From NCBI GenBank assembly GCA_963804645.1, contig CAWDRG010000005.1, positions 192,001-256,000 on the forward strand: 64,000 nucleotides of DNA, written 5' to 3'. The notes beneath the pieces were generated by a model, which did no database searches, had not been told where the DNA came from, and was given only the letters and a program-made list of their open reading frames with translations. Source of the stretch: an uncultured Bacillota bacterium. GTDB taxonomy: Bacteria > Sysuimicrobiota > Sysuimicrobiia > Sysuimicrobiales > Segetimicrobiaceae. Positions 1 to 64,000 of this stretch are shown piece by piece. The position numbers and the translations under genes are program-made. Position 1 is the first letter of the stretch, and each line of letters starts with the position of its first letter.

Positions 1-540
1 GGCTCGGAGTTCATCAACGAGCATCTCTTCCAATATTGCGCGGCCCGCGATATTCAGTTCACTCGCGGCCGGCCCTACAAGAAAGACGACAACGCCCACA
101 TCGAGCAGAAGAACTGGACCCACGTCCGCAAACTCCTCGGCTGGGACCGCTATGCGTCCCCGACGGCGCTCGCCGCCATCAACGCCCTCTACCGCCAGGA
201 CCTGCGCTTGATGATGAATCTCTTCCAACCCTCCGTGAAACTGCAACGCACCAAACGCACGGGCTCGCGCCGGCGCCGGTTCTATGACGCCCCCCAAACG
301 CCGCTCGACCGGCTGCTGACGTCCCAGGGTGCCACCACCGCACAGCTCAAGACGCTCCGCCGCCTCCGTGCCCGCCTCGACCCGTTCGCCCTCTCGGAAA
401 GTATCGAGCGGCAGCTCCGCCACATCTACACTCTGATCCACCGCGGCCCCATTACTCCCACTCGTCACCCGCTTCCGCATCAGCGGTTCGAGATCCATCG
501 CCGCCCGCCGCTCCCGCGCGTCGCCGCCGGACGCCGGTAA
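1..540 (+). CDS. DDE/integrase-core (rve) transposase, IS481-like/ISNCY type, 5'-partial (runs off window)
   Basis: Frame +1 from base 1 reads GSEFINEHLFQYC...FTRGRPYKKDDNAHIEQKNWTHVRKLLGWDRY...NLFQPSVKL...YDAPQTPLDRLL, stop TAA at 538-540. Confidence 0.9.
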   Translation, partial: GSEFINEHLFQYCAARDIQFTRGRPYKKDDNAHIEQKNWTHVRKLLGWDRYASPTALAAINALYRQDLRLMMNLFQPSVKLQRTKRTGSRRRRFYDAPQTPLDRLLTSQGATTAQLKTLRRLRARLDPFALSESIERQLRHIYTLIHRGPITPTRHPLPHQRFEIHRRPPLPRVAAGRR

Positions 541-596
541 CAGCAATATTGGCGTGACGATACCCCCCTTCGGTAACACTTACTTATGGCTTGACA
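535..596 (+). mobile_element. Right end of the IS: two tandem copies of CGGTAAC-N8/N9-TGGC(G/T)TGAC, ending TTGACA
   Basis: 535-558 CGGTAAC AGCAATAT TGGCGTGAC; C-rich 12-nt linker; 571-595 CGGTAAC ACTTACTTA TGGCTTGAC. Confidence 0.7.
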
Positions 597-606
597 GGGG
601 ATACGT

Positions 607-655
607 GTTGCCTCAGTTGCCTCAACAGTCCTGGTCACCGAACGGGGGGGTGTTG
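607..655 (-). mobile_element. Second, inverted IS-like end (3' exon side); its inner repeat is split by the outer intron and continues at 4672-4691
   Basis: Minus strand: [CGGTGAC ACCCATTT TGAGG | CAAC] ACCCCCCCGTT [CGGTGAC CAGGACTGT TGAGGCAAC] TGAGGCAAC; same N8 / C-rich linker / N9 layout as 535-596. Confidence 0.6.
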
Positions 656-778
656 GGTGGGTCGAGGAGTGGCGCGGTGGCCTTGCGGCTCCGTTTCCAC
701 CCCCCGCCTCATCGAACCGGACATGCAGGTTGCCCGCATCCGGCTCCCCTGTCCACTTCGCACCAAGGGTTATGAGAC

Positions 779-3700
779 CTATCGCGCTGGGAGCGCTTTC
801 GGGAGCCTGTACACATATCGGACGCCATAGTCGTCATACAGTCCGAGCGTGCCATAGATCCACTCCCTACTCCACCTCTTCCAGCCGAAGCCTGGTCGTT
901 TTGCCGCCCTCGCCAAGTGGCGTCGCACTTTCTTCTCGACCCAAAACCGCAGATGTGTAAACTGCCGACTGGTGTTCCCGATGCGAAGTAGAGTAAGGAG
1001 TTGGCGCGCCGCGTAGCTCCGCCGTTAGGGGGTACAGCCTGTCCACCTCCATCGGTGGCTTGCAGCCTCCAGCCCTCGTCCCGGGCGACACACGTTTCCA
1101 ACCCCTCCTCATCGATCCGAGCATGACCTTTCCGGTCACTCGGCTCACCGACGTCCTTCACCGACGGTTTTCGCCCCGCTCGAACCGAACGCTTCCGACC
1201 AAGCGGAGCAACCCGACGCGGTTGCCGGACATGATGATGTACTTCATGCCGCGCCCGCGTCCATTCCGCCCGTGTCGTTTGGAGAGCAGCAACGCCATTC
1301 GTTCGACCGTATACCGGTCCAACTTGGCGAAGCAGCGCGTCGAGTTGCCGTACCGATAGTACTCGCGCCACCCCCCGAGAAAACGATTGAGGTCGCCCAC
1401 AACCGTGTGCGTGGGGACGTGGCGACGATTGCGCCCGGTGAGTTCCCGGATCCGAGAACGGCACCGGAGCACGGCTTTGGCACTCGGCCAGCACGCCGGA
1501 TAGCGAAAGCTCGGTCTACGCCGTGAGGGCACCATCTGATGATGGAAACCCAGAAAGTCATATCCCGCGCTCCCGCTTGCGACTCCAACGATCTGCGTCT
1601 TGGAGCCGGACAATGTCAGCCCCAGCTCTTCCAGGGTTGTTGCCAAAACCGCCTTCGCGGCTTCAGCCTTCTCCCGAGTTGAGCAGCAGATGCAAAGATC
1701 GTCACAGTAGCGAACGAGCACTCCCAACGGCTGGTGCTCCGTCATCCAAGCTCGGTCCAAATGATGTAGGACCACGTTAGCCAGGACTGGCGAGAGCGGC
1801 CCACCTTGTGGAGAGCCCTCCGTCGGGGTCGTCAGCGTACCGCTGTCGAGTATCCCGGCGGACAAGATGCACCGAATGAGCTCCACGACCTTCCGGTCGC
1901 TGATCCGCTCCCGGAGACACTCCAAGATGCGGCCATGCGCGAGTCGATCGAAGCAGCTCTCGATGTCGGCATCCACCACCCATGTCCTTCCTGCCCGAAT
2001 CGCCTCCCGCATTGCTTGCAATGCTTGGTGGGCGTCTCGCCGGGGCCGAAACCCGTACGAGCAGGGCAGAAAGTCCGCCTCGAAGATCGGTTCGATGACG
2101 ATCTTCAGCGCTTGCTGGACCACCCGGTCCCGCACATTCGCGATCCCGAGCGGCCGGAGCTTGTCCGGCTTGCCTGGTTTGGGAATCCAGACGCGCCGCA
2201 GCGGCTGCGGACGGTACGTCCCGTCGCGCAGGCTGGCCTCTAGGTCGTCAAGGAACACCTCTACACCGGCCGCCTCAATATCCGCGATGGTAATGGCATC
2301 GATTCCCGGTGCTCCCTGGTTAGCGCGCACCTCCAACCACGCGCGCCCGAGAACGTCCCTGCGATGGACCCGGTCATACAGCGCGTGGAAACGTCGATTC
2401 GGCGACTGCTTGGCCGCCCGGTACAGTTTGTGTTGAAGGGCTCGAACTTTATCGAGGGTGTTGTTGGGCCTCTCGGCCATGCACCAGTTCCTCCCTCTCC
2501 CACAAACGTGGACGAAGCAGGGGCCCTTCGCTCGGGCGGGTTATGTTGTCCCGCCGGTCGTCGCTAATATGGCCCCATCCGACGCCCTCCCGGCTCAGTG
2601 CGACTTCCCGTTTGGCGGTTATACGCACTGGCTGCTCCCGGATCGCAGACCCGGGGCCGGGGAGGGCCTCTCCAGTTCCCGTCACCACCGTCCGAACGTT
2701 CCGCGCCCCTTACGGCGGGGGGTTCTTCGGCGCTGCATTTCCAGGCTCTCCACGCCTTCCGTGGCCTTCGCCCTGGTATTCCGGGCTCGGCTCCCCCTTG
2801 GTCCCTTTCGGGCTGGTCTAACGCCGCGGCAGACTTCACGTCATGCTGCGGACCGCTCGGTTGCTACCTCCGTGAGGCTTCTGACGCTGGGCTTCGGCGT
2901 CAAGCGTTTCCCCCTGACGCCGCCAGCCTGCTACCAGGCTCCCTGGCGATTACCTGGACGGGACTTTCACCCGCTGGCGGTGACGAGCTTACGGGCTACG
3001 CGCTCAATCCTCCCGACACCACCTCCTTCCATCGCGCGTGCCCTCTGGACACGCAATAATTGAGCCATCCGGCGAGGATTGGATTGACCTCGCTGATGAC
3101 TTGCTGCACCGGCTGGGAGCGGTGTTGCCGAAAGACCTCTCGGAGCCGCTGCCGTACTTCAGTGCATTTGTGGCGCGTTGGTACTTGATGTGGGCGCCAC
3201 GCACCTCGATGACTCCGCACCCGGCGAAAGTCGAACCCGAGAAATGTAAACGCTTCCCTCCGCTCAAGATCCACCACGCGGCTCTTCTGCTCATTGACCT
3301 GGATACCGAGCTTCGCGATTTCCTCCCGAATCCGCCGGTTGATCGCCCGCGGTAGCCAATCGTGCCGTTGGTGCGCATCCACCAGGACCACCAGATCGTC
3401 AGCCCACCGCGCGTACGTCACGTTCGGGACCGTTCCCCGCCGTGTAGTTTGCCGCGCCTTCTCCAACATCTCATCGACTGGAGTCAGATAGATATTGGAG
3501 AGCAAGGGTGAGAGAGGGCCGCCTTGTGGAAGCCCTTGACGGCCCGTGGCCTGAAGAACCAGCTTCAGCAAATGCAGGATCGCGGGATCACTGACCCGCT
3601 TCGCGACCTGTGCCAGCAGTATGTGGTGCTGGACGTGGTCAAAATACGCGTGCAGGTCGAGATCGATCACCCGCGTATGGCGAAGTAGGATAGCCTCTGC

Positions 3701-4147
3701 AACGTGGGCCACGGCTTGATGCGCCGTACGTTTCGGGCGATACCCGTACGAACCGGGCTGAAAATCTGCCTCGAAGATCGGCTCGAGAATAAGTTTCAGC
3801 GCTCCTTGTACGACCCGATCCCGGATCGCGGGAATTTGGAGCACTCGCTCCCCGCCGCCCCGCTTGGGAATCGCGTGTTTGCGTGTTGCCAATGGGCGGT
3901 AGCCTCCGGAGACCAGTTCGTCCTGTAGGCGCGCCAGAAACGTCTCCACGCCGGCGGTCTCGATCGCTTCAAATGTGACGCCGTCGATGCCCGGCGCCCC
4001 ATCATTCGCCTTGGCCGCCATGTACGCTGCCTGGAGTGTCTCCAGTTTGCAGACGTGGACGTAGAGGCCCCAGAAGCGCCAAGCCTTGTCGGACTTCGCC
4101 TTGGCGTACAGCCTTCGTCTCAGGTCCTGCACCGTGATGGACGCCAT
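779..4147 (-). CDS. ltrA: Outer intron RT/maturase, 433 aa after splicing; join(4147..3055, 987..779); no HNH domain
   Basis: WRFWGLYVHVCK, APGIDG, PQGGPLSPLLSNIYL, YARWADD; exons 1093+209 nt = 434 codons, giving ...GWLNYFRIGNTSRQF...GFGWKRWSREWIYGTLGLY...LPAR*. Confidence 0.9.
988..3054 (-). mobile_element. Inner group II intron (2067 nt) nested in the outer RT gene
   Basis: 5' GCGTGTCCAGAGGGCACG at 3054; DV GAGCCGAGTGACCGGAAAGGTCATGCTCGGATC at 1146-1114; 3' end CTCCTTACTCTAC at 988; precise removal restores the outer reading frame. Confidence 0.92.
1158..2480 (-). CDS. ltrA: Inner intron RT/maturase, 440 aa, no HNH domain
   Basis: RFHALYDRV, APGID, RPLGIANVRDRVVQ, SYGFRP, PQGGPLSPVLAN, VRYCDD, GWREYY. 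Confidence 0.95.
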   Translation of the reverse strand: MAERPNNTLDKVRALQHKLYRAAKQSPNRRFHALYDRVHRRDVLGRAWLEVRANQGAPGIDAITIADIEAAGVEVFLDDLEASLRDGTYRPQPLRRVWIPKPGKPDKLRPLGIANVRDRVVQQALKIVIEPIFEADFLPCSYGFRPRRDAHQALQAMREAIRAGRTWVVDADIESCFDRLAHGRILECLRERISDRKVVELIRCILSAGILDSGTLTTPTEGSPQGGPLSPVLANVVLHHLDRAWMTEHQPLGVLVRYCDDLCICCSTREKAEAAKAVLATTLEELGLTLSGSKTQIVGVASGSAGYDFLGFHHQMVPSRRRPSFRYPACWPSAKAVLRCRSRIRELTGRNRRHVPTHTVVGDLNRFLGGWREYYRYGNSTRCFAKLDRYTVERMALLLSKRHGRNGRGRGMKYIIMSGNRVGLLRLVGSVRFERGENRR

Positions 4148-4820
4148 TGTCAGATCGTCCGTGCCTCCCCTCGAACTCGGGCCTGTGGACAGCAGGGCTC
4201 CTTTGCTCTCGCGGCATTACCCGCGTTCATCGCTCGTACGAGCCCCTCCGACTTCCTCTCACCGTCGGCGCGTTTCCCGGGTGTTGCCCGGTTATCGCGC
4301 CTACCCAGCTTCCGATGCTTTCCCATCGAGGTGAGGAGGATCTCTCCAGTTGCTGAACGCGTCCTGGTCACCATGCCGTCGCTAACCACCCCGCCGGACT
4401 GACGACAGCTTCTCTGCCAGATATGCTGTCCTCACATTGCCTTCGCCCTTTGAGGGAAGGCTCGGCGCTCCGGAGTCTTCATTCTCGAGGCCACCTCGCG
4501 TTCGCTTGCGCTACGGCCTGGTGACTCGCTCACCCTTCCACGAAGGGTTTTGTCGGCAGGCTTTAGGTAAGTCGGTCTCTCTCCTTCCCGCTGCCCAAGC
4601 TACGAGGGGTCTGGCTCTTCCCTCGACGGAACTGTCTCCCGCTGAACGCGTCCGCGTTCGTCTGGACGCACCCTCAAAATGGGTGTCACCGAGCGTCGGT
4701 GCGGTGCGCCCTTGCCGCGCGTGCGGCGTGGTCCCGGGAACGCGGGGAAGGGACAGAGGTGTTCGTCACTCCGGTCGCGGAAGTTCGAGGTCACGTCTGA
4801 TCCCTGGCGAGGCCGAGACC

Positions 4821-5468
4821 ATGGACCGACCATCGAGCAGTGTGGAACAGCGGCTGGACGAATTGGAACGCACGATCGCGGTCGCGCACGAACGCATCCG
4901 CGTCCTCGAGGCGCGGCAGCGACGGACCGCCCGCTGGTGGTCGCTCGCCCTCGGCGTGGTAATCACGGTCGCGATCAGTTGGAGTGTGAGCGCGCCGGCG
5001 CGCGGGGCCGGCGCCCCCGGATCAACTTCGGCGACGCTGTATACACCGGTCACCGTCGAGGATCGACAAACGCACCAGGTCATTATGACGATCGATAACT
5101 CCGCCCTCGTCATGCGGGATCACCTCAACAACAAGACGGTGGAAATCGGGACGACCACGGCCGGCGTCGGGGCAGTCGCGGTCTACAACGGAAGCCGTAA
5201 GAATCAATCGTTGCTCGTCGATCTGCTCTCGAGCACTCAGAACGGCGGGATGCTGAGCATCGTCAACGCCGGTGGACGTGAGGTCGCAAATCTGCAGGCC
5301 GGATCGGGCGGAGACGGCAGTTTCGAACTGCGCCGGGGCAACGGCAACCGGCTCGTCACCACGGGCGTGACCGCCACGGGGCAAGGGTACGTCTCCACCT
5401 GGACCCACGGAAACACCACGGGAATCCTCATAGGCGAACCGAGCGTGATCGTCGGACCGAAGCCGTAA
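4821..5468 (+). CDS. Hypothetical membrane-anchored protein: N-terminal coiled coil, TM/signal segment, Gly/Thr-rich beta-strand repeats
   Basis: ATG 4821; VEQRLDELERTIAVAHERIRVLEARQ, WWSLALGVVITVAISW, repeated short G-x-G beta segments. Confidence 0.7.
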   Translation: MDRPSSSVEQRLDELERTIAVAHERIRVLEARQRRTARWWSLALGVVITVAISWSVSAPARGAGAPGSTSATLYTPVTVEDRQTHQVIMTIDNSALVMRDHLNNKTVEIGTTTAGVGAVAVYNGSRKNQSLLVDLLSSTQNGGMLSIVNAGGREVANLQAGSGGDGSFELRRGNGNRLVTTGVTATGQGYVSTWTHGNTTGILIGEPSVIVGPKP

Positions 5469-5629
5469 CGCCATGCGAGCACAGTGCCTACGACGGATGC
5501 ACGCGACGACACAGCGCCGGTCATCATTATCGCCGAATTGCGCAGCCCTGACGGCGCGCACTCGCCACGTATTTCTCGCTGCGAGACGATAACTAGGATT
5601 CCTCGGATGACGCTGCGTCGAGACCTGCC

Positions 5630-6360
5630 TCACATCACGGCAAGAATGCCGCGAATGAGCAGGCGGAACTGCTGGCCGCTGCGCGTCGCAACGGCGAGTA
5701 CTTCCTCCGCGCTCGCGTGATGGTCACGATCAGGGATCGCCATGTCGGTAACAATTGAAAGACCGAGGATCTTGCTGCCCAGGTGGCGCAGCGCGATCAC
5801 TTCTGGCACGACGGACATTCCAATTGCATCTGCCCCTAAGCTTCGCAACATGCGTAACTCCGAGCGACTGGCGAACGCGGGTCCGGCAAACCACGCATAC
5901 ACTCCGTCACGCAAGGTCATGTCGAGAGATCGAGCTACTCGCGCGGCGACTTCTCGGAGGACCGGATCGTAGGGGTCGAACATCACGGGAAATCGAGACC
6001 CCATGCGCTCGTCATTGGACCCGGTAAGAGGATCGGCTCCAGCCATATTGATGTAATCCTGATGCAGCATGACGTCCCCAGCACTGTAGTTTGGATTCAG
6101 TCCGCCAGCCGCCGAGGTCACCACAAACGTCTTGGCGCCCAAGTAAAAGCCTACCCGTACCGGGAACACCACCTGTTGCGCACCATAGCCCTCGTACAGG
6201 TGAGCCCGCCCCTTGTAGGCCACCACATTCTTACCCTTGAGTCTCCCCAAGATGAGCGTGCCCTCGTGCCCCGGAGCTGTCGAACGGGGAAAGTGAGGTA
6301 ACTCGGCATAAGGAATGCTCGAGCTTATCTCAATCTCGTCTCCCAGCGGCCCCAACCCCC
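5630..6360 (-). pseudogene. punA: Trimeric-type purine nucleoside phosphorylase, apparently 5'-truncated
   Basis: GLGPL, IPYAELPHFPRSTAPGHEG, GRAHLYEG, AAGGLN, GADAIGMS; the usual N-terminal helix and ILGSG are missing and no credible start exists before the divergent GT gene. Confidence 0.7.
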
Positions 6361-6423
6361 CGGGCACGACAGGAGCGGCGTCCTGCGAGGAACCTGAGCG
6401 CTCCGCGGCCAATCGGTCTCTTC

Positions 6424-7560
6424 ATGCGGATTGTGGTCAACGCGGTGGCCGCGCGCATGGGCGGCGCGACCACCCACCTGCCGAATTTCCTGCAGACCGC
6501 CGGACGCCGCTATCCCGGCGACCTGTTCATCGCGTGCGTGAACCGCTCGTGGCAGGCGCCGGCCCTCCCCGGAAACGTTCACCTCGTGCGCACCGACGAT
6601 CTGCGCGGCCGGCTCGCCCACGCCGCGTGGGATCAGTGGGGCATCAGCCGCGTGGCCGCGCGCGAGCGCGCGGATGTCCTCGTCTCGCTCTTGAACTTCG
6701 GCCCCGCACGCCCCCGGATCCCGCACGTCGTCTTCGAACGAAACCCGGTGTACTTCTGCGAGTACTATCTGCGCGGCCTCCGCGGCCGCCGGGCGCTCGA
6801 GATCAAGGCGACCCGGGCCCTCGCCCACGCGGTAATGCGCGGCGCACGAAGCGTGGTCACGCCGTCGGCCGCGATGCGGGACATGATCCGGGCCTTCTAC
6901 CCGGACCTCCCCCAGGAACGGTTCCGGGTCGTGCCGCACGGCTTCGGGCTCGACGCGTTCCGCACGAAGGCGCCCCTCCCCGAGCGTGCGGCCGATGCGA
7001 TTGCGGGCTCCAAGGGCGTCAAGCTGCTGTACGTCTCCCACGCCGCGTCCTATAAGGGAGTCGAGATCCTTCTCGAGACGGCGCGGGCACTGCGGTATCT
7101 CGGCGTGCCCAGCACAACGTGGCTGACCGTGGCGAAGGAAGACTGGCCCGAGGGGTTTCAGAGGTACGAAGCGTTCATTGCCGAGCACCGACTCGAGGAT
7201 CAGGTCCGCCTGCTCGGGCGGATTCCGCACGGAGCCGTGCACCGGCTGTATGAGGCGGCGGATCTGTTCGTTCACCCGTCGCTGTGCGAATCGTTTTCAT
7301 TTCCACTCGTCGAGGCGATGGCAAGCGGTCTTCCGGTCATCGCCGCGGACCGGCCGCTGAATCGCGAGATGTGCGGGGACGCCGCGTCGTTCTATCCGCC
7401 CGAAGACGCCCTCGCCCTCGCCTCCGAAATCACCCGGCTCCGCGATGACCCGGGACGCCGGGCGCGCATGGTCGCGGAGGGGCATATCTTGGCGCAGCGG
7501 TTCTCATGGGACACGCACGTGGATCAGGTGATGGCCGTGGTCGCGGACGCCGTGGCGTAG
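6424..7560 (+). CDS. Glycosyltransferase family 4 (GT-B)
   Basis: VVTPSAAMRD, YKGVEILL, FVHPSLCESFSFPLVEAMASGLPVIA. Confidence 0.9.
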   Translation: MRIVVNAVAARMGGATTHLPNFLQTAGRRYPGDLFIACVNRSWQAPALPGNVHLVRTDDLRGRLAHAAWDQWGISRVAARERADVLVSLLNFGPARPRIPHVVFERNPVYFCEYYLRGLRGRRALEIKATRALAHAVMRGARSVVTPSAAMRDMIRAFYPDLPQERFRVVPHGFGLDAFRTKAPLPERAADAIAGSKGVKLLYVSHAASYKGVEILLETARALRYLGVPSTTWLTVAKEDWPEGFQRYEAFIAEHRLEDQVRLLGRIPHGAVHRLYEAADLFVHPSLCESFSFPLVEAMASGLPVIAADRPLNREMCGDAASFYPPEDALALASEITRLRDDPGRRARMVAEGHILAQRFSWDTHVDQVMAVVADAVA

Positions 7561-7578
7561 CCGCCGCCGACGGCTCGG

Positions 7579-8325
7579 TCAGAGGCTCCCCGCCGCACCG
7601 CCGCCAGCCGTGGCAGGGCCTTTGCCGCCGCCAGAGCGGCGTCGGCGGCGCCGCCGCTTCCGACGGGCACCCGCCGCCCCGTCCGCGGCCGGCGTCTCGG
7701 GAGCGGCCGGGCTCGGCGGCGCCGGGCGGACCGGGGCACGCGCCGCGGCAGACGGTCGCGGGGCGCTCGGCGACCTGGGTGGTGCCGCCGGCCTGGAACG
7801 CGCCGGCGCCGCACCCGGCTCCCCCGGCGGCGTCCGCGGCTTCGCCGGCTTCGGGAGGGCTTCATCACCCTCATCCGAATCAGCGAACACCGGGAGCACC
7901 GTGCTCAAGACCTCATCGGCCTGCCGCACCGGGCGCCGGCTCGGCGTCTTCCGCTCCGACGCCAGTTTGACACGATCCAACATCCGCTCGAGGAACTGGA
8001 TCAGAAACTGACGGGCCGCGGCATCGGTGATCATCGGAATGCCCGGGTCCACGTCGAGCTGGTAGACCAGCTCGGTCCCATCCTCGGTGGTCGCGAGCGT
8101 GCAGCGGCCGGAGAACGCGCGGAGGGTGCCGCGGACCTGGGTGAACTCGAGCGACGTCGGCGGGCGCAGCAGCACGCGCTGGACGGACTCGCACGGCAGC
8201 CCCACGAAGTAGCCCTGCAGGGTCACGACGTACGCCGCGCCGCGCTTCTCCCCGACGTCCGCGATCATCCACAGAGGGGTGCCGTACCGGACGCGCTGAT
8301 CGGGCTGCGCCAGGTGCTCGAACAC
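7579..8325 (-). CDS. SRPBCC/START-like domain protein with Pro/Ala-rich linker and poly-Arg tail (start may lie ~50 nt upstream)
   Basis: Frame continues upstream as LIRASAEHVFEHLA; EFTQVRGTLRAFSGRCTL...TELVYQLDVD; tail RRKRRRRRRRSGG. Confidence 0.55.
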   Translation of the reverse strand: MFEHLAQPDQRVRYGTPLWMIADVGEKRGAAYVVTLQGYFVGLPCESVQRVLLRPPTSLEFTQVRGTLRAFSGRCTLATTEDGTELVYQLDVDPGIPMITDAAARQFLIQFLERMLDRVKLASERKTPSRRPVRQADEVLSTVLPVFADSDEGDEALPKPAKPRTPPGEPGAAPARSRPAAPPRSPSAPRPSAAARAPVRPAPPSPAAPETPAADGAAGARRKRRRRRRRSGGGKGPATAGGGAAGSL

Positions 8326-8390
8326 GTGCTCCGCCGACGCGCGGATCAGGCGCCGCGCCTGCAGGACGAGCGTGGGCGGCGAGAACGCGG

Positions 8391-9368
8391 CTACGAGGCG
8401 AGCTCCTTCCGCACGATCCGCGTTCCCTCGACCATCGATTTGAGCTTCGCCATGGTTTCCTCGGTCGTCCGCGTCTTCAGGCCGCAGTCCGGCGAGACGT
8501 AGATTTGTGGAAGCGGGATGACCTTGAGGGTCCGCCGGATCCCGTCGGCCACCTCCTCGGGTGACTCGGCGCGGTGGCTGTGCGCGTCAAGCACGCCGAG
8601 GCCGATGTCCTTGGTGAACGGGGGAGACTTGAACGTCTCGAGGAGCGCATAGTCGTCGTTTTTCAGCGCCAGGTCGATCTGGTTGACGGCGAGCCGCAGC
8701 ATCGCGGGATAGATGCGCGGGACCTCGCCGTAGCAGACGTGCGTCACCGTGTACGCCCGAAGGCCGCGCGTCACGATTTCCATGGCCTCCACGGCCAGAT
8801 CGAAGTCCTCGTCCGGACGGGTGTGAATCGCCGGCTCGTCGATCTGAATGTACGTGGCCCCGGCCCGCTCCAGATCCACCGCCTCGTCGTGAATGGCGCG
8901 GGCGAGCTCCAACACCAGCTCGCGCCGCGTCGGGTAGTACTCGTTGAACGACCACTCGGCGATCGTGTACGGCCCGGTGAGCATGCCCTTGACCGGCCGG
9001 GAGGTCAGCCCCTGCGCGAACTTGTACCAATCGACGGTCAGGGGCGCGCGCCGGCCGACGGGCGCGACGACCGCCGGCTTCGGATAATAGCGGTTGCCGT
9101 AGGAGCGGACCATCCCCGCGATCTGAAACCCGTCCATCTGATCGGCGAAGAACGCTACCATGTCGCCGCGGTACATCTCCCCGTCGACCAGGATGTCGAG
9201 GTCGAGTTCCTCCTGCTTCCGGATCCAGTCCTCGGTCGCCGCGCGCTCCAGCCGGTGCAGCTCGGCCGGATCCATCTGCTTGCGCGCCACCTTCCGGCGC
9301 GCGTCCAGCAGATGCGGCGGCTTCGGAAAGCTCCCCACGGTGGTCGTGGCCAGGATCGGCGAAGTCAT
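8391..9368 (-). CDS. metE: Cobalamin-independent methionine synthase, catalytic Zn-binding half (split MetE)
   Basis: TTVGSFPK, DGEMYR, VKGMLTGPYTI, IQIDEPA, THVCYG, SPDCGLKTR. Confidence 0.88.
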   Translation of the reverse strand: MTSPILATTTVGSFPKPPHLLDARRKVARKQMDPAELHRLERAATEDWIRKQEELDLDILVDGEMYRGDMVAFFADQMDGFQIAGMVRSYGNRYYPKPAVVAPVGRRAPLTVDWYKFAQGLTSRPVKGMLTGPYTIAEWSFNEYYPTRRELVLELARAIHDEAVDLERAGATYIQIDEPAIHTRPDEDFDLAVEAMEIVTRGLRAYTVTHVCYGEVPRIYPAMLRLAVNQIDLALKNDDYALLETFKSPPFTKDIGLGVLDAHSHRAESPEEVADGIRRTLKVIPLPQIYVSPDCGLKTRTTEETMAKLKSMVEGTRIVRKELAS

Positions 9369-10342
9369 GCTGCGCCCTCCTTCGCCCGGCGGACTCCGGC
9401 CGCGAGCGTCTCAAGTTTCTTGCGCGCCACGCGGCGGGGCAGAAACTCCAGCCCCGCGCTCGGGCTGACGTGCAGCTTGGACGGGGTCACGAAGTCGGCC
9501 GCGCGGCGGCACGCCGCCGCGACCTCCTCGGGCGTCTCCATGCGCGTGTTGCGCGCATCAAGCACCCCGAGCCCCAACTCTTTCGTGAACGGCGCCCGGC
9601 GGAGAATCTCCCAGTTCCGCTGCTGCCCCGCGACGAAATCCAGCCCGAGCACGTCCACGGGCAGGTCGAGGACCGCCGGATACAGACCGTCGATGTGTCC
9701 GAAGTAGAGGTACAGCGCCCGGCGGGCCCGCACGCCGTCCCACAGCGCTTCGGTCGCCCGCTGAAACAGCGGCCACTGGTCGCGCCGCACCAGCAGCCCC
9801 GGCTCGTCGACCTGAATGATCGACGCGCCCGCCTCCGCGAGCGCCCGCAGTTCCTGATTGAGGGCGCGGGCGAGCGCCATGACGAACCGGTCCAGGTTCC
9901 GATAGTGGTCGTCGCGGCTCATCACCGCGAGCGTGAAGGGACCGGTCACCACCGGCTTCACCGGGCGCGCGCTGTGCGCGGCGGCAAACGCGTAGTCCTG
10001 GACCGAGATCGGCGCCTGCCACGTCACCTCGCCGGTCGCGACGGGCTGGCGGTAGTAGACGTTGGTATCGAAGTAGCGCTGCAGGCCGTTGATGGTAAAC
10101 CCCGTGAGGCCGCGCGCGAAGTAGGTGAATCCATCCTCCCAGCGGATCTGCCCGTCCGTGACGACCTCGATGCCGAGTTCGGCCTGCTCGCGCAGGACCT
10201 CGTCGGTCACCTCTTCCTCGACCCGTCGAAGGTCCGCCGCGGAGATCTCTCCGCGCTGCAGCTTCTCGACGCTCGACCGCCAGCGGCCTGGCGCCGGCGG
10301 ATCCGGGATCTTCGGGTAACTGCCAACCACCGTCGTCTGCAC
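9365..10342 (-). CDS. MetE N-terminal-like half lacking Zn ligands (split MetE partner)
   Basis: TVVGSYPK, TDGQIRWED, RYFDTNVYYRQP, VTGPFTL; LYLYFG and PSAGL replace HxC and C; 4-nt overlap with the catalytic half. Confidence 0.85.
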   Translation of the reverse strand: MQTTVVGSYPKIPDPPAPGRWRSSVEKLQRGEISAADLRRVEEEVTDEVLREQAELGIEVVTDGQIRWEDGFTYFARGLTGFTINGLQRYFDTNVYYRQPVATGEVTWQAPISVQDYAFAAAHSARPVKPVVTGPFTLAVMSRDDHYRNLDRFVMALARALNQELRALAEAGASIIQVDEPGLLVRRDQWPLFQRATEALWDGVRARRALYLYFGHIDGLYPAVLDLPVDVLGLDFVAGQQRNWEILRRAPFTKELGLGVLDARNTRMETPEEVAAACRRAADFVTPSKLHVSPSAGLEFLPRRVARKKLETLAAGVRRAKEGAA

Positions 10343-10361
10343 GTCCTACACCTCCGCGATC

Positions 10362-11501
10362 TTATCCTAGCAGTTCGCGCGCGAGAATCAGGCGCTGGAT
10401 CTCGGACGTCCCCTCGCCGATCTCGCACAACTTCACGTCCCGGTAGATGCGCTCCACCGGGTAGTCCTTAATGAACCCGTAGCCCCCGTGAATCTGCACG
10501 GCGTGCGACGCGGCGCGCGACGCCGCCTCGGACGCGTACAGCTTGGCCATCGACGCTTCCCGGCGGTAGGGCAGCCCGCGCGAGGCGAGCGACGCCGCCT
10601 CCATGACCAGCAGCTCCGAGGCGTCCAGCTCGACGGCCATGTCGGCGAGCTTCCATTGGGTCGCCTGAAACTCCGCGATCGGCCGGCCGAACGCGCGCCG
10701 CTCGCGCGCGTACGCCACCGAGGCGTCGAGCGCCGCCCTGCCGAGGCCGAGGGCGAGGGCGCCGATCCCGATCCGGCCGCCCTCGAGCACGCGCATCGCG
10801 TCCCGGAACCCATCGCCCGGCGCGCCGAGCATCTGGGCGTCGTCGACCGCGCAGTCTTCGAACACCACCTCCGCCGTGTCGCTCGAGCGCATGCCGAGCT
10901 TGTCCTCGTGCTTGCCGACCCGGAGCCCCGGCGTCCCCGCGTCGACCGCGAACGCCGAGATGCCGCGGTGGCCGGCGGCCGGGTCGGTCCGTGCCATGAC
11001 CACGTACACGCCGGCGATGCTGCCCTGCGTCACGAACACCTTCGTCCCCGAGAGCACCCAGCCGCCGCCCCGGCGCTCCGCCCGGGTCGCGAGCGCTCCG
11101 GCATCGCTGCCCGAGGCCGGCTCGGTGAGGCACCACGCGCCGAGCATCTCCCCGGACGCCAGGCGGGGCAGGTACCTGCGCTTCTGGGCGTCGTTGCCCG
11201 CCCGCGCGATGTGCCCGGTACCCAGCGAGTTGTGCGCCGCCACGCTGAGCGCGATGCCCCCGTCACCCCACGCCAGCGCCTCGACCGCCAGGGCCGCGCT
11301 GACCGCGTCCACGCCGGCCCCGCCGTATTCGGAGGGCACCGTCATCCCCCACAAGCCCAGCGCCGCGATCTTCGGCACGAGGTCTCGGGGAAACACCCCG
11401 TCCGCGTCCCATCGACGGGCGTGCGGGCGAAGCTCGCTCGCCGCGAACTCCCGGACCGTCTGATGGATCAGACGCTGATCGTCAGTGTACTCGAATCGCA
11501 C
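10362..11501 (-). CDS. Acyl-CoA dehydrogenase
   Basis: [50 protein letters not shown]. Confidence 0.95.
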
Positions 11502-11552
11502 GGCTGGCTCCAGATCGAGATGACGCCGACGCGCCGCCTTCTGAGCGCAAGG

Positions 11553-11586
11553 AAAGAACCCCTCATGCGCTTCTCATGAGAGGCTC
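11553..11586 (-). terminator. Probable intrinsic terminator after iscA-nfu
   Basis: Minus strand GAGCCTCTCATG-AGAAGCG-CATGAGGGGTTC-TTT. Confidence 0.55.
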
Positions 11587-11617
11587 AGGGTTCCTCTCGA
11601 ACCGGTGACCGGATCGG

Positions 11618-11884
11618 TTAGAACGGGACCGCTTCGACTGCCTTCACCTCAGGGACCTGCTCCTTCAGCATGCGCTCCACGCCCGACTGCAGCGTCATCA
11701 TCGAGTACATGCATCCGACGCAGGACCCGGCGAGGCGGATCTGCACCACGCCGTCCACGATCCCGACGAGCTCAATGTCGCCGCCGTCGGCCTGCACGTG
11801 CGGGCGGATCGTATCGAGCACTCCCTGGACCCGGTCGTGCAAGTCGGCCGTGTCCGGCACCGCCTGTCCCACCATCTGCTCCAT
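11618..11884 (-). CDS. NifU C-terminal (Nfu) Fe-S carrier
   Basis: [27 protein letters not shown]. Confidence 0.92.
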
Positions 11885-11899
11885 CGGGGTTCCTCCCGC

Positions 11900-12277
11900 C
11901 TAGGCGTGCGCCTCGGCTTCCTCTCCGCACGCCTGCGCTTCGCCGGCGTCATCCGCCGTCTTGAACGAGTGTCCGCAGCCGCACGTCGCCACCGCGTTGG
12001 GGTTCCGAATCGCGAATCCGCTCGCGGTCACCGACGACACGTAGTCGATCTCGGCGCCGTCGAGCAGGCGCGAGCTCATCTTATCCACGAGCACGCGGAC
12101 GCCGCCCCGCTCGATCACCTGGTCGTCGGCCTCGGGCCCCGCGTCGAACGTCATGCCGTAGGAGAATCCGTCGCAGCCGCCCTTGGTGATGAACACGCGC
12201 AGGCACTGATTCGGCTCGTCCTGTTCGGAGAGAAGCTCCTTCAACTTGGTGACAGCCTGGTCGGTAACGGTGAGCAT
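11900..12277 (-). CDS. iscA: A-type Fe-S carrier (IscA/SufA/ErpA family)
   Basis: GGCDGFSYG, NPNAVATCGCGHSF. Confidence 0.93.
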   Translation of the reverse strand: MLTVTDQAVTKLKELLSEQDEPNQCLRVFITKGGCDGFSYGMTFDAGPEADDQVIERGGVRVLVDKMSSRLLDGAEIDYVSSVTASGFAIRNPNAVATCGCGHSFKTADDAGEAQACGEEAEAHA

Positions 12278-12333
12278 CCCGTGCCTACCTCCCTTGCGCT
12301 GACGCAGCGGCCGCTGAGCGCCCCGCGAAGCGA

Positions 12334-12380
12334 TAGTAACTAATTAACTAAATATTACGCGGCGCCCGTGGGTTTGTCAA
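12334..12380 (-). promoter_or_regulatory. Sigma70-type promoter of iscA with AT-rich imperfect palindrome just downstream
   Basis: TTGACA (12380-12375), 17 nt, TAATAT (12357-12352); TAGTAACTAATTAACTA at 12334-12350. Confidence 0.75.
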
Positions 12381-12602
12381 ACGCGGGCCGGGTGGGAAAT
12401 ACCATCGCGGCCGCCATCGTCCCACCAAGCACGGGAGCGTGTCTTGGGGGGCCGGACCGCCGCCGGGGGGGCCGGTGCGATGGAAACTCACGGCGCGCCG
12501 GGATCGAAGGAAGAGATGTAAGGCAGTCGACGGCGCACGTCGCTGCGCGACGCTCGACGCAGCAGACCGCGGGCCGCACAAGCACGATGGGAGGCCGGTC
12601 AC

Positions 12603-13049
12603 ATGCGTACGCTCGCACCGGTGAAGGTCATCACCACGACGTTGACCGTCGCCACGAACGCGCGGACGGAGATCCGTGATCTCACCGACGCGGTCGCCGC
12701 ACTTCCCGGCGTCGACGAGATCGCGTGCGGGTCGGTCCTGCTCCAGAGCCTGCACACGACCACCGCCCTGATCATCAACGAGCACCAGGACGCGCTCCTC
12801 CACGACATCGCGGCGCTGCTGCGCACGCTCGTGCCCGAAGGCGGGACGTACCGGCACAACGACCCGGCCTACTCCGACTGCAACCGCGCGAACGCGACGA
12901 GCCATCTTGGGGCGGTCCTCCTCGGGCAGACGCTGCAGGTCCCGATCGAGCAGGGGCGCCTCGTCTTGGGGACGTGGCAGCGCCTGCTGCTTTGTGAACT
13001 CGACGGGCCGCAGACCCGCCGCGTCTACGCACAGGTCATGGGGGTCTAG
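12603..13049 (+). CDS. YjbQ/UPF0047 family protein
   Basis: HTTTALIINE, YRHND, NATSHL, LGTWQRLLLCELDGP. Confidence 0.9.
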   Translation: MRTLAPVKVITTTLTVATNARTEIRDLTDAVAALPGVDEIACGSVLLQSLHTTTALIINEHQDALLHDIAALLRTLVPEGGTYRHNDPAYSDCNRANATSHLGAVLLGQTLQVPIEQGRLVLGTWQRLLLCELDGPQTRRVYAQVMGV

Positions 13050-13143
13050 GCGGACGCAGCGCGCGCGGCGTGATGACCACGCCGCGCACGTTCGTGCAGA
13101 CGATGGGACCCGCACCACCGCGCCGCCGGACGGCGCGGCGGCC

Positions 13144-14316
13144 TCATTCGGTCGGCAGCTGCGCGTTCGTCCAGGCGAGGATACCGCCCTTCAGGTTGAC
13201 CGCCTTCCCGTAGCCGGCGCTCCGGAGCAGCGCCACGATCTTGCCGCTCCGCCCGCCCGACCGGCAGTAGATGATGGCCGGGGTCTCGGAATCGATTTCA
13301 CGCAGGCGCGCGGGCACGTCGCCCACCGGGATCAGCAGGCAGCCCGGAATGTGCGCTTCCTCGTGCTCCCACGGCTCGCGCACATCGATGAGCTGGACGC
13401 CACCGCGCGCGAGCATGGCCTGGGCCTCAGCCGGGGACAGCTCGGGGATCGGTCCCGCCATCGCGGCCGTGCGGTCGTGTGCGGGCATCCCGCAGAACTG
13501 CTCGTAGTCGATCAGCGCGTGGATCGTCGGATGGTCACCGCAGATCGGGCACTCCGGGTTGCGGTTCCAGCGCACCACGCGCGTCTCGCCCTCGAGCGCG
13601 TCGAAGATCAGCAGCTTGTTGGCGAGGGTGTCCCCCACGCCGAGCAGGATCTTCAGCACGTCCAGCGCCTGCCGCGCCCCGGCGAATCCGCACAGCGCCC
13701 CGAGGATGCCCCCCTCCGCGCAGCTCGGCACGGCGCCCGGCGGCGGCGGCGTCGGGAACAGGCACCGGTAGCATCCGCGGCCCGGCAGGAACGTCGTGGC
13801 CTGCGCCTCCCACTTCAAGATGCTGGCGTCGACGAGCGGCTTTCCGAGCAGCACGCAGGCGTCGTTGATCAGGTACCGCGTCGGGAAGTTGTCGCTGCCG
13901 TTGACGACCACGTCATAGTCCCGCACGATCTCGAGCGCGTTCTCGCTCGTGAGCACGGTCTGGTACGGCACGACCGTGACCTCGGGGTTCACGCCGGCGA
14001 GCGTGCGCCGCGCGGACTCGGTCTTCGGCTGCCCGATCGCGTCGGTCGGGTGCAGGATCTGGCGGTGCAGGTTCGAGAGATCGACCCGATCGCCGTCGAC
14101 GATCCCAAGGGTGCCGACGCCGGCCGCGGCCAGGTACAGCGCCACAGGAGATCCGAGCCCGCCGGCGCCAATCGCCAGCACCTTCGAGCGCAGCAGCCGC
14201 GCCTGGCCCTCGATCCCGACCTCTTCGAGAATGACCTGGCGCGCGTACCGCTCCATCTGCGGCCCGCTCAGCACTTGGGGGGTGGTGCGCGTCTGTGGTG
14301 TCCCGGTGGTCGCCAT
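13144..14316 (-). CDS. moeB: MoeB/ThiF adenylyltransferase fused to rhodanese (MoeZ-like)
   Basis: RYARQ, GAGGLGSP, SNLHRQ, CYRC, CPIC, C-terminal YCRSGGRS; GGAGG before ATG 14316. Confidence 0.92.
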   Translation of the reverse strand: MATTGTPQTRTTPQVLSGPQMERYARQVILEEVGIEGQARLLRSKVLAIGAGGLGSPVALYLAAAGVGTLGIVDGDRVDLSNLHRQILHPTDAIGQPKTESARRTLAGVNPEVTVVPYQTVLTSENALEIVRDYDVVVNGSDNFPTRYLINDACVLLGKPLVDASILKWEAQATTFLPGRGCYRCLFPTPPPPGAVPSCAEGGILGALCGFAGARQALDVLKILLGVGDTLANKLLIFDALEGETRVVRWNRNPECPICGDHPTIHALIDYEQFCGMPAHDRTAAMAGPIPELSPAEAQAMLARGGVQLIDVREPWEHEEAHIPGCLLIPVGDVPARLREIDSETPAIIYCRSGGRSGKIVALLRSAGYGKAVNLKGGILAWTNAQLPTE

Positions 14317-14518
14317 CGCTGTGCCTCCATCGTCGCGGCCGTGCGACCGCAGCATCACGTCCGTGCCACGCCGTGTCGTGGACCGTGTCAGGACAACCCC
14401 TACAATAAAACGTGCCGTCCATCCCGTCAAGAAATCCGGCACCATCTCGTGACAACGACGGCCCCCGGGCGTCGCTTCCCGGGCGCAGGGGCGCCGCGCT
14501 GGGTCCGGCGCCCGCCCC

Positions 14519-14567
14519 TTGACATAGCGTAACCATTCGGTTACGCTATTAGTAACCGTATGGTTAC
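14519..14567 (+). promoter_or_regulatory. Promoter with tandem ArsR-type operators
   Basis: TTGACA 14519-14524, 17 nt, TACGCT; two palindromes GTAACC-N4-GGTTAC at 14529-14544 and 14552-14567, the second overlapping the ATG. Confidence 0.8.
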
Positions 14568-14886
14568 ACAACGACCGCAGCAGAACGCCGTGTTCCGGGC
14601 GATCGCCGATCCGACGCGCCGGAAGATCCTCAGCCTGCTCCGAGGTCAGCGCCTCACCGTCGGTGAGATCGCGGGACACTTTCATACGAGCCGCCCGGCG
14701 ATTTCGAAACATCTGCGCATGCTGCGGACGGCCGGATTGGTCACCACGCGCCAGCGAGGGACGGCGCACCTCTGCGCACTGCGCGCCGCGCCGCTGCGCG
14801 GGATCGCCCAATGGCTTCATGACTATGAAACATTGTGGGACGAGAGCCTGCGTCGCCTCAAGACACACATCGAGGAGAACCCATGA
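14560..14886 (+). CDS. ArsR/SmtB family regulator
   Basis: FRAIADPTRRKILSLL, SRPAISKHLRMLRTAGLV. Confidence 0.92.
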   Translation: MVTQRPQQNAVFRAIADPTRRKILSLLRGQRLTVGEIAGHFHTSRPAISKHLRMLRTAGLVTTRQRGTAHLCALRAAPLRGIAQWLHDYETLWDESLRRLKTHIEENP

Positions 14887-15326
14887 ATCCGACCGGCGGA
14901 ACTGAAACGATCGTCAAGGAAATCACGATCAAGGCGCCTGCGGAGCGCATCTTTCAGGCGTTGGCCGATCCGGACCAGCGCCTGAAGTGGTGGGGGGGCG
15001 ACTACTTCAAGGGGACGCACATGGAGTCGGACCTGCGTCTCGGCGGCAAGTGGATGATGCGCGGCACCGCGACGGGTGACAAACCGTTCGCGGTCAGCGG
15101 CGAGTACCGGGTGATTGAACGCCCGAACGTGCTCGCCTTCACGTGGGTGGCGAGCTGGCCGCCCGGCGACGCGGAGACGCTGGTCCGCTTCGATCTGGAA
15201 GAGACTGCCGGCGTCACGCGGGTGCGCGTCACCCACTCGGGTCTCGCCGCCGAGGGCGCGCGCGCCCATCGCGGCTGGCCCGACATCCTGGCCTGGCTCC
15301 AGGCATACGTCGAGCGCGCGGCGTAG
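14883..15326 (+). CDS. SRPBCC/AHA1-domain protein
   Basis: IKAPAERIFQALADP, DLRLGGKW, LAFTW, HRGWPDIL; ATGA overlap with ArsR gene. Confidence 0.88.
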   Translation: MNPTGGTETIVKEITIKAPAERIFQALADPDQRLKWWGGDYFKGTHMESDLRLGGKWMMRGTATGDKPFAVSGEYRVIERPNVLAFTWVASWPPGDAETLVRFDLEETAGVTRVRVTHSGLAAEGARAHRGWPDILAWLQAYVERAA

Positions 15327-15390
15327 GCGCCGCGCGGCCACACGGGTGCGCGGCCGGACACGGGACAGACTTCGGAGCGCGGCGAGGGTC

Positions 15391-15433
15391 ACGGCGGGCG
15401 GGAGGGCCGCGCGTGGGCCCTCCCGCCCGCCGT
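15391..15433. terminator. 18-bp GC-rich hairpin between convergent genes
   Basis: ACGGCGGGCGGGAGGGCC-N7-GGCCCTCCCGCCCGCCGT. Confidence 0.6.
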
Positions 15434-15438
15434 CGCGA

Positions 15439-16305
15439 TTAGGTCGTGCCCGCGGCGACCGCCTGCTCGTCCGCATGATAGCTGCTGCGCACGAGCGGGC
15501 CCGACTCGACGTGGCGGAATCCCATCGCGAGCCCTTCGGCTTTCAGCGCCGCGAACTCGGACGGATGGTAGTAGCGGGCGATCGGCGCGTAGTCCTTCCC
15601 GGGGCTCAGGTACTGCCCGACCGTGAGAATGTCGCACGACACCTCGCGGAGATCGCGCATCGTCTGCAGCACCTCGTCCGGCGTCTCGCCCAGCCCGACC
15701 ATCATCCCGCTCTTGGTCAGGCCCCGCCGCGCCCACGCCTTGGCGCGCGCGAGCAGTTCGAGTGACCGGCGGTAGTTCCCGCCGCGCCGGACGTCCCGGA
15801 ACAGCCGCGGCACCGTCTCGATGTTGTGATTCATGATGTCCGGCTCCGCGTCCAGCACGGTCCGAAGCGCGTCGGGGTCGCCCTTGAAGTCGGGGGTCAG
15901 CACCTCGACCGAACACCGCGGACTGCGCTCCCGGATCAACCGGATCGTCTGCGCGAACATCCCGGCGCCGCCGTCGCGGAGGTCATCGCGGTCGACCGAG
16001 GTGACCACCACGTGCCTGAGCCCCATCTGCGCGACGACGTCCGCCACCCGCTCGGGCTCGCGCGTGTCCAGCTCCGTCGGGAGCCCGTGGGCGATCGCGC
16101 AGTAGGCGCAGTGCCGGGTGCACACGTTCCCGAGGATCAGAAACGTCGCGGTCTTCCGCTCCCAGCAGTCGCCGATGTTCGGGCAGCGTGCCTCCTCGCA
16201 GACCGTGTGCAGCGCCTGGCTCCGCATGACGCCGACCAACTCGCTGAAGTTGGGACCGTTCGGCAACTTGACCTTGAGCCACTCGGGCCGCCGTGCCACG
16301 CTCAT
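15439..16305 (-). CDS. lipA: Lipoyl synthase
   Basis: CEEARCPNIGDC, CTRHCAYC, RSSY. Confidence 0.97.
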   Translation of the reverse strand: MSVARRPEWLKVKLPNGPNFSELVGVMRSQALHTVCEEARCPNIGDCWERKTATFLILGNVCTRHCAYCAIAHGLPTELDTREPERVADVVAQMGLRHVVVTSVDRDDLRDGGAGMFAQTIRLIRERSPRCSVEVLTPDFKGDPDALRTVLDAEPDIMNHNIETVPRLFRDVRRGGNYRRSLELLARAKAWARRGLTKSGMMVGLGETPDEVLQTMRDLREVSCDILTVGQYLSPGKDYAPIARYYHPSEFAALKAEGLAMGFRHVESGPLVRSSYHADEQAVAAGTT

Positions 16306-16375
16306 TGTGCACCGCCTTCGGAATTCCGGAGATCGATCGAACCGCGCGGGCCCGGTCCCGCAGCGCGGCTGCGCG

Positions 16376-17659
16376 TTAGAACTCGGGCGAGTCTCCGGCC
16401 GGCTTGAACTCTTCGAGCTGGCGCCGAATCAGCCCGAGAAACTCGAGCGCCAGCGCGCCGTCGAAGACCCGATGATCAAAACTCAACCCGATGTGCATCA
16501 CGTCGCGGATCGCGATTCCCTCCCCCACGACGACCGGCCGGCGCACGACCGCGTCCGTGGAGAGAATCGCCGCCTGCGGATAGTTGATGAGGGGAATCGA
16601 CGTGATCGAGCCGTACACCCCGGCGTTGGTCAGCGTAAACGTACCGCCGGCGATGTCGTCCGGCGCAAGCTTGCCCTGGCGCGCGCGCGAGGCCAGCGCG
16701 TCGATCTCGCGCGCGATCCCGACCACACTCCGCCGATCCGCGTCTTTAATCACCGGCACGATCAGCCCGTCGGGCACGGCGACGCCTACGCCGATGTGGA
16801 TCGCGTGCTTAATCAAGATTCCCTCCGGGGTAAACGTCGAGTTCACGAGCGGGTGCGCCCGCAGCGCCCGTGTCGCCGCCCGCACCACGAACGCCGTGAG
16901 CGTCACGTTCACGCCGTCGCGCGCCCGCCACGCGCTCTTGTGCGCCTCCCGGTGGCGCACGAGCGCGGTCATGTCGACTTCGACGGCGCCGTAGGCGTGG
17001 GGAATCTCGCGCGCGCTTCGGGCCATGCGGTCCGCGATCGCGCGCCGGAGCACCGACAGCGGCAGCACCCGATCGGCTCCCTCGGGGGCCGCGGGACGCG
17101 CCTCCGGCGTCGCGAACGGTCCCCCGGCCAGCCCGGGCTCGCCCGGCGCGGCCGCGGTCCCGCGCGACGCGCGCGCGTCGAGGTACCGAAGCACGTCATC
17201 CTTCGTGACGCGCCCTCCGGTGCCGGTCCCCTCGATCGTCTCCAACTCCTCGGCCCGCAGATGATGCTCCTCCGCCAGCCGGCGGACCAACGGCGAGAGA
17301 CGCCCCCCGGCACGGCGCCCGCCCTCGTCGGCCGGTGCGCCGCGCCCGTTGCCGGGCGCCATGGCCGGTGCACCGGGGCCGGACGCGGCCCGCGCCGGCG
17401 CGGCGGCACTCGCGGCGGCGCCGGCTTCCTCGATGAGCGCGATCGGGGTCCCCGCCGCCACCGTCTTGCCCTCGCCGACCAAGATCGCGCCGAGGGTGCC
17501 GGCGTACGGCGACGGCATCTCCACGTTGACCTTGTCGGTGATGACCTCGACGAGCGCCTCGTACTTGTCGACCCGCTCGCCCGGCTGCTTGAGCCACTTG
17601 CCGATCGTCCCCTCGTGCACGCTTTCGCCGAGCTGGGGCATCTTGATCTCGGTGGGCAT
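16376..17659 (-). CDS. 2-oxoacid dehydrogenase E2 (dihydrolipoamide acyltransferase)
   Basis: Lipoyl domain TDKV, E3-binding GTGTGGRVTK, catalytic FDHRVFDG. Confidence 0.95.
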   Translation of the reverse strand: MPTEIKMPQLGESVHEGTIGKWLKQPGERVDKYEALVEVITDKVNVEMPSPYAGTLGAILVGEGKTVAAGTPIALIEEAGAAASAAAPARAASGPGAPAMAPGNGRGAPADEGGRRAGGRLSPLVRRLAEEHHLRAEELETIEGTGTGGRVTKDDVLRYLDARASRGTAAAPGEPGLAGGPFATPEARPAAPEGADRVLPLSVLRRAIADRMARSAREIPHAYGAVEVDMTALVRHREAHKSAWRARDGVNVTLTAFVVRAATRALRAHPLVNSTFTPEGILIKHAIHIGVGVAVPDGLIVPVIKDADRRSVVGIAREIDALASRARQGKLAPDDIAGGTFTLTNAGVYGSITSIPLINYPQAAILSTDAVVRRPVVVGEGIAIRDVMHIGLSFDHRVFDGALALEFLGLIRRQLEEFKPAGDSPEF

Positions 17660-17686
17660 TCGAGATTCCTCCGGACGCGGCGGCGG

Positions 17687-18670
17687 CTAGTAGTTGATGA
17701 CCGCGCGCGCGGCCGTCGCGATCGTCTCTGGGTTCGGCATGAACCATTCCTCGTACGCGTGGGCGAACGGCACGCCCGGGACGTCGGGGCCGCAGCACCG
17801 GGTCGGCGGCGCGTCGAGGTGGGCGAATCCCTCCTCGGCGATCGTGGCGATGATCTCGGCGCCGAACCCGGCGAACCGATTATCCTCGTGCACGACGAGC
17901 GCGCGGCTGGTCCGCGCGACCGACTCGAGGATGGTCTGCTTGTCGAGCGGCCGGAGCGTGCGCAGATCCACGACCTCGGCCTCGATCCCGTCACGGCTCA
18001 GCAGCTCGGCCGCCGCCAGCGCCTCGTGGGTCATCAAGCCGTACGCGAAGATGCTGAGATCCCGGCCGGGCCGGCGCACCGCGGCCGGGCCGATCGGGAC
18101 GATCGCGTCGCCGTCGGGGATCTCGCCGCGGACGAGCCGGTACAGTTTCTTGTGCTCGAGATACATCACCGGGTCCTGGTCGCGGATCGCGGCCTTGAGC
18201 AGCCCTTTCGCGTCCGCCGGGGTGTACGGCGCAACCACCTTGAGCCCCGGGATATGCGCGTAGAATGCCTCGATCGACTGGGAATGATACAGGGCCCCGT
18301 GCACGCCGCCGCCCCACGGCACCCGAATCGTCATCTGACAGCCGTAATCGTTGTTCGAACGGTAGCGGACGCGCGCGACCTCGCTCAGGATCTGATTGAA
18401 CGCGGGATGGATGAAATCGGCGAACTGGATCTCGGGCACGGGCACGAGGCCGTTCGCCGCCATTCCGAAGGAGACCCCGATGATCATCGACTCCGCGATC
18501 GGCGTGTCGATCACCCGGTCGCCGCCGAACGCGGCGAAGAGACCGTCGGTCACCCCAAACACCCCGCCCTTCCGGCCGACGTCCTCGCCGAGCACGATCA
18601 CGCGCTCGTCGCGCGTCATCTCCTCCTGCAGGGCGTCGTGGATGGCCTCGAGATAGCGCCGTTCCGCCAT
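17687..18670 (-). CDS. 2-oxoacid (probably branched-chain) dehydrogenase E1 beta
   Basis: GEDVGRKGGVF, DTPIAE, EIQFADF, HGALYHSQ. Confidence 0.95.
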   Translation of the reverse strand: MAERRYLEAIHDALQEEMTRDERVIVLGEDVGRKGGVFGVTDGLFAAFGGDRVIDTPIAESMIIGVSFGMAANGLVPVPEIQFADFIHPAFNQILSEVARVRYRSNNDYGCQMTIRVPWGGGVHGALYHSQSIEAFYAHIPGLKVVAPYTPADAKGLLKAAIRDQDPVMYLEHKKLYRLVRGEIPDGDAIVPIGPAAVRRPGRDLSIFAYGLMTHEALAAAELLSRDGIEAEVVDLRTLRPLDKQTILESVARTSRALVVHEDNRFAGFGAEIIATIAEEGFAHLDAPPTRCCGPDVPGVPFAHAYEEWFMPNPETIATAARAVINY

Positions 18671-18672
18671 GG

Positions 18673-19728
18673 TCAGCGCGGCCGCCCGTCCGGACTATCC
18701 GCCTCGTAATACACGTAGCGCGCGGCGGTCGCGGGGTCGGGCGCCGGGGCCGTCTCCGCCACTTCGGTGCCGAGGTCCACCTCGCGCCGCACCCGGTTCG
18801 CGATCTCCCGCTCCGTAGCGTCCGTCAGCACGCCCCAGGCGCGCAGCTCTTCCGTGAACACGGGGATCGGATCGTGCTGCTTCGCGGCCGCGATCTCGTC
18901 CGCGGGCCGGTACTTGTCCTGCTGATCGTCGCTGCTGTGCCCCGTGAGGCGGGGCACCTTGATCTCGAGCAGCGTCGGCCCATCGCCGCGCCGCGCGCGG
19001 GCTACGGCCTCGCGGGCCGCGGCGTACACGTCCAGAATGTGGCGGCCGTCGACCGTCACGCCGGGAATCCCGTAGCCGGCCGCGTGCGCCGAGACGTCCG
19101 GGAGCGCCATCTGCGCCGACACCGGGACCGAAATGGCGTACCCGTTGTTCTCGACGACGAACACGACCGCGAGTTTGTGCACCGCGGCGAAGTTCAGCGC
19201 CTCGTGGAAGTCGCCCTCGCTCGTGGACCCCTCCCCGGCCTCGGTGAGGCACACCTCGCCGGTCCGCCGCAGCTTGGCCGCGAACGCCACCCCGTCCGCG
19301 TGCAGGAACTGCGTCATCAGCGGACTGCTGGTGGAGAGGATCTTGTGCCGCGAGTGACCGTAGTGGCCCGGCATCTGCCGGCCGCCGCTCGAGGGGTCGG
19401 TCGCCTTGCTCAGCTGGATCAAAAAGATCTCGGCGGGGGGCATGCCCTTGACCAGCACCGACCCCACCGAACGGTAGTATGGGATCAGCCAGTCCTTCTC
19501 GCGGTCGAGCGCGAACACCGCGCCGACCTGCGCGCATTCGTGCCCCTGCCCGGAGATCACAAACGCCGCCTTTCCCGACCGCTGCAGCGCCCACATCCGC
19601 TCGTCGACGGCCCGGGCGAGGCGCACGTAATAGTACATGTCGAGGAGGTCCGCGTCCGTGACCCCCCCGGCCCGCGGCGAGCGCTCCCCCTCGCGGGTCT
19701 TCACCGCCCTGATCTCCCGTGCGCTCAT
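18673..19728 (-). CDS. 2-oxoacid (probably branched-chain) dehydrogenase E1 alpha
   Basis: FVISGQGHE, GGRQMPGH, TPP motif GEGSTSEGDFHE...ENN, HSSDD. Confidence 0.93.
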   Translation of the reverse strand: MSAREIRAVKTREGERSPRAGGVTDADLLDMYYYVRLARAVDERMWALQRSGKAAFVISGQGHECAQVGAVFALDREKDWLIPYYRSVGSVLVKGMPPAEIFLIQLSKATDPSSGGRQMPGHYGHSRHKILSTSSPLMTQFLHADGVAFAAKLRRTGEVCLTEAGEGSTSEGDFHEALNFAAVHKLAVVFVVENNGYAISVPVSAQMALPDVSAHAAGYGIPGVTVDGRHILDVYAAAREAVARARRGDGPTLLEIKVPRLTGHSSDDQQDKYRPADEIAAAKQHDPIPVFTEELRAWGVLTDATEREIANRVRREVDLGTEVAETAPAPDPATAARYVYYEADSPDGRPR

Positions 19729-19829
19729 GTGGCCTCTCCTCCGTGGGATGTGCGTCCTGCCGTCATGAGCTGTATTCCCTCAGTTTTCGCGCTCCACGCG
19801 GGCCCTCCTCCCCCAAAAGCCGCCCCGGC

Positions 19830-21227
19830 TCAGCCGTGGATGGCGCGGCCCAGGGCGCCGAGCGCGGCTTCCGCCATCGCCTCCGACAGGGTCGGGTGCG
19901 CGTGCACCGATTGGCCGATCTCCACGACGGTGGCCTCCAGGGCCCGACCGAGCACCCCTTCCGGCAGCAGCTCGGTCACCTGGGGCCCGACCAGGTGCAC
20001 CCCGAGGATCTCGCCCAACTCGCGATCGGCCACGATCTTCACGAGGCCCTCCCGCTGCCCGAGGATCATGGCGCGCGCGTTCGCGGTGAACGGAAACCGC
20101 CCCACCGACACCTCGCGCCCCGCCTCGCGCGCCTGCTTCTCGGTGAGGCCCACGCTCGCCACCTGCGGGATCGAGTAGGTGGCGCGCGGCATCAGCAGCG
20201 GATCAACCGTACGGGGGTGCTGCCCCGCGATCGCCTCCACCGCGGCCTCGGCCTCGGCGGACCCGACGTGGGCGAGCAGGAGCCCGCCGATCACATCGCC
20301 CGCCGCGTAGACCGTGGGCGCGGAGGTCTGCATCTGCGCGTTCACGACAATCCCGCCGCGCCCCACCTGCACGCCGGCCGCGTCGAGCCCGAGGCCGTCC
20401 GTGAGCGGCACGCGGCCGACCGCGACCAGCGCGTACTCCGCGCGGAGCGATTCCTCGGTGCCGTCCCCGACCCGGACGGTGACCGTCACGCCGTCGGCGG
20501 CCGCCGCCGCGCCCGTCACGGCGGTACCCGTCCGCACCGTCACGCCCCGCCGCTCGAGCGCCTTGGCCACGACCGCGGCCACCTCTTCGTCCTCGAGCGG
20601 GAGGATCGAGGGCAGGAACTCGATCAGCGTCACCTCCGCGCCGAACGCCGCGAACACGCTGGCAAACTCCGTGCCCACCGCTCCCGCGCCCAGGATCGCG
20701 ATCGACTTGGGCACCGTCGGGAGCGCGAGCGCACCGGTGCTGTCGAGGATCCGGCCGTTGTCGATCGTCACGCCCGGCAGGCTGCGCGGCCGCGAGCCGG
20801 TCGCGATGAGAATGTGCTTGGTCTCAAGATCGACCTCGGAGCCGTCGGTCGCGGACACGTGCACGCGCGTCGGCCCCGCGAGGCGGCCCGTGCCGTGGAA
20901 CATGGCGATGTGGTGCTTCCGCATCAGGTACTCGACGCCGCGGAAGTTGGTCGTGACGACGCGGTCTTTGCGCTTGTGCACCAGCGGGTAGTCCAGCCGC
21001 ACGCCGTCCGTGACGATCCCCATCTCGCTGGACGCCCGCATCTCCTCGAGCAGCTCCGCGGTGTGCAGCAGGACCTTGGTCGGAATACAGCCCACGTGCA
21101 GGCACGTGCCGCCCACCTTCTCACGCTCGACGAGCGCGGTGCTCAGACCGAGCTGCGACGCGCGGATCGCGCCGACGTATCCCGCGGGGCCGCCGCCGAT
21201 GATCACGAGATCGAATGCGTTGTCCAC
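19830..21227 (-). CDS. lpdA: Dihydrolipoamide dehydrogenase
   Basis: GGGPAG, GGTCLHVGCIPTK, HAHPTLSE. Confidence 0.97.
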   Translation of the reverse strand: MDNAFDLVIIGGGPAGYVGAIRASQLGLSTALVEREKVGGTCLHVGCIPTKVLLHTAELLEEMRASSEMGIVTDGVRLDYPLVHKRKDRVVTTNFRGVEYLMRKHHIAMFHGTGRLAGPTRVHVSATDGSEVDLETKHILIATGSRPRSLPGVTIDNGRILDSTGALALPTVPKSIAILGAGAVGTEFASVFAAFGAEVTLIEFLPSILPLEDEEVAAVVAKALERRGVTVRTGTAVTGAAAAADGVTVTVRVGDGTEESLRAEYALVAVGRVPLTDGLGLDAAGVQVGRGGIVVNAQMQTSAPTVYAAGDVIGGLLLAHVGSAEAEAAVEAIAGQHPRTVDPLLMPRATYSIPQVASVGLTEKQAREAGREVSVGRFPFTANARAMILGQREGLVKIVADRELGEILGVHLVGPQVTELLPEGVLGRALEATVVEIGQSVHAHPTLSEAMAEAALGALGRAIHG

Positions 21228-21323
21228 AGGTCCCCCCTTTGATCAGCAAAACGCCGCGGATCGTCGTCTCGTTCCCGGCGCCGCGGCCCCGTCAGGGCCG
21301 GCGTCGGGACGCCCGCGGCCGCC

Positions 21324-21743
21324 TCACGGCTCGTCGAGCCGAAGATCCGCGATCGGGCGCCGGCCGCCGTAGCCCTCGTTCACTCCGTGCCAAAATGCGA
21401 TCGCGGGTTCGTCGAGATGCCAGCAGAGAAAGACCGTCGCCCCGTCGCGCGCCCGATGCGCAAAATCCACGAGACCGCGGTCCACGTCGCGCAGAATACA
21501 GCCCGTCGCCTCGATCTCCTGCGCGACGGCGACCAGACGCGTCGTCACGCGGTCGAGCGTCTGCTGCTCGTCCCCGAGCCGGGCGAGCACCGGCGCCCCG
21601 TGCTCCAGTTTCTGCCACAACAGATCGAGTTCGGTCTTCTTGAGAACCGCCTCGTCCCGCAGTCGGCGCAGCCCACCGAGCATGTCGCGCAGCCGGGGCA
21701 GCAGCGCCGAGGCTTCCGCCAGGTCGAAGTAGCGCAGGGCCAC
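21324..21743 (-). CDS. DUF2203-like protein
   Basis: YFDLAEASALLP, GCILRDVDRGLVDF, FLCWHLDE, FWHGVNEGYGGRRP; GTG start. Confidence 0.8.
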   Translation of the reverse strand: MALRYFDLAEASALLPRLRDMLGGLRRLRDEAVLKKTELDLLWQKLEHGAPVLARLGDEQQTLDRVTTRLVAVAQEIEATGCILRDVDRGLVDFAHRARDGATVFLCWHLDEPAIAFWHGVNEGYGGRRPIADLRLDEP

Positions 21744-21750
21744 GGCGCGC

Positions 21751-22320
21751 CTACCTGCGGCGGCGTCGGGTGCGTCGTACCGGGCGTCCGCTGGCGTCCC
21801 GGCGCGGCGGGCGCGGCCCGGCCCGGAACGGGCCCCGCTCGCGATCCCGCGCCCGAGCGCCCCGCGGGCTGTCGAGTCGGTCGAGGAAGAGAATCCCGTC
21901 GAGATGATCGATCTCGTGCTGCAGGATGCGGGACAGAAATCCGGTCGCCCGCACCCGCACCTGCCGGCCGGTGACGCTTCGCGCGTCCACCTCCACCCCG
22001 AACGCACGGCGCACGTCTGCGACGACCCCCGGCATGCTCAGGCATCCCTCCGGACCCAGCTGGCTGCCCCAGCGCCGGCGCATGCGGGGATTGACGAGCG
22101 CCAGCAGGTCCGTCCCCGTCCCCGCGATGAGCACGCGGGCCGGCACCCCAATCTGCGGCGCCGCGATCCCCACGCCCCGCGCGCGGCGCATCGTCACGAT
22201 GAGATCGGCGATCAGCTCCCGCACCTCGCGGCTGACGGCACGCACCGGACGGCTGCGCGTAAAGAGCACCGACGCGTCCGCGGAGCCGATGGTCACGATG
22301 CGGCGGTTGCGCCCGCGTAT
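21751..22320 (-). CDS. def: Peptide deformylase (start uncertain)
   Basis: GVGIAAPQIG, EGCLS, QHEIDHLDG. Confidence 0.9.
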   Translation of the reverse strand: MRGRNRRIVTIGSADASVLFTRSRPVRAVSREVRELIADLIVTMRRARGVGIAAPQIGVPARVLIAGTGTDLLALVNPRMRRRWGSQLGPEGCLSMPGVVADVRRAFGVEVDARSVTGRQVRVRATGFLSRILQHEIDHLDGILFLDRLDSPRGARARDRERGPFRAGPRPPRRDASGRPVRRTRRRRR

Positions 22321-22484
22321 CCTGCGCGGGTGCGGTTGGGAGGCACGACGCCTTACCGGGCGTTGCGAAGCCACGCCGATAGTGTTGGGTGGCGCAGCAC
22401 CAAATCCCTTGCCGCGGTGCCCGCGGCCGGCCGAATTCGCGTGCGTGTTCGACGGGATGCGCCCGGCCCCCAGCGGCGGCCGGC

Positions 22485-23882
22485 CTATCCGCCGGGCGGT
22501 CGTCGAACGCGGCTCCTCGGGAGTGCCGCGCAGATATCCCCGTGCCCCAAAATGGACAGCGCCCGACACACATTCACGCGCCCGAGACGCCGACCTGGAA
22601 CCTGAATCGGATCGGCGCCGTCACGGAGCGCGGCGATGGCTTCCGAGGGGTTGGAACGACCCTCCGCCTCGATGAGCAGTGCAAGCACGCCGCTGGTCAC
22701 CGCGGCTGCGTAGGACGTGCCGCTGACGAACGCGTAGCGGCCGTCGGGAACCGTCGTCAGGATATCCACTCCCGGCGCCAGCAGCGACACATACGATCCG
22801 AGATTTGAGTGCCCGTCCAGCATGTCTTGGTTATTGGTGGCGGCGACCGCGACGACACCGGGCAACGCGGCGGGGTACTCGGGAGGGCCGTGGGGCCCGT
22901 TGTTCCCCGCCGCTGCCACCACGATCACCTGGTGCACCAGGATCGCCTCAAGCACGATCCGGTCGACCACGGTGTTCGGCGGTCCGCCGAAACTGAGATT
23001 GAGAATCTGCACGCCGCGACTCACGGCCAGGTCGACTCCCTGGGCGACGCGGTCGGCCGGGCACTCCGCTTGGAGGGACCCAGGTGATTCGGCCGCACAG
23101 GCCTGAATCGACACGAGCGTCGCCGCCGGCGCAATGCCTAGCACGCCGCCGTCGATCCCGCGCGCCGCGACAATCCCAGCGATGGCGGTGCCGTGCGCGT
23201 CGGACCTCATCTCAGGACGGCCTGCAATCAAGGTCTCGCTGGCCGCCACGGCGCCGCGGAGATCGGGATGAGACGTATCGATTCCCGTATCCACAATGCC
23301 GATCAACACGTCGCGTCCCCGGAGGACCGCGTGGGCCCGCTGGACGCCGGTCAGGGGCAGCGCGTATTCCTGAGAGACGAGCGGCTCTGCGAGTGTTTCA
23401 AACGTTTCCACCGCGTCGACATCAGACTCGACGACGCCAGGCTCCTGCCTTAGGTCGACGCCGATGCTCTCCGCGGACCGCTGATCGGGTACGCCGAACA
23501 CCACCATCGTCGCGCCGATAGACAACAGGACAGCCTCAGACTGCACGCGCAGCCCGTGCCGGCCCGCGAGAACCCGAGCCAGCGCATCCGCGTCGGCGGG
23601 GTCACGAGGCGCCAGAAGGGTGACGATCTGTTGTGGTACGGCGCGCCCCGACGGGTACGTCGCCGGGGCGAAGACGGCCCGGTCCCCGCCGACGCCCCCA
23701 AGGCCGGACTGGTCGCGCGGAACTCGCCGCGCCCCATCCCACGGCGGCACGAGCGCCGCGGTGCCCTGGCTCTCGTGCCCGCGATCCGCTGTCGCGGCGC
23801 GCGCGAAGCTGTCCCCGAGCGCCGGGCCGGCGGCAGTGATCAGCATCAACCCCAGCGCGCCGGCCAGCGCGGCGGGTTTCAT
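22485..23882 (-). CDS. Secreted S8 subtilisin-like serine protease
   Basis: Signal peptide; catalytic triad IVDTGID, HGTAIAG, GTSYAAA; AAAGN. Confidence 0.92.
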   Translation of the reverse strand: MKPAALAGALGLMLITAAGPALGDSFARAATADRGHESQGTAALVPPWDGARRVPRDQSGLGGVGGDRAVFAPATYPSGRAVPQQIVTLLAPRDPADADALARVLAGRHGLRVQSEAVLLSIGATMVVFGVPDQRSAESIGVDLRQEPGVVESDVDAVETFETLAEPLVSQEYALPLTGVQRAHAVLRGRDVLIGIVDTGIDTSHPDLRGAVAASETLIAGRPEMRSDAHGTAIAGIVAARGIDGGVLGIAPAATLVSIQACAAESPGSLQAECPADRVAQGVDLAVSRGVQILNLSFGGPPNTVVDRIVLEAILVHQVIVVAAAGNNGPHGPPEYPAALPGVVAVAATNNQDMLDGHSNLGSYVSLLAPGVDILTTVPDGRYAFVSGTSYAAAVTSGVLALLIEAEGRSNPSEAIAALRDGADPIQVPGRRLGRVNVCRALSILGHGDICAALPRSRVRRPPGG

Positions 23883-24508
23883 CTCCGCACCTGAATGACC
23901 TGGGCGAACTGAATCAGCGTAGACGCCCGCAGCCGCTGCAGTGCGCTGTCCGCGGTGGCCGCAGGGTGTCCCGGTCCGATCGGCACCAACACGCTACTCA
24001 CGCCCAGCGAGCTGGGACCGCTCGTGATCGTCGCGCCGAGCGGTCCGAGCAGACCTTGGATTTGGGACATCGTGACCTGGGGGCCGAAGACAACCTGGAT
24101 CTCGGCACCGGGGCCGGTTCGGTCGGACGTCTCCGAAAGAGTGGTGAATGAACCACGCTCGCCGAGAGACGCGACCAGCACCAGGATAAGAACCGTCTGG
24201 GCGACCAACACGATCCGCACGGGTCTCGGCAGCGGCATGAACCAGCCCAGGGAGGCATCGGCGATGCGTCGCCAGCCTCCCGGACGTATCCGCTGAAGTG
24301 TCCGAGCGTACAGGTCGGCGGGGGGCAGCGGTGGCTGGTCTTCGAGCGCGCGCATCAAATTGCGGGTCGCCGCCACGTCCTGACGACACGCCGCGCAGAC
24401 CGCGAGATGCTCTTCGACGGCCCGGCGCTCCTCCTGGCTGAGTGTGCCGTTGATGTACCAGGGGATCAGTTCTGCCCGCTCCGGCGCCACGCATGTCTCA
24501 GGATTCAT
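23879..24508 (-). CDS. zf-HC2 anti-sigma factor with TM helix and C-terminal alpha/beta domain
   Basis: LIPWYINGTL...VEEHLAVCAAC; IVLVAQTVLILVLV; IQVVFGPQVTMSQIQGLL. Confidence 0.88.
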   Translation of the reverse strand: MNPETCVAPERAELIPWYINGTLSQEERRAVEEHLAVCAACRQDVAATRNLMRALEDQPPLPPADLYARTLQRIRPGGWRRIADASLGWFMPLPRPVRIVLVAQTVLILVLVASLGERGSFTTLSETSDRTGPGAEIQVVFGPQVTMSQIQGLLGPLGATITSGPSSLGVSSVLVPIGPGHPAATADSALQRLRASTLIQFAQVIQVRR

Positions 24509-25022
24509 CCGCCACCCCTGCCGCCTCAAGGAGCGTGTGCAGCTTCTTCCGGGCATAGAACATGCGTGTCTTGACCGTGTTCACGGGAATTCGCAGGATC
24601 TGCGCGATGTCCGGGTAGGCGAAGCCGTGATAGAACGTCAGCTCGACCACGTCGCGCTGCCCCGCAGGAAGGGTCTCCACCGCACGGCGAATCCGGTCGG
24701 CCACGTCCGCGCGCTCGGCCGCGTTCGCCGGGTCGCCGTTCGCCGACAGCAATTCCCCTTCCTCAAGCGACGCGTGGGGTCGCTGCCGCCGCCGCGCTCC
24801 GGCGAGACGATGGTGTGCGATGCCGAAGATCCACGTCGACGCGCGTGACTCGCCCCGGAACCCCCGCGCCCCTCGCCAAACCGCTGCCATGGTTTCGCAG
24901 ACGAGGTCTTCGGCCAAGGGCGCATCGTGAGTGGCGCGCAGGAAGTATGCGTACAGCGGTCGCTCGAATCGCCGGAACAGGCGCTCAAATGCCGCATGGT
25001 CGCCCGCCGCGGTGCGGCCCAC
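24498..25022 (-). CDS. ECF sigma factor (start may be further upstream)
   Basis: GDHAAFERLF, LAEDLVCET, STWIFGIA, YPDIAQILRIPVNTVKTRMFYAR. Confidence 0.9.
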   Translation of the reverse strand: MGRTAAGDHAAFERLFRRFERPLYAYFLRATHDAPLAEDLVCETMAAVWRGARGFRGESRASTWIFGIAHHRLAGARRRQRPHASLEEGELLSANGDPANAAERADVADRIRRAVETLPAGQRDVVELTFYHGFAYPDIAQILRIPVNTVKTRMFYARKKLHTLLEAAGVADES

Positions 25023-25356
25023 GAGGATGTCCAGCGTCGCATTCTCTTCGGTGGGCAGGGCGACACGACCGTTGAGGGACTTAACGTCTGAGACTTCGCC
25101 GGAGTCTCCCGATGGCCCTGTGGAACGTCCGCACGTGGTCGGCCGCGGGCGTTCCCCAGTCCCTGTCTCGCCCGGGACCGCCGACCCCCCTCTGGATCTG
25201 CGCGGCAGTCGTCGGTCGTGTGCGTACGTGTGTCGTCCCGACCCGAGACCATGGGACCCCGACGATCACCCGTGACCGGGGACACCGGTCCCGCCCAGCG
25301 GAGCGCCCGCGTGCGAATGGGGCGCCCGATCACCGGCCCGCGCGTGCCCGGAGCCA

Positions 25357-26001
25357 TCAGGAATCACTCCCGCCGCTCTCCGCCTCCAACGCCGCGCACA
25401 AACGCAGCACGGCATGCAACACCCAGATCCGCACGGCCTCGAGGGGCGCGCCGGTCCGCGCCGCGATCTCCCGTTGCGTCAGTTCCCCGTAGTACGCGAG
25501 CACGAACACGGTCCGCTGTTCAAACGGGAGGGCTTCGACCACGTGCTTGACGAGATCGTCTGGTACCGCCCCCATCGCGTAGGCCACAATGCCGGCATCG
25601 TGCGTCACCGGCCCCGCCGCGGTCCCTTCGGGGTCGCTCCGGCGGCGGGCCGCGGATAAGCTTCTCTCGAGGGCGAGCGATAAGATCCAGTGATCTGGGT
25701 CTCCCCGCTCAGGGTCTAACGCCAGGGGGGCCCGCCAAATCACCAGGAACGTCTCCCGGGCAACCTGCTGTGCGGCCGCGCGATCCTGAAGAATCCCATA
25801 GGCCAGCGTCGACACCGCGCGGCCGTAACGGTCGCACAGCGCCCGCAACGCGTCCACGTCCGACTGCGCAACGCGCTTGAGCAGCGTCCCGTTATCAACC
25901 GCGGGTGCGTCCCCGCCTGCCACTCCCAATGGTACCTCCGCGTTGATCCCCGAGGGTTTCGTACCGTCGAGTATGTGTCGATCCACGCGCGATCGGTTCA
26001 T
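25357..26001 (-). CDS. Second, divergent ECF sigma factor (SigK-like)
   Basis: DVDALRALCDRYG, ETFLVIWR, LPFEQRTVFVLAYYGELTQREIAARTGAPL. Confidence 0.75.
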   Translation of the reverse strand: MNRSRVDRHILDGTKPSGINAEVPLGVAGGDAPAVDNGTLLKRVAQSDVDALRALCDRYGRAVSTLAYGILQDRAAAQQVARETFLVIWRAPLALDPERGDPDHWILSLALERSLSAARRRSDPEGTAAGPVTHDAGIVAYAMGAVPDDLVKHVVEALPFEQRTVFVLAYYGELTQREIAARTGAPLEAVRIWVLHAVLRLCAALEAESGGSDS

Positions 26002-26247
26002 GGCACCGGAGGGTATCCCGACCACGGTCTCGGCGCTCCAGCGATGAACCGATCATGGGTCCCGCGACACATACGTTCCTGACGGGGCCCAGCGGGACCG
26101 ATGATCCGACGCGGCGATGGAACGCGTGGCCGCGTCGGTGCCGCTTCGAAGCTGAAGGAGACGGGCACCCGGTCGACATCACTGCGCCTCTGCACAGCGG
26201 CTCGTGGGCTGGGCGGTGGGGCACGAAGGCAAGGAACGGAGTGACAC

Positions 26248-26547
26248 GTGAGACACGAACGCGCGCATCCCCTTGCCGGGAAGACGGTCCGGCTGCGTCT
26301 GCGCCAAGAAGACGTGCACCTCAACACGGGAGATCGCTACCGTCTTGAGGATTGGTGGGACCGGGTCTCTGCCGGCTCGTGGATGGACTGCATGCCCTGT
26401 TGGGCGGCGGCCGCCTACGCCCTGAGAGTACATGCCGCGGACCTGCCGGTCGATGACGAGGTCGTGTACGGACAGGTCGGCGGTGTGAGCCACCTCGTGC
26501 ATGTCAGCGAGCTGGGACCGATATTGCCAGACGATGACGTCGAGTGA
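26248..26547 (+). CDS. Small hypothetical protein
   Basis: Protein-like composition (HPLAGKTVRL, EDWWDRV, DDEVVYG, HLVHVSEL); GGAG before GTG. Confidence 0.7.
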   Translation: MRHERAHPLAGKTVRLRLRQEDVHLNTGDRYRLEDWWDRVSAGSWMDCMPCWAAAAYALRVHAADLPVDDEVVYGQVGGVSHLVHVSELGPILPDDDVE

Positions 26548-26633
26548 TGGGCGTGAGCGGGGGAATCCGTTTGGAATGATGACGGTGGTGGTGGCGACCG
26601 GCTCGGTGGGCTTCGTGACCCGCCCGCCGGATG

Positions 26634-26671
26634 CGTTGAGAGCGGCCGGCCCCTCCCGTCCGCTCTCAACG
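26634..26671. terminator. 12-bp hairpin between convergent genes
   Basis: CGTTGAGAGCGG-N14-CCGCTCTCAACG. Confidence 0.5.
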
Positions 26672-26692
26672 ACACCGACTCGCGAACGCTGG

Positions 26693-28261
26693 CTAAAACT
26701 TCACGTGCACCGTATGGTAGCCCTGGCCGCCGTCCGGCAGGGTCGGTTCGGGCTGCGAGGGCTGCAGGCTGCCCTTCCCGTCCGTCGCGCGGACCTGGAG
26801 CGCGTAGTCGCCCGGCTTGGGCGGCTGCCACTCGAGCGACCAGAACTGCCACGTGTTCTCCCCGAGCGCCGGCTTGACCGCGGCCTCGATCCACGTCTTC
26901 CCGTTGTCGGGGCTGACCTCGACCTTCGAAATGCCGCGGTTTCCGGCGTACGCCCACCCGCCGAGCGCGAGCATCGTGCCGTCCTTGGTCTCGACCTTGA
27001 ACGCGCTGTTGGTCTTCACAAACGCCGTCTTGCTCCACCCCTGCTGCGCCCAGTACCCGACGTAGTCGTGGTTCGCGACCTCGATGCTGGTCAGCCACTT
27101 CGGCTGCTTCATCCCGTACCGGTTGAGGATCAGGACGCGCACGGGCGCCCCATGCTTCTGCGGAATGGGGTCGCCGTTCATCTGGTAGGCGAGCAGCGTC
27201 GAGGGGTCCATGGCGATGTCGATCGGAATCGACTCGGAGAAGCTGTCCACGGCGCGCCAGATGATCGTGGTCGCGCCGGGCTTCACCTCGGCGAGATCCA
27301 GGATGTCCTTCACGCGCACGCCGGTCCACTTCGCGTTCCCGATCAGATCGCCCCCGACCTCATTGCTGATGCACTCGAACGTCTGATAGCGCTCGACCGC
27401 GGGCCCGGCCTTCTTGAAGTCGTCGAGCGACAGCTTCAACGGCTTGTTCACCAATCCGGTCACTTCCAGCATCCACTTGTTGACGTCGACCGTCGGATCG
27501 AAGAAGTTCTTCGACACCTGGTAGAAGTCGCCGGCCGGCGTCACCTCGGGCGGCATGCCCTTCAGCAGCTGGAACGCCTGCGCGGCGGCGCGGACGACTG
27601 CCGCGCCGGTGTCGGCGGCCCACGCGAGCGCCGTGCCCGCCGCGGCCCCGAGCACGACCAGCGCGGAGCGGCGCAGGAGGTCCCGTCGCCCGACGGCGCT
27701 CCCCGGAGTCCCGGACCCGCTCGGCGGCAACGCGCCGCCGCCCGAGCGTGCCCCGCCGGCGGCCTCGACCGCCGCACCGGGGCGCCCGTAGAGCAGCGCG
27801 AGCACCAGCCCGTACGCGAGGCTGGCGAGCCCCATCGGCAGCGCGGGCGAGGTCACGACGGTGGTCAGCGGGACCCCAAGGATCCCGCCTTCGATGAAGG
27901 GCAGGAACAGGAACGTCAGCACCACCCACGTGACCACGGCCGCGGCCAGGCCGAGCACCACGCGCGGCCGCTGGCTCCCCCGGACGAGCCACGCGTAGAG
28001 CATCCCGCCGATGCCGAGCCCGATCACACTGGTCAGCACGGACATCGCGAGGCCGATGGGCTTCGCGTCGTGCTGGAACGTCGCCAGGATCTGCGCGAAC
28101 ACCTGGTAGGGCAGCAGCCGAATCATGCGCTCCGCGAGCGCCTCCTGCGCCGTCGGCATGCCCGTCTGGAAGCGGTACGCGAACAGCACGATCGTGACCG
28201 CCACGCCCCCGGCCACCCCGGCCCAGAATCCCCGTGCCCACCGGACCGTTCCCTGTGCCAT
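26693..28261 (-). CDS. Sulfite-oxidase-family molybdopterin oxidoreductase with polytopic N-terminus
   Basis: FYQVSK, FECISNEVGGDLIGNAKWTG, HGAPVR, YGMKQPKWL, Mo-co dimer domain; four TMs then GRRDLL plus a fifth TM. Confidence 0.9.
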   Translation of the reverse strand: MAQGTVRWARGFWAGVAGGVAVTIVLFAYRFQTGMPTAQEALAERMIRLLPYQVFAQILATFQHDAKPIGLAMSVLTSVIGLGIGGMLYAWLVRGSQRPRVVLGLAAAVVTWVVLTFLFLPFIEGGILGVPLTTVVTSPALPMGLASLAYGLVLALLYGRPGAAVEAAGGARSGGGALPPSGSGTPGSAVGRRDLLRRSALVVLGAAAGTALAWAADTGAAVVRAAAQAFQLLKGMPPEVTPAGDFYQVSKNFFDPTVDVNKWMLEVTGLVNKPLKLSLDDFKKAGPAVERYQTFECISNEVGGDLIGNAKWTGVRVKDILDLAEVKPGATTIIWRAVDSFSESIPIDIAMDPSTLLAYQMNGDPIPQKHGAPVRVLILNRYGMKQPKWLTSIEVANHDYVGYWAQQGWSKTAFVKTNSAFKVETKDGTMLALGGWAYAGNRGISKVEVSPDNGKTWIEAAVKPALGENTWQFWSLEWQPPKPGDYALQVRATDGKGSLQPSQPEPTLPDGGQGYHTVHVKF

Positions 28262-28386
28262 AGCCCTCTCACCCCGCCTCAATGCGGCGGCGCGCCGTCT
28301 CGGCGGCCCCGCGCGCATGCTCAGTGTCGGCCCCAGCGTATTCGAATTGTGTAATGATGTGGTAACGATGATCTGCCGCGCGTCGG

Positions 28387-29052
28387 CTACCGGCGCGGTC
28401 CCCGTCCGTCTCCACCGTCTTGGGTGGCCGCGATCTCACGCTGCCGCTGCACGGCCACGTCGACGAGCCACTGCGGGTCCTCGTAGACATAGTCCTTCCG
28501 CAGCGGGTGGCCCTTCCAATCCTCGCTCATGAGAATGCGCCGCAGATCCGGGTGCCCGTCGAACGTCAGGCCGAACAGGTCGTAGGCTTCCCGCTCGTGC
28601 CAGTCGGCGCCGACCCACACCTCGACGACCGATGGCACGTGGGCGTCGTCCTTGGGCACCGCCACTTTGAGCGTCACCCCGTGATGCCGTGCGACGGAGC
28701 TGAGGGCGTACACGATCTCGAACCGGTCCGGCCAGTCCACCGCCGAGACGAACTCGAGCGCGGCCATGTCGAACTCGGGGTTGTCGCGGAGCCACCGGCA
28801 GACGTCGCGCAGCTCCTCACGCGCCACCTGAAAGGTCGGTACCTGGTAGCGGTACGCGGGCGCATCCTCGCGGCGCAGCGGGCGCGGCGCCGGCTTGCCC
28901 TCGGCCTTCGCCGCGTCGGCCGCCACCTTCCACTCCTGCTCCTTGCCCGCCCAGGCGGCGTCCGCCTGCGCGTCCGCCGCCCGCTGCTCCGCGACCAGAT
29001 CCCGGACACGCGGGAACCGCTCGAGGAACTGCGCGATCCGCTCCGGGATCAC
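28387..29052 (-). CDS. nuoC: NADH-quinone oxidoreductase subunit C
   Basis: SAVDW, ADWHEREAYDLFG, GHPDLRRIL, GHPLRKDY; GTGA overlap with nuoI. Confidence 0.92.
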   Translation of the reverse strand: MIPERIAQFLERFPRVRDLVAEQRAADAQADAAWAGKEQEWKVAADAAKAEGKPAPRPLRREDAPAYRYQVPTFQVAREELRDVCRWLRDNPEFDMAALEFVSAVDWPDRFEIVYALSSVARHHGVTLKVAVPKDDAHVPSVVEVWVGADWHEREAYDLFGLTFDGHPDLRRILMSEDWKGHPLRKDYVYEDPQWLVDVAVQRQREIAATQDGGDGRGPRR

Positions 29053-29522
29053 GAGCGGCGCCGTCCGACGATCCCGGTCGCGATCGGTTCCTTGGGAGCC
29101 GCCCGGTTCAGGTCCTCGTGCGAGTACAGGAGGCGCGCGCGGTTGTACGTCGACGTCTCGTACTGCGGCACGAACACGATCGCCTCGGTCGGGCACACCT
29201 CCACGCAGAGACCGCAGAAACAGCATTTGTCGATCTCGATGTCGAACCGGCTCAGCTGCCGCTCCTTGCCCTTGCCTTCCGCCTCGATGTGGATGCACCG
29301 GTCGGGACAGATGCGCTCGCACTGGAAGCAGATGATGCAGCGGTCTTTCCCGGTCTCGGGGTCGATCGGCAGCGACAGCAGCCCGTGGAACCGGTTGGAG
29401 GTCCCGAGCTTTTCAAGCGGATACCGCACGGTGATCTTTGGGCGGAACATCGTCCGAAAGGTCAGGCTCAGCCCCGTCGTCAGCGCGGTGGCTCCTCGAA
29501 ACACCCGCTCAGCAACCCCCAT
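29049..29522 (-). CDS. nuoI: NADH-quinone oxidoreductase subunit I
   Basis: CIICFQCERICP and CCFCGLCVEVCP. Confidence 0.93.
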   Translation of the reverse strand: MGVAERVFRGATALTTGLSLTFRTMFRPKITVRYPLEKLGTSNRFHGLLSLPIDPETGKDRCIICFQCERICPDRCIHIEAEGKGKERQLSRFDIEIDKCCFCGLCVEVCPTEAIVFVPQYETSTYNRARLLYSHEDLNRAAPKEPIATGIVGRRRS

Positions 29523-29540
29523 CGCGCGCCTCCATCCCGA

Positions 29541-30644
29541 TCACCGATCCACGTCGGACAGCACGATATCCGTGCTGCCGAGGATCGCGATGACGTCGGC
29601 CACTTTCCACCCCTTCATCATCTCCGTGAGCGCGTACAGATTGCTGAACGACGGCGCCCGGATCTTCACCCGGTAGGGCGTCTCCCCGCCGTCGCTGACC
29701 ACGTACATGCCGAGCGTGCCCCGCGGGGATTCCGTGCGGACGTACACTTCGCCGCGCGGCGGCTTCATCGTCGTCGGCACGCGGGTGCGGAACTCCCCAT
29801 CCGGTAGATCATGCAGCGCCTGGCGCACGATGCGGATCGACTGCCGCATCTCCTCCATCCGCACCAAGTACCGGGCGTAGCAGTCGCCCTCGGTGCGCAC
29901 CGGCACGTCGAAGTCCACGCGGTCGTACACCTCGTAGGGGGCCGCCTTCCGGACGTCGTAGGCGATGCCGCTGGCGCGGGCGACCGGCCCGGAGGCGCCC
30001 ATCGCGATGGCGTCCCGGCGGCTGATCACGCCCACGCCCCGGCTGCGCGCTTCGAAGATCGGGTTCTGGGTCAGCAGCGCATGATACTCGTCGACGTGGG
30101 GCACGAAGTAATCCAGGAAGCCGCCGCAGGCCCCGGTCCATCCCTCCGGCAGATCCGTCACCACGCCGCCGATCCGGAAGTACACGTGGTGCAGCCGGCC
30201 GCCGGTCACCTGCTCGAACAGGTCGAGAATTCGCTCGCGCTCCCGGAAGCACCACAGGAACACGGTGGTCGCGCCCAGATCGAGGCCCCACGTGCCGAGC
30301 CAGACGAGATGGCTCGCGAGCCGGTTGAGTTCCTGGAGGATCACCCGGATGTACCGCCCGCGCGCCGGCACCTCCACCTGGGCCAGCTGCTCCACCGCCA
30401 GGCAGTACGCGGCCTCGTTGTTCAGCGCGGCGAGGTAGTCCATGCCGCGGTCGGTCAGCGCCACGTTCTGGACGTACGTGCGATGCTCCATCATCTTCTC
30501 GACCGAGGAATGGAGGTAGCCGATGTCGGGCCGGACGTCGCGGATGTTCTCCCCGTCGAGGGTCACGACGAGACGCAGCACGCCGTGCGTGCTGGGGTGC
30601 TGCGGCCCCATATTGAGCATCAGCTCTTCGGTCCGAAGCGCCAC
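29541..30644 (-). CDS. nuoD: NADH-quinone oxidoreductase subunit D
   Basis: NMGPQHPSTHGVLR, ESPRG, DIVLSDVDR; no NiFe CxxC pairs. Confidence 0.95.
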   Translation of the reverse strand: MALRTEELMLNMGPQHPSTHGVLRLVVTLDGENIRDVRPDIGYLHSSVEKMMEHRTYVQNVALTDRGMDYLAALNNEAAYCLAVEQLAQVEVPARGRYIRVILQELNRLASHLVWLGTWGLDLGATTVFLWCFRERERILDLFEQVTGGRLHHVYFRIGGVVTDLPEGWTGACGGFLDYFVPHVDEYHALLTQNPIFEARSRGVGVISRRDAIAMGASGPVARASGIAYDVRKAAPYEVYDRVDFDVPVRTEGDCYARYLVRMEEMRQSIRIVRQALHDLPDGEFRTRVPTTMKPPRGEVYVRTESPRGTLGMYVVSDGGETPYRVKIRAPSFSNLYALTEMMKGWKVADVIAILGSTDIVLSDVDR

Positions 30645-30704
30645 CGCGTGACCTCCCTGCCTCCGACCTTGCCGATCGACCGCCGCGCGGGGCGCGGCGC
30701 GGCC

Positions 30705-31310
30705 CTACCGCGGACCGGCCTGCGACTCGAGCGCGGCGAACGCCTGCCGGCGCAGAAACGGCTCGACCTTGATGCGCTCCTGGAGCTTCAGGATGCCCTC
30801 GATCAGCGCCTCGGGCCGCGGGGGGCACCCCGGCACGTACACGTCCACCGGGACGACCTGGTCGATGCCCTTCAGGATCGAGTAGTTGTCGTAGAAGAAC
30901 GGCCCGCCGCACGTCGCGCACGAACCCATCGAGATCACGTAGCGCGGTTCCGGCATCTGCTCCCAGAGCCGGCGGACGATCGGCGCCATCTTGATCGAGC
31001 AGCGGCCGGCGACGATCATCAGGTCGGCCTGGCGCGGGGTCGCGCGGGGGATGACGCCCATGCGGTCGAGATCGAAGCGGCTCGCGAACGCCGCCATCAT
31101 CTCGATGGCGCAGCACGCGAGCCCAAACGTCAACGGCCACAGCGACGACGCGCGCCCCCAGTTGAGGGCGCCTTCGATGGTCGTCAACACCAACCCGCCC
31201 CCAGGCACGCTGTCCAGGATCTCCACGGCCTGCGCCATCGGGGCGATCCTGCTGCGGACGGGCGGGGACCCGGGGACACCCGGCACGAGCGGCACGTCGG
31301 TCGACATCAC
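30705..31310 (-). CDS. nuoB: NADH-quinone oxidoreductase subunit B
   Basis: [29 protein letters not shown]. Confidence 0.95.
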
Positions 31311-31382
31311 GCCTCCTGCACCACGAAGTCCACGATCACCCTAGCATCAGGACAGCGCACCTGCAATCGCGCTCCGGTGCGG

Positions 31383-31814
31383 CTACGACGCGGGGGGCAC
31401 CTCCTCAAGCGCCATCTCGAACGTGATCCAGGGCAGCGTCGCGCATTTCACCCGCACCGGAAACTTGCGGACGCCCTGCAGCGCCTCGAGGTCGCCGAGC
31501 CCCTCCGGCGGAATGGGGTCGCCGTGCATCATCGCCTTAAAGGCGGCGATCAACCGCGCCGCGTCTTCGACGCGCTGCCCCTTCAGCTGCTCGGTCATCA
31601 TCGAGGCGGAGGCCTGGCTGATCGAGCAGCCCTTGCCGTCGAACCGGACATCTTCCACGATCCCGTTGCGCACCCGCAGCGACACGCGGATCTCGTCCCC
31701 GCAGAGCGGGTTCGTGCCCTCGCGGGTGACGTCCGCGGGATTCGCCACGCCCTTGTTGCGGGGGTGGCTATAGTGGTCGAGGATGACCTCGCGGTACAGA
31801 TCGTCAAGCGACAC
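31383..31814 (-). CDS. sufU: SufU sulfur-transfer/scaffold protein
   Basis: LYREVILDHY, NPLCGD, GCSISQAS, RVKCATL. Confidence 0.95.
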   Translation of the reverse strand: MSLDDLYREVILDHYSHPRNKGVANPADVTREGTNPLCGDEIRVSLRVRNGIVEDVRFDGKGCSISQASASMMTEQLKGQRVEDAARLIAAFKAMMHGDPIPPEGLGDLEALQGVRKFPVRVKCATLPWITFEMALEEVPPAS

Positions 31815-33030
31815 GGAACAGCTCCCTCACCCGGCCCAGCGCGCCGATCAGCGCGTCGATCTCCTCGGGAATGGTGTACACGTAGAAGCTCGCGCGGGCG
31901 GACGCGCCGATGCCGAGCTTGCGGTGCAGCGGCTTTGTGCAGTGATGTCCCGCGCGCACGCAGATCCCTTCCCCGTCGAGCACCTGCGCGATGTCGTGCG
32001 GGTGCACGCCGTCCATCGAAAACGCCACGACCCCGCCGCGGTCGCCGCTCTGCGGCCCGAGCAGTTGAATCCCCGGCACCTCGCGCAGGCGCGCCATCGC
32101 GTACGCGGTGATCTCGCGCTCGTGCGCCGCGACGGCCTCCATGCCGAGCCGCTCCAGGTACTCGACGGCGGCCCCGAGCGCGACCGCCCCGGCCGCGTTG
32201 GGCGTCCCGGCTTCGAACTTCCAGGGCAGTTCGTTCCACGTGGCGTGATCGAGCCAGACGTCGCTGATCATTTCGCCGCCGCCGAGAAACGGCTCCATGC
32301 GCTCGAGGAGGTCGCGGCGGCCCCAGAGCACGCCGATGCCCATCGGCGCCAGCATCTTGTGCCCGGTGAATCCGAAAAAGTCGCAGCCGAGCGCCTGCAC
32401 GTTCACCGGCCGATGCGGCGCGCTCTGCGCGCCGTCGACCACGACGACCGCCCCCTGCGCGCGGGCCGCGCGGGCGATCTCCGCGACGGGGTTGACGGTC
32501 CCCAACGTGTTGCTGATGTGGGTCACGGCCACGAGCTTCGTCCGCTCGGTCAAGAGGCGCCGGAACTCGTCCATCTCGAGCCGGCCCTCCTCATCGAAGG
32601 GGACATGCCGGAGGCGCGCGCCGCGCTCCTGTGCCACAAACTGCCAGGGCACGAGGTCGCTGTGATGCTCCATCTCGGTCAGCAGGATCTCGTCGCCGGC
32701 GCCGACGTGGCGCCGGCCCCACGAGTACGCGACGAGGTTCAGCGCCTCGGTGACGTTGCGCGTGAAGATGATCTCCTCCGGTCCCGCGGCGCCGATGAAC
32801 CGGGCGATCGTCGCGCGGGCCGCCTCGTAGGCCTCGGTCGCGCGCTCGGCGATCGAGTACACGCCGCGGTGCACGTTGGCGTTGTACTCCTCGTAGAAGC
32901 GGAGATAGGCGTCCAGCACCTGGCGCGGCTTCTGGGAGGTCGAGGCACTGTCCAGATACACGAGCGGCTTCCCGTGGACGCGCTGCGCGAGGATCGGGAA
33001 GTCATCGCGAATCGTTCGGGAGATCGCCAT
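31804..33030 (-). CDS. sufS: Cysteine desulfurase
   Basis: YLDSASTSQKP, TGHKM, EAGTP, RAGHHC. Confidence 0.96.
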   Translation of the reverse strand: MAISRTIRDDFPILAQRVHGKPLVYLDSASTSQKPRQVLDAYLRFYEEYNANVHRGVYSIAERATEAYEAARATIARFIGAAGPEEIIFTRNVTEALNLVAYSWGRRHVGAGDEILLTEMEHHSDLVPWQFVAQERGARLRHVPFDEEGRLEMDEFRRLLTERTKLVAVTHISNTLGTVNPVAEIARAARAQGAVVVVDGAQSAPHRPVNVQALGCDFFGFTGHKMLAPMGIGVLWGRRDLLERMEPFLGGGEMISDVWLDHATWNELPWKFEAGTPNAAGAVALGAAVEYLERLGMEAVAAHEREITAYAMARLREVPGIQLLGPQSGDRGGVVAFSMDGVHPHDIAQVLDGEGICVRAGHHCTKPLHRKLGIGASARASFYVYTIPEEIDALIGALGRVRELFRVA

Positions 33031-33041
33031 GGCTGGGCCTC

Positions 33042-33386
33042 CTACCGCCGGTGCGGCACCCCGCTCGTCGTCTGCGCGTCGGGCGAGATCAGGACCGCGT
33101 CCCCTTCCACCCGCACCGGGTAGACCGCCACCGACCGCACCGCCGGCAGCGACAGCACCCGGCCGGTCTTCACGTTGAAGCGCGACCCGTGCTTGGGGCA
33201 CACGACGATGTCCCCGACGATGCCGCCCTCGGCCAGGGACGCGTCCTCGTGCGTGCAGGTATCGTCGATCGCGTAGAACTGCCCGTCCACGTTGGCCAGC
33301 GCCACCCGGTGCCCCTCGACGTCGACCCGCACCACCGACCCGGGCGGGACGTCCGAGGCGCGCGCCACGCGCACAAACTCGCTCAC
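33042..33386 (-). CDS. Rieske-type ferredoxin
   Basis: DTCTHE...VCPKHGSRF. Confidence 0.9.
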   Translation of the reverse strand: MSEFVRVARASDVPPGSVVRVDVEGHRVALANVDGQFYAIDDTCTHEDASLAEGGIVGDIVVCPKHGSRFNVKTGRVLSLPAVRSVAVYPVRVEGDAVLISPDAQTTSGVPHRR

Positions 33387-34714
33387 ACGTAGTCCCCCAT
33401 TTTCTGCTCGATCGCGCGGGAGAGCCGCTCGCGGATCATCTCGAGCGGGATCCGGTCGAAGATCTCCGCGAAAAACCCGTCGACCATCATGCGCACCGCC
33501 GCGGCGCGCCGGAGCCCGCGGCTCATCAGATAGAAGATCTGCTCCTCGTTGAGTCGGCTCGTGCTCGCGCCGTGCGTGCAGCGGAGGTCGTTCGCGAGGA
33601 TCTCGAGCTTCGGCATGCTGTCCGCGCGGGCGCCCTCCGAGAGGATCAGGTTGCGGTTCAGCTGGAACGCGTTGGTCTTCTGGGCCCCCGCGTCCGCGCG
33701 AATCAGGCCCGAGAACACGGACCGGGCTTTGTCCTTCAGGGCGCCCTTGTACAGGAGATCGCTCGTGGTGCTCGGCGCCGCGTGCTCCTGCAGCGTGTGA
33801 TAGTCGAAGTGCTGGGTCCCGTCCCCGAACTGCACCCCGAGCATCTCCGAGGTGCCCCCCGGGGCGGCGAGCCGCGATTCGACGTTGGTCTTCACGAGCC
33901 CGGCCCCGAACGCCACCATCAGGCTGTTGACCGTCGCGTCGCGCTCGACGACCGTCCGCACCATCCCGGTCTCCCAGACGTTGCGGCCCCAATCCTCCAG
34001 GTTCACGTAGCGCAGCTGGGCCCCGGCCTTGGGAATCAGCTCCACGACGGGATTGACGAGCGTGCGCGCGCGCCCCTCCGTGGACTGGGACAGCTCGACG
34101 AGCGTGACCCGGCTCCGCGCGCCGGCGACGACGAGCGTGTGGGGCGAATACAGCACGCCGTCGCGGTCCAGGTGGGTCGCGGTCACGAGCGGCAGATCGA
34201 CCTCGACATCGTCCGGCACATACAGAAACGTCCCCCCGGCCCACAGCGCCCCGTGCAGCGCCCGATACTTGTTCTCGTCGTCCCGGACGATGCTGCCGAA
34301 ATGCGGCCGGACGAGGTCGCCGTGCGAGCGCACCGCGTCGGCGAGCGACGTGAACACGATCCCCTGCGCCGCGAGCTCGGGCGCCACGCGCGCCTGCACC
34401 TCGATGCCGTTCACGACAAACCGGATCGCGGAGGCCCCGAGCGGATCGCCCACGAGCCGCAGCAGCGCCTCGGGGGGCTTCTCCCGCCGCGGCGCGCCGC
34501 CGCCCAGCGGCACGAGCGCGTCGAGGTCGAGCGCGCTCAGGTCCGTCCGCCGCCACTCCTCGTCGGCCGACGGCGGCAGCGGCAGGCGGAGGAACGCCTC
34601 CCACGCCGCGGCACGGCGCTCGCGCAGCCACCCCGGCTCATGGGCCTCCGCCGAGCGCTGCTCGACGACCTCCCGGCTGAGCGTGCTGTTGGTCACCTGA
34701 TGCGGATCGCTCAC
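33383..34714 (-). CDS. sufD: Fe-S assembly protein SufD
   Basis: EEWRRTD, PKLEILANDLRCTHGAS, FYLMSRG. Confidence 0.95.
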   Translation of the reverse strand: MSDPHQVTNSTLSREVVEQRSAEAHEPGWLRERRAAAWEAFLRLPLPPSADEEWRRTDLSALDLDALVPLGGGAPRREKPPEALLRLVGDPLGASAIRFVVNGIEVQARVAPELAAQGIVFTSLADAVRSHGDLVRPHFGSIVRDDENKYRALHGALWAGGTFLYVPDDVEVDLPLVTATHLDRDGVLYSPHTLVVAGARSRVTLVELSQSTEGRARTLVNPVVELIPKAGAQLRYVNLEDWGRNVWETGMVRTVVERDATVNSLMVAFGAGLVKTNVESRLAAPGGTSEMLGVQFGDGTQHFDYHTLQEHAAPSTTSDLLYKGALKDKARSVFSGLIRADAGAQKTNAFQLNRNLILSEGARADSMPKLEILANDLRCTHGASTSRLNEEQIFYLMSRGLRRAAAVRMMVDGFFAEIFDRIPLEMIRERLSRAIEQKMGDYV

Positions 34715-34777
34715 GTGTCCCCTCCGTCCCGTGTGGCCGCGCGCACCACGAGGTGGCTGCGCCGCGGACCGACGGTC

Positions 34778-34809
34778 GGGGAGGGCAGGGCGGACGCCCT
34801 GCCCTCCCC
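34778..34809. repeat. Perfect GC-rich hairpin in the sufB-sufD spacer
   Basis: GGGGAGGGCAGGGC-GGAC-GCCCTGCCCTCCCC. Confidence 0.7.
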
Positions 34810-34866
34810 ATCGCCTTCACCGTCGTGTCGCCGCGCGTACGGGCGCGGCCGCCCGGGGGCGCGGTC

Positions 34867-36276
34867 CTAGCCGACCGAGCCCTCCATCTCAAGCTGGATC
34901 AGGCGGTTGAGCTCGACGCTGTACTCCATCGGCAGCTCGCGGGAAATCGGCTCGATGAAACCGCGCACGATCATGCTCATCGCCTCGTCCTGATTGATAC
35001 CGCGGCTCATCAGGTAGAACAGCTGCTCGTCGGAGACCTTGGACACCGTCGCCTCGTGCGTCACCTGCACGTCGTCCTCGTCGATCTCCATGGTCGGGTA
35101 CGTGTCGGACCGCGACTGATCGTCCAAGATCAGCGCGTCGCAGCGCACCGCGCACTTGCTCCCGTGGGCGCCCGGATACACCTTCACGAGGCCCCGATAG
35201 CCCGCTCGGCCGCCCGACTTGCTGATCGACTTGCTGACGACCGACGACTGGGTGTGCGGGGCGGCGTGGATCACCTTGCCGCCGGGATCCTGGTGCTGTC
35301 CCGCGCCGGCAAACGCGATCGACAGGATCTCCGCCTTGGCGCCCGGTTCCAGCATGTACACGCTGGGGTACTTCATCGTGAGCTTGCTGCCGAGGTTGCC
35401 GTCCACCCACTCCATCGTCGCGTCGCGATACGCCACCGCGCGCTTGGTCACGAGGTTGTACACGTTCTTCGACCAGTTCTGGATCGTCGTGTACCGGACG
35501 CGGGCGCCTTCCTTGACGATGATCTCCACCACGGCGCTGTGCAGCGAGTCGCTGGTGTAGGTCGGCGCGGTGCAGCCCTCGACGTAATGGACGTGCGAGC
35601 CGCGCTCGGCAATGATCAGCGTGCGCTCGAACTGCCCCATGTTCTGCGCGTTGATCCGGAAGTACGCCTGCAGCGGCACCGTGACGTGGACGCCCTCCGG
35701 CACATACACGAATGAGCCGCCGCTCCACGCCGCGCTGTTGAGCGCCGCGAACTTGTTGTCCTCCGGGGGCACGACGGTCCCGAAGTACTCCTTCACGATA
35801 TCCGGATATTCGCGCAGCGCGGAGTCCATGTCGAGGAAGACCACGCCCAGCTTCGTCCACTCCTCGCGGAGGCTGTGGTACACGACCTCGCTCTCGTACT
35901 GCGCGCCGACCCCGGCGAGGTATTTCTTCTCGGCCTCCGGGATGCCCAGGCGGTCGAACGTGCGCTTGATGTCCGGCGACACGTCGTCCCACGTCTTCCC
36001 CTGGTTCTCCATCGGCTTCATGTAGTAGTAGATGTCATCGAAATTGATCTCGCCCACGTTCCCGCCCCACGTCGGCATCGGCTTCTTGTCGAAGACGCCG
36101 AGCGAGTGGAGCCGGTAGGCCCGCATCCAGTCGGGCTCGCTCTTCATGTGGGAGATCTGCTCGATCACCCCGCGGTTCAGCCCCTTTTGGGCCTTGAACG
36201 CATAGGTGTCGTCACGGTCGTGGAACCCGTACTTGTACTGATCGAGATCGATGCCGAGCGGATTCACGACAGCCAC
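34867..36276 (-). CDS. sufB: Fe-S assembly protein SufB
   Basis: [34 protein letters not shown]; no intein. Confidence 0.97.
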
Positions 36277-36304
36277 GGGCAGCCCCTCCTCTTAGTGCCT
36301 CACC

Positions 36305-37141
36305 TTAGTGCCTCACCCAGAACACCTTGCCGGCGCTCCGCACTTCGCCCTCGCCGACGACCTCCGCGGCCACACGCTCATACTGCGCCCGGATGCCGTC
36401 GTACCCGATCTGATCGAGCTCGTCCGCGAGATCCTTTTCCCCCGAGGTCACGATCCGCCCGTCGAACATCACGTGCACCCGGGTCGGATGGATGTACTTG
36501 AGGATGCGCGGGTAGTGCGTGATCACCAAGGCGCCCATCTTCCGGCCGGACGCCTCGTACATCTGGTTCACGCCGGCCGCCACGATCTTCACCGCGTCGA
36601 CGTCGAGCCCCGAGTCGGTCTCATCCATGATCGCGATCTCCGGCTCGAGGAGGGCCATCTGCAGGATCTCGGCCCGCTTCTTCTCGCCGCCGCTGAACCC
36701 CTCATTCACGTAGCGGCCGAGGACCGACGGATCCACCTGCAGCTCCGCCACCTTGGCGCGGATCAACTTCTGGAATTCCGCGAGGCTCATCAGCTGATCC
36801 TTGTCGAACCCGCGCCGCGCGCTGACGGCCGTTCGCAGGAAGCTGGCCATCGTCACGCCGGGGATCGTCACCGGGTACTGGAACGCGATAAAGAGGCCCT
36901 TGCGGGCCCGCTCGTCGGGCGCCATGGCCACGAGATCCTCGCCCTTGTACAGGATCTCGCCCTTGATCACCTGATAGAACGGGTTGCCCATCAGCACGTT
37001 GGCGAGCGTGCTCTTTCCGGAACCGTTCGGCCCCATCAGCGCATGGATCTCGCCGGTCCGGACCTCCAGATTGGCCCCTTTGAGGATGACCTTGTCCTCC
37101 ACCTGCGCCCACAGATCCTTGATCACGAGTTCGGCGCTCAT
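36305..37141 (-). CDS. sufC: Fe-S assembly ATPase SufC
   Basis: GPNGSGKST, FSGGEKKR, DETDSGLD; ATG 37141. Confidence 0.97.
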   Translation of the reverse strand: MSAELVIKDLWAQVEDKVILKGANLEVRTGEIHALMGPNGSGKSTLANVLMGNPFYQVIKGEILYKGEDLVAMAPDERARKGLFIAFQYPVTIPGVTMASFLRTAVSARRGFDKDQLMSLAEFQKLIRAKVAELQVDPSVLGRYVNEGFSGGEKKRAEILQMALLEPEIAIMDETDSGLDVDAVKIVAAGVNQMYEASGRKMGALVITHYPRILKYIHPTRVHVMFDGRIVTSGEKDLADELDQIGYDGIRAQYERVAAEVVGEGEVRSAGKVFWVRH

Positions 37142-37230
37142 CCGTCCCTCCGCCTGAAGACCCGCTCGGACCGGGCCGGGACACCCCTTACCAGGCACCC
37201 CGGCTCAGGCACCCGACGCCTTGCTGCGGG

Positions 37231-37295
37231 ATTGTCGAGTAACCTAGTCATGTTTCCTGAATTCGAGTATAGCGACCGGTGTCCTGGATTGTCAA
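37231..37295 (-). promoter_or_regulatory. suf promoter with downstream IscR/Rrf2-like operator
   Basis: TTGACA (37295-37290), 18 nt, TATACT (37271-37266); AAACATGACTAGGTTACTCGACAAT at 37255-37231. Confidence 0.7.
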
Positions 37296-37403
37296 TCGAA
37301 GGGTTGCCTAACTTATCGTCTCCCGCGCCCGAGAGGCGCGTCGCGCCGGTGCGGCGAACCCGACACGGTCGAACGGCGGCACCACCACGGCACGGGAGGG
37401 CAC

Positions 37404-38225
37404 ATGGCGACTGACACGAGCACACTGCTGAGCACCGCGGTCGGGCGGCGGGTGTACGACCTCGAGCAGCCGCGCACGAGCCGCATGCCGATCCACCCGA
37501 ACCATCGGCCGGGGTACTTTTATCATCTGCATCGGCGCCACCGCGACGGCTACGACCCGGAGCATCTGGGCCCTCGCAGCGGGGCCTCCGGCACGCTGCT
37601 CATGATGGAGCACTCCGGCACGCACATCGACGCGCTCTCGCACCAGGCGGCGAATCTCACGCTCTACGGCGGGATCGAGGTCACCCCGAGCATCGAGACC
37701 GCGGCCGGATTCACCGCGCACGGCATCGAGACGATGGCGCCCATCGTCGCGCGCGGGGTGCTGCTCGACGTCGCCGCCACGCGCGGCGCAGATCCGCTCC
37801 CGCCCCACTACCGGATCACCGCCGACGATCTTGAGGCTGCGTCGAGCCGGGCCGGCGTGGCCGTGCGGCCGGGGGACGCTCTGCTCGTCCGCACCGGGTA
37901 TGCCAAACTCTGGGGCGACGAAGCGCGGTATCTCGCGGCCGCGGGCGTCAGCCGCGAGGGATCCCTCTGGGCCGCGCATCACCAGGTCGCGTATGTCGGG
38001 TGCGACAACATGGCCTGGGACGAGCCCGACGAGCGCGATCCCGACACGGGCGCCACGCTGTTCGGTCACCTGCACCTGCTGGCGCGATGCGGGATTCCGA
38101 TCATCGAAAATGTGACCCTGGAGGAATTGAGCCGGGACGGCCGCGCAGAGTTTCTCTTCGTGTGCCTGCCCCTGAAGTTCGTCGGCGCCACCGGCTCGCC
38201 GGTGCGGCCGATCGCGATCGCCTAG
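37404..38225 (+). CDS. Cyclase / kynurenine formamidase family metal hydrolase
   Basis: EHSGTHIDA, GDALLVRTG, IIENV, GATGSPVRP. Confidence 0.9.
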   Translation: MATDTSTLLSTAVGRRVYDLEQPRTSRMPIHPNHRPGYFYHLHRRHRDGYDPEHLGPRSGASGTLLMMEHSGTHIDALSHQAANLTLYGGIEVTPSIETAAGFTAHGIETMAPIVARGVLLDVAATRGADPLPPHYRITADDLEAASSRAGVAVRPGDALLVRTGYAKLWGDEARYLAAAGVSREGSLWAAHHQVAYVGCDNMAWDEPDERDPDTGATLFGHLHLLARCGIPIIENVTLEELSRDGRAEFLFVCLPLKFVGATGSPVRPIAIA

Positions 38226-38812
38226 GACGGACGCGATCCCCGAAGGCCGTCAACCGGCGCGCCCTCGATCGGCCACTCCGTGATATCGAACAGCGCGTCA
38301 AAGCCGTAGCCGGCGCTGATGATCCCTTCCCGGCCGCCCTCGTGCCGGTCGACCACGGCGAGAATCAGGGGGACGCGGGCTCCGGCCGCTTCCGCGACCC
38401 GGGCCGCCCGCAGCGCCTGCCCGCCCGTCGTCACCACGTCTTCCAGCACGACGGCTCGATCGCCGGCGTCGAGCTGCCCCTCCACCGTCCGCGCGGTGCC
38501 GTGGTCCTTGGCCTCCGGCCGCACAATCGCGAAGGGAATGCCGGTCTCCAAGGAGAGGGCGGTCGCCAGCGGTACGCCGCCGAGCGCCGGCCCGACCAAA
38601 CGGTTCACGTCGGCCGGAAGCGCCCGGGCGAGCAGGCGCGCGATGTCACGGAGCAGGTGGGGGTCGGTCTCGAATCGATACTTGTCGATGTAATAGGTGC
38701 TGCGGCGTCCGGAGCTCAGGGTAAACTCTCCCCGGAGAAAGGCGGCCCGCACGAGCCGCGCCCACGTGCGTTCGCGCAGCCGCTGCAGCAGGTCGTCTGG
38801 GATCCGCTCCAT
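38222..38812 (-). CDS. pyrE: Orotate phosphoribosyltransferase
   Basis: GEFTLSSGRRSTYYID, AKDHGT, VVLEDVVTTGG. Confidence 0.92.
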   Translation of the reverse strand: MERIPDDLLQRLRERTWARLVRAAFLRGEFTLSSGRRSTYYIDKYRFETDPHLLRDIARLLARALPADVNRLVGPALGGVPLATALSLETGIPFAIVRPEAKDHGTARTVEGQLDAGDRAVVLEDVVTTGGQALRAARVAEAAGARVPLILAVVDRHEGGREGIISAGYGFDALFDITEWPIEGAPVDGLRGSRPS

Positions 38813-38817
38813 CGATC

Positions 38818-39450
38818 CTAGCGCGGGGCCGCCGGCGACCCGACGAGGCCGACGCTCGAGAGCAGCAGCTTCGTGAGCGGGGCGATGACGTCTTCGAGCG
38901 GGTTGGGTTTGCCGGTATTGAGCCAGCGCACCACCACTTCTCCGATGGCACCGATCCACACGTACGCGGCCATCTCCGTGTCCTGCTCGGCGATCTTGCC
39001 GTCTTGGACGGCCCGATCCAGGTAGCCCCGGAGCACCTCGACCAGCATCGTCTTGAGCGCGATCCGCTTCCCCTGAAACTCGGCTCCGGCGGCGGGCCAG
39101 TCGATCAGCACGATCGTCGCCAGGGCGCGGTGGGCCTGGAAGTGGCGAAGCAGCGCCGCGACCGCGGCCTCGACCTGTGCGACCAATCCGCGCCCCCGTC
39201 CCATGCCGAGCTGAAGTTCCTGCGCCACCGAGGCCGCGTACTCGTCGACGAGGGAGACGAAGATCTCTTCCTTGGTATCGAAATAAAAGTAGACGGCCCC
39301 CTTAGAGGTGCCGGAGGCCTTGACGATATCATCGACGACCGATCGATAGAACCCCTTCTCGGAAAAAACCTGTTCGGCGGAAGCGAGGATTCTTCGACGT
39401 GTATCTTCACGTTGCGAGACCCTGCTCGCTCGGTCGACCGTCGTCGCCAT
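38818..39450 (-). CDS. TetR family regulator
   Basis: RILASAEQVFSEKGF...SKGAVYFYFDTKEEIF. Confidence 0.93.
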   Translation of the reverse strand: MATTVDRASRVSQREDTRRRILASAEQVFSEKGFYRSVVDDIVKASGTSKGAVYFYFDTKEEIFVSLVDEYAASVAQELQLGMGRGRGLVAQVEAAVAALLRHFQAHRALATIVLIDWPAAGAEFQGKRIALKTMLVEVLRGYLDRAVQDGKIAEQDTEMAAYVWIGAIGEVVVRWLNTGKPNPLEDVIAPLTKLLLSSVGLVGSPAAPR

Positions 39451-39473
39451 CAGTCTCAGTCCCCCCCAATCCA

Positions 39474-39529
39474 AGACTGACCAGTCAGTCTCTCGCCTGA
39501 GTATAGGATCAGTTGAATGACGATGTCAA
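39474..39529 (-). promoter_or_regulatory. Promoter and palindromic TetR-type operator
   Basis: TTGACA (39529-39524), 18 nt, TATACT (39505-39500); AGACTGAC-CA-GTCAGTCT at 39474-39491. Confidence 0.78.
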
Positions 39530-39610
39530 ACCGTTACATGTCATAGTATCGAACGTACGATCGATAATGGAATGCATGTGCGAACGAGAGATTGGGTGCC
39601 GGGAAGAGCC

Positions 39611-39976
39611 TCAGGAGCCCATCTCGCGCTCTAACAACTCCATCTGGGCATCGCTCAGTCCGAAGTGGTGCCCCACCTCATGCACCACCGTGAGGCGCAC
39701 CTCGCGCAGCACGTCCTCGTTCGTGTGGCAGATCGCCTCGATATTGTCCTGGTAGATGATGATGATTTCCGGCAGCTCGTACGCGGTGAACGACGACTGT
39801 TCGAACTCGGTCGCGCCGTGGTAGAGACCGAGGATGTCTCCGCCCAGTTCGGCCGCGACCTCGCGGGAAGGACGCGCCTCAACGAGCACGGCGACGTTGC
39901 GGAGGCGCGCGGCGAACGCCGGGGGCAGCCCCTCAAGCGCCTGGGCGACGAGCCGCTCAAATGCGGCGCGCCGCAC
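39611..39976 (-). CDS. Zincin-like minimal metallopeptidase
   Basis: LGLYHG, IIIYQ, VHEVGHHFGLSD. Confidence 0.88.
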   Translation of the reverse strand: MRRAAFERLVAQALEGLPPAFAARLRNVAVLVEARPSREVAAELGGDILGLYHGATEFEQSSFTAYELPEIIIIYQDNIEAICHTNEDVLREVRLTVVHEVGHHFGLSDAQMELLEREMGS

Positions 39977-39999
39977 GAGCGGTCGCTCCCGGCCGCATC

Positions 40000-40281
40000 C
40001 TACGCCTGTTCCGCCAGGTGCTGGCGGATCAGCGCCTCCGCCTGCGGCACCACGGCGTTCCAGTCTGTGCCTTCCATCCTGGTAATGGTAATGAAATCAT
40101 TCAGCAGAAAGACCTGCCGGACGCCGTCGATGCCGAGCAAGTCCTTCGCGAGGGGCGATGCCGCGGTCGCGGCATCGGTAAACGTCTGGCTCCGCCCCTC
40201 GGTCATCCGTCGATTCACCACGAACTTGAGGGCGTTCACGTTGGGCGTCTGCTGTACGGTCACGGTCAGTGTCGCGGCCAC
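40000..40281 (-). CDS. Stand-alone Nfu N-terminal domain protein
   Basis: TPNVNALKF, SPLAKDLLGIDGV, DFITIT, DW. Confidence 0.88.
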   Translation of the reverse strand: MAATLTVTVQQTPNVNALKFVVNRRMTEGRSQTFTDAATAASPLAKDLLGIDGVRQVFLLNDFITITRMEGTDWNAVVPQAEALIRQHLAEQA

Positions 40282-40311
40282 ATCTGCCTCCCGGAAACTC
40301 TGTGTATCTGT

Positions 40312-42087
40312 TTAGTGGTCTCCGCTGCCAGGCGGAGCCGCGCGCTCTAGCACCGGCGGGTTCGACGGGGACACGGTGGTGCCCGACGGCGGCGCGGCGG
40401 CCCCGGGACGCTCGGACGACTGCGGCTGGGGCGCCGGGGCGGGAGGCTGCGTGGGGGCCGGCGAGTCCACGCTCGGGTTCGTCCCCGACGCCGCGGCGGG
40501 CGGTGCCCCGAGCGGCGGTCCCTGGCTCACGAGCACATCCACCGCGCCGTTCGCCCCAAGGCTCGTTCCGGGGGCCTCAAACTGGTAGATGACGTTGCCC
40601 GCCGGGACCTGGTCGTCGCGCGAATAATTCACGGCGCCGAGCCGCAGCCCCGCGGCCTCGAGCAGCTGCGCCGCCTGCGCCACGGGCTTCCCTTCGACGG
40701 CGGGCACGGTCCCCGAGCCCTCGCTGACGGTCAGCTCGATGATCGTTCCTTTGATCGCCTCTCGTCCGGGCGGAGGATTCTGGTCGATGATCGCGCCGAA
40801 CGGCACGCGGGGATCCTGCCGCTGTCCCGTGACCTTGACGCCCAGATTGAGCGGCAGCACGGCACTCCCCGCGTCCTGCACGGTCTCGCCGATAAGGGAC
40901 GGCACGACGGAATGCGCCCCGAACCACGCCTGCCGATACGCGAACCCGAGGGCCGCGCCGACGGCGAGCACGGCCGCAGCGATCGCCACGGCCCGCGCCC
41001 ACGTACGACCCTCGCGCGTCCAGCGCCGCGTGTCCGCGGGCCCGGCAGTGCCGCGGGACGGCTCGGCCGCTGCCGGATCGACCTCCGGCATCTTCCCGGT
41101 CTCCCCCGGTGCCGCCGCAATCAGCCGCACGGTCGCGCCGTCGCGGCCCGTTTCCACCCCGGGGGGCGGCGGGGCGCCCGCCGCCTCCAGCACCGCGGTT
41201 TCATCGGGGTGATCGGCGGCATGGGCGAGCAGATCGGCGGCCGCCGACAGCGCCGCCGCGGCGGCCGCGGCCGTGGGAAACCGATCGTCGGGCCGCTTCT
41301 GCAGCAGCCGGTTCACGATCTCCACCGTGCGCGAAGAGAGATCGGCGCGCAGGTGCGCGATGTCCGGCACCGTATCGCGAACGTGCCGCAGGGCGACCGC
41401 CACCGGGGTATCCCCATCAAACGGCACACGCCCGGTAAGCAGCTCAAACAGCACCACGCCCAGCGCGTATTGGTCCGCCGCCGGGCCCGCGGCCTCTCCG
41501 CGGGCCTGCTCGGGCGCGAGATACTGCGCGGAGCCCAGCACGCTCCCGACCGACGTCAGGCTGGTCTCATCGAGGACGCGGGCGATCCCGAAATCGGCGA
41601 CCTTCACATGATGCGCGTCGGTGAGCAGGATGTTGTGGGGTTTGATGTCGCGGTGCACCACCCCCTGGCCGTGCGCGTACGCCAGCGCCTCGGCGACTTC
41701 CGCCGCGAGGCGCAGCGCGTCCGCCTCTCCGAGCGGGCCGTGCTGGCGGAGCAGATCGCGCACGGTCCCGCCCGAGACATACTCCATCGCGATGAACGGC
41801 GAGGGACCGTCGTCGCCGCAGTCGTACACCGTCACGATGCGCTCGTGCGTCAGGCTCATGACGGCCGAGGCCTCGCGCCGGAAGCGGTGCCGGATCTCCT
41901 CGTCGCGCGCCAACGGCTCCCCGAGCAGCTTGACGGCGCACACGGTATTGCGCTCGCGATCCCACGCGCGGTACACCGTCGCCATCCCGCCGCTGCCGAG
42001 GAGGTCGCCGAGCGCAAATCGCCCGCCCGATGGGCGAGGGGTGCCCGAATCGGCCGGGTGCAGGCGGGGCTGCTCGGGGTCGATCAC
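40312..42087 (-). CDS. PknB-like Ser/Thr kinase with TM helix and two PASTA domains
   Basis: GSGGMATVY, HRDIKPHN, DFG, YLAPEQ; VPSLIG and VPAVEG PASTA starts. Confidence 0.93.
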   Translation of the reverse strand: MIDPEQPRLHPADSGTPRPSGGRFALGDLLGSGGMATVYRAWDRERNTVCAVKLLGEPLARDEEIRHRFRREASAVMSLTHERIVTVYDCGDDGPSPFIAMEYVSGGTVRDLLRQHGPLGEADALRLAAEVAEALAYAHGQGVVHRDIKPHNILLTDAHHVKVADFGIARVLDETSLTSVGSVLGSAQYLAPEQARGEAAGPAADQYALGVVLFELLTGRVPFDGDTPVAVALRHVRDTVPDIAHLRADLSSRTVEIVNRLLQKRPDDRFPTAAAAAAALSAAADLLAHAADHPDETAVLEAAGAPPPPGVETGRDGATVRLIAAAPGETGKMPEVDPAAAEPSRGTAGPADTRRWTREGRTWARAVAIAAAVLAVGAALGFAYRQAWFGAHSVVPSLIGETVQDAGSAVLPLNLGVKVTGQRQDPRVPFGAIIDQNPPPGREAIKGTIIELTVSEGSGTVPAVEGKPVAQAAQLLEAAGLRLGAVNYSRDDQVPAGNVIYQFEAPGTSLGANGAVDVLVSQGPPLGAPPAAASGTNPSVDSPAPTQPPAPAPQPQSSERPGAAAPPSGTTVSPSNPPVLERAAPPGSGDH

Positions 42088-42097
42088 GTGCTCGGCG

Positions 42098-43000
42098 TCA
42101 GTGCAGCCGCTGCGGCGCGGTCAGCCCCGGAAGGTCGGTGGCCCACGACGCCCGCCGCACAAACGTCATAATCGGCGGAAGGTATCCCCGGATCAGCGAG
42201 ATGACGCGCTCGGGAGACATGATCCCGCTGCCGGTCAGCAGCGTCCAGCGGGTCTCGACCATCGCCGCGAGGTGCAGCGCGAGTTCCATCGGAATCACGC
42301 CCGCGTCGGCGAGGGGCAGGAAGACTTCCCACCGGCGCGGCAGCCGGGCGATGCCGAACGTGGTCAGCATCGCCTTCGCGATGCCCGTGGCCGCGCCGCT
42401 CGCGTTGCTGAACACCCCCACGATCTGGCTCACCCGCTCGGCATCCTGCGCGACGGCCTCGACGTCCCGCGTAAACATCTCCAAGATCGGCACCGAGGTC
42501 AGCACGCGCGCCAGGCGCCAGCCGATCCGAATCGGATCGACCATGCGCACGGTCTGCGACGCGGTGCGCACGGAGTCGTCCGTCGAGGCAAGACCGAACG
42601 ATCTGGCCTTGAGGATCGTCTCCTGCGCCTCCTCCAGGAGGTGCGGCCGCTCCTGTGCGAGGCGCTCCGCGGTCTCGCGCACGAACGCCTCGCGCGCGGG
42701 AGGATTGTTGTCGACGAGCAGCGTCCCCCAGGTCACCACTTCGTGCACGACGGTCAGCAAGTGGGCGTTGAGCGCAAAGGGCATCAGGAAGCCGGGGGCG
42801 TCGCCGAGGGGATTGCTCGCCCCCAGCCCTTCCAGATACTCGGCGATCGCGTCGACCCCGATCTCATCGCCGAACAGAATGCCGATCTCGATGTCGGAAT
42901 CGGGCCACGTCCGATCGACCGCCGGCTGTCCATAGAGATAGACGGCCGACACCTCTTCTTCGCCCCGGAAGAACTCTGTCAAGTGATCGAACGCGGACAC
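42098..43000 (-). CDS. Putative fusion of MNT-like and HEPN(DUF86)-like domains, both degenerate
   Basis: N-terminal VSAVYLYGQ...DSDIEIGIL; C-terminal WEVFLPLADAGVI...LAAMVETRWTLLTG; GAGGGAG before GTG 43000. Confidence 0.6.
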   Translation of the reverse strand: MSAFDHLTEFFRGEEEVSAVYLYGQPAVDRTWPDSDIEIGILFGDEIGVDAIAEYLEGLGASNPLGDAPGFLMPFALNAHLLTVVHEVVTWGTLLVDNNPPAREAFVRETAERLAQERPHLLEEAQETILKARSFGLASTDDSVRTASQTVRMVDPIRIGWRLARVLTSVPILEMFTRDVEAVAQDAERVSQIVGVFSNASGAATGIAKAMLTTFGIARLPRRWEVFLPLADAGVIPMELALHLAAMVETRWTLLTGSGIMSPERVISLIRGYLPPIMTFVRRASWATDLPGLTAPQRLH

Positions 43001-43117
43001 GGCGACGGGCTCCCTCAGTCTTCGCGGTCGAAAACACGCCCATTGTAACACAGCCCGCGTCCGCGCCGGGGTACCCGGCGGGGACGCGGGCCGTGCCGGA
43101 CCGCGCGAGGGGCGCGG

Positions 43118-47572
<4,455 letters not shown>

Positions 47573-47627
47573 CGTGCGATCCCCCTCCCGCGCGTCACGG
47601 CGCGCTTCGAACAGGATCGCGTCCGCC

Positions 47628-47688
47628 CCAAAAGCAAAAGTCCGGGGGAGCGATCCTGTGTGAGAGGAACCTCTCCCTCGGGCTTTTG
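47628..47688 (-). terminator. Riboswitch expression-platform terminator
   Basis: AAAAGCCCGAGGGAG (aptamer 3' half) can pair with CTCCCCCGGACTTTT, followed by GCTTTT. Confidence 0.65.
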
Positions 47689-47778
47689 TCCCGACGGTGT
47701 AGCGCCGCGTGGGCCGCCTGTGCCGCTCGGTCCGGTCCGGCCGCTACGCGGGCCGCGGAACCCTAGGCACACTCCCTC
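47664..47778 (-). promoter_or_regulatory. ykkC-motif riboswitch aptamer, probably subtype 2a (ppGpp)
   Basis: GAGGGAGTGTGCCTAGGGTTCCG...GGACCGAGCGGCACA...ACACCGTCGGGACAAAAGCCCGAGGGAGAGGTTCCTC with P0 pairing; directly upstream of gltB. Confidence 0.85.
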
Positions 47779-47986
47779 CCGCCGACGACACGTCCGGGTG
47801 CCATCGGGTACGACGGGTGCTGGTATGAGTTGAGGCTGAGTGCGGATATTTTGTAATTAGTATCGGAATCTCCGATGATTGTCAAGATGGCCGCTCGAAT
47901 CGTTCGGGTCAGCTCGAACAATCCGCCCATGGCTCGGCCGGCAAATCCGGAATCCGGCGTGGCCCGTCTCGATCTCCGGCGCCGCG

Positions 47987-49138
47987 CTATCCCCGATGGT
48001 ACGCGACGGCGCCGCGCACCACCGTCAGCGCGACCCGGTGCTCCCGGTCGAGCACTACGAGATCCGCGTCACCGCCCACGGTGATGCGCCCTTTCCGCTC
48101 GAGGCCGAGCAGCCGCGCCGGAATCAGCGTCGCGGCCTGCACCGCCTCGCGGAAGCTCACCTCCGCGTCCGCCGCGAAGTTGCGCACCGCCCGGTCCAGC
48201 TGCAGCATGCTGCCCGCGAGCGTCCCGTCCGGCAGCCGCGGCGCGCCGTCCCGCAGCTCAATCGTCGCGCCCCCGAGCGTGTACGAGCCGCGCTCCATGC
48301 CCGCCGCGGACACCGCGTCCGTGACGAGCGCGATCCGGCCGGTCCCCGCCGTGCGCGCAATCAGCCGCAGCACCGCGGGGTGCACGTGCACCCGGTCGGC
48401 GATCACGCTCACCGTGAGCCCGCGGGTCAAGAGCGCGGCGCCCACCGCGCCCGGCTCGCGGTGGTGCAGCCCGCGCATCGCGTTGAACACGTGGGTGACG
48501 AGCCGGATCCCCCACTGCGCCGCCTCGCGGACCTCGTCGTAGCCCGCATCGGTGTGCCCAGCCGCCGCGACGACCCGCTCCACGACCAAGAACCGGACGA
48601 CCGCCTCGGCGCCTTCCAGCTCCGGGGCAAGCGTGACCACGCGGACCGCCCCCTGCGCCCGCCGCAAGGTCTCCGCGATCTCCGGCACCGACGGATGCCG
48701 CAGATGCTGCGCGCGGTGGGCGCCTCGGCGCAGCGGGTTGAGATACGGCCCCTCGAGATGGACGCCGAGGACCTCGGGGAGCGCCCCGGGAGCGCGGGCG
48801 ACGTCCGACGCCACCCACGCGGCATGGCGCATCTCCTCGAGCGGCGCGCTGACGATCGTCGGCAGGTACGCGGTGACGCCGGTCCCCGCGAGGTAGCGGC
48901 CGAGTGTCTCGTAGTCGCGCGCGTCCGCCCGCAGGCAATCCACGCCGGCGCCGCCGTTCACCTGCAGGTCGATCAGCCCGGGGATCAACACGCCCTCGGG
49001 GAACCGCAGCACGCCCGCATCGCCGCCCGGCGGCGGCTCGCCCGCCGCGACGCGCGTGATGCGCCCATCCTCGACCGTGACGAATCCGGGCGTCAGGTCG
49101 CGGTCGGGGGCCAACACGGTACCGGCGGCGACAATCAT
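47987..49138 (-). CDS. nagA: N-acetylglucosamine-6-phosphate deacetylase
   Basis: PGLIDLQVNG, HLEGPY, HVFNAM, LVTDA, LAGS. Confidence 0.95.
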   Translation of the reverse strand: MIVAAGTVLAPDRDLTPGFVTVEDGRITRVAAGEPPPGGDAGVLRFPEGVLIPGLIDLQVNGGAGVDCLRADARDYETLGRYLAGTGVTAYLPTIVSAPLEEMRHAAWVASDVARAPGALPEVLGVHLEGPYLNPLRRGAHRAQHLRHPSVPEIAETLRRAQGAVRVVTLAPELEGAEAVVRFLVVERVVAAAGHTDAGYDEVREAAQWGIRLVTHVFNAMRGLHHREPGAVGAALLTRGLTVSVIADRVHVHPAVLRLIARTAGTGRIALVTDAVSAAGMERGSYTLGGATIELRDGAPRLPDGTLAGSMLQLDRAVRNFAADAEVSFREAVQAATLIPARLLGLERKGRITVGGDADLVVLDREHRVALTVVRGAVAYHRG

Positions 49139-49264
49139 CGGTGGCGTTGGTTTCCGGTCCGTCCGCTGGCCTTCCTGCGGGCGAACGACCCGGCCAAACC
49201 GAGCCGACCGCCGGCGCGTAGCTACGAGGCAGGCGCACCCCGACATCCCGGAGAAGAAAGGAGG

Positions 49265-49732
49265 GTGACGATACGGCCGCTCGGGGCGACGGACGTCGTT
49301 GCGTGTGCAGAGATTCTGCTGAGCCTCCCGCTCTGGCAGCGCTATGGGACCACGCGGCAGGATGCCCTGGCGCTGTTCACGCGCGCCGCCTCGGGCACGG
49401 CGCGGGTCGCGGAACGCGGCGGGCGCGTCGCCGGGTTCGTCGTCTACAGCCTTCGCGGCACGTTTGACCACAGCGGGTACGTGCGCGCCATCGGGGTCGG
49501 CGCGGGGGATCAGGGACGCGGCGTGGGAAGTCTCTTAATGGATGCGGCCGAGCAGGAAATTCTCGCCCAGGGGCCCAACGTGTTTCTTTTGGTGTCCGCG
49601 GACAACGCGGCCGCGCGACGCTTCTACGAGCGGAGGAGCTACCGCGAGATCGGCGAGATCCCCGACTACGTCGGGCCCGGCCTCACGGAGATCTTATATC
49701 GGAAGACGACCGGCCCGATCGGTCGTGGATGA
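49265..49732 (+). CDS. GNAT acetyltransferase
   Basis: QGRGVGSLLM, NAAARRFYER; GGAGG before GTG. Confidence 0.85.
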   Translation: MTIRPLGATDVVACAEILLSLPLWQRYGTTRQDALALFTRAASGTARVAERGGRVAGFVVYSLRGTFDHSGYVRAIGVGAGDQGRGVGSLLMDAAEQEILAQGPNVFLLVSADNAAARRFYERRSYREIGEIPDYVGPGLTEILYRKTTGPIGRG

Positions 49733-49820
49733 CGGATGCACGGACCGGACAGACGGATCGAGGACGGCGCCCGACGGCAGCGTGCCGCGGGGCCGGCGCG
49801 TCATTCAAGGAGGTGAAGCA

Positions 49821-51344
49821 ATGCGTGCGAAGCACTGGTTCGTTCTCGCCCTTGCGCTGCTGCTCATCGTACCGTTCGCGGCGCGCACCAACGCCGCGCC
49901 GTCGAAGGTCACTCTGACCCTCGGCATCGACCAGGAGGCCGTCGGCCTGGACCCCAACAAGGTGACGTCGTTCGCGTCGTTCCGGCGGGTCGACCTCATG
50001 TACAACAAGCTCGTGAAGTACGACCCGAGCCTGCACATCGTGGGGGATCTCGCGACGTCGTGGGACACGCCCGACAACCGGACGTACGTGTTCCACCTCG
50101 TGCCCGGGGTGAAGTTCCACGACGGGACCACGATGACCGCGGACGACGTGGTGTTCACGATCCAGCGGGTGCTCGATCCGAAGACGGCCTCCCCCGCGCG
50201 CTCGTACCTGGACGCGGTCGACAGTGTGACGGCGGTGGACCCGGTCACGGTGCGGCTGCATCTCCAGTACCCGCTCGCCTCGGTCCTCTCGGCGCTGACG
50301 TCGAATAACCTGTCGATCGTCGAGCGCGCGGCGGTCGAGAAGAACGGCGACCTCCAGAAGACGGATGGGGGCACCGGGCCGTTCATGCTGGCCCAGTGGG
50401 TCCCCGACAACTACATGACGCTGGAGAAGAACCCCTACTACTTCCGGCGGGGCCTCCCGAAGGTCGACGAGATCGTGATCCGCATCATTCCGGACGAGTC
50501 GTCCCTGCTCACGGGCGTGCGGAGCCACAGCCTCGACATGGCGTCGGTCTCCGACGGCAGCGTCGTCAAGCAGGCCCAGGCGGTCGAGGGGCTGCAGGTG
50601 GTCCAGGTGCCGAGCCTCAATCTCCGCATCTTCTCGTTCAATACGACGCGCCCGCCGTTCAACGACCCGAAGGTGCGTGACGCGATCGCCTACGCGATCG
50701 ACCGGCAGGCGATCGTGAACGCGGCGGAGTTCGGGTTCGCCACGGTGAGCGGGCCGGTCCCGGCGCCCGACAAGGCCTACGCGCTGCCGGTCTCGGCGTT
50801 CCCCGAGTACCACACGAATCCCGCCAAGGCGAAGCAGATGCTGCAGGAGGCCGGCGCGGCCGGCGCGTCCTTCCAGATCGTGGCCTCGCCGTCGTACGAG
50901 GGCGGCCTCGCAGTCGCCCAGGTCATCCAGGCGCAGCTGCACGCGATCGGCCTCAACCCGTCGATCGAGAACGTCGAGTACGGCAACTACATCAACCTGT
51001 GGGTCAAGCGCGACTTCGACACGATGGTCGAGCTGCGCGGCGGCGATCCCGATCCCGACCGGTTCCTGTACCGGACGTTCTACAGCACCGGGGCGGTGAA
51101 TAACTTCCTATTCAAGAACGCCTCCGTCGACCAGCTGCTCGACCGCGGCCGGGTGCACGAGACGGTCGCCGACCGGAAGCCGATCTACGATGACCTGCAG
51201 CGCGCGCTCGTCACGGACGCGCCCGCGGTCTTCCTCTACACGCCGGACGTGAACGCGGTGCTCGCGGCTTACGTCAAAGGCTTCGCGCTGGTCCCGACCG
51301 GTTCGCTGGACTACCTGCAGCAGACGTCGATCCAACCGCACTAG
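49821..51344 (+). CDS. ABC substrate-binding protein, family 5 (Opp/Dpp-like)
   Basis: Signal peptide; GVKFHDG, GTGPF, PPFNDPKVRDAIAYAIDR. Confidence 0.93.
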   Translation: MRAKHWFVLALALLLIVPFAARTNAAPSKVTLTLGIDQEAVGLDPNKVTSFASFRRVDLMYNKLVKYDPSLHIVGDLATSWDTPDNRTYVFHLVPGVKFHDGTTMTADDVVFTIQRVLDPKTASPARSYLDAVDSVTAVDPVTVRLHLQYPLASVLSALTSNNLSIVERAAVEKNGDLQKTDGGTGPFMLAQWVPDNYMTLEKNPYYFRRGLPKVDEIVIRIIPDESSLLTGVRSHSLDMASVSDGSVVKQAQAVEGLQVVQVPSLNLRIFSFNTTRPPFNDPKVRDAIAYAIDRQAIVNAAEFGFATVSGPVPAPDKAYALPVSAFPEYHTNPAKAKQMLQEAGAAGASFQIVASPSYEGGLAVAQVIQAQLHAIGLNPSIENVEYGNYINLWVKRDFDTMVELRGGDPDPDRFLYRTFYSTGAVNNFLFKNASVDQLLDRGRVHETVADRKPIYDDLQRALVTDAPAVFLYTPDVNAVLAAYVKGFALVPTGSLDYLQQTSIQPH

Positions 51345-51463
51345 CCGAGGACACGTGGCGGGGGCGGCGGCGCGCCGAGCGCCGCCCCCCGGCCGTCGGA
51401 GCGTCCTCCGTTGCGCGCCCCCGGTCGCCGTGCCCGGACCGTGAGCCCCGCCGTGTGCCGCCG

Positions 51464-52411
51464 ATGACCTCGTACCTCGCCGGACGCCTGGTCGGCCTCC
51501 TCCCCGTGCTGTGGGGCGTCTCGGTCGTGGTGTTCCTGCTCGTCCATCTGCTGCCGGGCGACGCGGTCCAGATGTTTCTCGGCACCCAGGTCGGGCTCGC
51601 GCCCGCGCAGATGGAAGAACTCCGGCGCCTGTTCGGCATCGACAAGCCGCTCCCGCTGCAGTACCTGGACTGGATCGGCCGTGTGCTGCTCGGCGACTTC
51701 GGCGTCTCGCTCCGGACGGGGCAGCCGGTGCTGCCGACCATCCTCGCGCGGTTTCCGCTCAGCCTGGAGATCACGCTCCTGGCGCTCGCGACCGCGCTCG
51801 TGATCGCGCTCCCGGCCGGGATCATCGCGGCGCTGCACCGCGGCACCGCGATCGACGCGCTCGTCAGCGTGGTGGGATTGATCGGGCTGAGCATCCCGAA
51901 CTTCTGGCTCGCCGCGATGCTGCTCATTCTGCTCGCGAGCCTGCCGATCGCCTCGATCGGCGTCTACGTCAAGTTCACGACGGATCCGATCGCCAACCTC
52001 ACGGTCATGACGCTGCCCGCCGTCTCACTCGGCGTGTCGCTCGCGGCCGTCATCATGCGGTTCGTGCGGTCGTCGATGCTCGAGGTGTTGGGGGAGGACT
52101 ACGTCCGCACCGCCCGGGCGAAGGGGCTGGTCGAGCGCGTCGTGATCGACCGGCACGCGCTGCGCAACGCCCTGATCCCGGTGATCACCGTCATCGGGTT
52201 CCAGGCCGGCTACCTGCTCGGCGGCACGGTCGTGATCGAGGAAGTGTTCGCGCTGCCCGGCATGGGCCGGCTGGCCCTGGACGCGATCGGTCAGCGCGAT
52301 TACCCCGTGATCCAGGGCGTGGTGCTGTTGATCGCGGGGCTGTTCGTGCTCACGAACCTCGCCGTCGACCTCCTGTACTCGGTCGTCGATCCCCGGGTGC
52401 GGTACGGATGA
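51464..52411 (+). CDS. ABC permease (OppB/DppB-like)
   Basis: DYVRTARAKGL, HALRNALIPVIT, EEVFALPGMG. Confidence 0.93.
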   Translation: MTSYLAGRLVGLLPVLWGVSVVVFLLVHLLPGDAVQMFLGTQVGLAPAQMEELRRLFGIDKPLPLQYLDWIGRVLLGDFGVSLRTGQPVLPTILARFPLSLEITLLALATALVIALPAGIIAALHRGTAIDALVSVVGLIGLSIPNFWLAAMLLILLASLPIASIGVYVKFTTDPIANLTVMTLPAVSLGVSLAAVIMRFVRSSMLEVLGEDYVRTARAKGLVERVVIDRHALRNALIPVITVIGFQAGYLLGGTVVIEEVFALPGMGRLALDAIGQRDYPVIQGVVLLIAGLFVLTNLAVDLLYSVVDPRVRYG

Positions 52412-53304
52412 GCACCGTTCCGAAATCCGCGATCGGGGCGGCCCGCCACGGCCGCGCGCCGGAGGAACGTCCCCGCCACGCGTCGCGCCTGTGGGCGTTC
52501 CTGCACATTCCCGGCGCGGTCATCGGGGCCGCGATCGTGCTCGCCTACCTGTTTGCCGCGGCCTGCGCACCGCTGCTCGCGCCCACGGACCCGCTCGGGA
52601 TGACGCAGACGCTGCTCGCGCCTCCGGGCCCGGGCCATCCGTTCGGCACCGACCAGTTCGGGCGGGACATTCTGAGCCGGCTCCTCTTCGGCTCCCGGGT
52701 CTCACTCGAGATCTCGGTGGCGTCCGTCGCGGTGGCCCTCGCCGGCGGCGGCACGGTCGGGATCCTCGCCGGGTACTACGGCGGCCTCCTCGACAACGTC
52801 CTGATGCGGGCGATGGACGTCATCTTCGCGTTTCCCGCGATCCTGCTCGCGATCGCGATCATGGCGGTGGCCGGCACCCGCCCGCCGGTGCTCGTCGCGG
52901 CGATCGGACTCGTGTACATCCCGCAGTTCGCGCGGGTCGCCCGCGGCGGCGTGGTGCAGGCGCGCGGCTTGGATTACGTCGAGGCGGCGAGGGCCCAGGG
53001 CGCCCCGGTGGCGCGAATCCTCCTCCATCACATCCTGCCGAACATCGCCGCGCCGGTGATCGTGCAGACCTCGCTCAGCCTCTCGTTCGCGATCCTGACC
53101 GAGTCGGCCCTGAGCTTCCTCGGCCTCGGCATGCAGCCGCCGACCCCGTCGTGGGGCAACATGCTCGCGGACTCCCGCCGGTTCATGACCACGGCGCCCT
53201 GGACCGTCGTGTTCCCGGGGATCACCATCTCGCTGATCGTGCTCGGCTTCAACCTGCTCGGCGACGGGCTGCGCGATCTGCTGGACCCGCGGCTCCGTCT
53301 GTGA
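52408..53304 (+). CDS. ABC permease (OppC/DppC-like)
   Basis: HPFGTDQFGRD, YVEAARAQG, HILPN, GDGLRDLLDPR. Confidence 0.93.
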   Translation: MSTVPKSAIGAARHGRAPEERPRHASRLWAFLHIPGAVIGAAIVLAYLFAAACAPLLAPTDPLGMTQTLLAPPGPGHPFGTDQFGRDILSRLLFGSRVSLEISVASVAVALAGGGTVGILAGYYGGLLDNVLMRAMDVIFAFPAILLAIAIMAVAGTRPPVLVAAIGLVYIPQFARVARGGVVQARGLDYVEAARAQGAPVARILLHHILPNIAAPVIVQTSLSLSFAILTESALSFLGLGMQPPTPSWGNMLADSRRFMTTAPWTVVFPGITISLIVLGFNLLGDGLRDLLDPRLRL

Positions 53305-53346
53305 GGCGCACGCTCGAGCGCGGATGCCGTTCCGGAGGCCACGACG

Positions 53347-54249
53347 ATGGCGCACGCACGTGATCCGCTGACCGAAACGATCAACGACCGCACGCGGGAC
53401 TTCGACGCGCTGCCGATGCTGGAGCAGGCCCGTCTGATGAACGAAGAGGACCGGCGCGTCCCTGAGGCGGTCGCGAACGAGCTGCCGCGCGTCGCCGAGG
53501 CGGCCGCGCGGATCGCGGATGCGCTGCGGCGCGGCGGCCGCCTCGTGTACGTCGGGGCGGGCACGAGCGGCCGCGTCGCCGCGCTGGACGCCGCCGAATG
53601 CCCCCCGACGTTTGGGACGCCCCCGGACCTCGTCCAAGCGGTGGTCGCCGGCGGCCCGGGGGCGCTGCTGGAGGCCGTCGAGGGCGCCGAGGACGACGGG
53701 GCAGCCGGCGCGCGTGAGATGGACGCCCGTCAGGTCGGCCCGCGCGATGCGGTGGTCGGGATCGCCGCGAGCGGCGAGACGCCGTTCGTGCTCGGCGCCG
53801 TCCGCCGGGCGCGCGAGCGCGGCGCCGCGACGATCGCCGTCGCGTGCTCTCCCGCGTCGTCGCTCGAGGCCGCGTGCGAGCTTGCGATCACGCCGCTGAC
53901 GGGCCCCGAGGTCATCGCCGGCAGTACGCGCCTCAAAGCCGGCACCGCGCAGAAGCTCGTCCTGAACATGCTGAGCACCCTCGCGATGGTGCGGCTCGGG
54001 AAGGTCTACGGCAACTTGATGGTGGACATGCAGGCGACCAACGAGAAACTGCGCCGCCGCGCGGTCCGCATCGTCGCGGCGGCCGCCCACACCGACGAGG
54101 CCGCGGCCGCCGCGGCGCTCGAACGCGCCGGCGGGCGGGTGCCGGTCGCCATTGTGATGCTCGGGCGAGGCATCGGGCCGGACGAGGCGGCGCGGCGGCT
54201 CGACGCGGCCGGCAGCGTCCGGGGCGCGCTGGGGGAGGCGCCGCGATGA
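53347..54249 (+). CDS. murQ: MurNAc-6-phosphate etherase
   Basis: GAGTSGR, DAAECPPTFG, GSTRLKAGTAQK. Confidence 0.96.
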   Translation: MAHARDPLTETINDRTRDFDALPMLEQARLMNEEDRRVPEAVANELPRVAEAAARIADALRRGGRLVYVGAGTSGRVAALDAAECPPTFGTPPDLVQAVVAGGPGALLEAVEGAEDDGAAGAREMDARQVGPRDAVVGIAASGETPFVLGAVRRARERGAATIAVACSPASSLEAACELAITPLTGPEVIAGSTRLKAGTAQKLVLNMLSTLAMVRLGKVYGNLMVDMQATNEKLRRRAVRIVAAAAHTDEAAAAAALERAGGRVPVAIVMLGRGIGPDEAARRLDAAGSVRGALGEAPR

Positions 54250-55547
54250 CGCTGCGGCGGCGTGCGTCCCCGCGGGCCCGAAGCACCGCGCCGGCGCGGA
54301 CGCGTCGCGCGCCCGGACCGCGCGACGACGGGTGGCTTCGCCTTCGCGCGAAGACGACTAAGCGGATCGTCGGCGTGATCTCCGGCACCTCCGCGGACGG
54401 CATCACCGCCGCGCTCGTCGACATCACGGACACCCCGCGCCGCGGATCCCCGGGGCGGCGCCCGGATCCGTACCGCCCGAGCGTCCGGCTCGTCGCACAC
54501 GTGACCGTCCCCTACCCGGATGAGGTCCGGGCGCGCGTCATCCGCGTGTTCACGGAACCGGCGACCACGCAGGCGATCGCGTCGCTGCACTACCTGCTCG
54601 GCGAGTACTTTGCGGACGCCGCGGCGGCCGCGGTGCGCAAGGCACGGACGCGGATGGCCGACGTCGATCTCATCGCGTCGCACGGCCAAACCGTCGCCCA
54701 CGTCGGCGTCCCCGACCCCACGGATCCCTGGAGCCGGGCATGCACGATGCAGCTCGCCGAGGCCGCGGTCATCGCCGAGCGCACGGGCCGTCCGGTGCTC
54801 TCCGACTTCCGGGCCGCCGACATCGCCGCCGGAGGCCAGGCGGCGCCGTTCGTGCCGTACGCCGACATCGTCCTGTTCGCGGGCCCCGAGGGCCGCATCG
54901 CCCTCAACCTCGGAGGCATCTCGAACATCACCGTGCTACCCGCCGGCGGCCGGCGGAACGACGTCTACGCGTTCGACTGCGGCCCCGCCAACATGGTGAT
55001 CGACGGCCTGATCCGCCACTACTCGGGGGGTGCGGAGACCTACGACCGCGACGGGGCGCGCGCCGCCCGCGGCACCGTGCGCGCGGACCTGCTCCGCGAA
55101 CTGCTCGACGATCCCTTCGTCAACGCGCCGCCGCCGAAGACGGCCGGACACGAGCAGTTCGGGCGGCCGTTCCTTGAGGCGCTCCTCCGGGCGTGGGGAC
55201 ATCTCCCCGCCGACGACCTCGTGGCCACCGCCACAGCGTTTGCCGCGGAGGCGGTGGCGCGCAACATCGCCCGGTTCGTCCTCCCGCGCCACGCGATCGT
55301 GGATCTGGTCGCCGCCGGCGGGGGCGTGCACAACCCTGTCCTGATGGCTCGCCTCGAGCGCGCCATCGCGCCGATCCGTCTGCGGCGCATCGAAGAGTTC
55401 GGCATCCCGGCCGACGCGAAGGAGGCGCTCGCGTTCGCGCTGCTCGGGCACGCGACGGTGATGGGACTGCCGGGCAACCTCCCCCGCGTGACCGGCGCGC
55501 GGCACCCGGCCGTGCTCGGCAAGTGGGCGTGGCCGCCGCCCCGGTGA
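54246..55547 (+). CDS. anmK: Anhydro-MurNAc kinase
   Basis: SGTSADG, SHGQT, GGQAAP, NLGGISN, FDCGPAN, KEALAFA. Confidence 0.94.
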   Translation: MTLRRRASPRARSTAPARTRRAPGPRDDGWLRLRAKTTKRIVGVISGTSADGITAALVDITDTPRRGSPGRRPDPYRPSVRLVAHVTVPYPDEVRARVIRVFTEPATTQAIASLHYLLGEYFADAAAAAVRKARTRMADVDLIASHGQTVAHVGVPDPTDPWSRACTMQLAEAAVIAERTGRPVLSDFRAADIAAGGQAAPFVPYADIVLFAGPEGRIALNLGGISNITVLPAGGRRNDVYAFDCGPANMVIDGLIRHYSGGAETYDRDGARAARGTVRADLLRELLDDPFVNAPPPKTAGHEQFGRPFLEALLRAWGHLPADDLVATATAFAAEAVARNIARFVLPRHAIVDLVAAGGGVHNPVLMARLERAIAPIRLRRIEEFGIPADAKEALAFALLGHATVMGLPGNLPRVTGARHPAVLGKWAWPPPR

Positions 55548-56650
55548 GCACGCCCGGCGCGTTTGGACCGGCGGTCCAGCTGCTCGAGGACGGGGTCGGG
55601 CGCGCCTACCCCGGCGCCGTGCTCGCCGTCCTGTTCCGCGGCGAGATCGTGCTCCGCCGGGCCGTGGGGCTCGCGGCCCGGACGCCGGCTCCCAGACCGG
55701 CGCTCCCCACCACGATCTACGATCTCGCCTCGCTTACGAAGGTCGTGGCCACGACCCCGATGGTCCTGCAGGCGGCGGCGGAGGGGCGGCTCGCCCTCGA
55801 CGACCCTCTGCCGACCTATCTGCCGGAATGCCGCCACGATGGGGTGACGCTCCGACACCTGCTGTCCCACACGTCAGGCCTGCCGGCATGGATCCCCTTT
55901 TATCTCGACGCGCGCGGCCGCGGCGAGATCGTCGCACGGGCGGCCGCGACCCCGCGTGTCCATCCCCCGGGCACGCAGGTCGTGTACAGCGACCTCGGGT
56001 TTATCCTGCTCGGCGAGGTCGCGCGCCGAACGCTCGGCGCCCCACTCGACCGGCTCGCGCGTGACCGAGTGACCGGCCCGCTCGGCATGGTCGATACCGG
56101 CTACCTGCCCTCGCCCGCCCTGCTGGACCGGATCGCACCGACCGAGGACGGGACCGTGATCGAGCAGGAGATGGCCGGCACGGCGGGCGTCCGGCACACG
56201 TGGCGCAAGACGCTGATCTGGGGCGAGGTCCACGACAGCAACGCGCACGCGATGGGCGGGGTCTCCGGCCACGCGGGGCTGTTCGGGACCGCCGACGACC
56301 TGCTCGCCTACGCGCGCATGTGGCTCACCGAGGACCCCCGGGGCGTGGTGCTGACCCCCACGCTCGTGCGCGACGCGATCTCGCCGGCGACGTCCGGCCC
56401 CGCCGCGCGGGGACTGGGCTGGGCGCTCGCGGGCACGCAGGCCTGGTGGGGAGACGACCTCTCCCCGCGCGCGTACGGGCACACCGGCTTCACGGGTACC
56501 GCGATCGTCATCGATCCCGAGCGGGCGCTCGCGATCGTCCTGCTGGCGAACGCGATCCACCTCGGCCGCGACCGTACGGAGATCCTGGCGCTTCGGCCCC
56601 GCATCGCGTCCGCCGTGTCACGCGCGCTGCCGCAGTCCGGCGCGCGCTGA
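55544..56650 (+). CDS. Beta-lactamase-fold serine hydrolase (AmiE-like amidase/esterase)
   Basis: ASLTK, YSD, GHAGLF, GHTGFTG. Confidence 0.88.
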   Translation: MSTPGAFGPAVQLLEDGVGRAYPGAVLAVLFRGEIVLRRAVGLAARTPAPRPALPTTIYDLASLTKVVATTPMVLQAAAEGRLALDDPLPTYLPECRHDGVTLRHLLSHTSGLPAWIPFYLDARGRGEIVARAAATPRVHPPGTQVVYSDLGFILLGEVARRTLGAPLDRLARDRVTGPLGMVDTGYLPSPALLDRIAPTEDGTVIEQEMAGTAGVRHTWRKTLIWGEVHDSNAHAMGGVSGHAGLFGTADDLLAYARMWLTEDPRGVVLTPTLVRDAISPATSGPAARGLGWALAGTQAWWGDDLSPRAYGHTGFTGTAIVIDPERALAIVLLANAIHLGRDRTEILALRPRIASAVSRALPQSGAR

Positions 56651-56846
56651 CGTGCGTTACCTGCACGCACGCTGACGGGGATCGCGGATCCGGAACGGCC
56701 GCTCCCCCGGCCGGGCAGACGCCGCACCACGCCGACGCGAAATACTCCTGCCGCCTGATAGTCGACAGAATCCACGAACCGGTAGCATGGGCCATATGAG
56801 CCACGGCGGGGCACCTCGATCGCTGTTCGCTCGGGAGGTCCGTTCG

Positions 56847-57260
56847 ATGCCGGCCCGCGTCGTCATTACCCCGCGTGCGGCGGCACTGGTCCGCCGCCTG
56901 CAGGAGCAATACGGTCCGCTGATGTTCCATCAGTCCGGCGGGTGCTGCGATGGCAGCGCGCCGATGTGCTTCCGCCGAGATCAGTTCCGCGTCGGCGGCG
57001 GGGATGTGCTGCTCGGCGTCATCGAAGGCTGCCCGTTCTATATCGGCGGGGCGCAGTTCGAGGCCTGGGCGTGCTCGCAGCTGATCATCGACGTCGGATC
57101 GGCCGGGGGTGACAGCTTCTCCCTGGAAGTCCCGGAGGGCGTGCGCTTTGTCACCCGGTCTCGGATTTTGACGGACGCGGAGGTGGCGGAACTCGACGCC
57201 GGGGGCCCTCCTCCACGCGGGCCTGAGGCGCCGCGCGCCGCGCCGGCGCACCCGCGCTGA
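56847..57260 (+). CDS. DUF779 family protein
   Basis: [19 protein letters not shown]. Confidence 0.9.
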
Positions 57261-57456
57261 ACGACCGGCGTCGACGCGTTCGGCGCACAGCAGCCCAGAC
57301 GCCCGGCGATCGGCCCCCCGCCACAAATACATCCGCCGCCTCATTTCCTGCGGCCGCCGCACCGTGTACCCTAGGGTGGGACGCGAATATCGCCCCTACG
57401 CCGCGCATGGGAAGGAGGAATGCCCTGGCTCGACGGTCCGAAAGGAGGACGCGGTC

Positions 57457-58992
57457 ATGTCGATGCAAACGCTCCCTCGCAATACCCTCGACCCTGCCCG
57501 CGCGCAACTCAAGCTGAAGGCGCGCTACGACAACTTCATCGGCGGCCGATGGACGGCGCCGACCAAGGGACAGTACTTCACCGATACCAGCCCGGTCAAC
57601 GGAACGCCCCTCTGTGAGGTCGCGCGGTCGACCGCCGAGGACGTTGAGCTCGCCCTCGACGCCGCGCACGCCGCCAAGGATGCCTGGGGACGTACCGCCC
57701 CGGCGGTTCGAGCGCAGCTCATGAACACGATCGCCGACCGGATCGACGCGGGGCTCGAGCTCCTCGCGCTCGCCGAGACGATCGATAACGGCAAGCCGAT
57801 CCGGGAGACCCGCGCCGCCGACGTGCCGCTGGCCGCGGATCACTTCCGCTACTTCGCCGGCTGCATCCGTGCGGAGGAAGGTACGCTGGCCGAACTCGAC
57901 AACGACACCGTCGCCTATCACTTCCACGAGCCGCTGGGCGTGGTCGGGCAGATCATCCCGTGGAATTTCCCCCTCCTGATGGCGGCGTGGAAGATGGCCC
58001 CGGCCCTGGTCGCCGGCAACTGCGTGGTGATCAAGCCGGCCTCAGAGACGCCGCTGAGCCTCGCGCTGCTGATGGAAATGATCGGCGATGTGCTGCCCCC
58101 CGGCGTGCTCAATGTCGTGAACGGGTACGGGACGGAGGTCGGCACGCCCCTCGCGTCGAGCCCGCGCATCGCGAAGATCGCGTTCACCGGCGAGACAACG
58201 ACGGGCCGGTTGATCATGCAGTACGCGTCGGAGAACCTGATCCCAATGACACTCGAGCTCGGCGGCAAGTCGCCGAATATCTTCCTGGCCGACGTGATGG
58301 ACGCCGACGATGCGTTCCTCGACAAGGCGTTGGAAGGCTTCGCCTTGTTCGCGTTCAACAAGGGCGAAGTGTGCACGTGCCCGTCGCGCGCCCTGATCCA
58401 GGAGTCGATCTTCGACAAGTTCATGGAGCGCGCCGTCGCCCGGGTCGCCAGGATGACGCAGGGCAACCCCCTCGACCCCACGACCATGGTGGGCGCCCAG
58501 AACTCGAAGGGCCAGCTCGAAAAGATCCTCCATTACATCGATGTCGGGAAGCAGGAAGGTGCCCGCTGCGCGATCGGCGGTGAACGCGCCTATCCCGGCG
58601 GCGATCTCGACACCGGCTACTATGTGAAGCCGACGGTGTTCGTCGGCCACAACAAGATGCGGGTCTTCCAGGAAGAGATCTTCGGCCCAGTCCTCTCGGT
58701 GACGACGTTCAAGACCGTGGACGAAGCGATTGCCATCGGCAACGACACGGTCTACGGATTGGGCGCCGGCGTGTGGTCGCGCGACGGCACCAACGCCTAC
58801 CGCGTCGGGCGGGAGATCAAGGCGGGCCGCGTCTGGACCAACTGCTACCACGTGTATCCGGCCCATGCGGCGTTCGGCGGGTACAAGCAGTCCGGGTTTG
58901 GCCGCGAGACGCACAAGATGATCCTGGACCACTACCAGCAGACCAAGAACCTGCTCGTCAGCTACAGTCCGAAGGCGATGGGGTTCTTCTAA
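57457..58992 (+). CDS. Aldehyde dehydrogenase (AldB/ExaC type)
   Basis: [34 protein letters not shown]. Confidence 0.96.
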
Positions 58993-59066
58993 GCTGACGA
59001 TCTTTGCCGGTGCCGCGGGGGAGACGCCTCACGTCCCCGCGGCACCGGCATGTTCCGGCGTGTCCG

Positions 59067-59963
59067 CTACCCGCGAGAGGCGCGGACCGTCTCGTCCGCG
59101 CTCGCCGCCAGGCGACGGTACGCCGCCAGCAAGGCGGCCGTGACCGGCCCCAGCTCTCCGGATCCAATGGTCCGGCCGTCGATCTCCACGACCGGGACGA
59201 GTTCCTGGACCGTGCCGGTCGTAAACACCTCATCCGCGGAATAGAAATCAAACAGAGAAAAGTCACCCTCGCGCGCCTGCCGCCCGCCGGCGCGGGCCAG
59301 CTCGAGCGTGACGCGCCGGGTGATCCCGTGCAGGCACGCGGTCGACCACGGCGTGGCCAGCGCACCGTCCCGGACCAGAAAGATGTTCGACGAATCGGTC
59401 TCGGCGATGAACCCGCGCCGGTCGAGCATCAGCGCGCCGTCCACCCCGGCCCGGTTGGCTTCCAGCTTCGCGAGAATGCTGTTCAGCTGATTCGCGCTGT
59501 GGATCCCAGGATCGAGGACGTCCGGTTCGGGCCGGCGGATCCCCACCGTCCGTAGCCGGATGCCCGAGGGCACCTCCGGCACGGGCTTCCGCTCCGGAAT
59601 GATCACGACCGTTGCGGCGCCGTCCACGTTCCGGGGATCCATGCCGGAGGTGCGCCGCTCGCCGCGGCTGACCATCAGGCGGATGTGCACCCCGTCGCGG
59701 AAGTCGTTGGCCCGCAGCGTCGCGTACACCGCGTCGCCGAGCGCGGCCCGGTCCATCAGGATCGCGATCTCCACGGCCTTCGCAGACCGGTACAGACGAT
59801 CCAGGTGCTCTGCGAGCTTGAACACCACCCCGTGGTAGAGCCGCAGGCCTTCCCAGACGGCATCGCCCGACTGGAACGACGCGTCGAACACCGAGACACA
59901 CGCGCGCGCGCGCGGCACGATGTTCCCGTCGACGTAGACGAGCAGTTCGGCCCCCTGCCCCAC
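59067..59963 (-). CDS. Aminotransferase class IV-fold protein lacking the canonical Lys
   Basis: GDAVWEGLR, HLDRL, DPGIHSANQLN, LHGITR, DEVFTTGT. Confidence 0.88.
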   Translation of the reverse strand: MGQGAELLVYVDGNIVPRARACVSVFDASFQSGDAVWEGLRLYHGVVFKLAEHLDRLYRSAKAVEIAILMDRAALGDAVYATLRANDFRDGVHIRLMVSRGERRTSGMDPRNVDGAATVVIIPERKPVPEVPSGIRLRTVGIRRPEPDVLDPGIHSANQLNSILAKLEANRAGVDGALMLDRRGFIAETDSSNIFLVRDGALATPWSTACLHGITRRVTLELARAGGRQAREGDFSLFDFYSADEVFTTGTVQELVPVVEIDGRTIGSGELGPVTAALLAAYRRLAASADETVRASRG

Positions 59964-60045
59964 CGCCGCACCTCGTGGCGATCGTCCAGCGGATCCCATC
60001 GCGTTCGGCGCTTCCGTCTTGGGGCTCGGACTTCCTCCACCGGCC

Positions 60046-61059
60046 TCACGGTGCCCGGACAAGATCGCCGGCGCCGGCGCGCGCGAGGATCTCATCGACG
60101 GTCACCGCGGCGCCGCGCCGGTCCGCCTCGATCGCCGCCTCGGTCACGGCGACATTGATCAATCCGGTCACGCCGTCGACCTCGGGGTCGCGCCCCTCGC
60201 GGACGCTCCTGGCGAAGTCGTCCAGTTCGTCACGCAGGGTGTCCACGGGATCGAGCCGGACCGGACGGGAGTCGCCCTTCGGGTCGTCGACGACGAGTCC
60301 GCTCTGCTGATCCCACCGGGCGTTGGCCGACGAGCCGAACAGGCGCACGGCACGGGCCAGCGGACTCACGTAGCTCGTCCCGACGACCCCGAGGGCGCCC
60401 GTACCGAACTCCAGCATCGTCACCGTGGTGTCCGGAATCTCGGCCGCGATCACGAGCCGCCGCTGCCACCCGAAGACCCGGCGCACCGGCCCCAGGAGGT
60501 ACTGCAGCGTATCGACCTCGTGCACGGCGAGCAGCGTGAGGGGGCCGCCCGGGGCGGCCGAGGCGCTCCACCGCCACTGATCCGGGCGGAGGCTGAGCCC
60601 GGCGTCCCGGGAGAAGTGGCCCTCGGCCAGCACGACGCGCCCCAGCACGCCGTCATCGAGCAGGCGGCGCATGGCGCGGACATGGGCATCGCGGCGGCTG
60701 TTGTGCCCGACGGCGAGGACCAGCCGGCGCGCGGCCGCGTCCTGGACGAGCACGGCGGCCTCGCGCACGGTGTTGGCCAACGGCTTCTCGATCAGGACAT
60801 GCTTGCCGGCCCCAAGCGCGGCCATCCCAAGCTCGACGTGCAGGGAATTCGGCGCCGCGATGATCACCGCCTCGAGCTCCGGGTGCGCCAAGAACCGCGT
60901 GAGGTCGTCGTACACGGCGTACCCCTCGACCGGAACGATCGGCGGCGGATAGACGGCCGCGATCTCAAGGATCCCAAGCCCGCTCGCCGCGGTCAGGCGC
61001 GCGCGGCCGAATCCGTCCGCGCCAATGAGCCCTGCCCTCAGCGGTCGGAGGTCGCCCAT
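60046..61059 (-). CDS. Gfo/Idh/MocA oxidoreductase
   Basis: GLIGADGFG, GKHVLIEKPLA, LAVHEVD. Confidence 0.9.
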   Translation of the reverse strand: MGDLRPLRAGLIGADGFGRARLTAASGLGILEIAAVYPPPIVPVEGYAVYDDLTRFLAHPELEAVIIAAPNSLHVELGMAALGAGKHVLIEKPLANTVREAAVLVQDAAARRLVLAVGHNSRRDAHVRAMRRLLDDGVLGRVVLAEGHFSRDAGLSLRPDQWRWSASAAPGGPLTLLAVHEVDTLQYLLGPVRRVFGWQRRLVIAAEIPDTTVTMLEFGTGALGVVGTSYVSPLARAVRLFGSSANARWDQQSGLVVDDPKGDSRPVRLDPVDTLRDELDDFARSVREGRDPEVDGVTGLINVAVTEAAIEADRRGAAVTVDEILARAGAGDLVRAP

Positions 61060-63725
61060 CCCTTGACCAAGTCCAGATGGAGACGTTCGATCGGCGACGC
61101 GATGTCCATTGCCGCCGCACCCATCGGCGTGTGGGTGTAGAGATTGTCGTAGTGCGGGAAGGCAGTGGGATCGAACGGCCGCCCGTCGACCACGAGCGGC
61201 CCCGTCCACGCCAGTTCGAGCGCGCGCCCACTCGGGGTGCTCCAGGAGACGCGCCCATCCGCGATCCGCGGGGCATGCGCCCGCATCGTCCGGCAGAACT
61301 GTCCGAACTCGCCGTCGGTGGCGGCCCGCGCCGCCCGGCACGCCCACGCCCGTCCGGGGCCGGCGCTGCGCAGCTCCTGGGCCGTATGCGGTCCCGCCGC
61401 CGTCAGCCGCAGGTCGCCGTCGCCCCACAGCCCCACGTAGCCACGGTGGACCCGGGCGAAGGCCCAGGGTCCGTCGAGGACGTACTCGTCGAACGTCTCG
61501 CTGGGAAAGTAGGCGTGCGTGAATGGCAGCCCGCCGCCGAGTGAGAGATCATAGACGCAGAGCACCGCGTCGTCGGCCATGGTCACGCGCGGCAGCCGGG
61601 CCGAGCCGGCCCAAAAATTGGGCCGCGCGTTCTCGTGCTCCTGGCTGTTGCCGGGATGGGTGGTGAAGACGACCGCGTCGGGACCGAGCGTCGCCTGCCA
61701 CAGATGCTCCTGGATGCCCACGGCGCCCGGCCGCTGGTCGAGGGCCGCTGCGAGCATAAAATCGGGCGTCCGACGAGTCAGCGTGCTCACCTGCCAGTGC
61801 TCGCGCCGCAGGTCGTACTGAGCTCGAAACCGGCCCGCCGAGTGCGCCCGCGTCACGAGGAGCTCGGGGAGATCGGCCCCGATCCACTGCAGGGCGTCGG
61901 GGACGCGGTACCGCCGCGCCAGCGACAACAGCCCGGTCGCGCGGACTTCCGCCCCAAAGCCGCCGAGGCCCCAGGCGATGCGCTGCAGCCCGGAGGTGTT
62001 CTCGGCACGCGCGGTCTTGAGCGACGCCACGTAGGTGCGTCCGTGGCTCGCGCCGTGCACGCCGCGCCACGACTGGCACGCGAGGACGAAGAAGATCTTG
62101 TGGAGCATCGCCGTCGCCATGCGGCGCAGGAGGTCGTTCGCCGCGAACTCCGCGAGGGCGAGCATCGCGTAGGCGTCCAGCGCGAGATACGTGTTGGAAT
62201 CCCATTCGGAGAAGCCGCCCCGCAGCCTCCGCACGATCCATTCGCGAATCCTCGGCTTGGCACGCCGCATCTGCGCGCGGCCGGTCCAGCCGCTGTTGTC
62301 GAAGACGACGTCGGGCCACCGCTGGCCGGCCAGGTAGGCCGCGACGTGAAACAGGATCTGATGATTCTCGGTATGGTAGCACATCCCGTCGACGCCGGGC
62401 TCGTCGATCCAGAACTTGAAGCCGCGGAACGCCGCCTCGATGCGACGATGGTCGGCGGGGCGCAGGGCCGTGGGGTCGGCGAGGCGGTGCAGCAGCGCCA
62501 GCAGGTCGACCGCGTAGAAATCCGCGCAGTCGCAGCGGTGCTCGAGGAACTCGCACGCCAGCCCGACCGCCTCCGGCTCGACGAGGCGCGCACGCCCGAG
62601 TTCCACGGCCGCGAGGGCCCCCACCACCTGCGTCGGCATCAGCGCGGCGTGGGCGAGCCCCTCGCGGCGGCGCGCGTCGTAGGGATCGGCCGCGGGCTCT
62701 GCGGACGCTCGGGCCCCGTCGGCCTGCAGCCAGATCTCGCGTTCGACGCGGAACGGCGTCCCGTCGGACGGACTCAGCCGAAGCCGCCAGCCTTTCTCGA
62801 AGGGAAGGGCGGCGCGGTCGTCCCCGGAGGCACGGCTTGAGAGGCTCGCCGCCTCTCCCGGGGCGACCCGCAGTTGCGCCGACGCAATCGGACGCTCGGG
62901 CTGCCGCATCCCGCGGTCGCCGGGGAACACCGTGTGCGGCGGCGACGGCACCACCTCCGCGAGGACGTCCAGGGGCACCGGCGCCGCGCGGTCGAGCCAG
63001 AACCGCACGGCCCGGTCCGAAAACTCGAACCGCCGCACCGAGAGCCGCGACATCTCCTCCGCCGCGCGCCCCCACCGGGGGGCCGGCACCCCGCCGAGCG
63101 GCAGCCCCGTCAGCACCTGCGCCGGCACGCGCACCCGCAGGCCCAGCGCCAGCCGTGCCTCACGCCATCCGATCATGCGGCCGTGCACCCACAGGTCGTT
63201 CCAGCCGGCCGACAGCGGCAGGACCAGCGGGACGGCCTGGGGCTGGACGTACTCAAATCGGGTGTGCGCGAGAATCCGCACGCCGTTCAGCCACACCTGC
63301 GCCGGGCCGACCGTGAGCAGGTCGCCGGCCGCCTCCTGCGCGGTCTCGGCCACGAGGCCGGCATATGTCCAAGCGTCCATCCGCGTCGGGGAGAAGTTGA
63401 AGAGGCTGAAATCGACGACCTGATCCTCGTCGGTCGCCGCGTAGTCCCATCGCGTCCCCGGGGCCGGCCCCTCTCCGAACAGCGCCGGACGGCCCCCGGG
63501 TCGCCACTCCTCAGGCGGCAGCCATTGGTCGACCTGCACTTTGAGCCCGAGCGAATCGGGCGCGTTGCTAATGGCCCACCGGCCGTCGCGGCCGAACGGC
63601 GATCCGTCCGGCCGAATGACTTCCCGGAGGTTCGTCAGGAAGGTACTCACGGGGCCGGACCGCAGCCAGTGCCGAATCTCTCCCGCCGTGCCGAGGGCGT
63701 AGTGCATCGAGGCGGCCTCGGTCAT
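61038..63725 (-). CDS. Large hypothetical protein (895 aa), possibly carbohydrate-active
   Basis: Clean long ORF; FKFWIDEPG, MCYHTENHQILFH, GFSEWDSNTY, beta-rich C-terminus; sits in a sugar ABC operon. Confidence 0.75.
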   Translation of the reverse strand: MTEAASMHYALGTAGEIRHWLRSGPVSTFLTNLREVIRPDGSPFGRDGRWAISNAPDSLGLKVQVDQWLPPEEWRPGGRPALFGEGPAPGTRWDYAATDEDQVVDFSLFNFSPTRMDAWTYAGLVAETAQEAAGDLLTVGPAQVWLNGVRILAHTRFEYVQPQAVPLVLPLSAGWNDLWVHGRMIGWREARLALGLRVRVPAQVLTGLPLGGVPAPRWGRAAEEMSRLSVRRFEFSDRAVRFWLDRAAPVPLDVLAEVVPSPPHTVFPGDRGMRQPERPIASAQLRVAPGEAASLSSRASGDDRAALPFEKGWRLRLSPSDGTPFRVEREIWLQADGARASAEPAADPYDARRREGLAHAALMPTQVVGALAAVELGRARLVEPEAVGLACEFLEHRCDCADFYAVDLLALLHRLADPTALRPADHRRIEAAFRGFKFWIDEPGVDGMCYHTENHQILFHVAAYLAGQRWPDVVFDNSGWTGRAQMRRAKPRIREWIVRRLRGGFSEWDSNTYLALDAYAMLALAEFAANDLLRRMATAMLHKIFFVLACQSWRGVHGASHGRTYVASLKTARAENTSGLQRIAWGLGGFGAEVRATGLLSLARRYRVPDALQWIGADLPELLVTRAHSAGRFRAQYDLRREHWQVSTLTRRTPDFMLAAALDQRPGAVGIQEHLWQATLGPDAVVFTTHPGNSQEHENARPNFWAGSARLPRVTMADDAVLCVYDLSLGGGLPFTHAYFPSETFDEYVLDGPWAFARVHRGYVGLWGDGDLRLTAAGPHTAQELRSAGPGRAWACRAARAATDGEFGQFCRTMRAHAPRIADGRVSWSTPSGRALELAWTGPLVVDGRPFDPTAFPHYDNLYTHTPMGAAAMDIASPIERLHLDLVKGWATSDR

Positions 63726-63762
63726 GGTGCTCCCATCGCACGCACATCCGGCGCGCGGGGCG

Positions 63763-64000
63763 TCATCCCTTGATGCCGGTCGCGGCGATCCCGCTGACGA
63801 GATACCGCTGCAGGACGGCGAACACGATCGTGAGCGGCACCATGGTCAAGACCGTGAGGGCCAGGAGGGAGTTCCAATCGGTCACGAGCGATCCGCTGAA
63901 CTGGGCGAGCCCGAGCTGCAACGTGTACAGGTTCGGATTGTTGATCACGATCAGCGGCCAGAGGAAGTCGTTCCACCGCCACACCACCGAGAAGATGGCG
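63763..64000 (-). CDS. Carbohydrate ABC permease (MalG-like), 5'-partial
   Basis: WNDFLWPLIV, TLQLGL, QRYLVSGIAATGIKG. Confidence 0.9.
   Translation of the reverse strand, partial: AIFSVVWRWNDFLWPLIVINNPNLYTLQLGLAQFSGSLVTDWNSLLALTVLTMVPLTIVFAVLQRYLVSGIAATGIKG

Follow-up and report, generated by a model that had tools for sequence, protein, structure and literature searches.

Near its start, the window (the whole 64,000-nucleotide stretch of DNA analysed here) carries what we consider, at a probability of roughly 85%, to be four stacked mobile elements, namely an insertion sequence (IS-B), an outer group II intron that homed into one end of it, an inner intron, and a further insertion sequence (IS-A). 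On the minus strand the outer group II intron runs from 4671 to 656 with the inner one, from 3054 to 988, inside its reverse-transcriptase gene, and the flanking sequence indicates that the intron host is a 5'-truncated remnant of a related rve-type IS (IS-B', 604-655 plus 4672 to about 4728), separate from IS-A. The preliminary description, which had placed the outer intron in an IS terminal repeat with three nested layers, was right on that arrangement, with the correction that the host is not the neighbouring transposase element.

The order of events that we propose begins with IS-B, of the rve (DDE) type, which would have occupied the minus strand before the outer intron retrohomed into the inner unit of its right end, between TGAGG and CAAC. 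Guidance would have come from EBS1 CCTCAAA acting on TTTGAGG, as sequence and covariation show, with a probable, weak EBS2 contact to CATT. A second, related intron would then have entered the maturase-coding part of the outer intron to give a twintron, the IS-B body would later have been lost such that about 110 bp of its right end remains, and IS-A would have inserted thereafter with its 5-bp target duplication directly at the IS-B' tip. By analogy with introns without an endonuclease domain, mobility may have proceeded by reverse splicing into DNA with replication-fork priming, a route given as established for En-minus introns in the relevant part of PMC4424553. For the intron, an IS end would be a location away from host genes, copied each time the IS spreads.

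The twintron and its exon junction

Joining the exons on the minus strand gives CGGTGAC-N8-TGAGG^CAAC, a C-run and CGGTGAC-N9-TGAGGCAAC, the layout that had been claimed for it. The 5' exon, which is the proximal part of the IS-B' right end (4672-4728), holds the inner unit CGGTGAC-N8-TGAGG at 4691-4672 (CGGTGAC 4691-4685, ACCCATTT 4684-4677, TGAGG 4676-4672) and, at about 4728-4692, a remnant of the IS 3' untranslated stretch, with no transposase gene beyond 4728 and no further transposase match on the contig. The intron starts with GTGCG at 4671 and finishes with ...CGACCCACC at 656, where the distal part of the right end serves as 3' exon (604-655, minus strand), composed of CAAC (655-652), the C-run within ACCCCCCCGTT, the outer unit (CGGTGAC 640-634, CAGGACTGT, TGAGGCAAC 624-616), a 9-bp tandem copy of TGAGGCAAC (615-607) and the tip ACG (606-604).

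The TGAGG|CAAC junction is exact, as related IS copies whose right end is uninterrupted have ...ACCCATTTTGAGGCA(A/T)CACCCC there and a shift of the boundary by one base in either direction fails to give this sequence. From -19 to +14 the joined exons agree at every position with an uninterrupted IS-B right end in a genome of the same genus (G070), which fixes the insertion point. Uninterrupted IS ends also ruled out placing the outer intron's 3' boundary at CCCAC|C. Peat-derived contigs (two DNA runs and two RNA runs) placed on 400-4900 reach no further than 4628, none of them spans the exon junction, and no lariat evidence came from them.

Ribozyme domains, an RT/maturase and EBS1-IBS1 pairing together mark the outer element, as predicted from its sequence, as a group II intron. 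Its 5' segment (3055-4671) holds domains 1-4, with a match to RF02003 at 4644-4506 (101.6 bits, gathering score 49), and the RT ORF from ATG 4147 to 3055, while its 3' segment (656-987) holds the ORF end (987-779, stop TAG at 781-779) and domains 5-6, matched by RF00029 at 748-652 (41.6 bits, gathering score 40). Once the inner intron is removed the ORF is a continuous 433 aa, intact in both genome copies (the second is described below), and its product scores 107.6 bits to RVT_1, 31.6 bits to GIIM and 327.2 bits to TIGR04416 (cut-off 300). The proteins of both introns show RVT_1 and GIIM alone in Pfam, with the outer one scanned without its last 70 aa. Group II introns have the consensus ends 5' GUGYG and 3' AY; the GTGCG start of the outer intron agrees with this and its 3' end is ACC, which is common to the copies in the window, on contig C15 of the same genome and on metagenome contig L082. 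The corresponding end is TAC in all 19 of the 3' ends located in relatives from the genome collection, and also in G076, G037 and G025. The ACC end could make for weak 3' splicing, and we would argue that it is functional because three separate insertions carry it.

The nesting, also claimed previously, is real, with two RF02003 matches, two RF00029 matches and two RT/maturase ORFs. The inner intron (988-3054, minus strand; 2067 nt, GCGTG...CTCTAC) matches RF02003 at 2976-2841 (106.1 bits) and RF00029 at 1148-988 (38.6 bits, marginally short of the gathering score, 40), starts GCGTG rather than GTGYG, and encodes a 440-aa RT/maturase (2480-1158) that scores 377.7 bits to TIGR04416. It interrupts the outer RT gene within its maturase-coding part, at AATTATT^TTCGCATC, and the L082 outer intron, in which AATTATTTTCGCATC is unbroken, provides its precise empty site. 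Inner boundaries at 3052 and 986 were rejected on the basis of this empty site and of the conserved NYF, which is kept in all seven relatives found by motif scan. The arrangement is that of a twintron, one complete intron within another with a precise empty site for the inner one. Un-nested outer introns occur on an X5 contig as well as on L082, and a standalone copy of the inner intron is present at about C15:457082-459151, its boundaries having been adjusted by 2 nt. Both genome copies of the outer intron carry the inner one at an identical site, a pattern to be expected if the twintron moved as one piece and equally after duplication at the DNA level.

Two insertion sequences with two-unit ends

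IS-A lies on the plus strand, where the 3' part of its transposase gene occupies 1-540 (ORF from about C5:191311, upstream of the window; stop TAA 538-540) and its right end 535-598. As had been reported, this end has the same layout as the joined exons (CGGTAAC-N8, C-run, CGGTAAC-N9 at 535-595), with an inner unit at 535-558 (CGGTAAC 535-541, N8, TGGCGTGAC 550-558), GAT ACCCCCC TT between the units, an outer unit at 571-595 (CGGTAAC 571-577, N9, TGGCTTGAC 587-595) and the tip ...GACAGG at 598. A mirror-image unit pair is found at the IS-A left end (C5:191208-191271). The 5-bp target duplication GGATA (599-603) abuts the IS-B' tip directly, and its second copy stands just ahead of the IS-A left tip in ...GTCAA GGATA CGAATCGCGCCA; the IS-A tip position was set by analogy with IS-B together with this duplication.

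IS-B elements possess at each end two units of about 24 bp (GGTRAC-N8/9-TGAGGCAWC), 35 bp apart. Among ten IS-B relatives examined, eight have two right-end units with the 35-bp spacing in the IS-B' order, and seven of those eight have TGAGGCA in the inner unit. The units are presumably transposase-binding sites, judging from position, symmetry and conservation only. Perfect 5-bp duplications were recognised by eye as GTAAA (C15), TACGC (G067), AGGCA (G077) and GGATA (IS-A), and IS-B copies with both flanks comparable had a perfect 5-bp duplication in 3 of 8 cases, the rest being near or unclear. Both elements have inverted terminal repeats, seen as mirror-image unit pairs at the two ends, and target-site duplications. 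The transposases of IS-A and IS-B score 28-29 bits to Pfam rve (IS-A, 28.1), under the cut-off of 32.6, and 37.6-44.1 bits (IS-A, 37.6) to the NCBIfam model for IS481 (NF033577), far from its cut-off of 224, such that they do not qualify as IS481 and are best described as of a putative, unclassified rve (DDE) type, weakly IS481-like in sequence.

That the intron host is an IS-B relative is indicated by window positions 4692-4726, which match G070:C6 at 97% where the latter adjoins a broken IS-B gene. The two-unit motif occurs seven times on both strands of the 5.3-Mb genome, which exceeds chance; in a check of all but one of these places, four adjoin a transposase-like gene and another is a small terminal-repeat element. 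The earlier idea that the intron gains a multicopy safe harbour is weak here, as only two right-end inner-repeat sites in this genome match closely, and each already holds an intron.

Target choice among relatives and the history of the locus

The loop CCTCAAA (4449-4455, minus strand) was previously read as EBS1, a 7-bp complement of TTTGAGG, and it does pair, at seven of seven positions, with the end of the 5' exon (4678-4672). Covariation with the 5' exon in relatives shows that this loop is EBS1: the covariation check that had been proposed gave, for 13 distinct intron/exon pairs, a mean of 6.4/7 in cognate and 3.4/7 in non-cognate combinations, a result that includes one row from an unpublished genome (G025) and holds without it. 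A probable EBS2 is the loop AATGA (4479-4483, minus strand), whose column pairs with the exon at about -9 to -16 in 8 of 12 relatives; in the window copy only AATG pairs, with CATT at -10 to -7, and with just 4 bp the assignment is weak there. The ATGGG hairpin at about 4333-4311 was discarded as EBS2, as relatives carry a GAAA-type loop there.

Evaluating the close relatives revealed that IS ends hold all five with a visible flank (window, C15, L082, G076 and G072), of which L082 shows its 3' flank only and G072 its 5' flank only. On contig C15 a second twintron copy (384636-388652) occupies the same position, in the right inner unit, of an IS-B that is itself intact, with a 434-aa open frame and the 5-bp duplication GTAAA. 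On L082 (95% aa, 92-93% nt) the outer intron, here free of the inner one, lies in a left-type IS-B end. The nearest relatives in two other genomes, the G076 (79% nt) and G072 introns, are inserted at ...CTATTA^CA, where they split the left inverted repeat of an ISNCY element 2 nt short of its tip. The intact copy of this ISNCY host (G000:C19) scores 383 bits to NF033594 (cut-off 250), its left repeat matches the 5' exons of both insertions, and uninterrupted copies of the repeat are present in G072 and G000. EBS1 in G076 is TAATTGC, changed along with the target, and sequence comparison supports the view that EBS1 changes with the target inside the close lineage. There is no covariation between the two genome copies, as the C15 EBS1 is unchanged despite one IBS1 mismatch (TATGAGG). 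The 3' flank of a further relative, L083 (86% aa), cannot be recognised as an IS end, and the G072:C135 match (L007) proved spurious.

The claim that this intron lineage targets transposon ends holds for these five close relatives and fails further out, where the IS-end motif was seen in none of the 57 visible 5' exons of relatives at 57-70% protein identity. Homologues in unrelated sequences, proposed earlier as evidence against the claim, do exist among the distant relatives, at least 21 of those 57 exons being the 3' strand of domain 5 of another group II intron, whereas the close lineage sits in IS ends. Reference-genome loci agree (12 of 16 in domain 5 of other group II introns), and relatives at 57-70% identity are for the most part aimed at other group II introns (D5/D6) instead of IS ends. 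Other sites of relatives include palindromes, one apparently protein-coding site by eye, and one ectopic site (L027) with 7/7 EBS1 pairs. Among annotated plasmid relatives, the best are ltrA introns of Bradyrhizobium, at 65%, and Sinorhizobium plasmid matches fall under 60% identity.

These distributions bear on whether the intron reached its sites by homing. Spread at the DNA level, by which a single insertion in one IS-B end was multiplied through IS-B transposition or segmental duplication and the window later lost the IS body, would account for the identical inner site in both genome copies and for the intact distal unit and tip on the 3' exon side, and the C15 composite could have moved as a unit because an intact 5-bp duplication flanks its IS-B plus twintron. 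We nevertheless regard such spread as unlikely, as the window and C15 copies differ at 10 of 63 exon-flank positions (about 16%) and at only 121 of 1949 outer-intron positions (6%; Fisher p=0.006), the window remnant resembles the G070 IS whereas the C15 host is another IS-B variant, L082 lies in a left-type end without the inner intron, and G076 and G072 lie in another IS family with EBS1 retargeted. Survivorship, in which retrotransposition is relaxed and copies persist only in dispensable DNA such as IS ends, draws on the many unrelated sites of relatives (D5/D6, palindromes, the apparent coding site and L027), and appears very improbable to us given that three insertions share the same nucleotide of one IS motif and two more share one nucleotide of another IS repeat. 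Same-nucleotide insertions that each match their own EBS1 therefore argue for site-specific homing.

Homing into IS-B might also have been shaped by selection of an insertion point for joint travel, in which a still-mobile IS would carry the twintron along and the sublineage would track GGTGAC-N8-TGA across two IS families, an extension that we hold to be doubtful. Only the inner repeat unit is split while the tip-proximal unit and tip are intact, and the C15 IS-B keeps its 434-aa frame and 5-bp duplication. If true, the retroelement would gain DNA-transposon mobility and the IS would gain or suffer an RNA-dependent change at one end.

Comparison with described systems

The preliminary description knew of no described case for this IS type, and a comparable one exists: RmInt2, a class D group II intron from Sinorhizobium meliloti GR4, is described in ISRm17 inverted repeats (Martinez-Rodriguez et al., RNA Biol 2014, PMC4615759). 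Going by that description, both systems have IS inverted repeats as natural targets, both IS ends give a site on opposite strands, and related introns have come to occupy different targets (ISRm2011-2 for RmInt1, an IS66 transposase gene for Sr.md.I1); RmInt1 is given as being without an endonuclease domain, and the protein here has only RT and maturase in Pfam. Unlike RmInt2 as portrayed there, the intron here is a twintron known from sequence alone, and its host is an unclassified rve IS with two units per end, entered in the inner, subterminal unit.

Twintrons are likewise on record for bacteria and archaea, such as those found nested in Methanosarcina acetivorans (Zimmerly and Semper, Mob DNA 2015, PMC4424553). 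As far as that account of them extends, they share with ours a group II intron homed into another outside housekeeping genes, an inner intron that must leave first and nesting as a lasting homing site, and they differ in that here the inner intron splits the maturase-coding region, the whole lies in an IS end and the un-nested outer form coexists (L082, X5 contig).

The locus adds a new, well-documented member to a known kind of element, and opens no new question because homing to IS inverted repeats and bacterial twintrons are already in print. Its value lies in being a clean natural case in which RNA-guided retargeting links the ends of two IS families and each twintron layer has an exact empty site, a case that is useful for studies of group II target choice and persistence in bacteria, and in revealing an uncharacterised rve-type IS family with two-unit ends whose members insert against each other's tips.

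A looser parallel is with IStrons, which also physically combine a self-splicing intron with a DNA transposon. In the portrayal given in the relevant portion of PMC4227781, these join a group I intron to an IS as a single chimeric unit moved by the IS transposase, whereas the group II retroelement here would have entered the IS end by its own RNA-guided route.

Twintron anatomy and exon pairing

The minus strand of 656-4671 holds a group II twintron, in which an outer intron (4671→656, starting with GTGCG at 4671 and ending in ...CGACCCACC at 656) carries an inner intron (3054→988, GCGTG...CTCTAC) within the maturase-coding part of its ORF. Rfam models placed the D1-D4 ribozyme (RF02003) at 4644-4506 in the outer and 2976-2841 in the inner intron, and D5/D6 (RF00029) at 748-652 and 1148-988, respectively, all on the minus strand. 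Both ORFs passed the NCBIfam group II RT/maturase model, with RVT_1 and the maturase domain GIIM as their sole domains. Removal of the inner intron left the outer ORF as an open 433-aa frame, both here and in a second twintron of the source genome (contig C15, 384636-388652) that is 94% identical to that in the window.

The preliminary description took the CCTCAAA loop (4455-4449) as EBS1, the loop that pairs with the last nucleotides of the 5' exon, and covariation bore this out. The loop aligns with TAATTGC and GATTACC in genomes G076 and G037 and with CCTGTCC in the unpublished genome G025, and an alphaproteobacterial MAG with several copies has AACTGGA there; every one of these loops complements its own 5' exon. 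Across 13 distinct intron/exon pairs, cognate pairing averaged 6.4/7 versus 3.4/7 for non-cognate combinations. The C15 copy retains CCTCAAA and faces the exon TATGAGG, a single mismatch. In 8 of 12 relatives the pairing of a second loop is that of an EBS2; the window's version of this loop, AATGA (4483-4479), could form at most 4 bp with the exon. The contribution of G025 is a single EBS1 row plus an example of a 3' end, and all conclusions stand without it.

Several further features of the intron ends and of the inner intron were observed. The outer intron ends in ...CCCACC in the window (656-658), in the C15 copy and in metagenome locus L082, such that the usually conserved penultimate A is replaced by C in three independent insertions; 3' ends elsewhere among its relatives read ...CCCTAC, or ...CCCGAC in loci L083 and L136. 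The inner intron (3050-3054), G076, G037, L148 and L150 start with GCGTG or GCGCG rather than the usual GTGYG. A standalone inner intron lies downstream of a palindrome on C15 (~457082-459151), with 50 differences from the window's inner copy over 2071 aligned positions (2.4%) and 53, again over 2071, from that of the C15 twintron. Between the two twintrons the inner copies are 4.4% apart and the outer parts 6.2% (p=0.009), and the inner intron may therefore have been separately re-homed or converted. Contigs of public runs X9, X18 and X5 were compared with 400-4900. Those from peat RNA libraries overlap the inner intron in places, 2369-2706 being matched without differences, and one of them runs on from inner-intron sequence into 5' exon sequence unlike that of the window. 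In a DNA contig of X5, 909 is linked to 3195 through 218 letters of other sequence, the pattern expected of an outer intron without the inner one.

The intron-bearing end and its host element

Joining the exons gives CGGTGAC-ACCCATTT-TGAGG^CAAC (^, insertion point), a C-run, CGGTGAC-CAGGACTGT-TGAGGCAAC, a second TGAGGCAAC and ACG. The proposed likeness of this layout to the end of IS-A, the neighbouring, putatively rve-type IS, was confirmed, with an identical arrangement at the IS-A right end (535-598, boxes TGGCGTGAC and TGGCTTGAC); the IS-A left end, which lies outside the window a short way upstream, has a mirror-image unit pair. Searching the 5.3-Mb genome for the two-unit pattern returned 7 places; among those inspected, 4 adjoin a transposase-like gene and another is a small element with terminal repeats. 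From their position, symmetry and conservation, the units are putative transposase-binding sites. As the preliminary description proposed, the intron insertion may disable the end it occupies.

IS-A was considered as the owner of the intron-bearing end and rejected, since that end matches empty sites of a related element, IS-B, including the copy in genome G070. The C15 twintron lies just downstream of the IS-B transposase gene, which shares 39% identity with its IS-A counterpart; the left end of this IS-B reads CGGTGTC-N8-TGAGGCATC ... CGGTGTC-N8-TGAGTCA, and in its right end, a unit pair of like kind, TGAGG and CATC flank the twintron. The IS-B transposase has protein matches in 34 of the order's 94 genomes, the source genome among them (E≤1e-20). 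Among 10 of the loci returned by this search, the right-end units were 35 bp apart in 8, and the inner unit read TGAGGCA in 7 of those 8 (for example, GGGTGAC ACCCATTT TGAGGCATC ACCCC in genome G067). In G070, from the same genus, the right end is identical to the joined exons from -19 to +14, and the 35 nt ahead of this stretch are 97% identical to 4692-4726. These matches make the twintron's host a 5'-truncated remnant of IS-B (IS-B'; 604-655 plus 4672-~4728); a transposase match search found no transposase remnant beyond 4672-~4728. With these uninterrupted copies the insertion point is known exactly; a boundary shifted by one base in either direction does not reproduce them.

In the outer unit of IS-B', the distal box TGAGGCAAC is present as a tandem 9-bp duplication (607-624), found in no other IS-B end examined.

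Probable homing into IS ends within a wider lineage

The same inner-unit position of IS-B is occupied in three insertions, namely the window, C15 and L082, a metagenome contig (95% aa and 92-93% nt identity) without the inner intron and with a left-type IS-B end as its 3' exon. With the 9-bp tandem copy set aside, window and C15 show 10 differences over 63 exon-flank positions, against 121 over 1949 in the outer intron (Fisher p=0.006); this is a small sample, and faster evolution of non-coding ends may be all that lies behind the contrast. Across the order's 94 genomes, the outer ribozyme was matched in only 5. In two of these 5, G076 (79% nt) and G072 (match ending at the contig end), the host is another IS, an ISNCY element, and the intron lies 2 nt from the tip of its left inverted repeat (...GGGTGAC-N8-TGACCTATTA^CA). 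This repeat also occurs without the intron in G072 and in the source genome, and the transposase adjoining the intact repeat scored 383 bits against the ISNCY model (cut-off 250).

More distant relatives were found mostly elsewhere. Among reference-genome relatives with 58-67% protein identity, 12 of the 16 loci with a placeable 5' junction sit between domains 5 and 6 of another group II intron. The 75 metagenome loci examined showed 57 5' junctions, at least 21 of the domain 5 kind (18 by pattern; L091, L093 and L116 by eye) and none (0/57) with the IS motif, and 53 3' junctions, 13 inside domain 6 of a related intron. Judged by eye, the G037 and L150 sites look protein-coding, and the 3' flank of L083 (86% aa) is not recognisable as an IS end. 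The earlier proposal of a lineage targeting transposon-end motifs holds for the close relatives (window, C15 and L082, which share the IS-B motif, plus G076 and G072) but not for the distant homologs, which mostly target other group II introns. On these distributions, IS-end targeting is the habit of a young sublineage, within a clade whose usual homing sites are conserved regions of other mobile elements.

By analogy with published introns lacking an endonuclease domain, as treated in passages of PMC4424553 and PMC4615759, the intron would reverse-splice into its DNA target, a replication fork would supply the primer for reverse transcription, and inverted repeats would offer one target site per strand. 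The preliminary description knew of no described case for this IS type. RmInt2 of Sinorhizobium meliloti GR4 is placed in the inverted repeats of ISRm17 in a passage of PMC4615759, much like the outer intron in the IS-B end, and its authors discuss there the advantage of such targets. Twintrons of bacteria and archaea are treated in a review (PMC4424553), and both homing into IS inverted repeats and bacterial twintrons are already known. A full-text literature search, with most subscription journals outside its coverage, returned no other case of IS-end homing beyond RmInt2, and none for the window's IS type or for a twintron in an IS end.

Relatives in L015-L025 (the alphaproteobacterial MAG) and many of L084-L160 also have other group II introns as hosts, between whose domains 5 and 6 they are inserted; some occupy domain 6 of a related, already nested intron, giving three-intron stacks. 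Among the matches listed for the outer intron, 11 loci came from one MAG.

Arrangements of neighbouring ISs

The ends of IS-A and IS-B' stand tail to tail, 5 bp apart (587-615), with the 5-bp target duplication of IS-A, GGATA (599-603), abutting the IS-B' tip (604). Two IS-B right ends are arranged likewise in G067 (L045; ...CATCACG TACGC CGTGATG...), which suggests that these ISs insert against one another's ends. Most copies seen (flanks of IS-B relatives L042-L048 and L082, and the IS-A left flank at C5:~191180) have TTGAC(A/G) 5 bp outside the tip, just past the target duplication; it may reflect a preference in target choice or belong to a longer stretch that is recognised. On contig C19 of the source genome the IS-A family has a third member (125330-127010), with units starting GGTAAGA and the direct repeat GAGTCCGAA on its flanks. 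It has an ISNCY-type end to one side and, to the other, an element of ~120 bp whose terminal repeats are likewise of ISNCY type (about 126864-126985).

Follow-up and report, generated by a model that had tools for sequence, protein, structure and literature searches.

A group II intron nested in the reverse transcriptase gene of another group II intron at a bacterial insertion-sequence end

When a group II intron carries a second group II intron within its own reverse transcriptase (RT)/maturase gene, the question arises how the outer element could still obtain its full-length enzyme, and what relationship between the two introns the arrangement reflects. The window, that is, the whole stretch of 64,000 nucleotides that was analysed, raises this question at 656..4671 on the minus strand, where the original prediction had placed a twintron. 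The Rfam scan that it had proposed returned two full sets of group II parts on that strand at the same coordinates, and both introns have their own domain I, domain V, domain VI with a branch A at -7, and RT. The genome from which the window was taken (G000) is a draft of 22 contigs, two of which, C9 and C15, are referred to below. The features are as follows.

656..4671, minus strand: outer group II intron (Rfam matches; EBS1-IBS1 covariation for the 5' end, empty-site comparison for the 3' end)
4148..4671, minus strand: outer ribozyme domains I to IVa (Rfam D1D4-4 match at 4644-4506)
714..746, minus strand: outer domain V (Rfam)
656..713, minus strand: outer domain VI, its bulged branch A lying at 662 (-7) (pairing by hand)
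4449..4455, minus strand: outer EBS1, CCUCAAA, in a domain I hairpin loop (pairing and covariation)
4678-4672, minus strand: outer IBS1, UUUGAGG (pairs with the outer EBS1)
4672..4693, minus strand: outer 5' exon, the inner subterminal repeat of an insertion-sequence end (conserved beside the C15 twintron)
616..655, minus strand: outer 3' exon, the terminal subterminal repeat of the insertion-sequence end, beginning CAACACCCCCCCGUUCGGUGACC (flank comparison)
3055..4147, minus strand: outer RT/maturase gene, first part, 364 codons and the first base of an F codon (Pfam, TIGR04416)
779..987, minus strand: outer RT/maturase gene, second part, the last two bases of the F codon, 68 codons and the stop (frame restoration, alignment)
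988..3054, minus strand: inner group II intron, 2067 nt (Rfam, frame restoration, same ends in a solo copy)
1113..1146, minus strand: inner domain V (Rfam RF00029 alignment)
1158..2480, minus strand: inner RT/maturase gene, intact, 440 aa (ORF, Pfam, TIGR04416)
2774..2780, minus strand: inner EBS1 loop, AAUACCA (homology to the EBS1 hairpin of the outer family)
1..540, plus strand: a neighbouring insertion sequence's rve-type (IS481/IS3-like) transposase gene, 3' part, outside the twintron (tblastn)

The outer intron is 4016 nt long with the inner intron and 1949 nt without it; it starts with GUGCG, which fits the GUGYG 5' consensus, and ends with ...CGACCCACC. Its D1D4-4 match scores 101.6 bits (gathering score 49), and its RF00029 domain V/VI match, at 748-652 on the minus strand, 41.6 bits (gathering score 40); domain VI was paired by hand, by homology with the domains VI of the inner intron and of the related intron in genome G019, and not with a folding tool. 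The 5' end is placed at 4671 because the register is fixed by EBS1-IBS1 covariation: all seven positions of the outer EBS1 pair with IBS1, and the homologous loop and the final 7 bases of the exon covary among 59 non-redundant relatives, with 4-6 pair types per position and 85-98% of the relatives paired (lowest, 85%, at -6). At the other end, a boundary at 652, as in the Rfam match and with a 36-nt conserved flank behind it, was dropped after the empty-site comparison. Two unoccupied insertion-sequence ends, TTTTGAGG^CAACACC on C9 and TATGAGG^CATCGG on C15, match the joined flanks only with a cut at 656|655, so that 656, the end originally predicted, is preferred. The marks of class C (IIC), insertion behind a terminator-like hairpin and an EBS1 that is only short, are not seen in the outer intron: the EBS1 of the outer family has 7 nt, and the hairpin in the 5' exon of the window is weak (6 bp, -7.8 kcal/mol) and ends 15 nt before the splice site. 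The nearest solved RT structures are those of the GsI-IIC RT (2.9e-55) and of a 427-aa group II RT/maturase, 7uim (5.1e-50). The inner and outer RTs are both short.

The inner intron starts with GCGUG and ends with ...CUUACUCUAC, its branch A lying at 994. Its 5' end departs from the GUGYG consensus; since relatives of the inner ribozyme (68-78% RNA identity) have GCGUG at, or a few bases from, the aligned 5' end, this is a lineage variant of the consensus and no reason to exclude the inner intron. The D1D4-4 match at 2976-2841 on the minus strand scores 106.1 bits (gathering score 49), and the RF00029 match at 1148-988, also on the minus strand, 38.6 bits (E 6.1e-05) against a gathering score of 40. 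The RF00029 alignment has a long insert in domain VI. Three lines of evidence fix its boundaries at 3054 and 988: the restored frame, the points at which a solo copy begins and ends, and a colinear outer-type intron in G019 that has no insertion at this site. The inner RT matches RVT_1 (1.1e-33), GIIM (1.1e-14) and TIGR04416 (377.7 bits), and is 37% identical to the outer RT. In its EBS1, AAUA (2780-2777) pairs with UAUU (3058-3055) over 4 bp only, and the copy in G013, an independently assembled genome of the same genus, has AGUA opposite exon UACU, a compensatory change on both sides; homology and this one change set the register. Minimum-energy folds of the 5' halves of both introns were not trusted for locating EBS sequences. 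An unbiased complementarity scan gave many chance candidates, among which a GGUAAU/CCGUCC pair in a family-conserved loop was rejected, and a regular-expression scan for further introns by 5' motif gave mostly noise.

The consequences for the outer protein follow from the position of the insertion, after the Y codon of GWLNY|F. The ORF at 4147-2996 (minus strand, 383 aa) reads past GWLNY into the 5' end of the inner intron. As had been predicted, removal of 988-3054 restores the frame: 4147-3055 joined to 987-779 gives 1302 nt, or 433 aa and a stop, reading ...GWLNYFRIGN... The first part encodes the RT domain (RVT_1, 8.5e-31) and the beginning of the maturase (X) domain, in which the GIIM match covers only profile positions 3-38 of 80 and is cut at the junction; on its own this part scores 326.2 bits with TIGR04416 (cut-off 300). 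The second part encodes the rest of the X/thumb domain. The original prediction was to be judged by end-to-end alignment across the junction, and the 433-aa product aligns without gaps from 1 to 433 with 8 of the 10 uninterrupted relatives tested (the best being 93.8% identical), while one of the others has a single gap and one aligns over 2-432; the junction residue F is present in all ten. A search of genome contigs found no relative closer than 67%. Uninterrupted copies of the outer intron, which the prediction had also suggested looking for, occur in relatives (G019, the 433-aa RTs and the metagenome copy L057), and the search of G000 found none. Since the insertion costs the outer protein the last 69 residues of its X/thumb domain, and since G000 is without an uninterrupted outer copy, full-length outer maturase can come only from RNA without the inner intron. 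This part of the original prediction follows from the sequence, but the forced splicing order that it also proposed does not, because the inner intron was inserted outside the ribozyme core, into the domain IV ORF loop, so that folding of the outer ribozyme need not wait. Transcripts still unprocessed could be served by maturase that earlier, processed ones had yielded.

Purifying selection acts on all reading frames of the twintron, with dN/dS values of 0.07-0.29. The value is 0.07-0.15 for the inner ORF and 0.15 (dS 0.19) for the outer ORF; for the second part of the outer ORF (779..987) it is 0.29 against the C15 copy and 0.16 against that of G013, and 0.59 and 4.5 in its other two frames. 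In G000, all three inner ORFs and both spliced outer ORFs are intact.

Other copies show how the inner lineage is distributed. The second twintron of G000 (C15:384636-388650) is 94.6% identical over 4079 nt and has the same junctions and both ORFs intact. The same junction is found in G013, within a 5'-truncated outer intron. The sequence P0037, 73% like the outer RT, ends in ...AGWLNY followed by CVSRGHAR, and P0121, which belongs to a different RT lineage (about 40% identical), ends in ...RGWTGY followed by 19 residues identical to the read-through tail in the window; one RNA-library contig links the inner 5' end to ...RGWAAY, as judged by translation. Thus, besides the outer intron (window, C15 and G013), the inner lineage is found at this codon of no fewer than three further RT genes, namely P0037, P0121 and that of the RNA-library contig, a count that is a lower bound, as the word-indexed search scored 3 candidates. 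It should be noted that the site preference of the inner intron is not absolute. A solo copy on C15, with the same ends as the inner intron of the window, lies at a site without detectable RT homology; a profile of full-length RTs, run in all six frames over its two 400-nt flanks joined together, gave no RT remnant (best E 0.72). The likeness of its flank, GGATGGGCGGCC-GTATC, to the other host sites may be due to nothing more than target preference. Relatives at a greater distance from the inner ribozyme (68-78% identical, 5 loci) lie outside RT genes, which limits the RT-motif habit to the close inner lineage. Outer-family relatives, for their part, are frequently hosts to foreign introns, at RT motifs other than this one, or guests within other introns: mostly, they lie directly behind domain V of other introns or host foreign introns at the FD and ADD motifs. 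The description of bacterial and archaeal twintrons as uncommon in the original prediction therefore holds only with qualification for this family.

The divergences of hosts and guests bear on the order of arrival. Between G000 and G013, the inner copies are 92-94% identical (ORF dS 0.20), and their outer hosts 82-83% identical over about 790 nt (dS 0.44-0.56); the inner intron is younger than its hosts. Between the window and C15 twintrons, dS is 0.17 for the inner and 0.19 for the outer ORF, and identity is 95.7% and 93.8%, respectively. These similar dS values fit copying as a unit as well as ordered splicing. In the tree of outer introns, the uninterrupted L057 groups with the C15 twintron, and the window copy falls outside (support 100/99).

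The outer intron itself sits within the subterminal repeats of an insertion-sequence end. Its 5' exon resembles repeats at the other end of the C15 insertion sequence, and the window and C15 twintrons occupy the same kind of repeat. The transposase fragment in the window, which had no match in profile searches on its own, is 41% identical (tblastn) to the C15 transposase, whose Pfam matches to rve (1.2e-06) and IS481 (1.4e-11) are each below their cut-off. When G000 was searched with 19-36-nt patterns of the outer target and few mismatches were allowed, the two occupied sites were the only ones to appear; with a looser motif, unoccupied sites came up at C9 near 324050 and at the left end of the same C15 insertion sequence, both with the outer IBS1 and the start of the 3' exon. 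As these cognate sites are unoccupied, the outer intron may not be homing now. The neighbourhoods of the twintrons are heaps of broken mobile elements.

As for transcripts, contigs of three RNA-library runs from one study and of one DNA run were mapped on 560-4760 at 90% likeness. The ligated joints 3055/987 and 4672/655 were not among the joints listed from these contigs, which cannot show absence; RNA libraries can hold DNA, and the joint search therefore weighs neither way. Three other joints and two replaced stretches in the mapped contigs came from relatives. A contig from an RNA library stops exactly at 3054; excised intron RNA might have its 5' end there, or the assembly might simply have broken at the border of a repeat.

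We read the locus as three nested elements: an rve-type insertion-sequence end that holds an endonuclease-less outer group II intron, into whose RT/maturase gene a complete, distantly related inner intron probably arrived by retrohoming. The inner lineage would recognise the DNA for the conserved maturase motif GW-x-x-Y|F in the RT genes of other introns through the short EBS1-IBS1 pairing (AAUA with UAUU) and further contacts. Full-length outer maturase would be translated only from inner-spliced RNA, with the intact inner RT helping that splicing, and the outer intron's splicing and mobility would then depend on the activity of the inner one, a dependence acting through translation and not through ribozyme folding because the insertion is in the domain IV ORF loop. 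Outer RNA without the inner intron may retrohome and give rise to uninterrupted copies that are invaded again, a cycle that would account for the scattered occurrence of the inner intron across the outer tree. This whole reading, to which we assign a probability of about 0.8, draws directly on the anatomy, boundaries, frame restoration, selection, repeated use of the site and younger age of the inner intron, all of which are shown; we infer present-day splicing of either intron and the order of events. With more reserve, and at somewhat less than even odds, we propose that the inner lineage consists of hyper-parasites, that is, complete RT-bearing introns that home to GW-x-x-Y|F DNA in at least three RT lineages only about 40% identical, make the splicing and spread of their hosts conditional on their own splicing, and are lost when the host escapes by retrohoming of processed RNA and gained when it is reinvaded, a cycle that would be visible on the outer tree.

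Other accounts of the locus differ in how they fare against the same observations. That an assembler joined reads of two separate introns is barely conceivable: repeats are prone to misassembly, G000 is a 22-contig draft and no listed contig bridges a junction by at least 31 letters on both sides, but the junctions are identical in two G000 copies 5% apart and in the separate assembly of G013, the same read-through tail occurs in P0037 and P0121 from other sources, and a chimera would have had to hit the exact codon and restore the frame by an extraordinary coincidence. We also consider it quite unlikely that both introns are relics, kept by chance or copied by host recombination, with no ordered splicing today. 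The vacant cognate sites in G000, the 5' truncation in G013, the surrounding broken elements and the lack of a spliced junction in mapped contigs, which cannot show absence, would suit such fossils; the three inner and two spliced outer ORFs kept intact, the low dN/dS (which for the exon behind the insertion holds in the correct frame only) and the younger age of an inner intron present in several RT lineages would not.

Two further alternatives concern the relationship between the partners. The outer ribozyme might draw in trans on the inner RT or the 383-aa truncated outer protein, in which case the break would have no effect on the outer intron; both ribozymes match the same Rfam 5' model, D1D4-4, and some intron-encoded proteins of Thermosynechococcus elongatus act on several related introns (PMC2882425). 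However, the two RTs share only 37% identity, the maturase match of the truncated protein stops at profile position 38 of 80, and selection on the exon behind the insertion in the spliced frame would be unexpected if it were never translated, so that we find this very unlikely. A possibility with a better claim, though still an unlikely one, is that the composite moves as a unit, the outer lariat retrohoming with its unspliced inner passenger to give the second G000 copy. The matching inner and outer divergence of the two copies, the same kind of repeat at both and the lack of an uninterrupted outer copy in G000 speak for it, and composite retromobility is one of the two routes named in Mohr et al. 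2010 (PMC2882425); against it, the outer tree places the uninterrupted L057 between the two twintrons, inner and outer divergences mismatch in G013, and the inner intron is also found in unrelated RT hosts and alone. Movement as a unit would still need maturase from inner-spliced RNA and thus supplements the main reading of nested, translation-dependent elements.

Nested homing into RT genes is already known from Methanosarcina and Thermosynechococcus, and there is no new mechanism here. The nested group II introns of Methanosarcina acetivorans (Dai and Zimmerly 2003, RNA 9:14), as summarised in PMC4424553, likewise home site-specifically into sequences or ORFs of other group II introns, with no host gene involved, and use other introns as a lasting homing site; the occurrence of one lineage at the same site of several RT genes, as in that archaeon, is also found here. 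They reach up to five levels, whereas here there are two, in a bacterial host, and both introns encode complete RTs that are only 37% identical. The T. elongatus twintrons (TeI3 inside TeI4; Mohr, Ghanem and Lambowitz 2010; PMC2882425) resemble ours in that the inner intron breaks the outer RT ORF at a fixed site. That inner intron, however, is ORF-less and depends on the outer protein, whereas ours has its own RT; it lies between the first two ATGs, so that protein is still possible from the second, whereas here the maturase domain is cut and no bypass is visible; and its copies are identical within diverged outer introns, whereas the two G000 copies differ about equally in both. The Trichodesmium erythraeum twintron (Pfreundt and Hess 2015, PMC4649490), whose sequential splicing was demonstrated experimentally, is likewise a bacterial pair of RT-bearing group II introns; its inner member is placed within domain I of the host ribozyme rather than the ORF, and what the twintron breaks is the gene of a conserved protein rather than an insertion-sequence end. 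In Euglena chloroplast twintrons, also an intron within an intron with the inner often first out, the order is set by folding of the outer RNA, according to PMC4424553, whereas here it would act via translation of the maturase.

In summary, the locus is a further, bacterial instance of an intron homing to a conserved maturase motif, and a clean natural case in which the enzyme of one selfish element can be made only after a second one has removed itself, with host gene expression untouched by the twintron. With intact partners, two diverged copies, and both empty and occupied sites, it makes a dependence hierarchy among retroelements testable by plasmid assay. Together with its relatives, it suggests that group II introns are nested in environmental bacteria more often than the term 'rare' in the literature (PMC4649490) would imply; at least one published pipeline is reported to have been unable to detect the outer intron of a twintron (PMC8919778). 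If the hyper-parasite reading is true, there would be a layered ecology of introns on introns in soil and peat bacteria that current surveys miss.

On the minus strand of the window, Rfam matches two complete sets of group II intron parts, one within the other, and the RT/maturase gene of the outer intron (4671..656) is split by the inner intron (3054..988). The part sets and the boundary evidence agree with the twintron that the original prediction had placed at 656..4671, coordinates included, and each intron has both D1D4-4 and DV/DVI matches:

4644-4506, minus strand: outer D1D4-4 match (101.6 bits; gathering score 49)
2976-2841, minus strand: inner D1D4-4 match (106.1 bits; gathering score 49)
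748-652, minus strand: outer DV/DVI match (41.6 bits; gathering score 40)
1148-988, minus strand: inner DV/DVI match (38.6 bits; slightly below the gathering score of 40)
2480-1158, minus strand: inner RT/maturase ORF, 440 aa
4147-2996, minus strand: ORF of the outer set, 383 aa, passing from ...AGWLNY directly into the 5' bases of the inner intron

The outer ORF has a Pfam RVT_1 match, and its maturase domain is matched only at positions 3-38 of 80, ending exactly at the junction. Both proteins exceed the NCBIfam TIGR04416 cut-off; they share 37% identity, and the solved structures nearest to both are the GsI-IIC RT and another group II RT/maturase of 427 aa (7uim). Judged from their short length alone (433 and 440 aa), we read both as lacking an endonuclease domain. 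The inner domain VI is unusually long, 125 nt separating domain V from the 3' end (988-1112), and the length of domain VI also varies in the outer family, from ~58 nt in the window (656-713) to much more in G019, a genome with an uninterrupted outer-type intron, and in the congeneric genome G013. An antisense ORF of 343 aa on the plus strand (4437-5468) runs across the 5' end of the outer intron; it has no Pfam match, and its first part is probably not a gene.

Removal of the inner intron joins 4147-3055 to 987-779, yielding 1302 nt that encode 433 aa plus a stop and read GWLNYFRIGN, as had been predicted. A search with the first 364 outer residues as query gave thousands of relatives; among the 120 listed, a length of ~433 aa predominates. 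The expectation that the spliced ORF would align end to end across the junction also holds: eight of ten relatives tested give a gap-free alignment of 1-433 to 1-433 with the joined protein (the closest, P0002, at 93.8% identity), the other two showing a single gap and an alignment of 2-432, respectively, and the junction codon is F in all ten. Of 100 related loci drawn from genome and metagenome collections, 79 have an RT that is continuous over residue 364/365 and none has one broken there; in the remaining 21, the RT is cut by a contig end, a frameshift or some other insertion.

Three lines of evidence set the inner ends at 3054 and 988: the restored frame, a solo inner copy with the same ends on contig C15 of the source genome (G000), and comparison with the G019 intron, which is colinear over the insertion site. 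The outer 5' end lies at 4671, where a 7-nt loop, CCUCAAA (4455-4449), pairs with the final seven exon bases; the homologous EBS1 loop and exon covary in 59 non-redundant relatives with differing flanks, each position showing 4-6 pair types and being paired in 85-98% of cases (minimum 85%, at -6). The outer 3' end was placed at 656 by comparison with two unoccupied ends of insertion sequences (IS) in G000, which read TTTTGAGG^CAACACC (C9) and TATGAGG^CATCGG (C15) and fit the joined outer flanks only when the cut is 656|655; it is preferred to the Rfam end at 652. By hand pairing of the sequence, this cut puts the branch A662 at -7, matching the inner A994 and G019.

The arrangement recurs. A second twintron at C15:384636-388650 has 94.6% identity over 4079 nt, identical junctions and both ORFs intact, and G013, a different species of the same genus, has the same junction in a 5'-truncated outer intron. 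The twintron is not an assembly artefact. A search of the assembly and its relatives for uninterrupted copies of the outer intron had been suggested; none was found in G000, and relatives including G019 do carry them. None of the claims made here depends on the unpublished genome G047. The solo inner copy (C15:457082-459152; L002:1501-3571), which is surrounded by fragments of other genes, is 97.8% identical to the window inner intron and is a block mosaic of both twintron inner copies (46 sites match one copy, 43 match the other, and 6 are private; up to 14 successive sites follow one parent before 12 follow the other), which points to recombination between copies. G000 also has at least five additional families of RT-bearing group II introns, some with two or three copies of identical scores:

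C10:188676-189938 and C15:191515-192777: intron RT matches
C2:214557-215681, C5:310656-311780 and C11:245839-246963: intron RT matches
C20:1701-2990: intron RT match
C5:302939-304141: intron RT match

Ribozyme-only matches to the inner 5' part lie at C9:703446-703843 and C22:4300-4506, with no RT match nearby.

The outer flanks, conserved in both G000 twintrons (5', 22 nt; 3', ~40 nt), with a similar flank behind a 95% metagenome relative (L057), are two subterminal repeats (~31-35 nt) of an rve-type IS end. The opposite end of the C15 IS has this repeat pair as well, inverted; the transposase of this IS matches rve, IS481 and IS3 models, each below cut-off, and the twintron follows its stop codon by ~100 nt on the same strand. 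The window repeat pair resembles a left IS end without a transposase behind it, and adjoins the 3' end of a different transposase gene (1-540). Unoccupied IS ends with the outer IBS1 and 3' exon start lie at C9 ~324028-324105 and C15 ~383300-383375 (L048:165-240), the latter being the opposite end of the very element that carries the C15 twintron.

Site choice by the inner intron is less extensively paired. Its EBS1 loop, AAUACCA (2780-2774), was located by homology to the outer-family EBS1 hairpin, and only AAUA pairs, opposite UAUU (3058-3055); in G013 the exon is UACU and the loop AGUA, both sides of one pair being changed. No RT homology was detectable around the site of the solo copy, which has GGATGG...TAT(C)|T in common with the home site. 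The C-terminus of P0037, a protein 73% like the outer RT, reads ...AGWLNY+CVSRGHAR, that is, the inner lineage at the same codon. P0121, from another RT lineage with ~40% identity to either RT here, reads ...RGWTGY and then an identical 19-residue read-through tail, and in one RNA-library contig the inner 5' end is joined to sequence translating as ...LNPVLRGWAAY. Because no more than three candidates were scored when proteins were searched for such tails, the hosts found are a lower bound; none of five loci with more distant inner-ribozyme relatives lies in an RT gene.

Between G000 and G013, the inner copies have 92-94% identity (ORF dS 0.20) and their outer hosts 82-83% over ~790 shared bases (dS 0.44-0.56); the inner intron thus arrived after these hosts had split. 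On the outer tree, whose three inner forks are all strongly supported, the order is G019 (empty), G013 (occupied), the metagenome locus L058 (empty), the window (occupied), and C15 (occupied) with L057 (empty), an alternation implying that the inner intron was gained or precisely lost several times. Retrohoming of inner-spliced outer RNA would produce precise loss. For the two G000 twintrons, inner and outer divergence are alike, and the second may therefore have arisen by copying of the composite as one unit.

Nesting of this kind has precedents. PMC4424553 describes repeated site-specific homing of Methanosarcina acetivorans introns into other group II introns; PMC2882425 describes Thermosynechococcus elongatus twintrons with an ORF-less intron within an RT ORF, and presents the targeting of conserved sites in other mobile elements as a proliferation strategy; and in PMC4649490 sequential splicing is shown for a cyanobacterial twintron and bacterial twintrons are called rare. 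Many outer-intron relatives (among loci L021-L136) start 0-2 nt 3' of a hairpin that resembles domain V and belongs to another group II intron (for example L067:2732-2800 and L098:1783-1850), with the 5' exon ...GCCGGAUGCGGGAAAUCCGCACGUCCGGUU|GUGUG and the 7-nt EBS1 pairing with the hairpin 3' strand. This adjacency was read in 28 of the 59 non-redundant copies, a simple hairpin criterion flagging 33, and produces RT arrays that look tandem; a full-text literature search found no paper on such an insertion site. Foreign introns with RTs of their own also interrupt further outer-type RT genes, at different conserved motifs:

L136:2119-6007: break at residue ~170, FD motif; inner intron with an Rfam D1D4-6 5' part
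L081:132-4336: break at residue ~252, ADD motif
L036:1131-4900: break at residue ~252, ADD motif; D1D4-2 5' part

Between the window and C15 twintrons, the spliced outer ORF has a dS of 0.19 and a dN/dS of 0.15. The 68 codons 3' of the inner intron have a dN/dS of 0.29 when read in the spliced frame (the other two frames give 0.59 and 4.5), and of 0.16 against G013; a segment that becomes readable only once the inner intron is spliced out has therefore been maintained as coding sequence. For the inner ORF dN/dS is 0.07-0.15. Against present activity count the spliced junction, seen in none of the contigs of three RNA-library runs and one DNA run (contigs only), the inner EBS1 pairing of just 4 bp, and the two cognate outer targets left unoccupied in G000. 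The emptiness of the C9 and C15 sites could reflect replication-relative strand, upstream positions or an inactive outer intron. In one DNA contig and in one RNA-library contig, 2531-2535, just 5' of the inner ORF, is connected to 4237-4243, just 5' of the outer ORF, with ~40 other letters between; the probable source is a related intron of a different organism.

The sequence itself shows that the final 69 residues of the outer maturase are missing unless the inner intron leaves the RNA, G000 having no other source. The inner RT would aid splicing of its own intron, the inner-spliced RNA would then be translated, and the outer maturase would next act on outer RNAs with the inner intron present or absent. 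Neither RT is known to act on the ribozyme of the other intron. The inner intron is inserted in the ORF loop of domain IV of the outer intron, so folding does not impose a splicing order, unlike in the Euglena twintrons summarised in PMC4424553. The predicted dependence of the full-length outer maturase on inner splicing is well grounded, whereas the ordered splicing that it was said to force is unproven. The twintron is a well-preserved addition to the nested group II introns already known.
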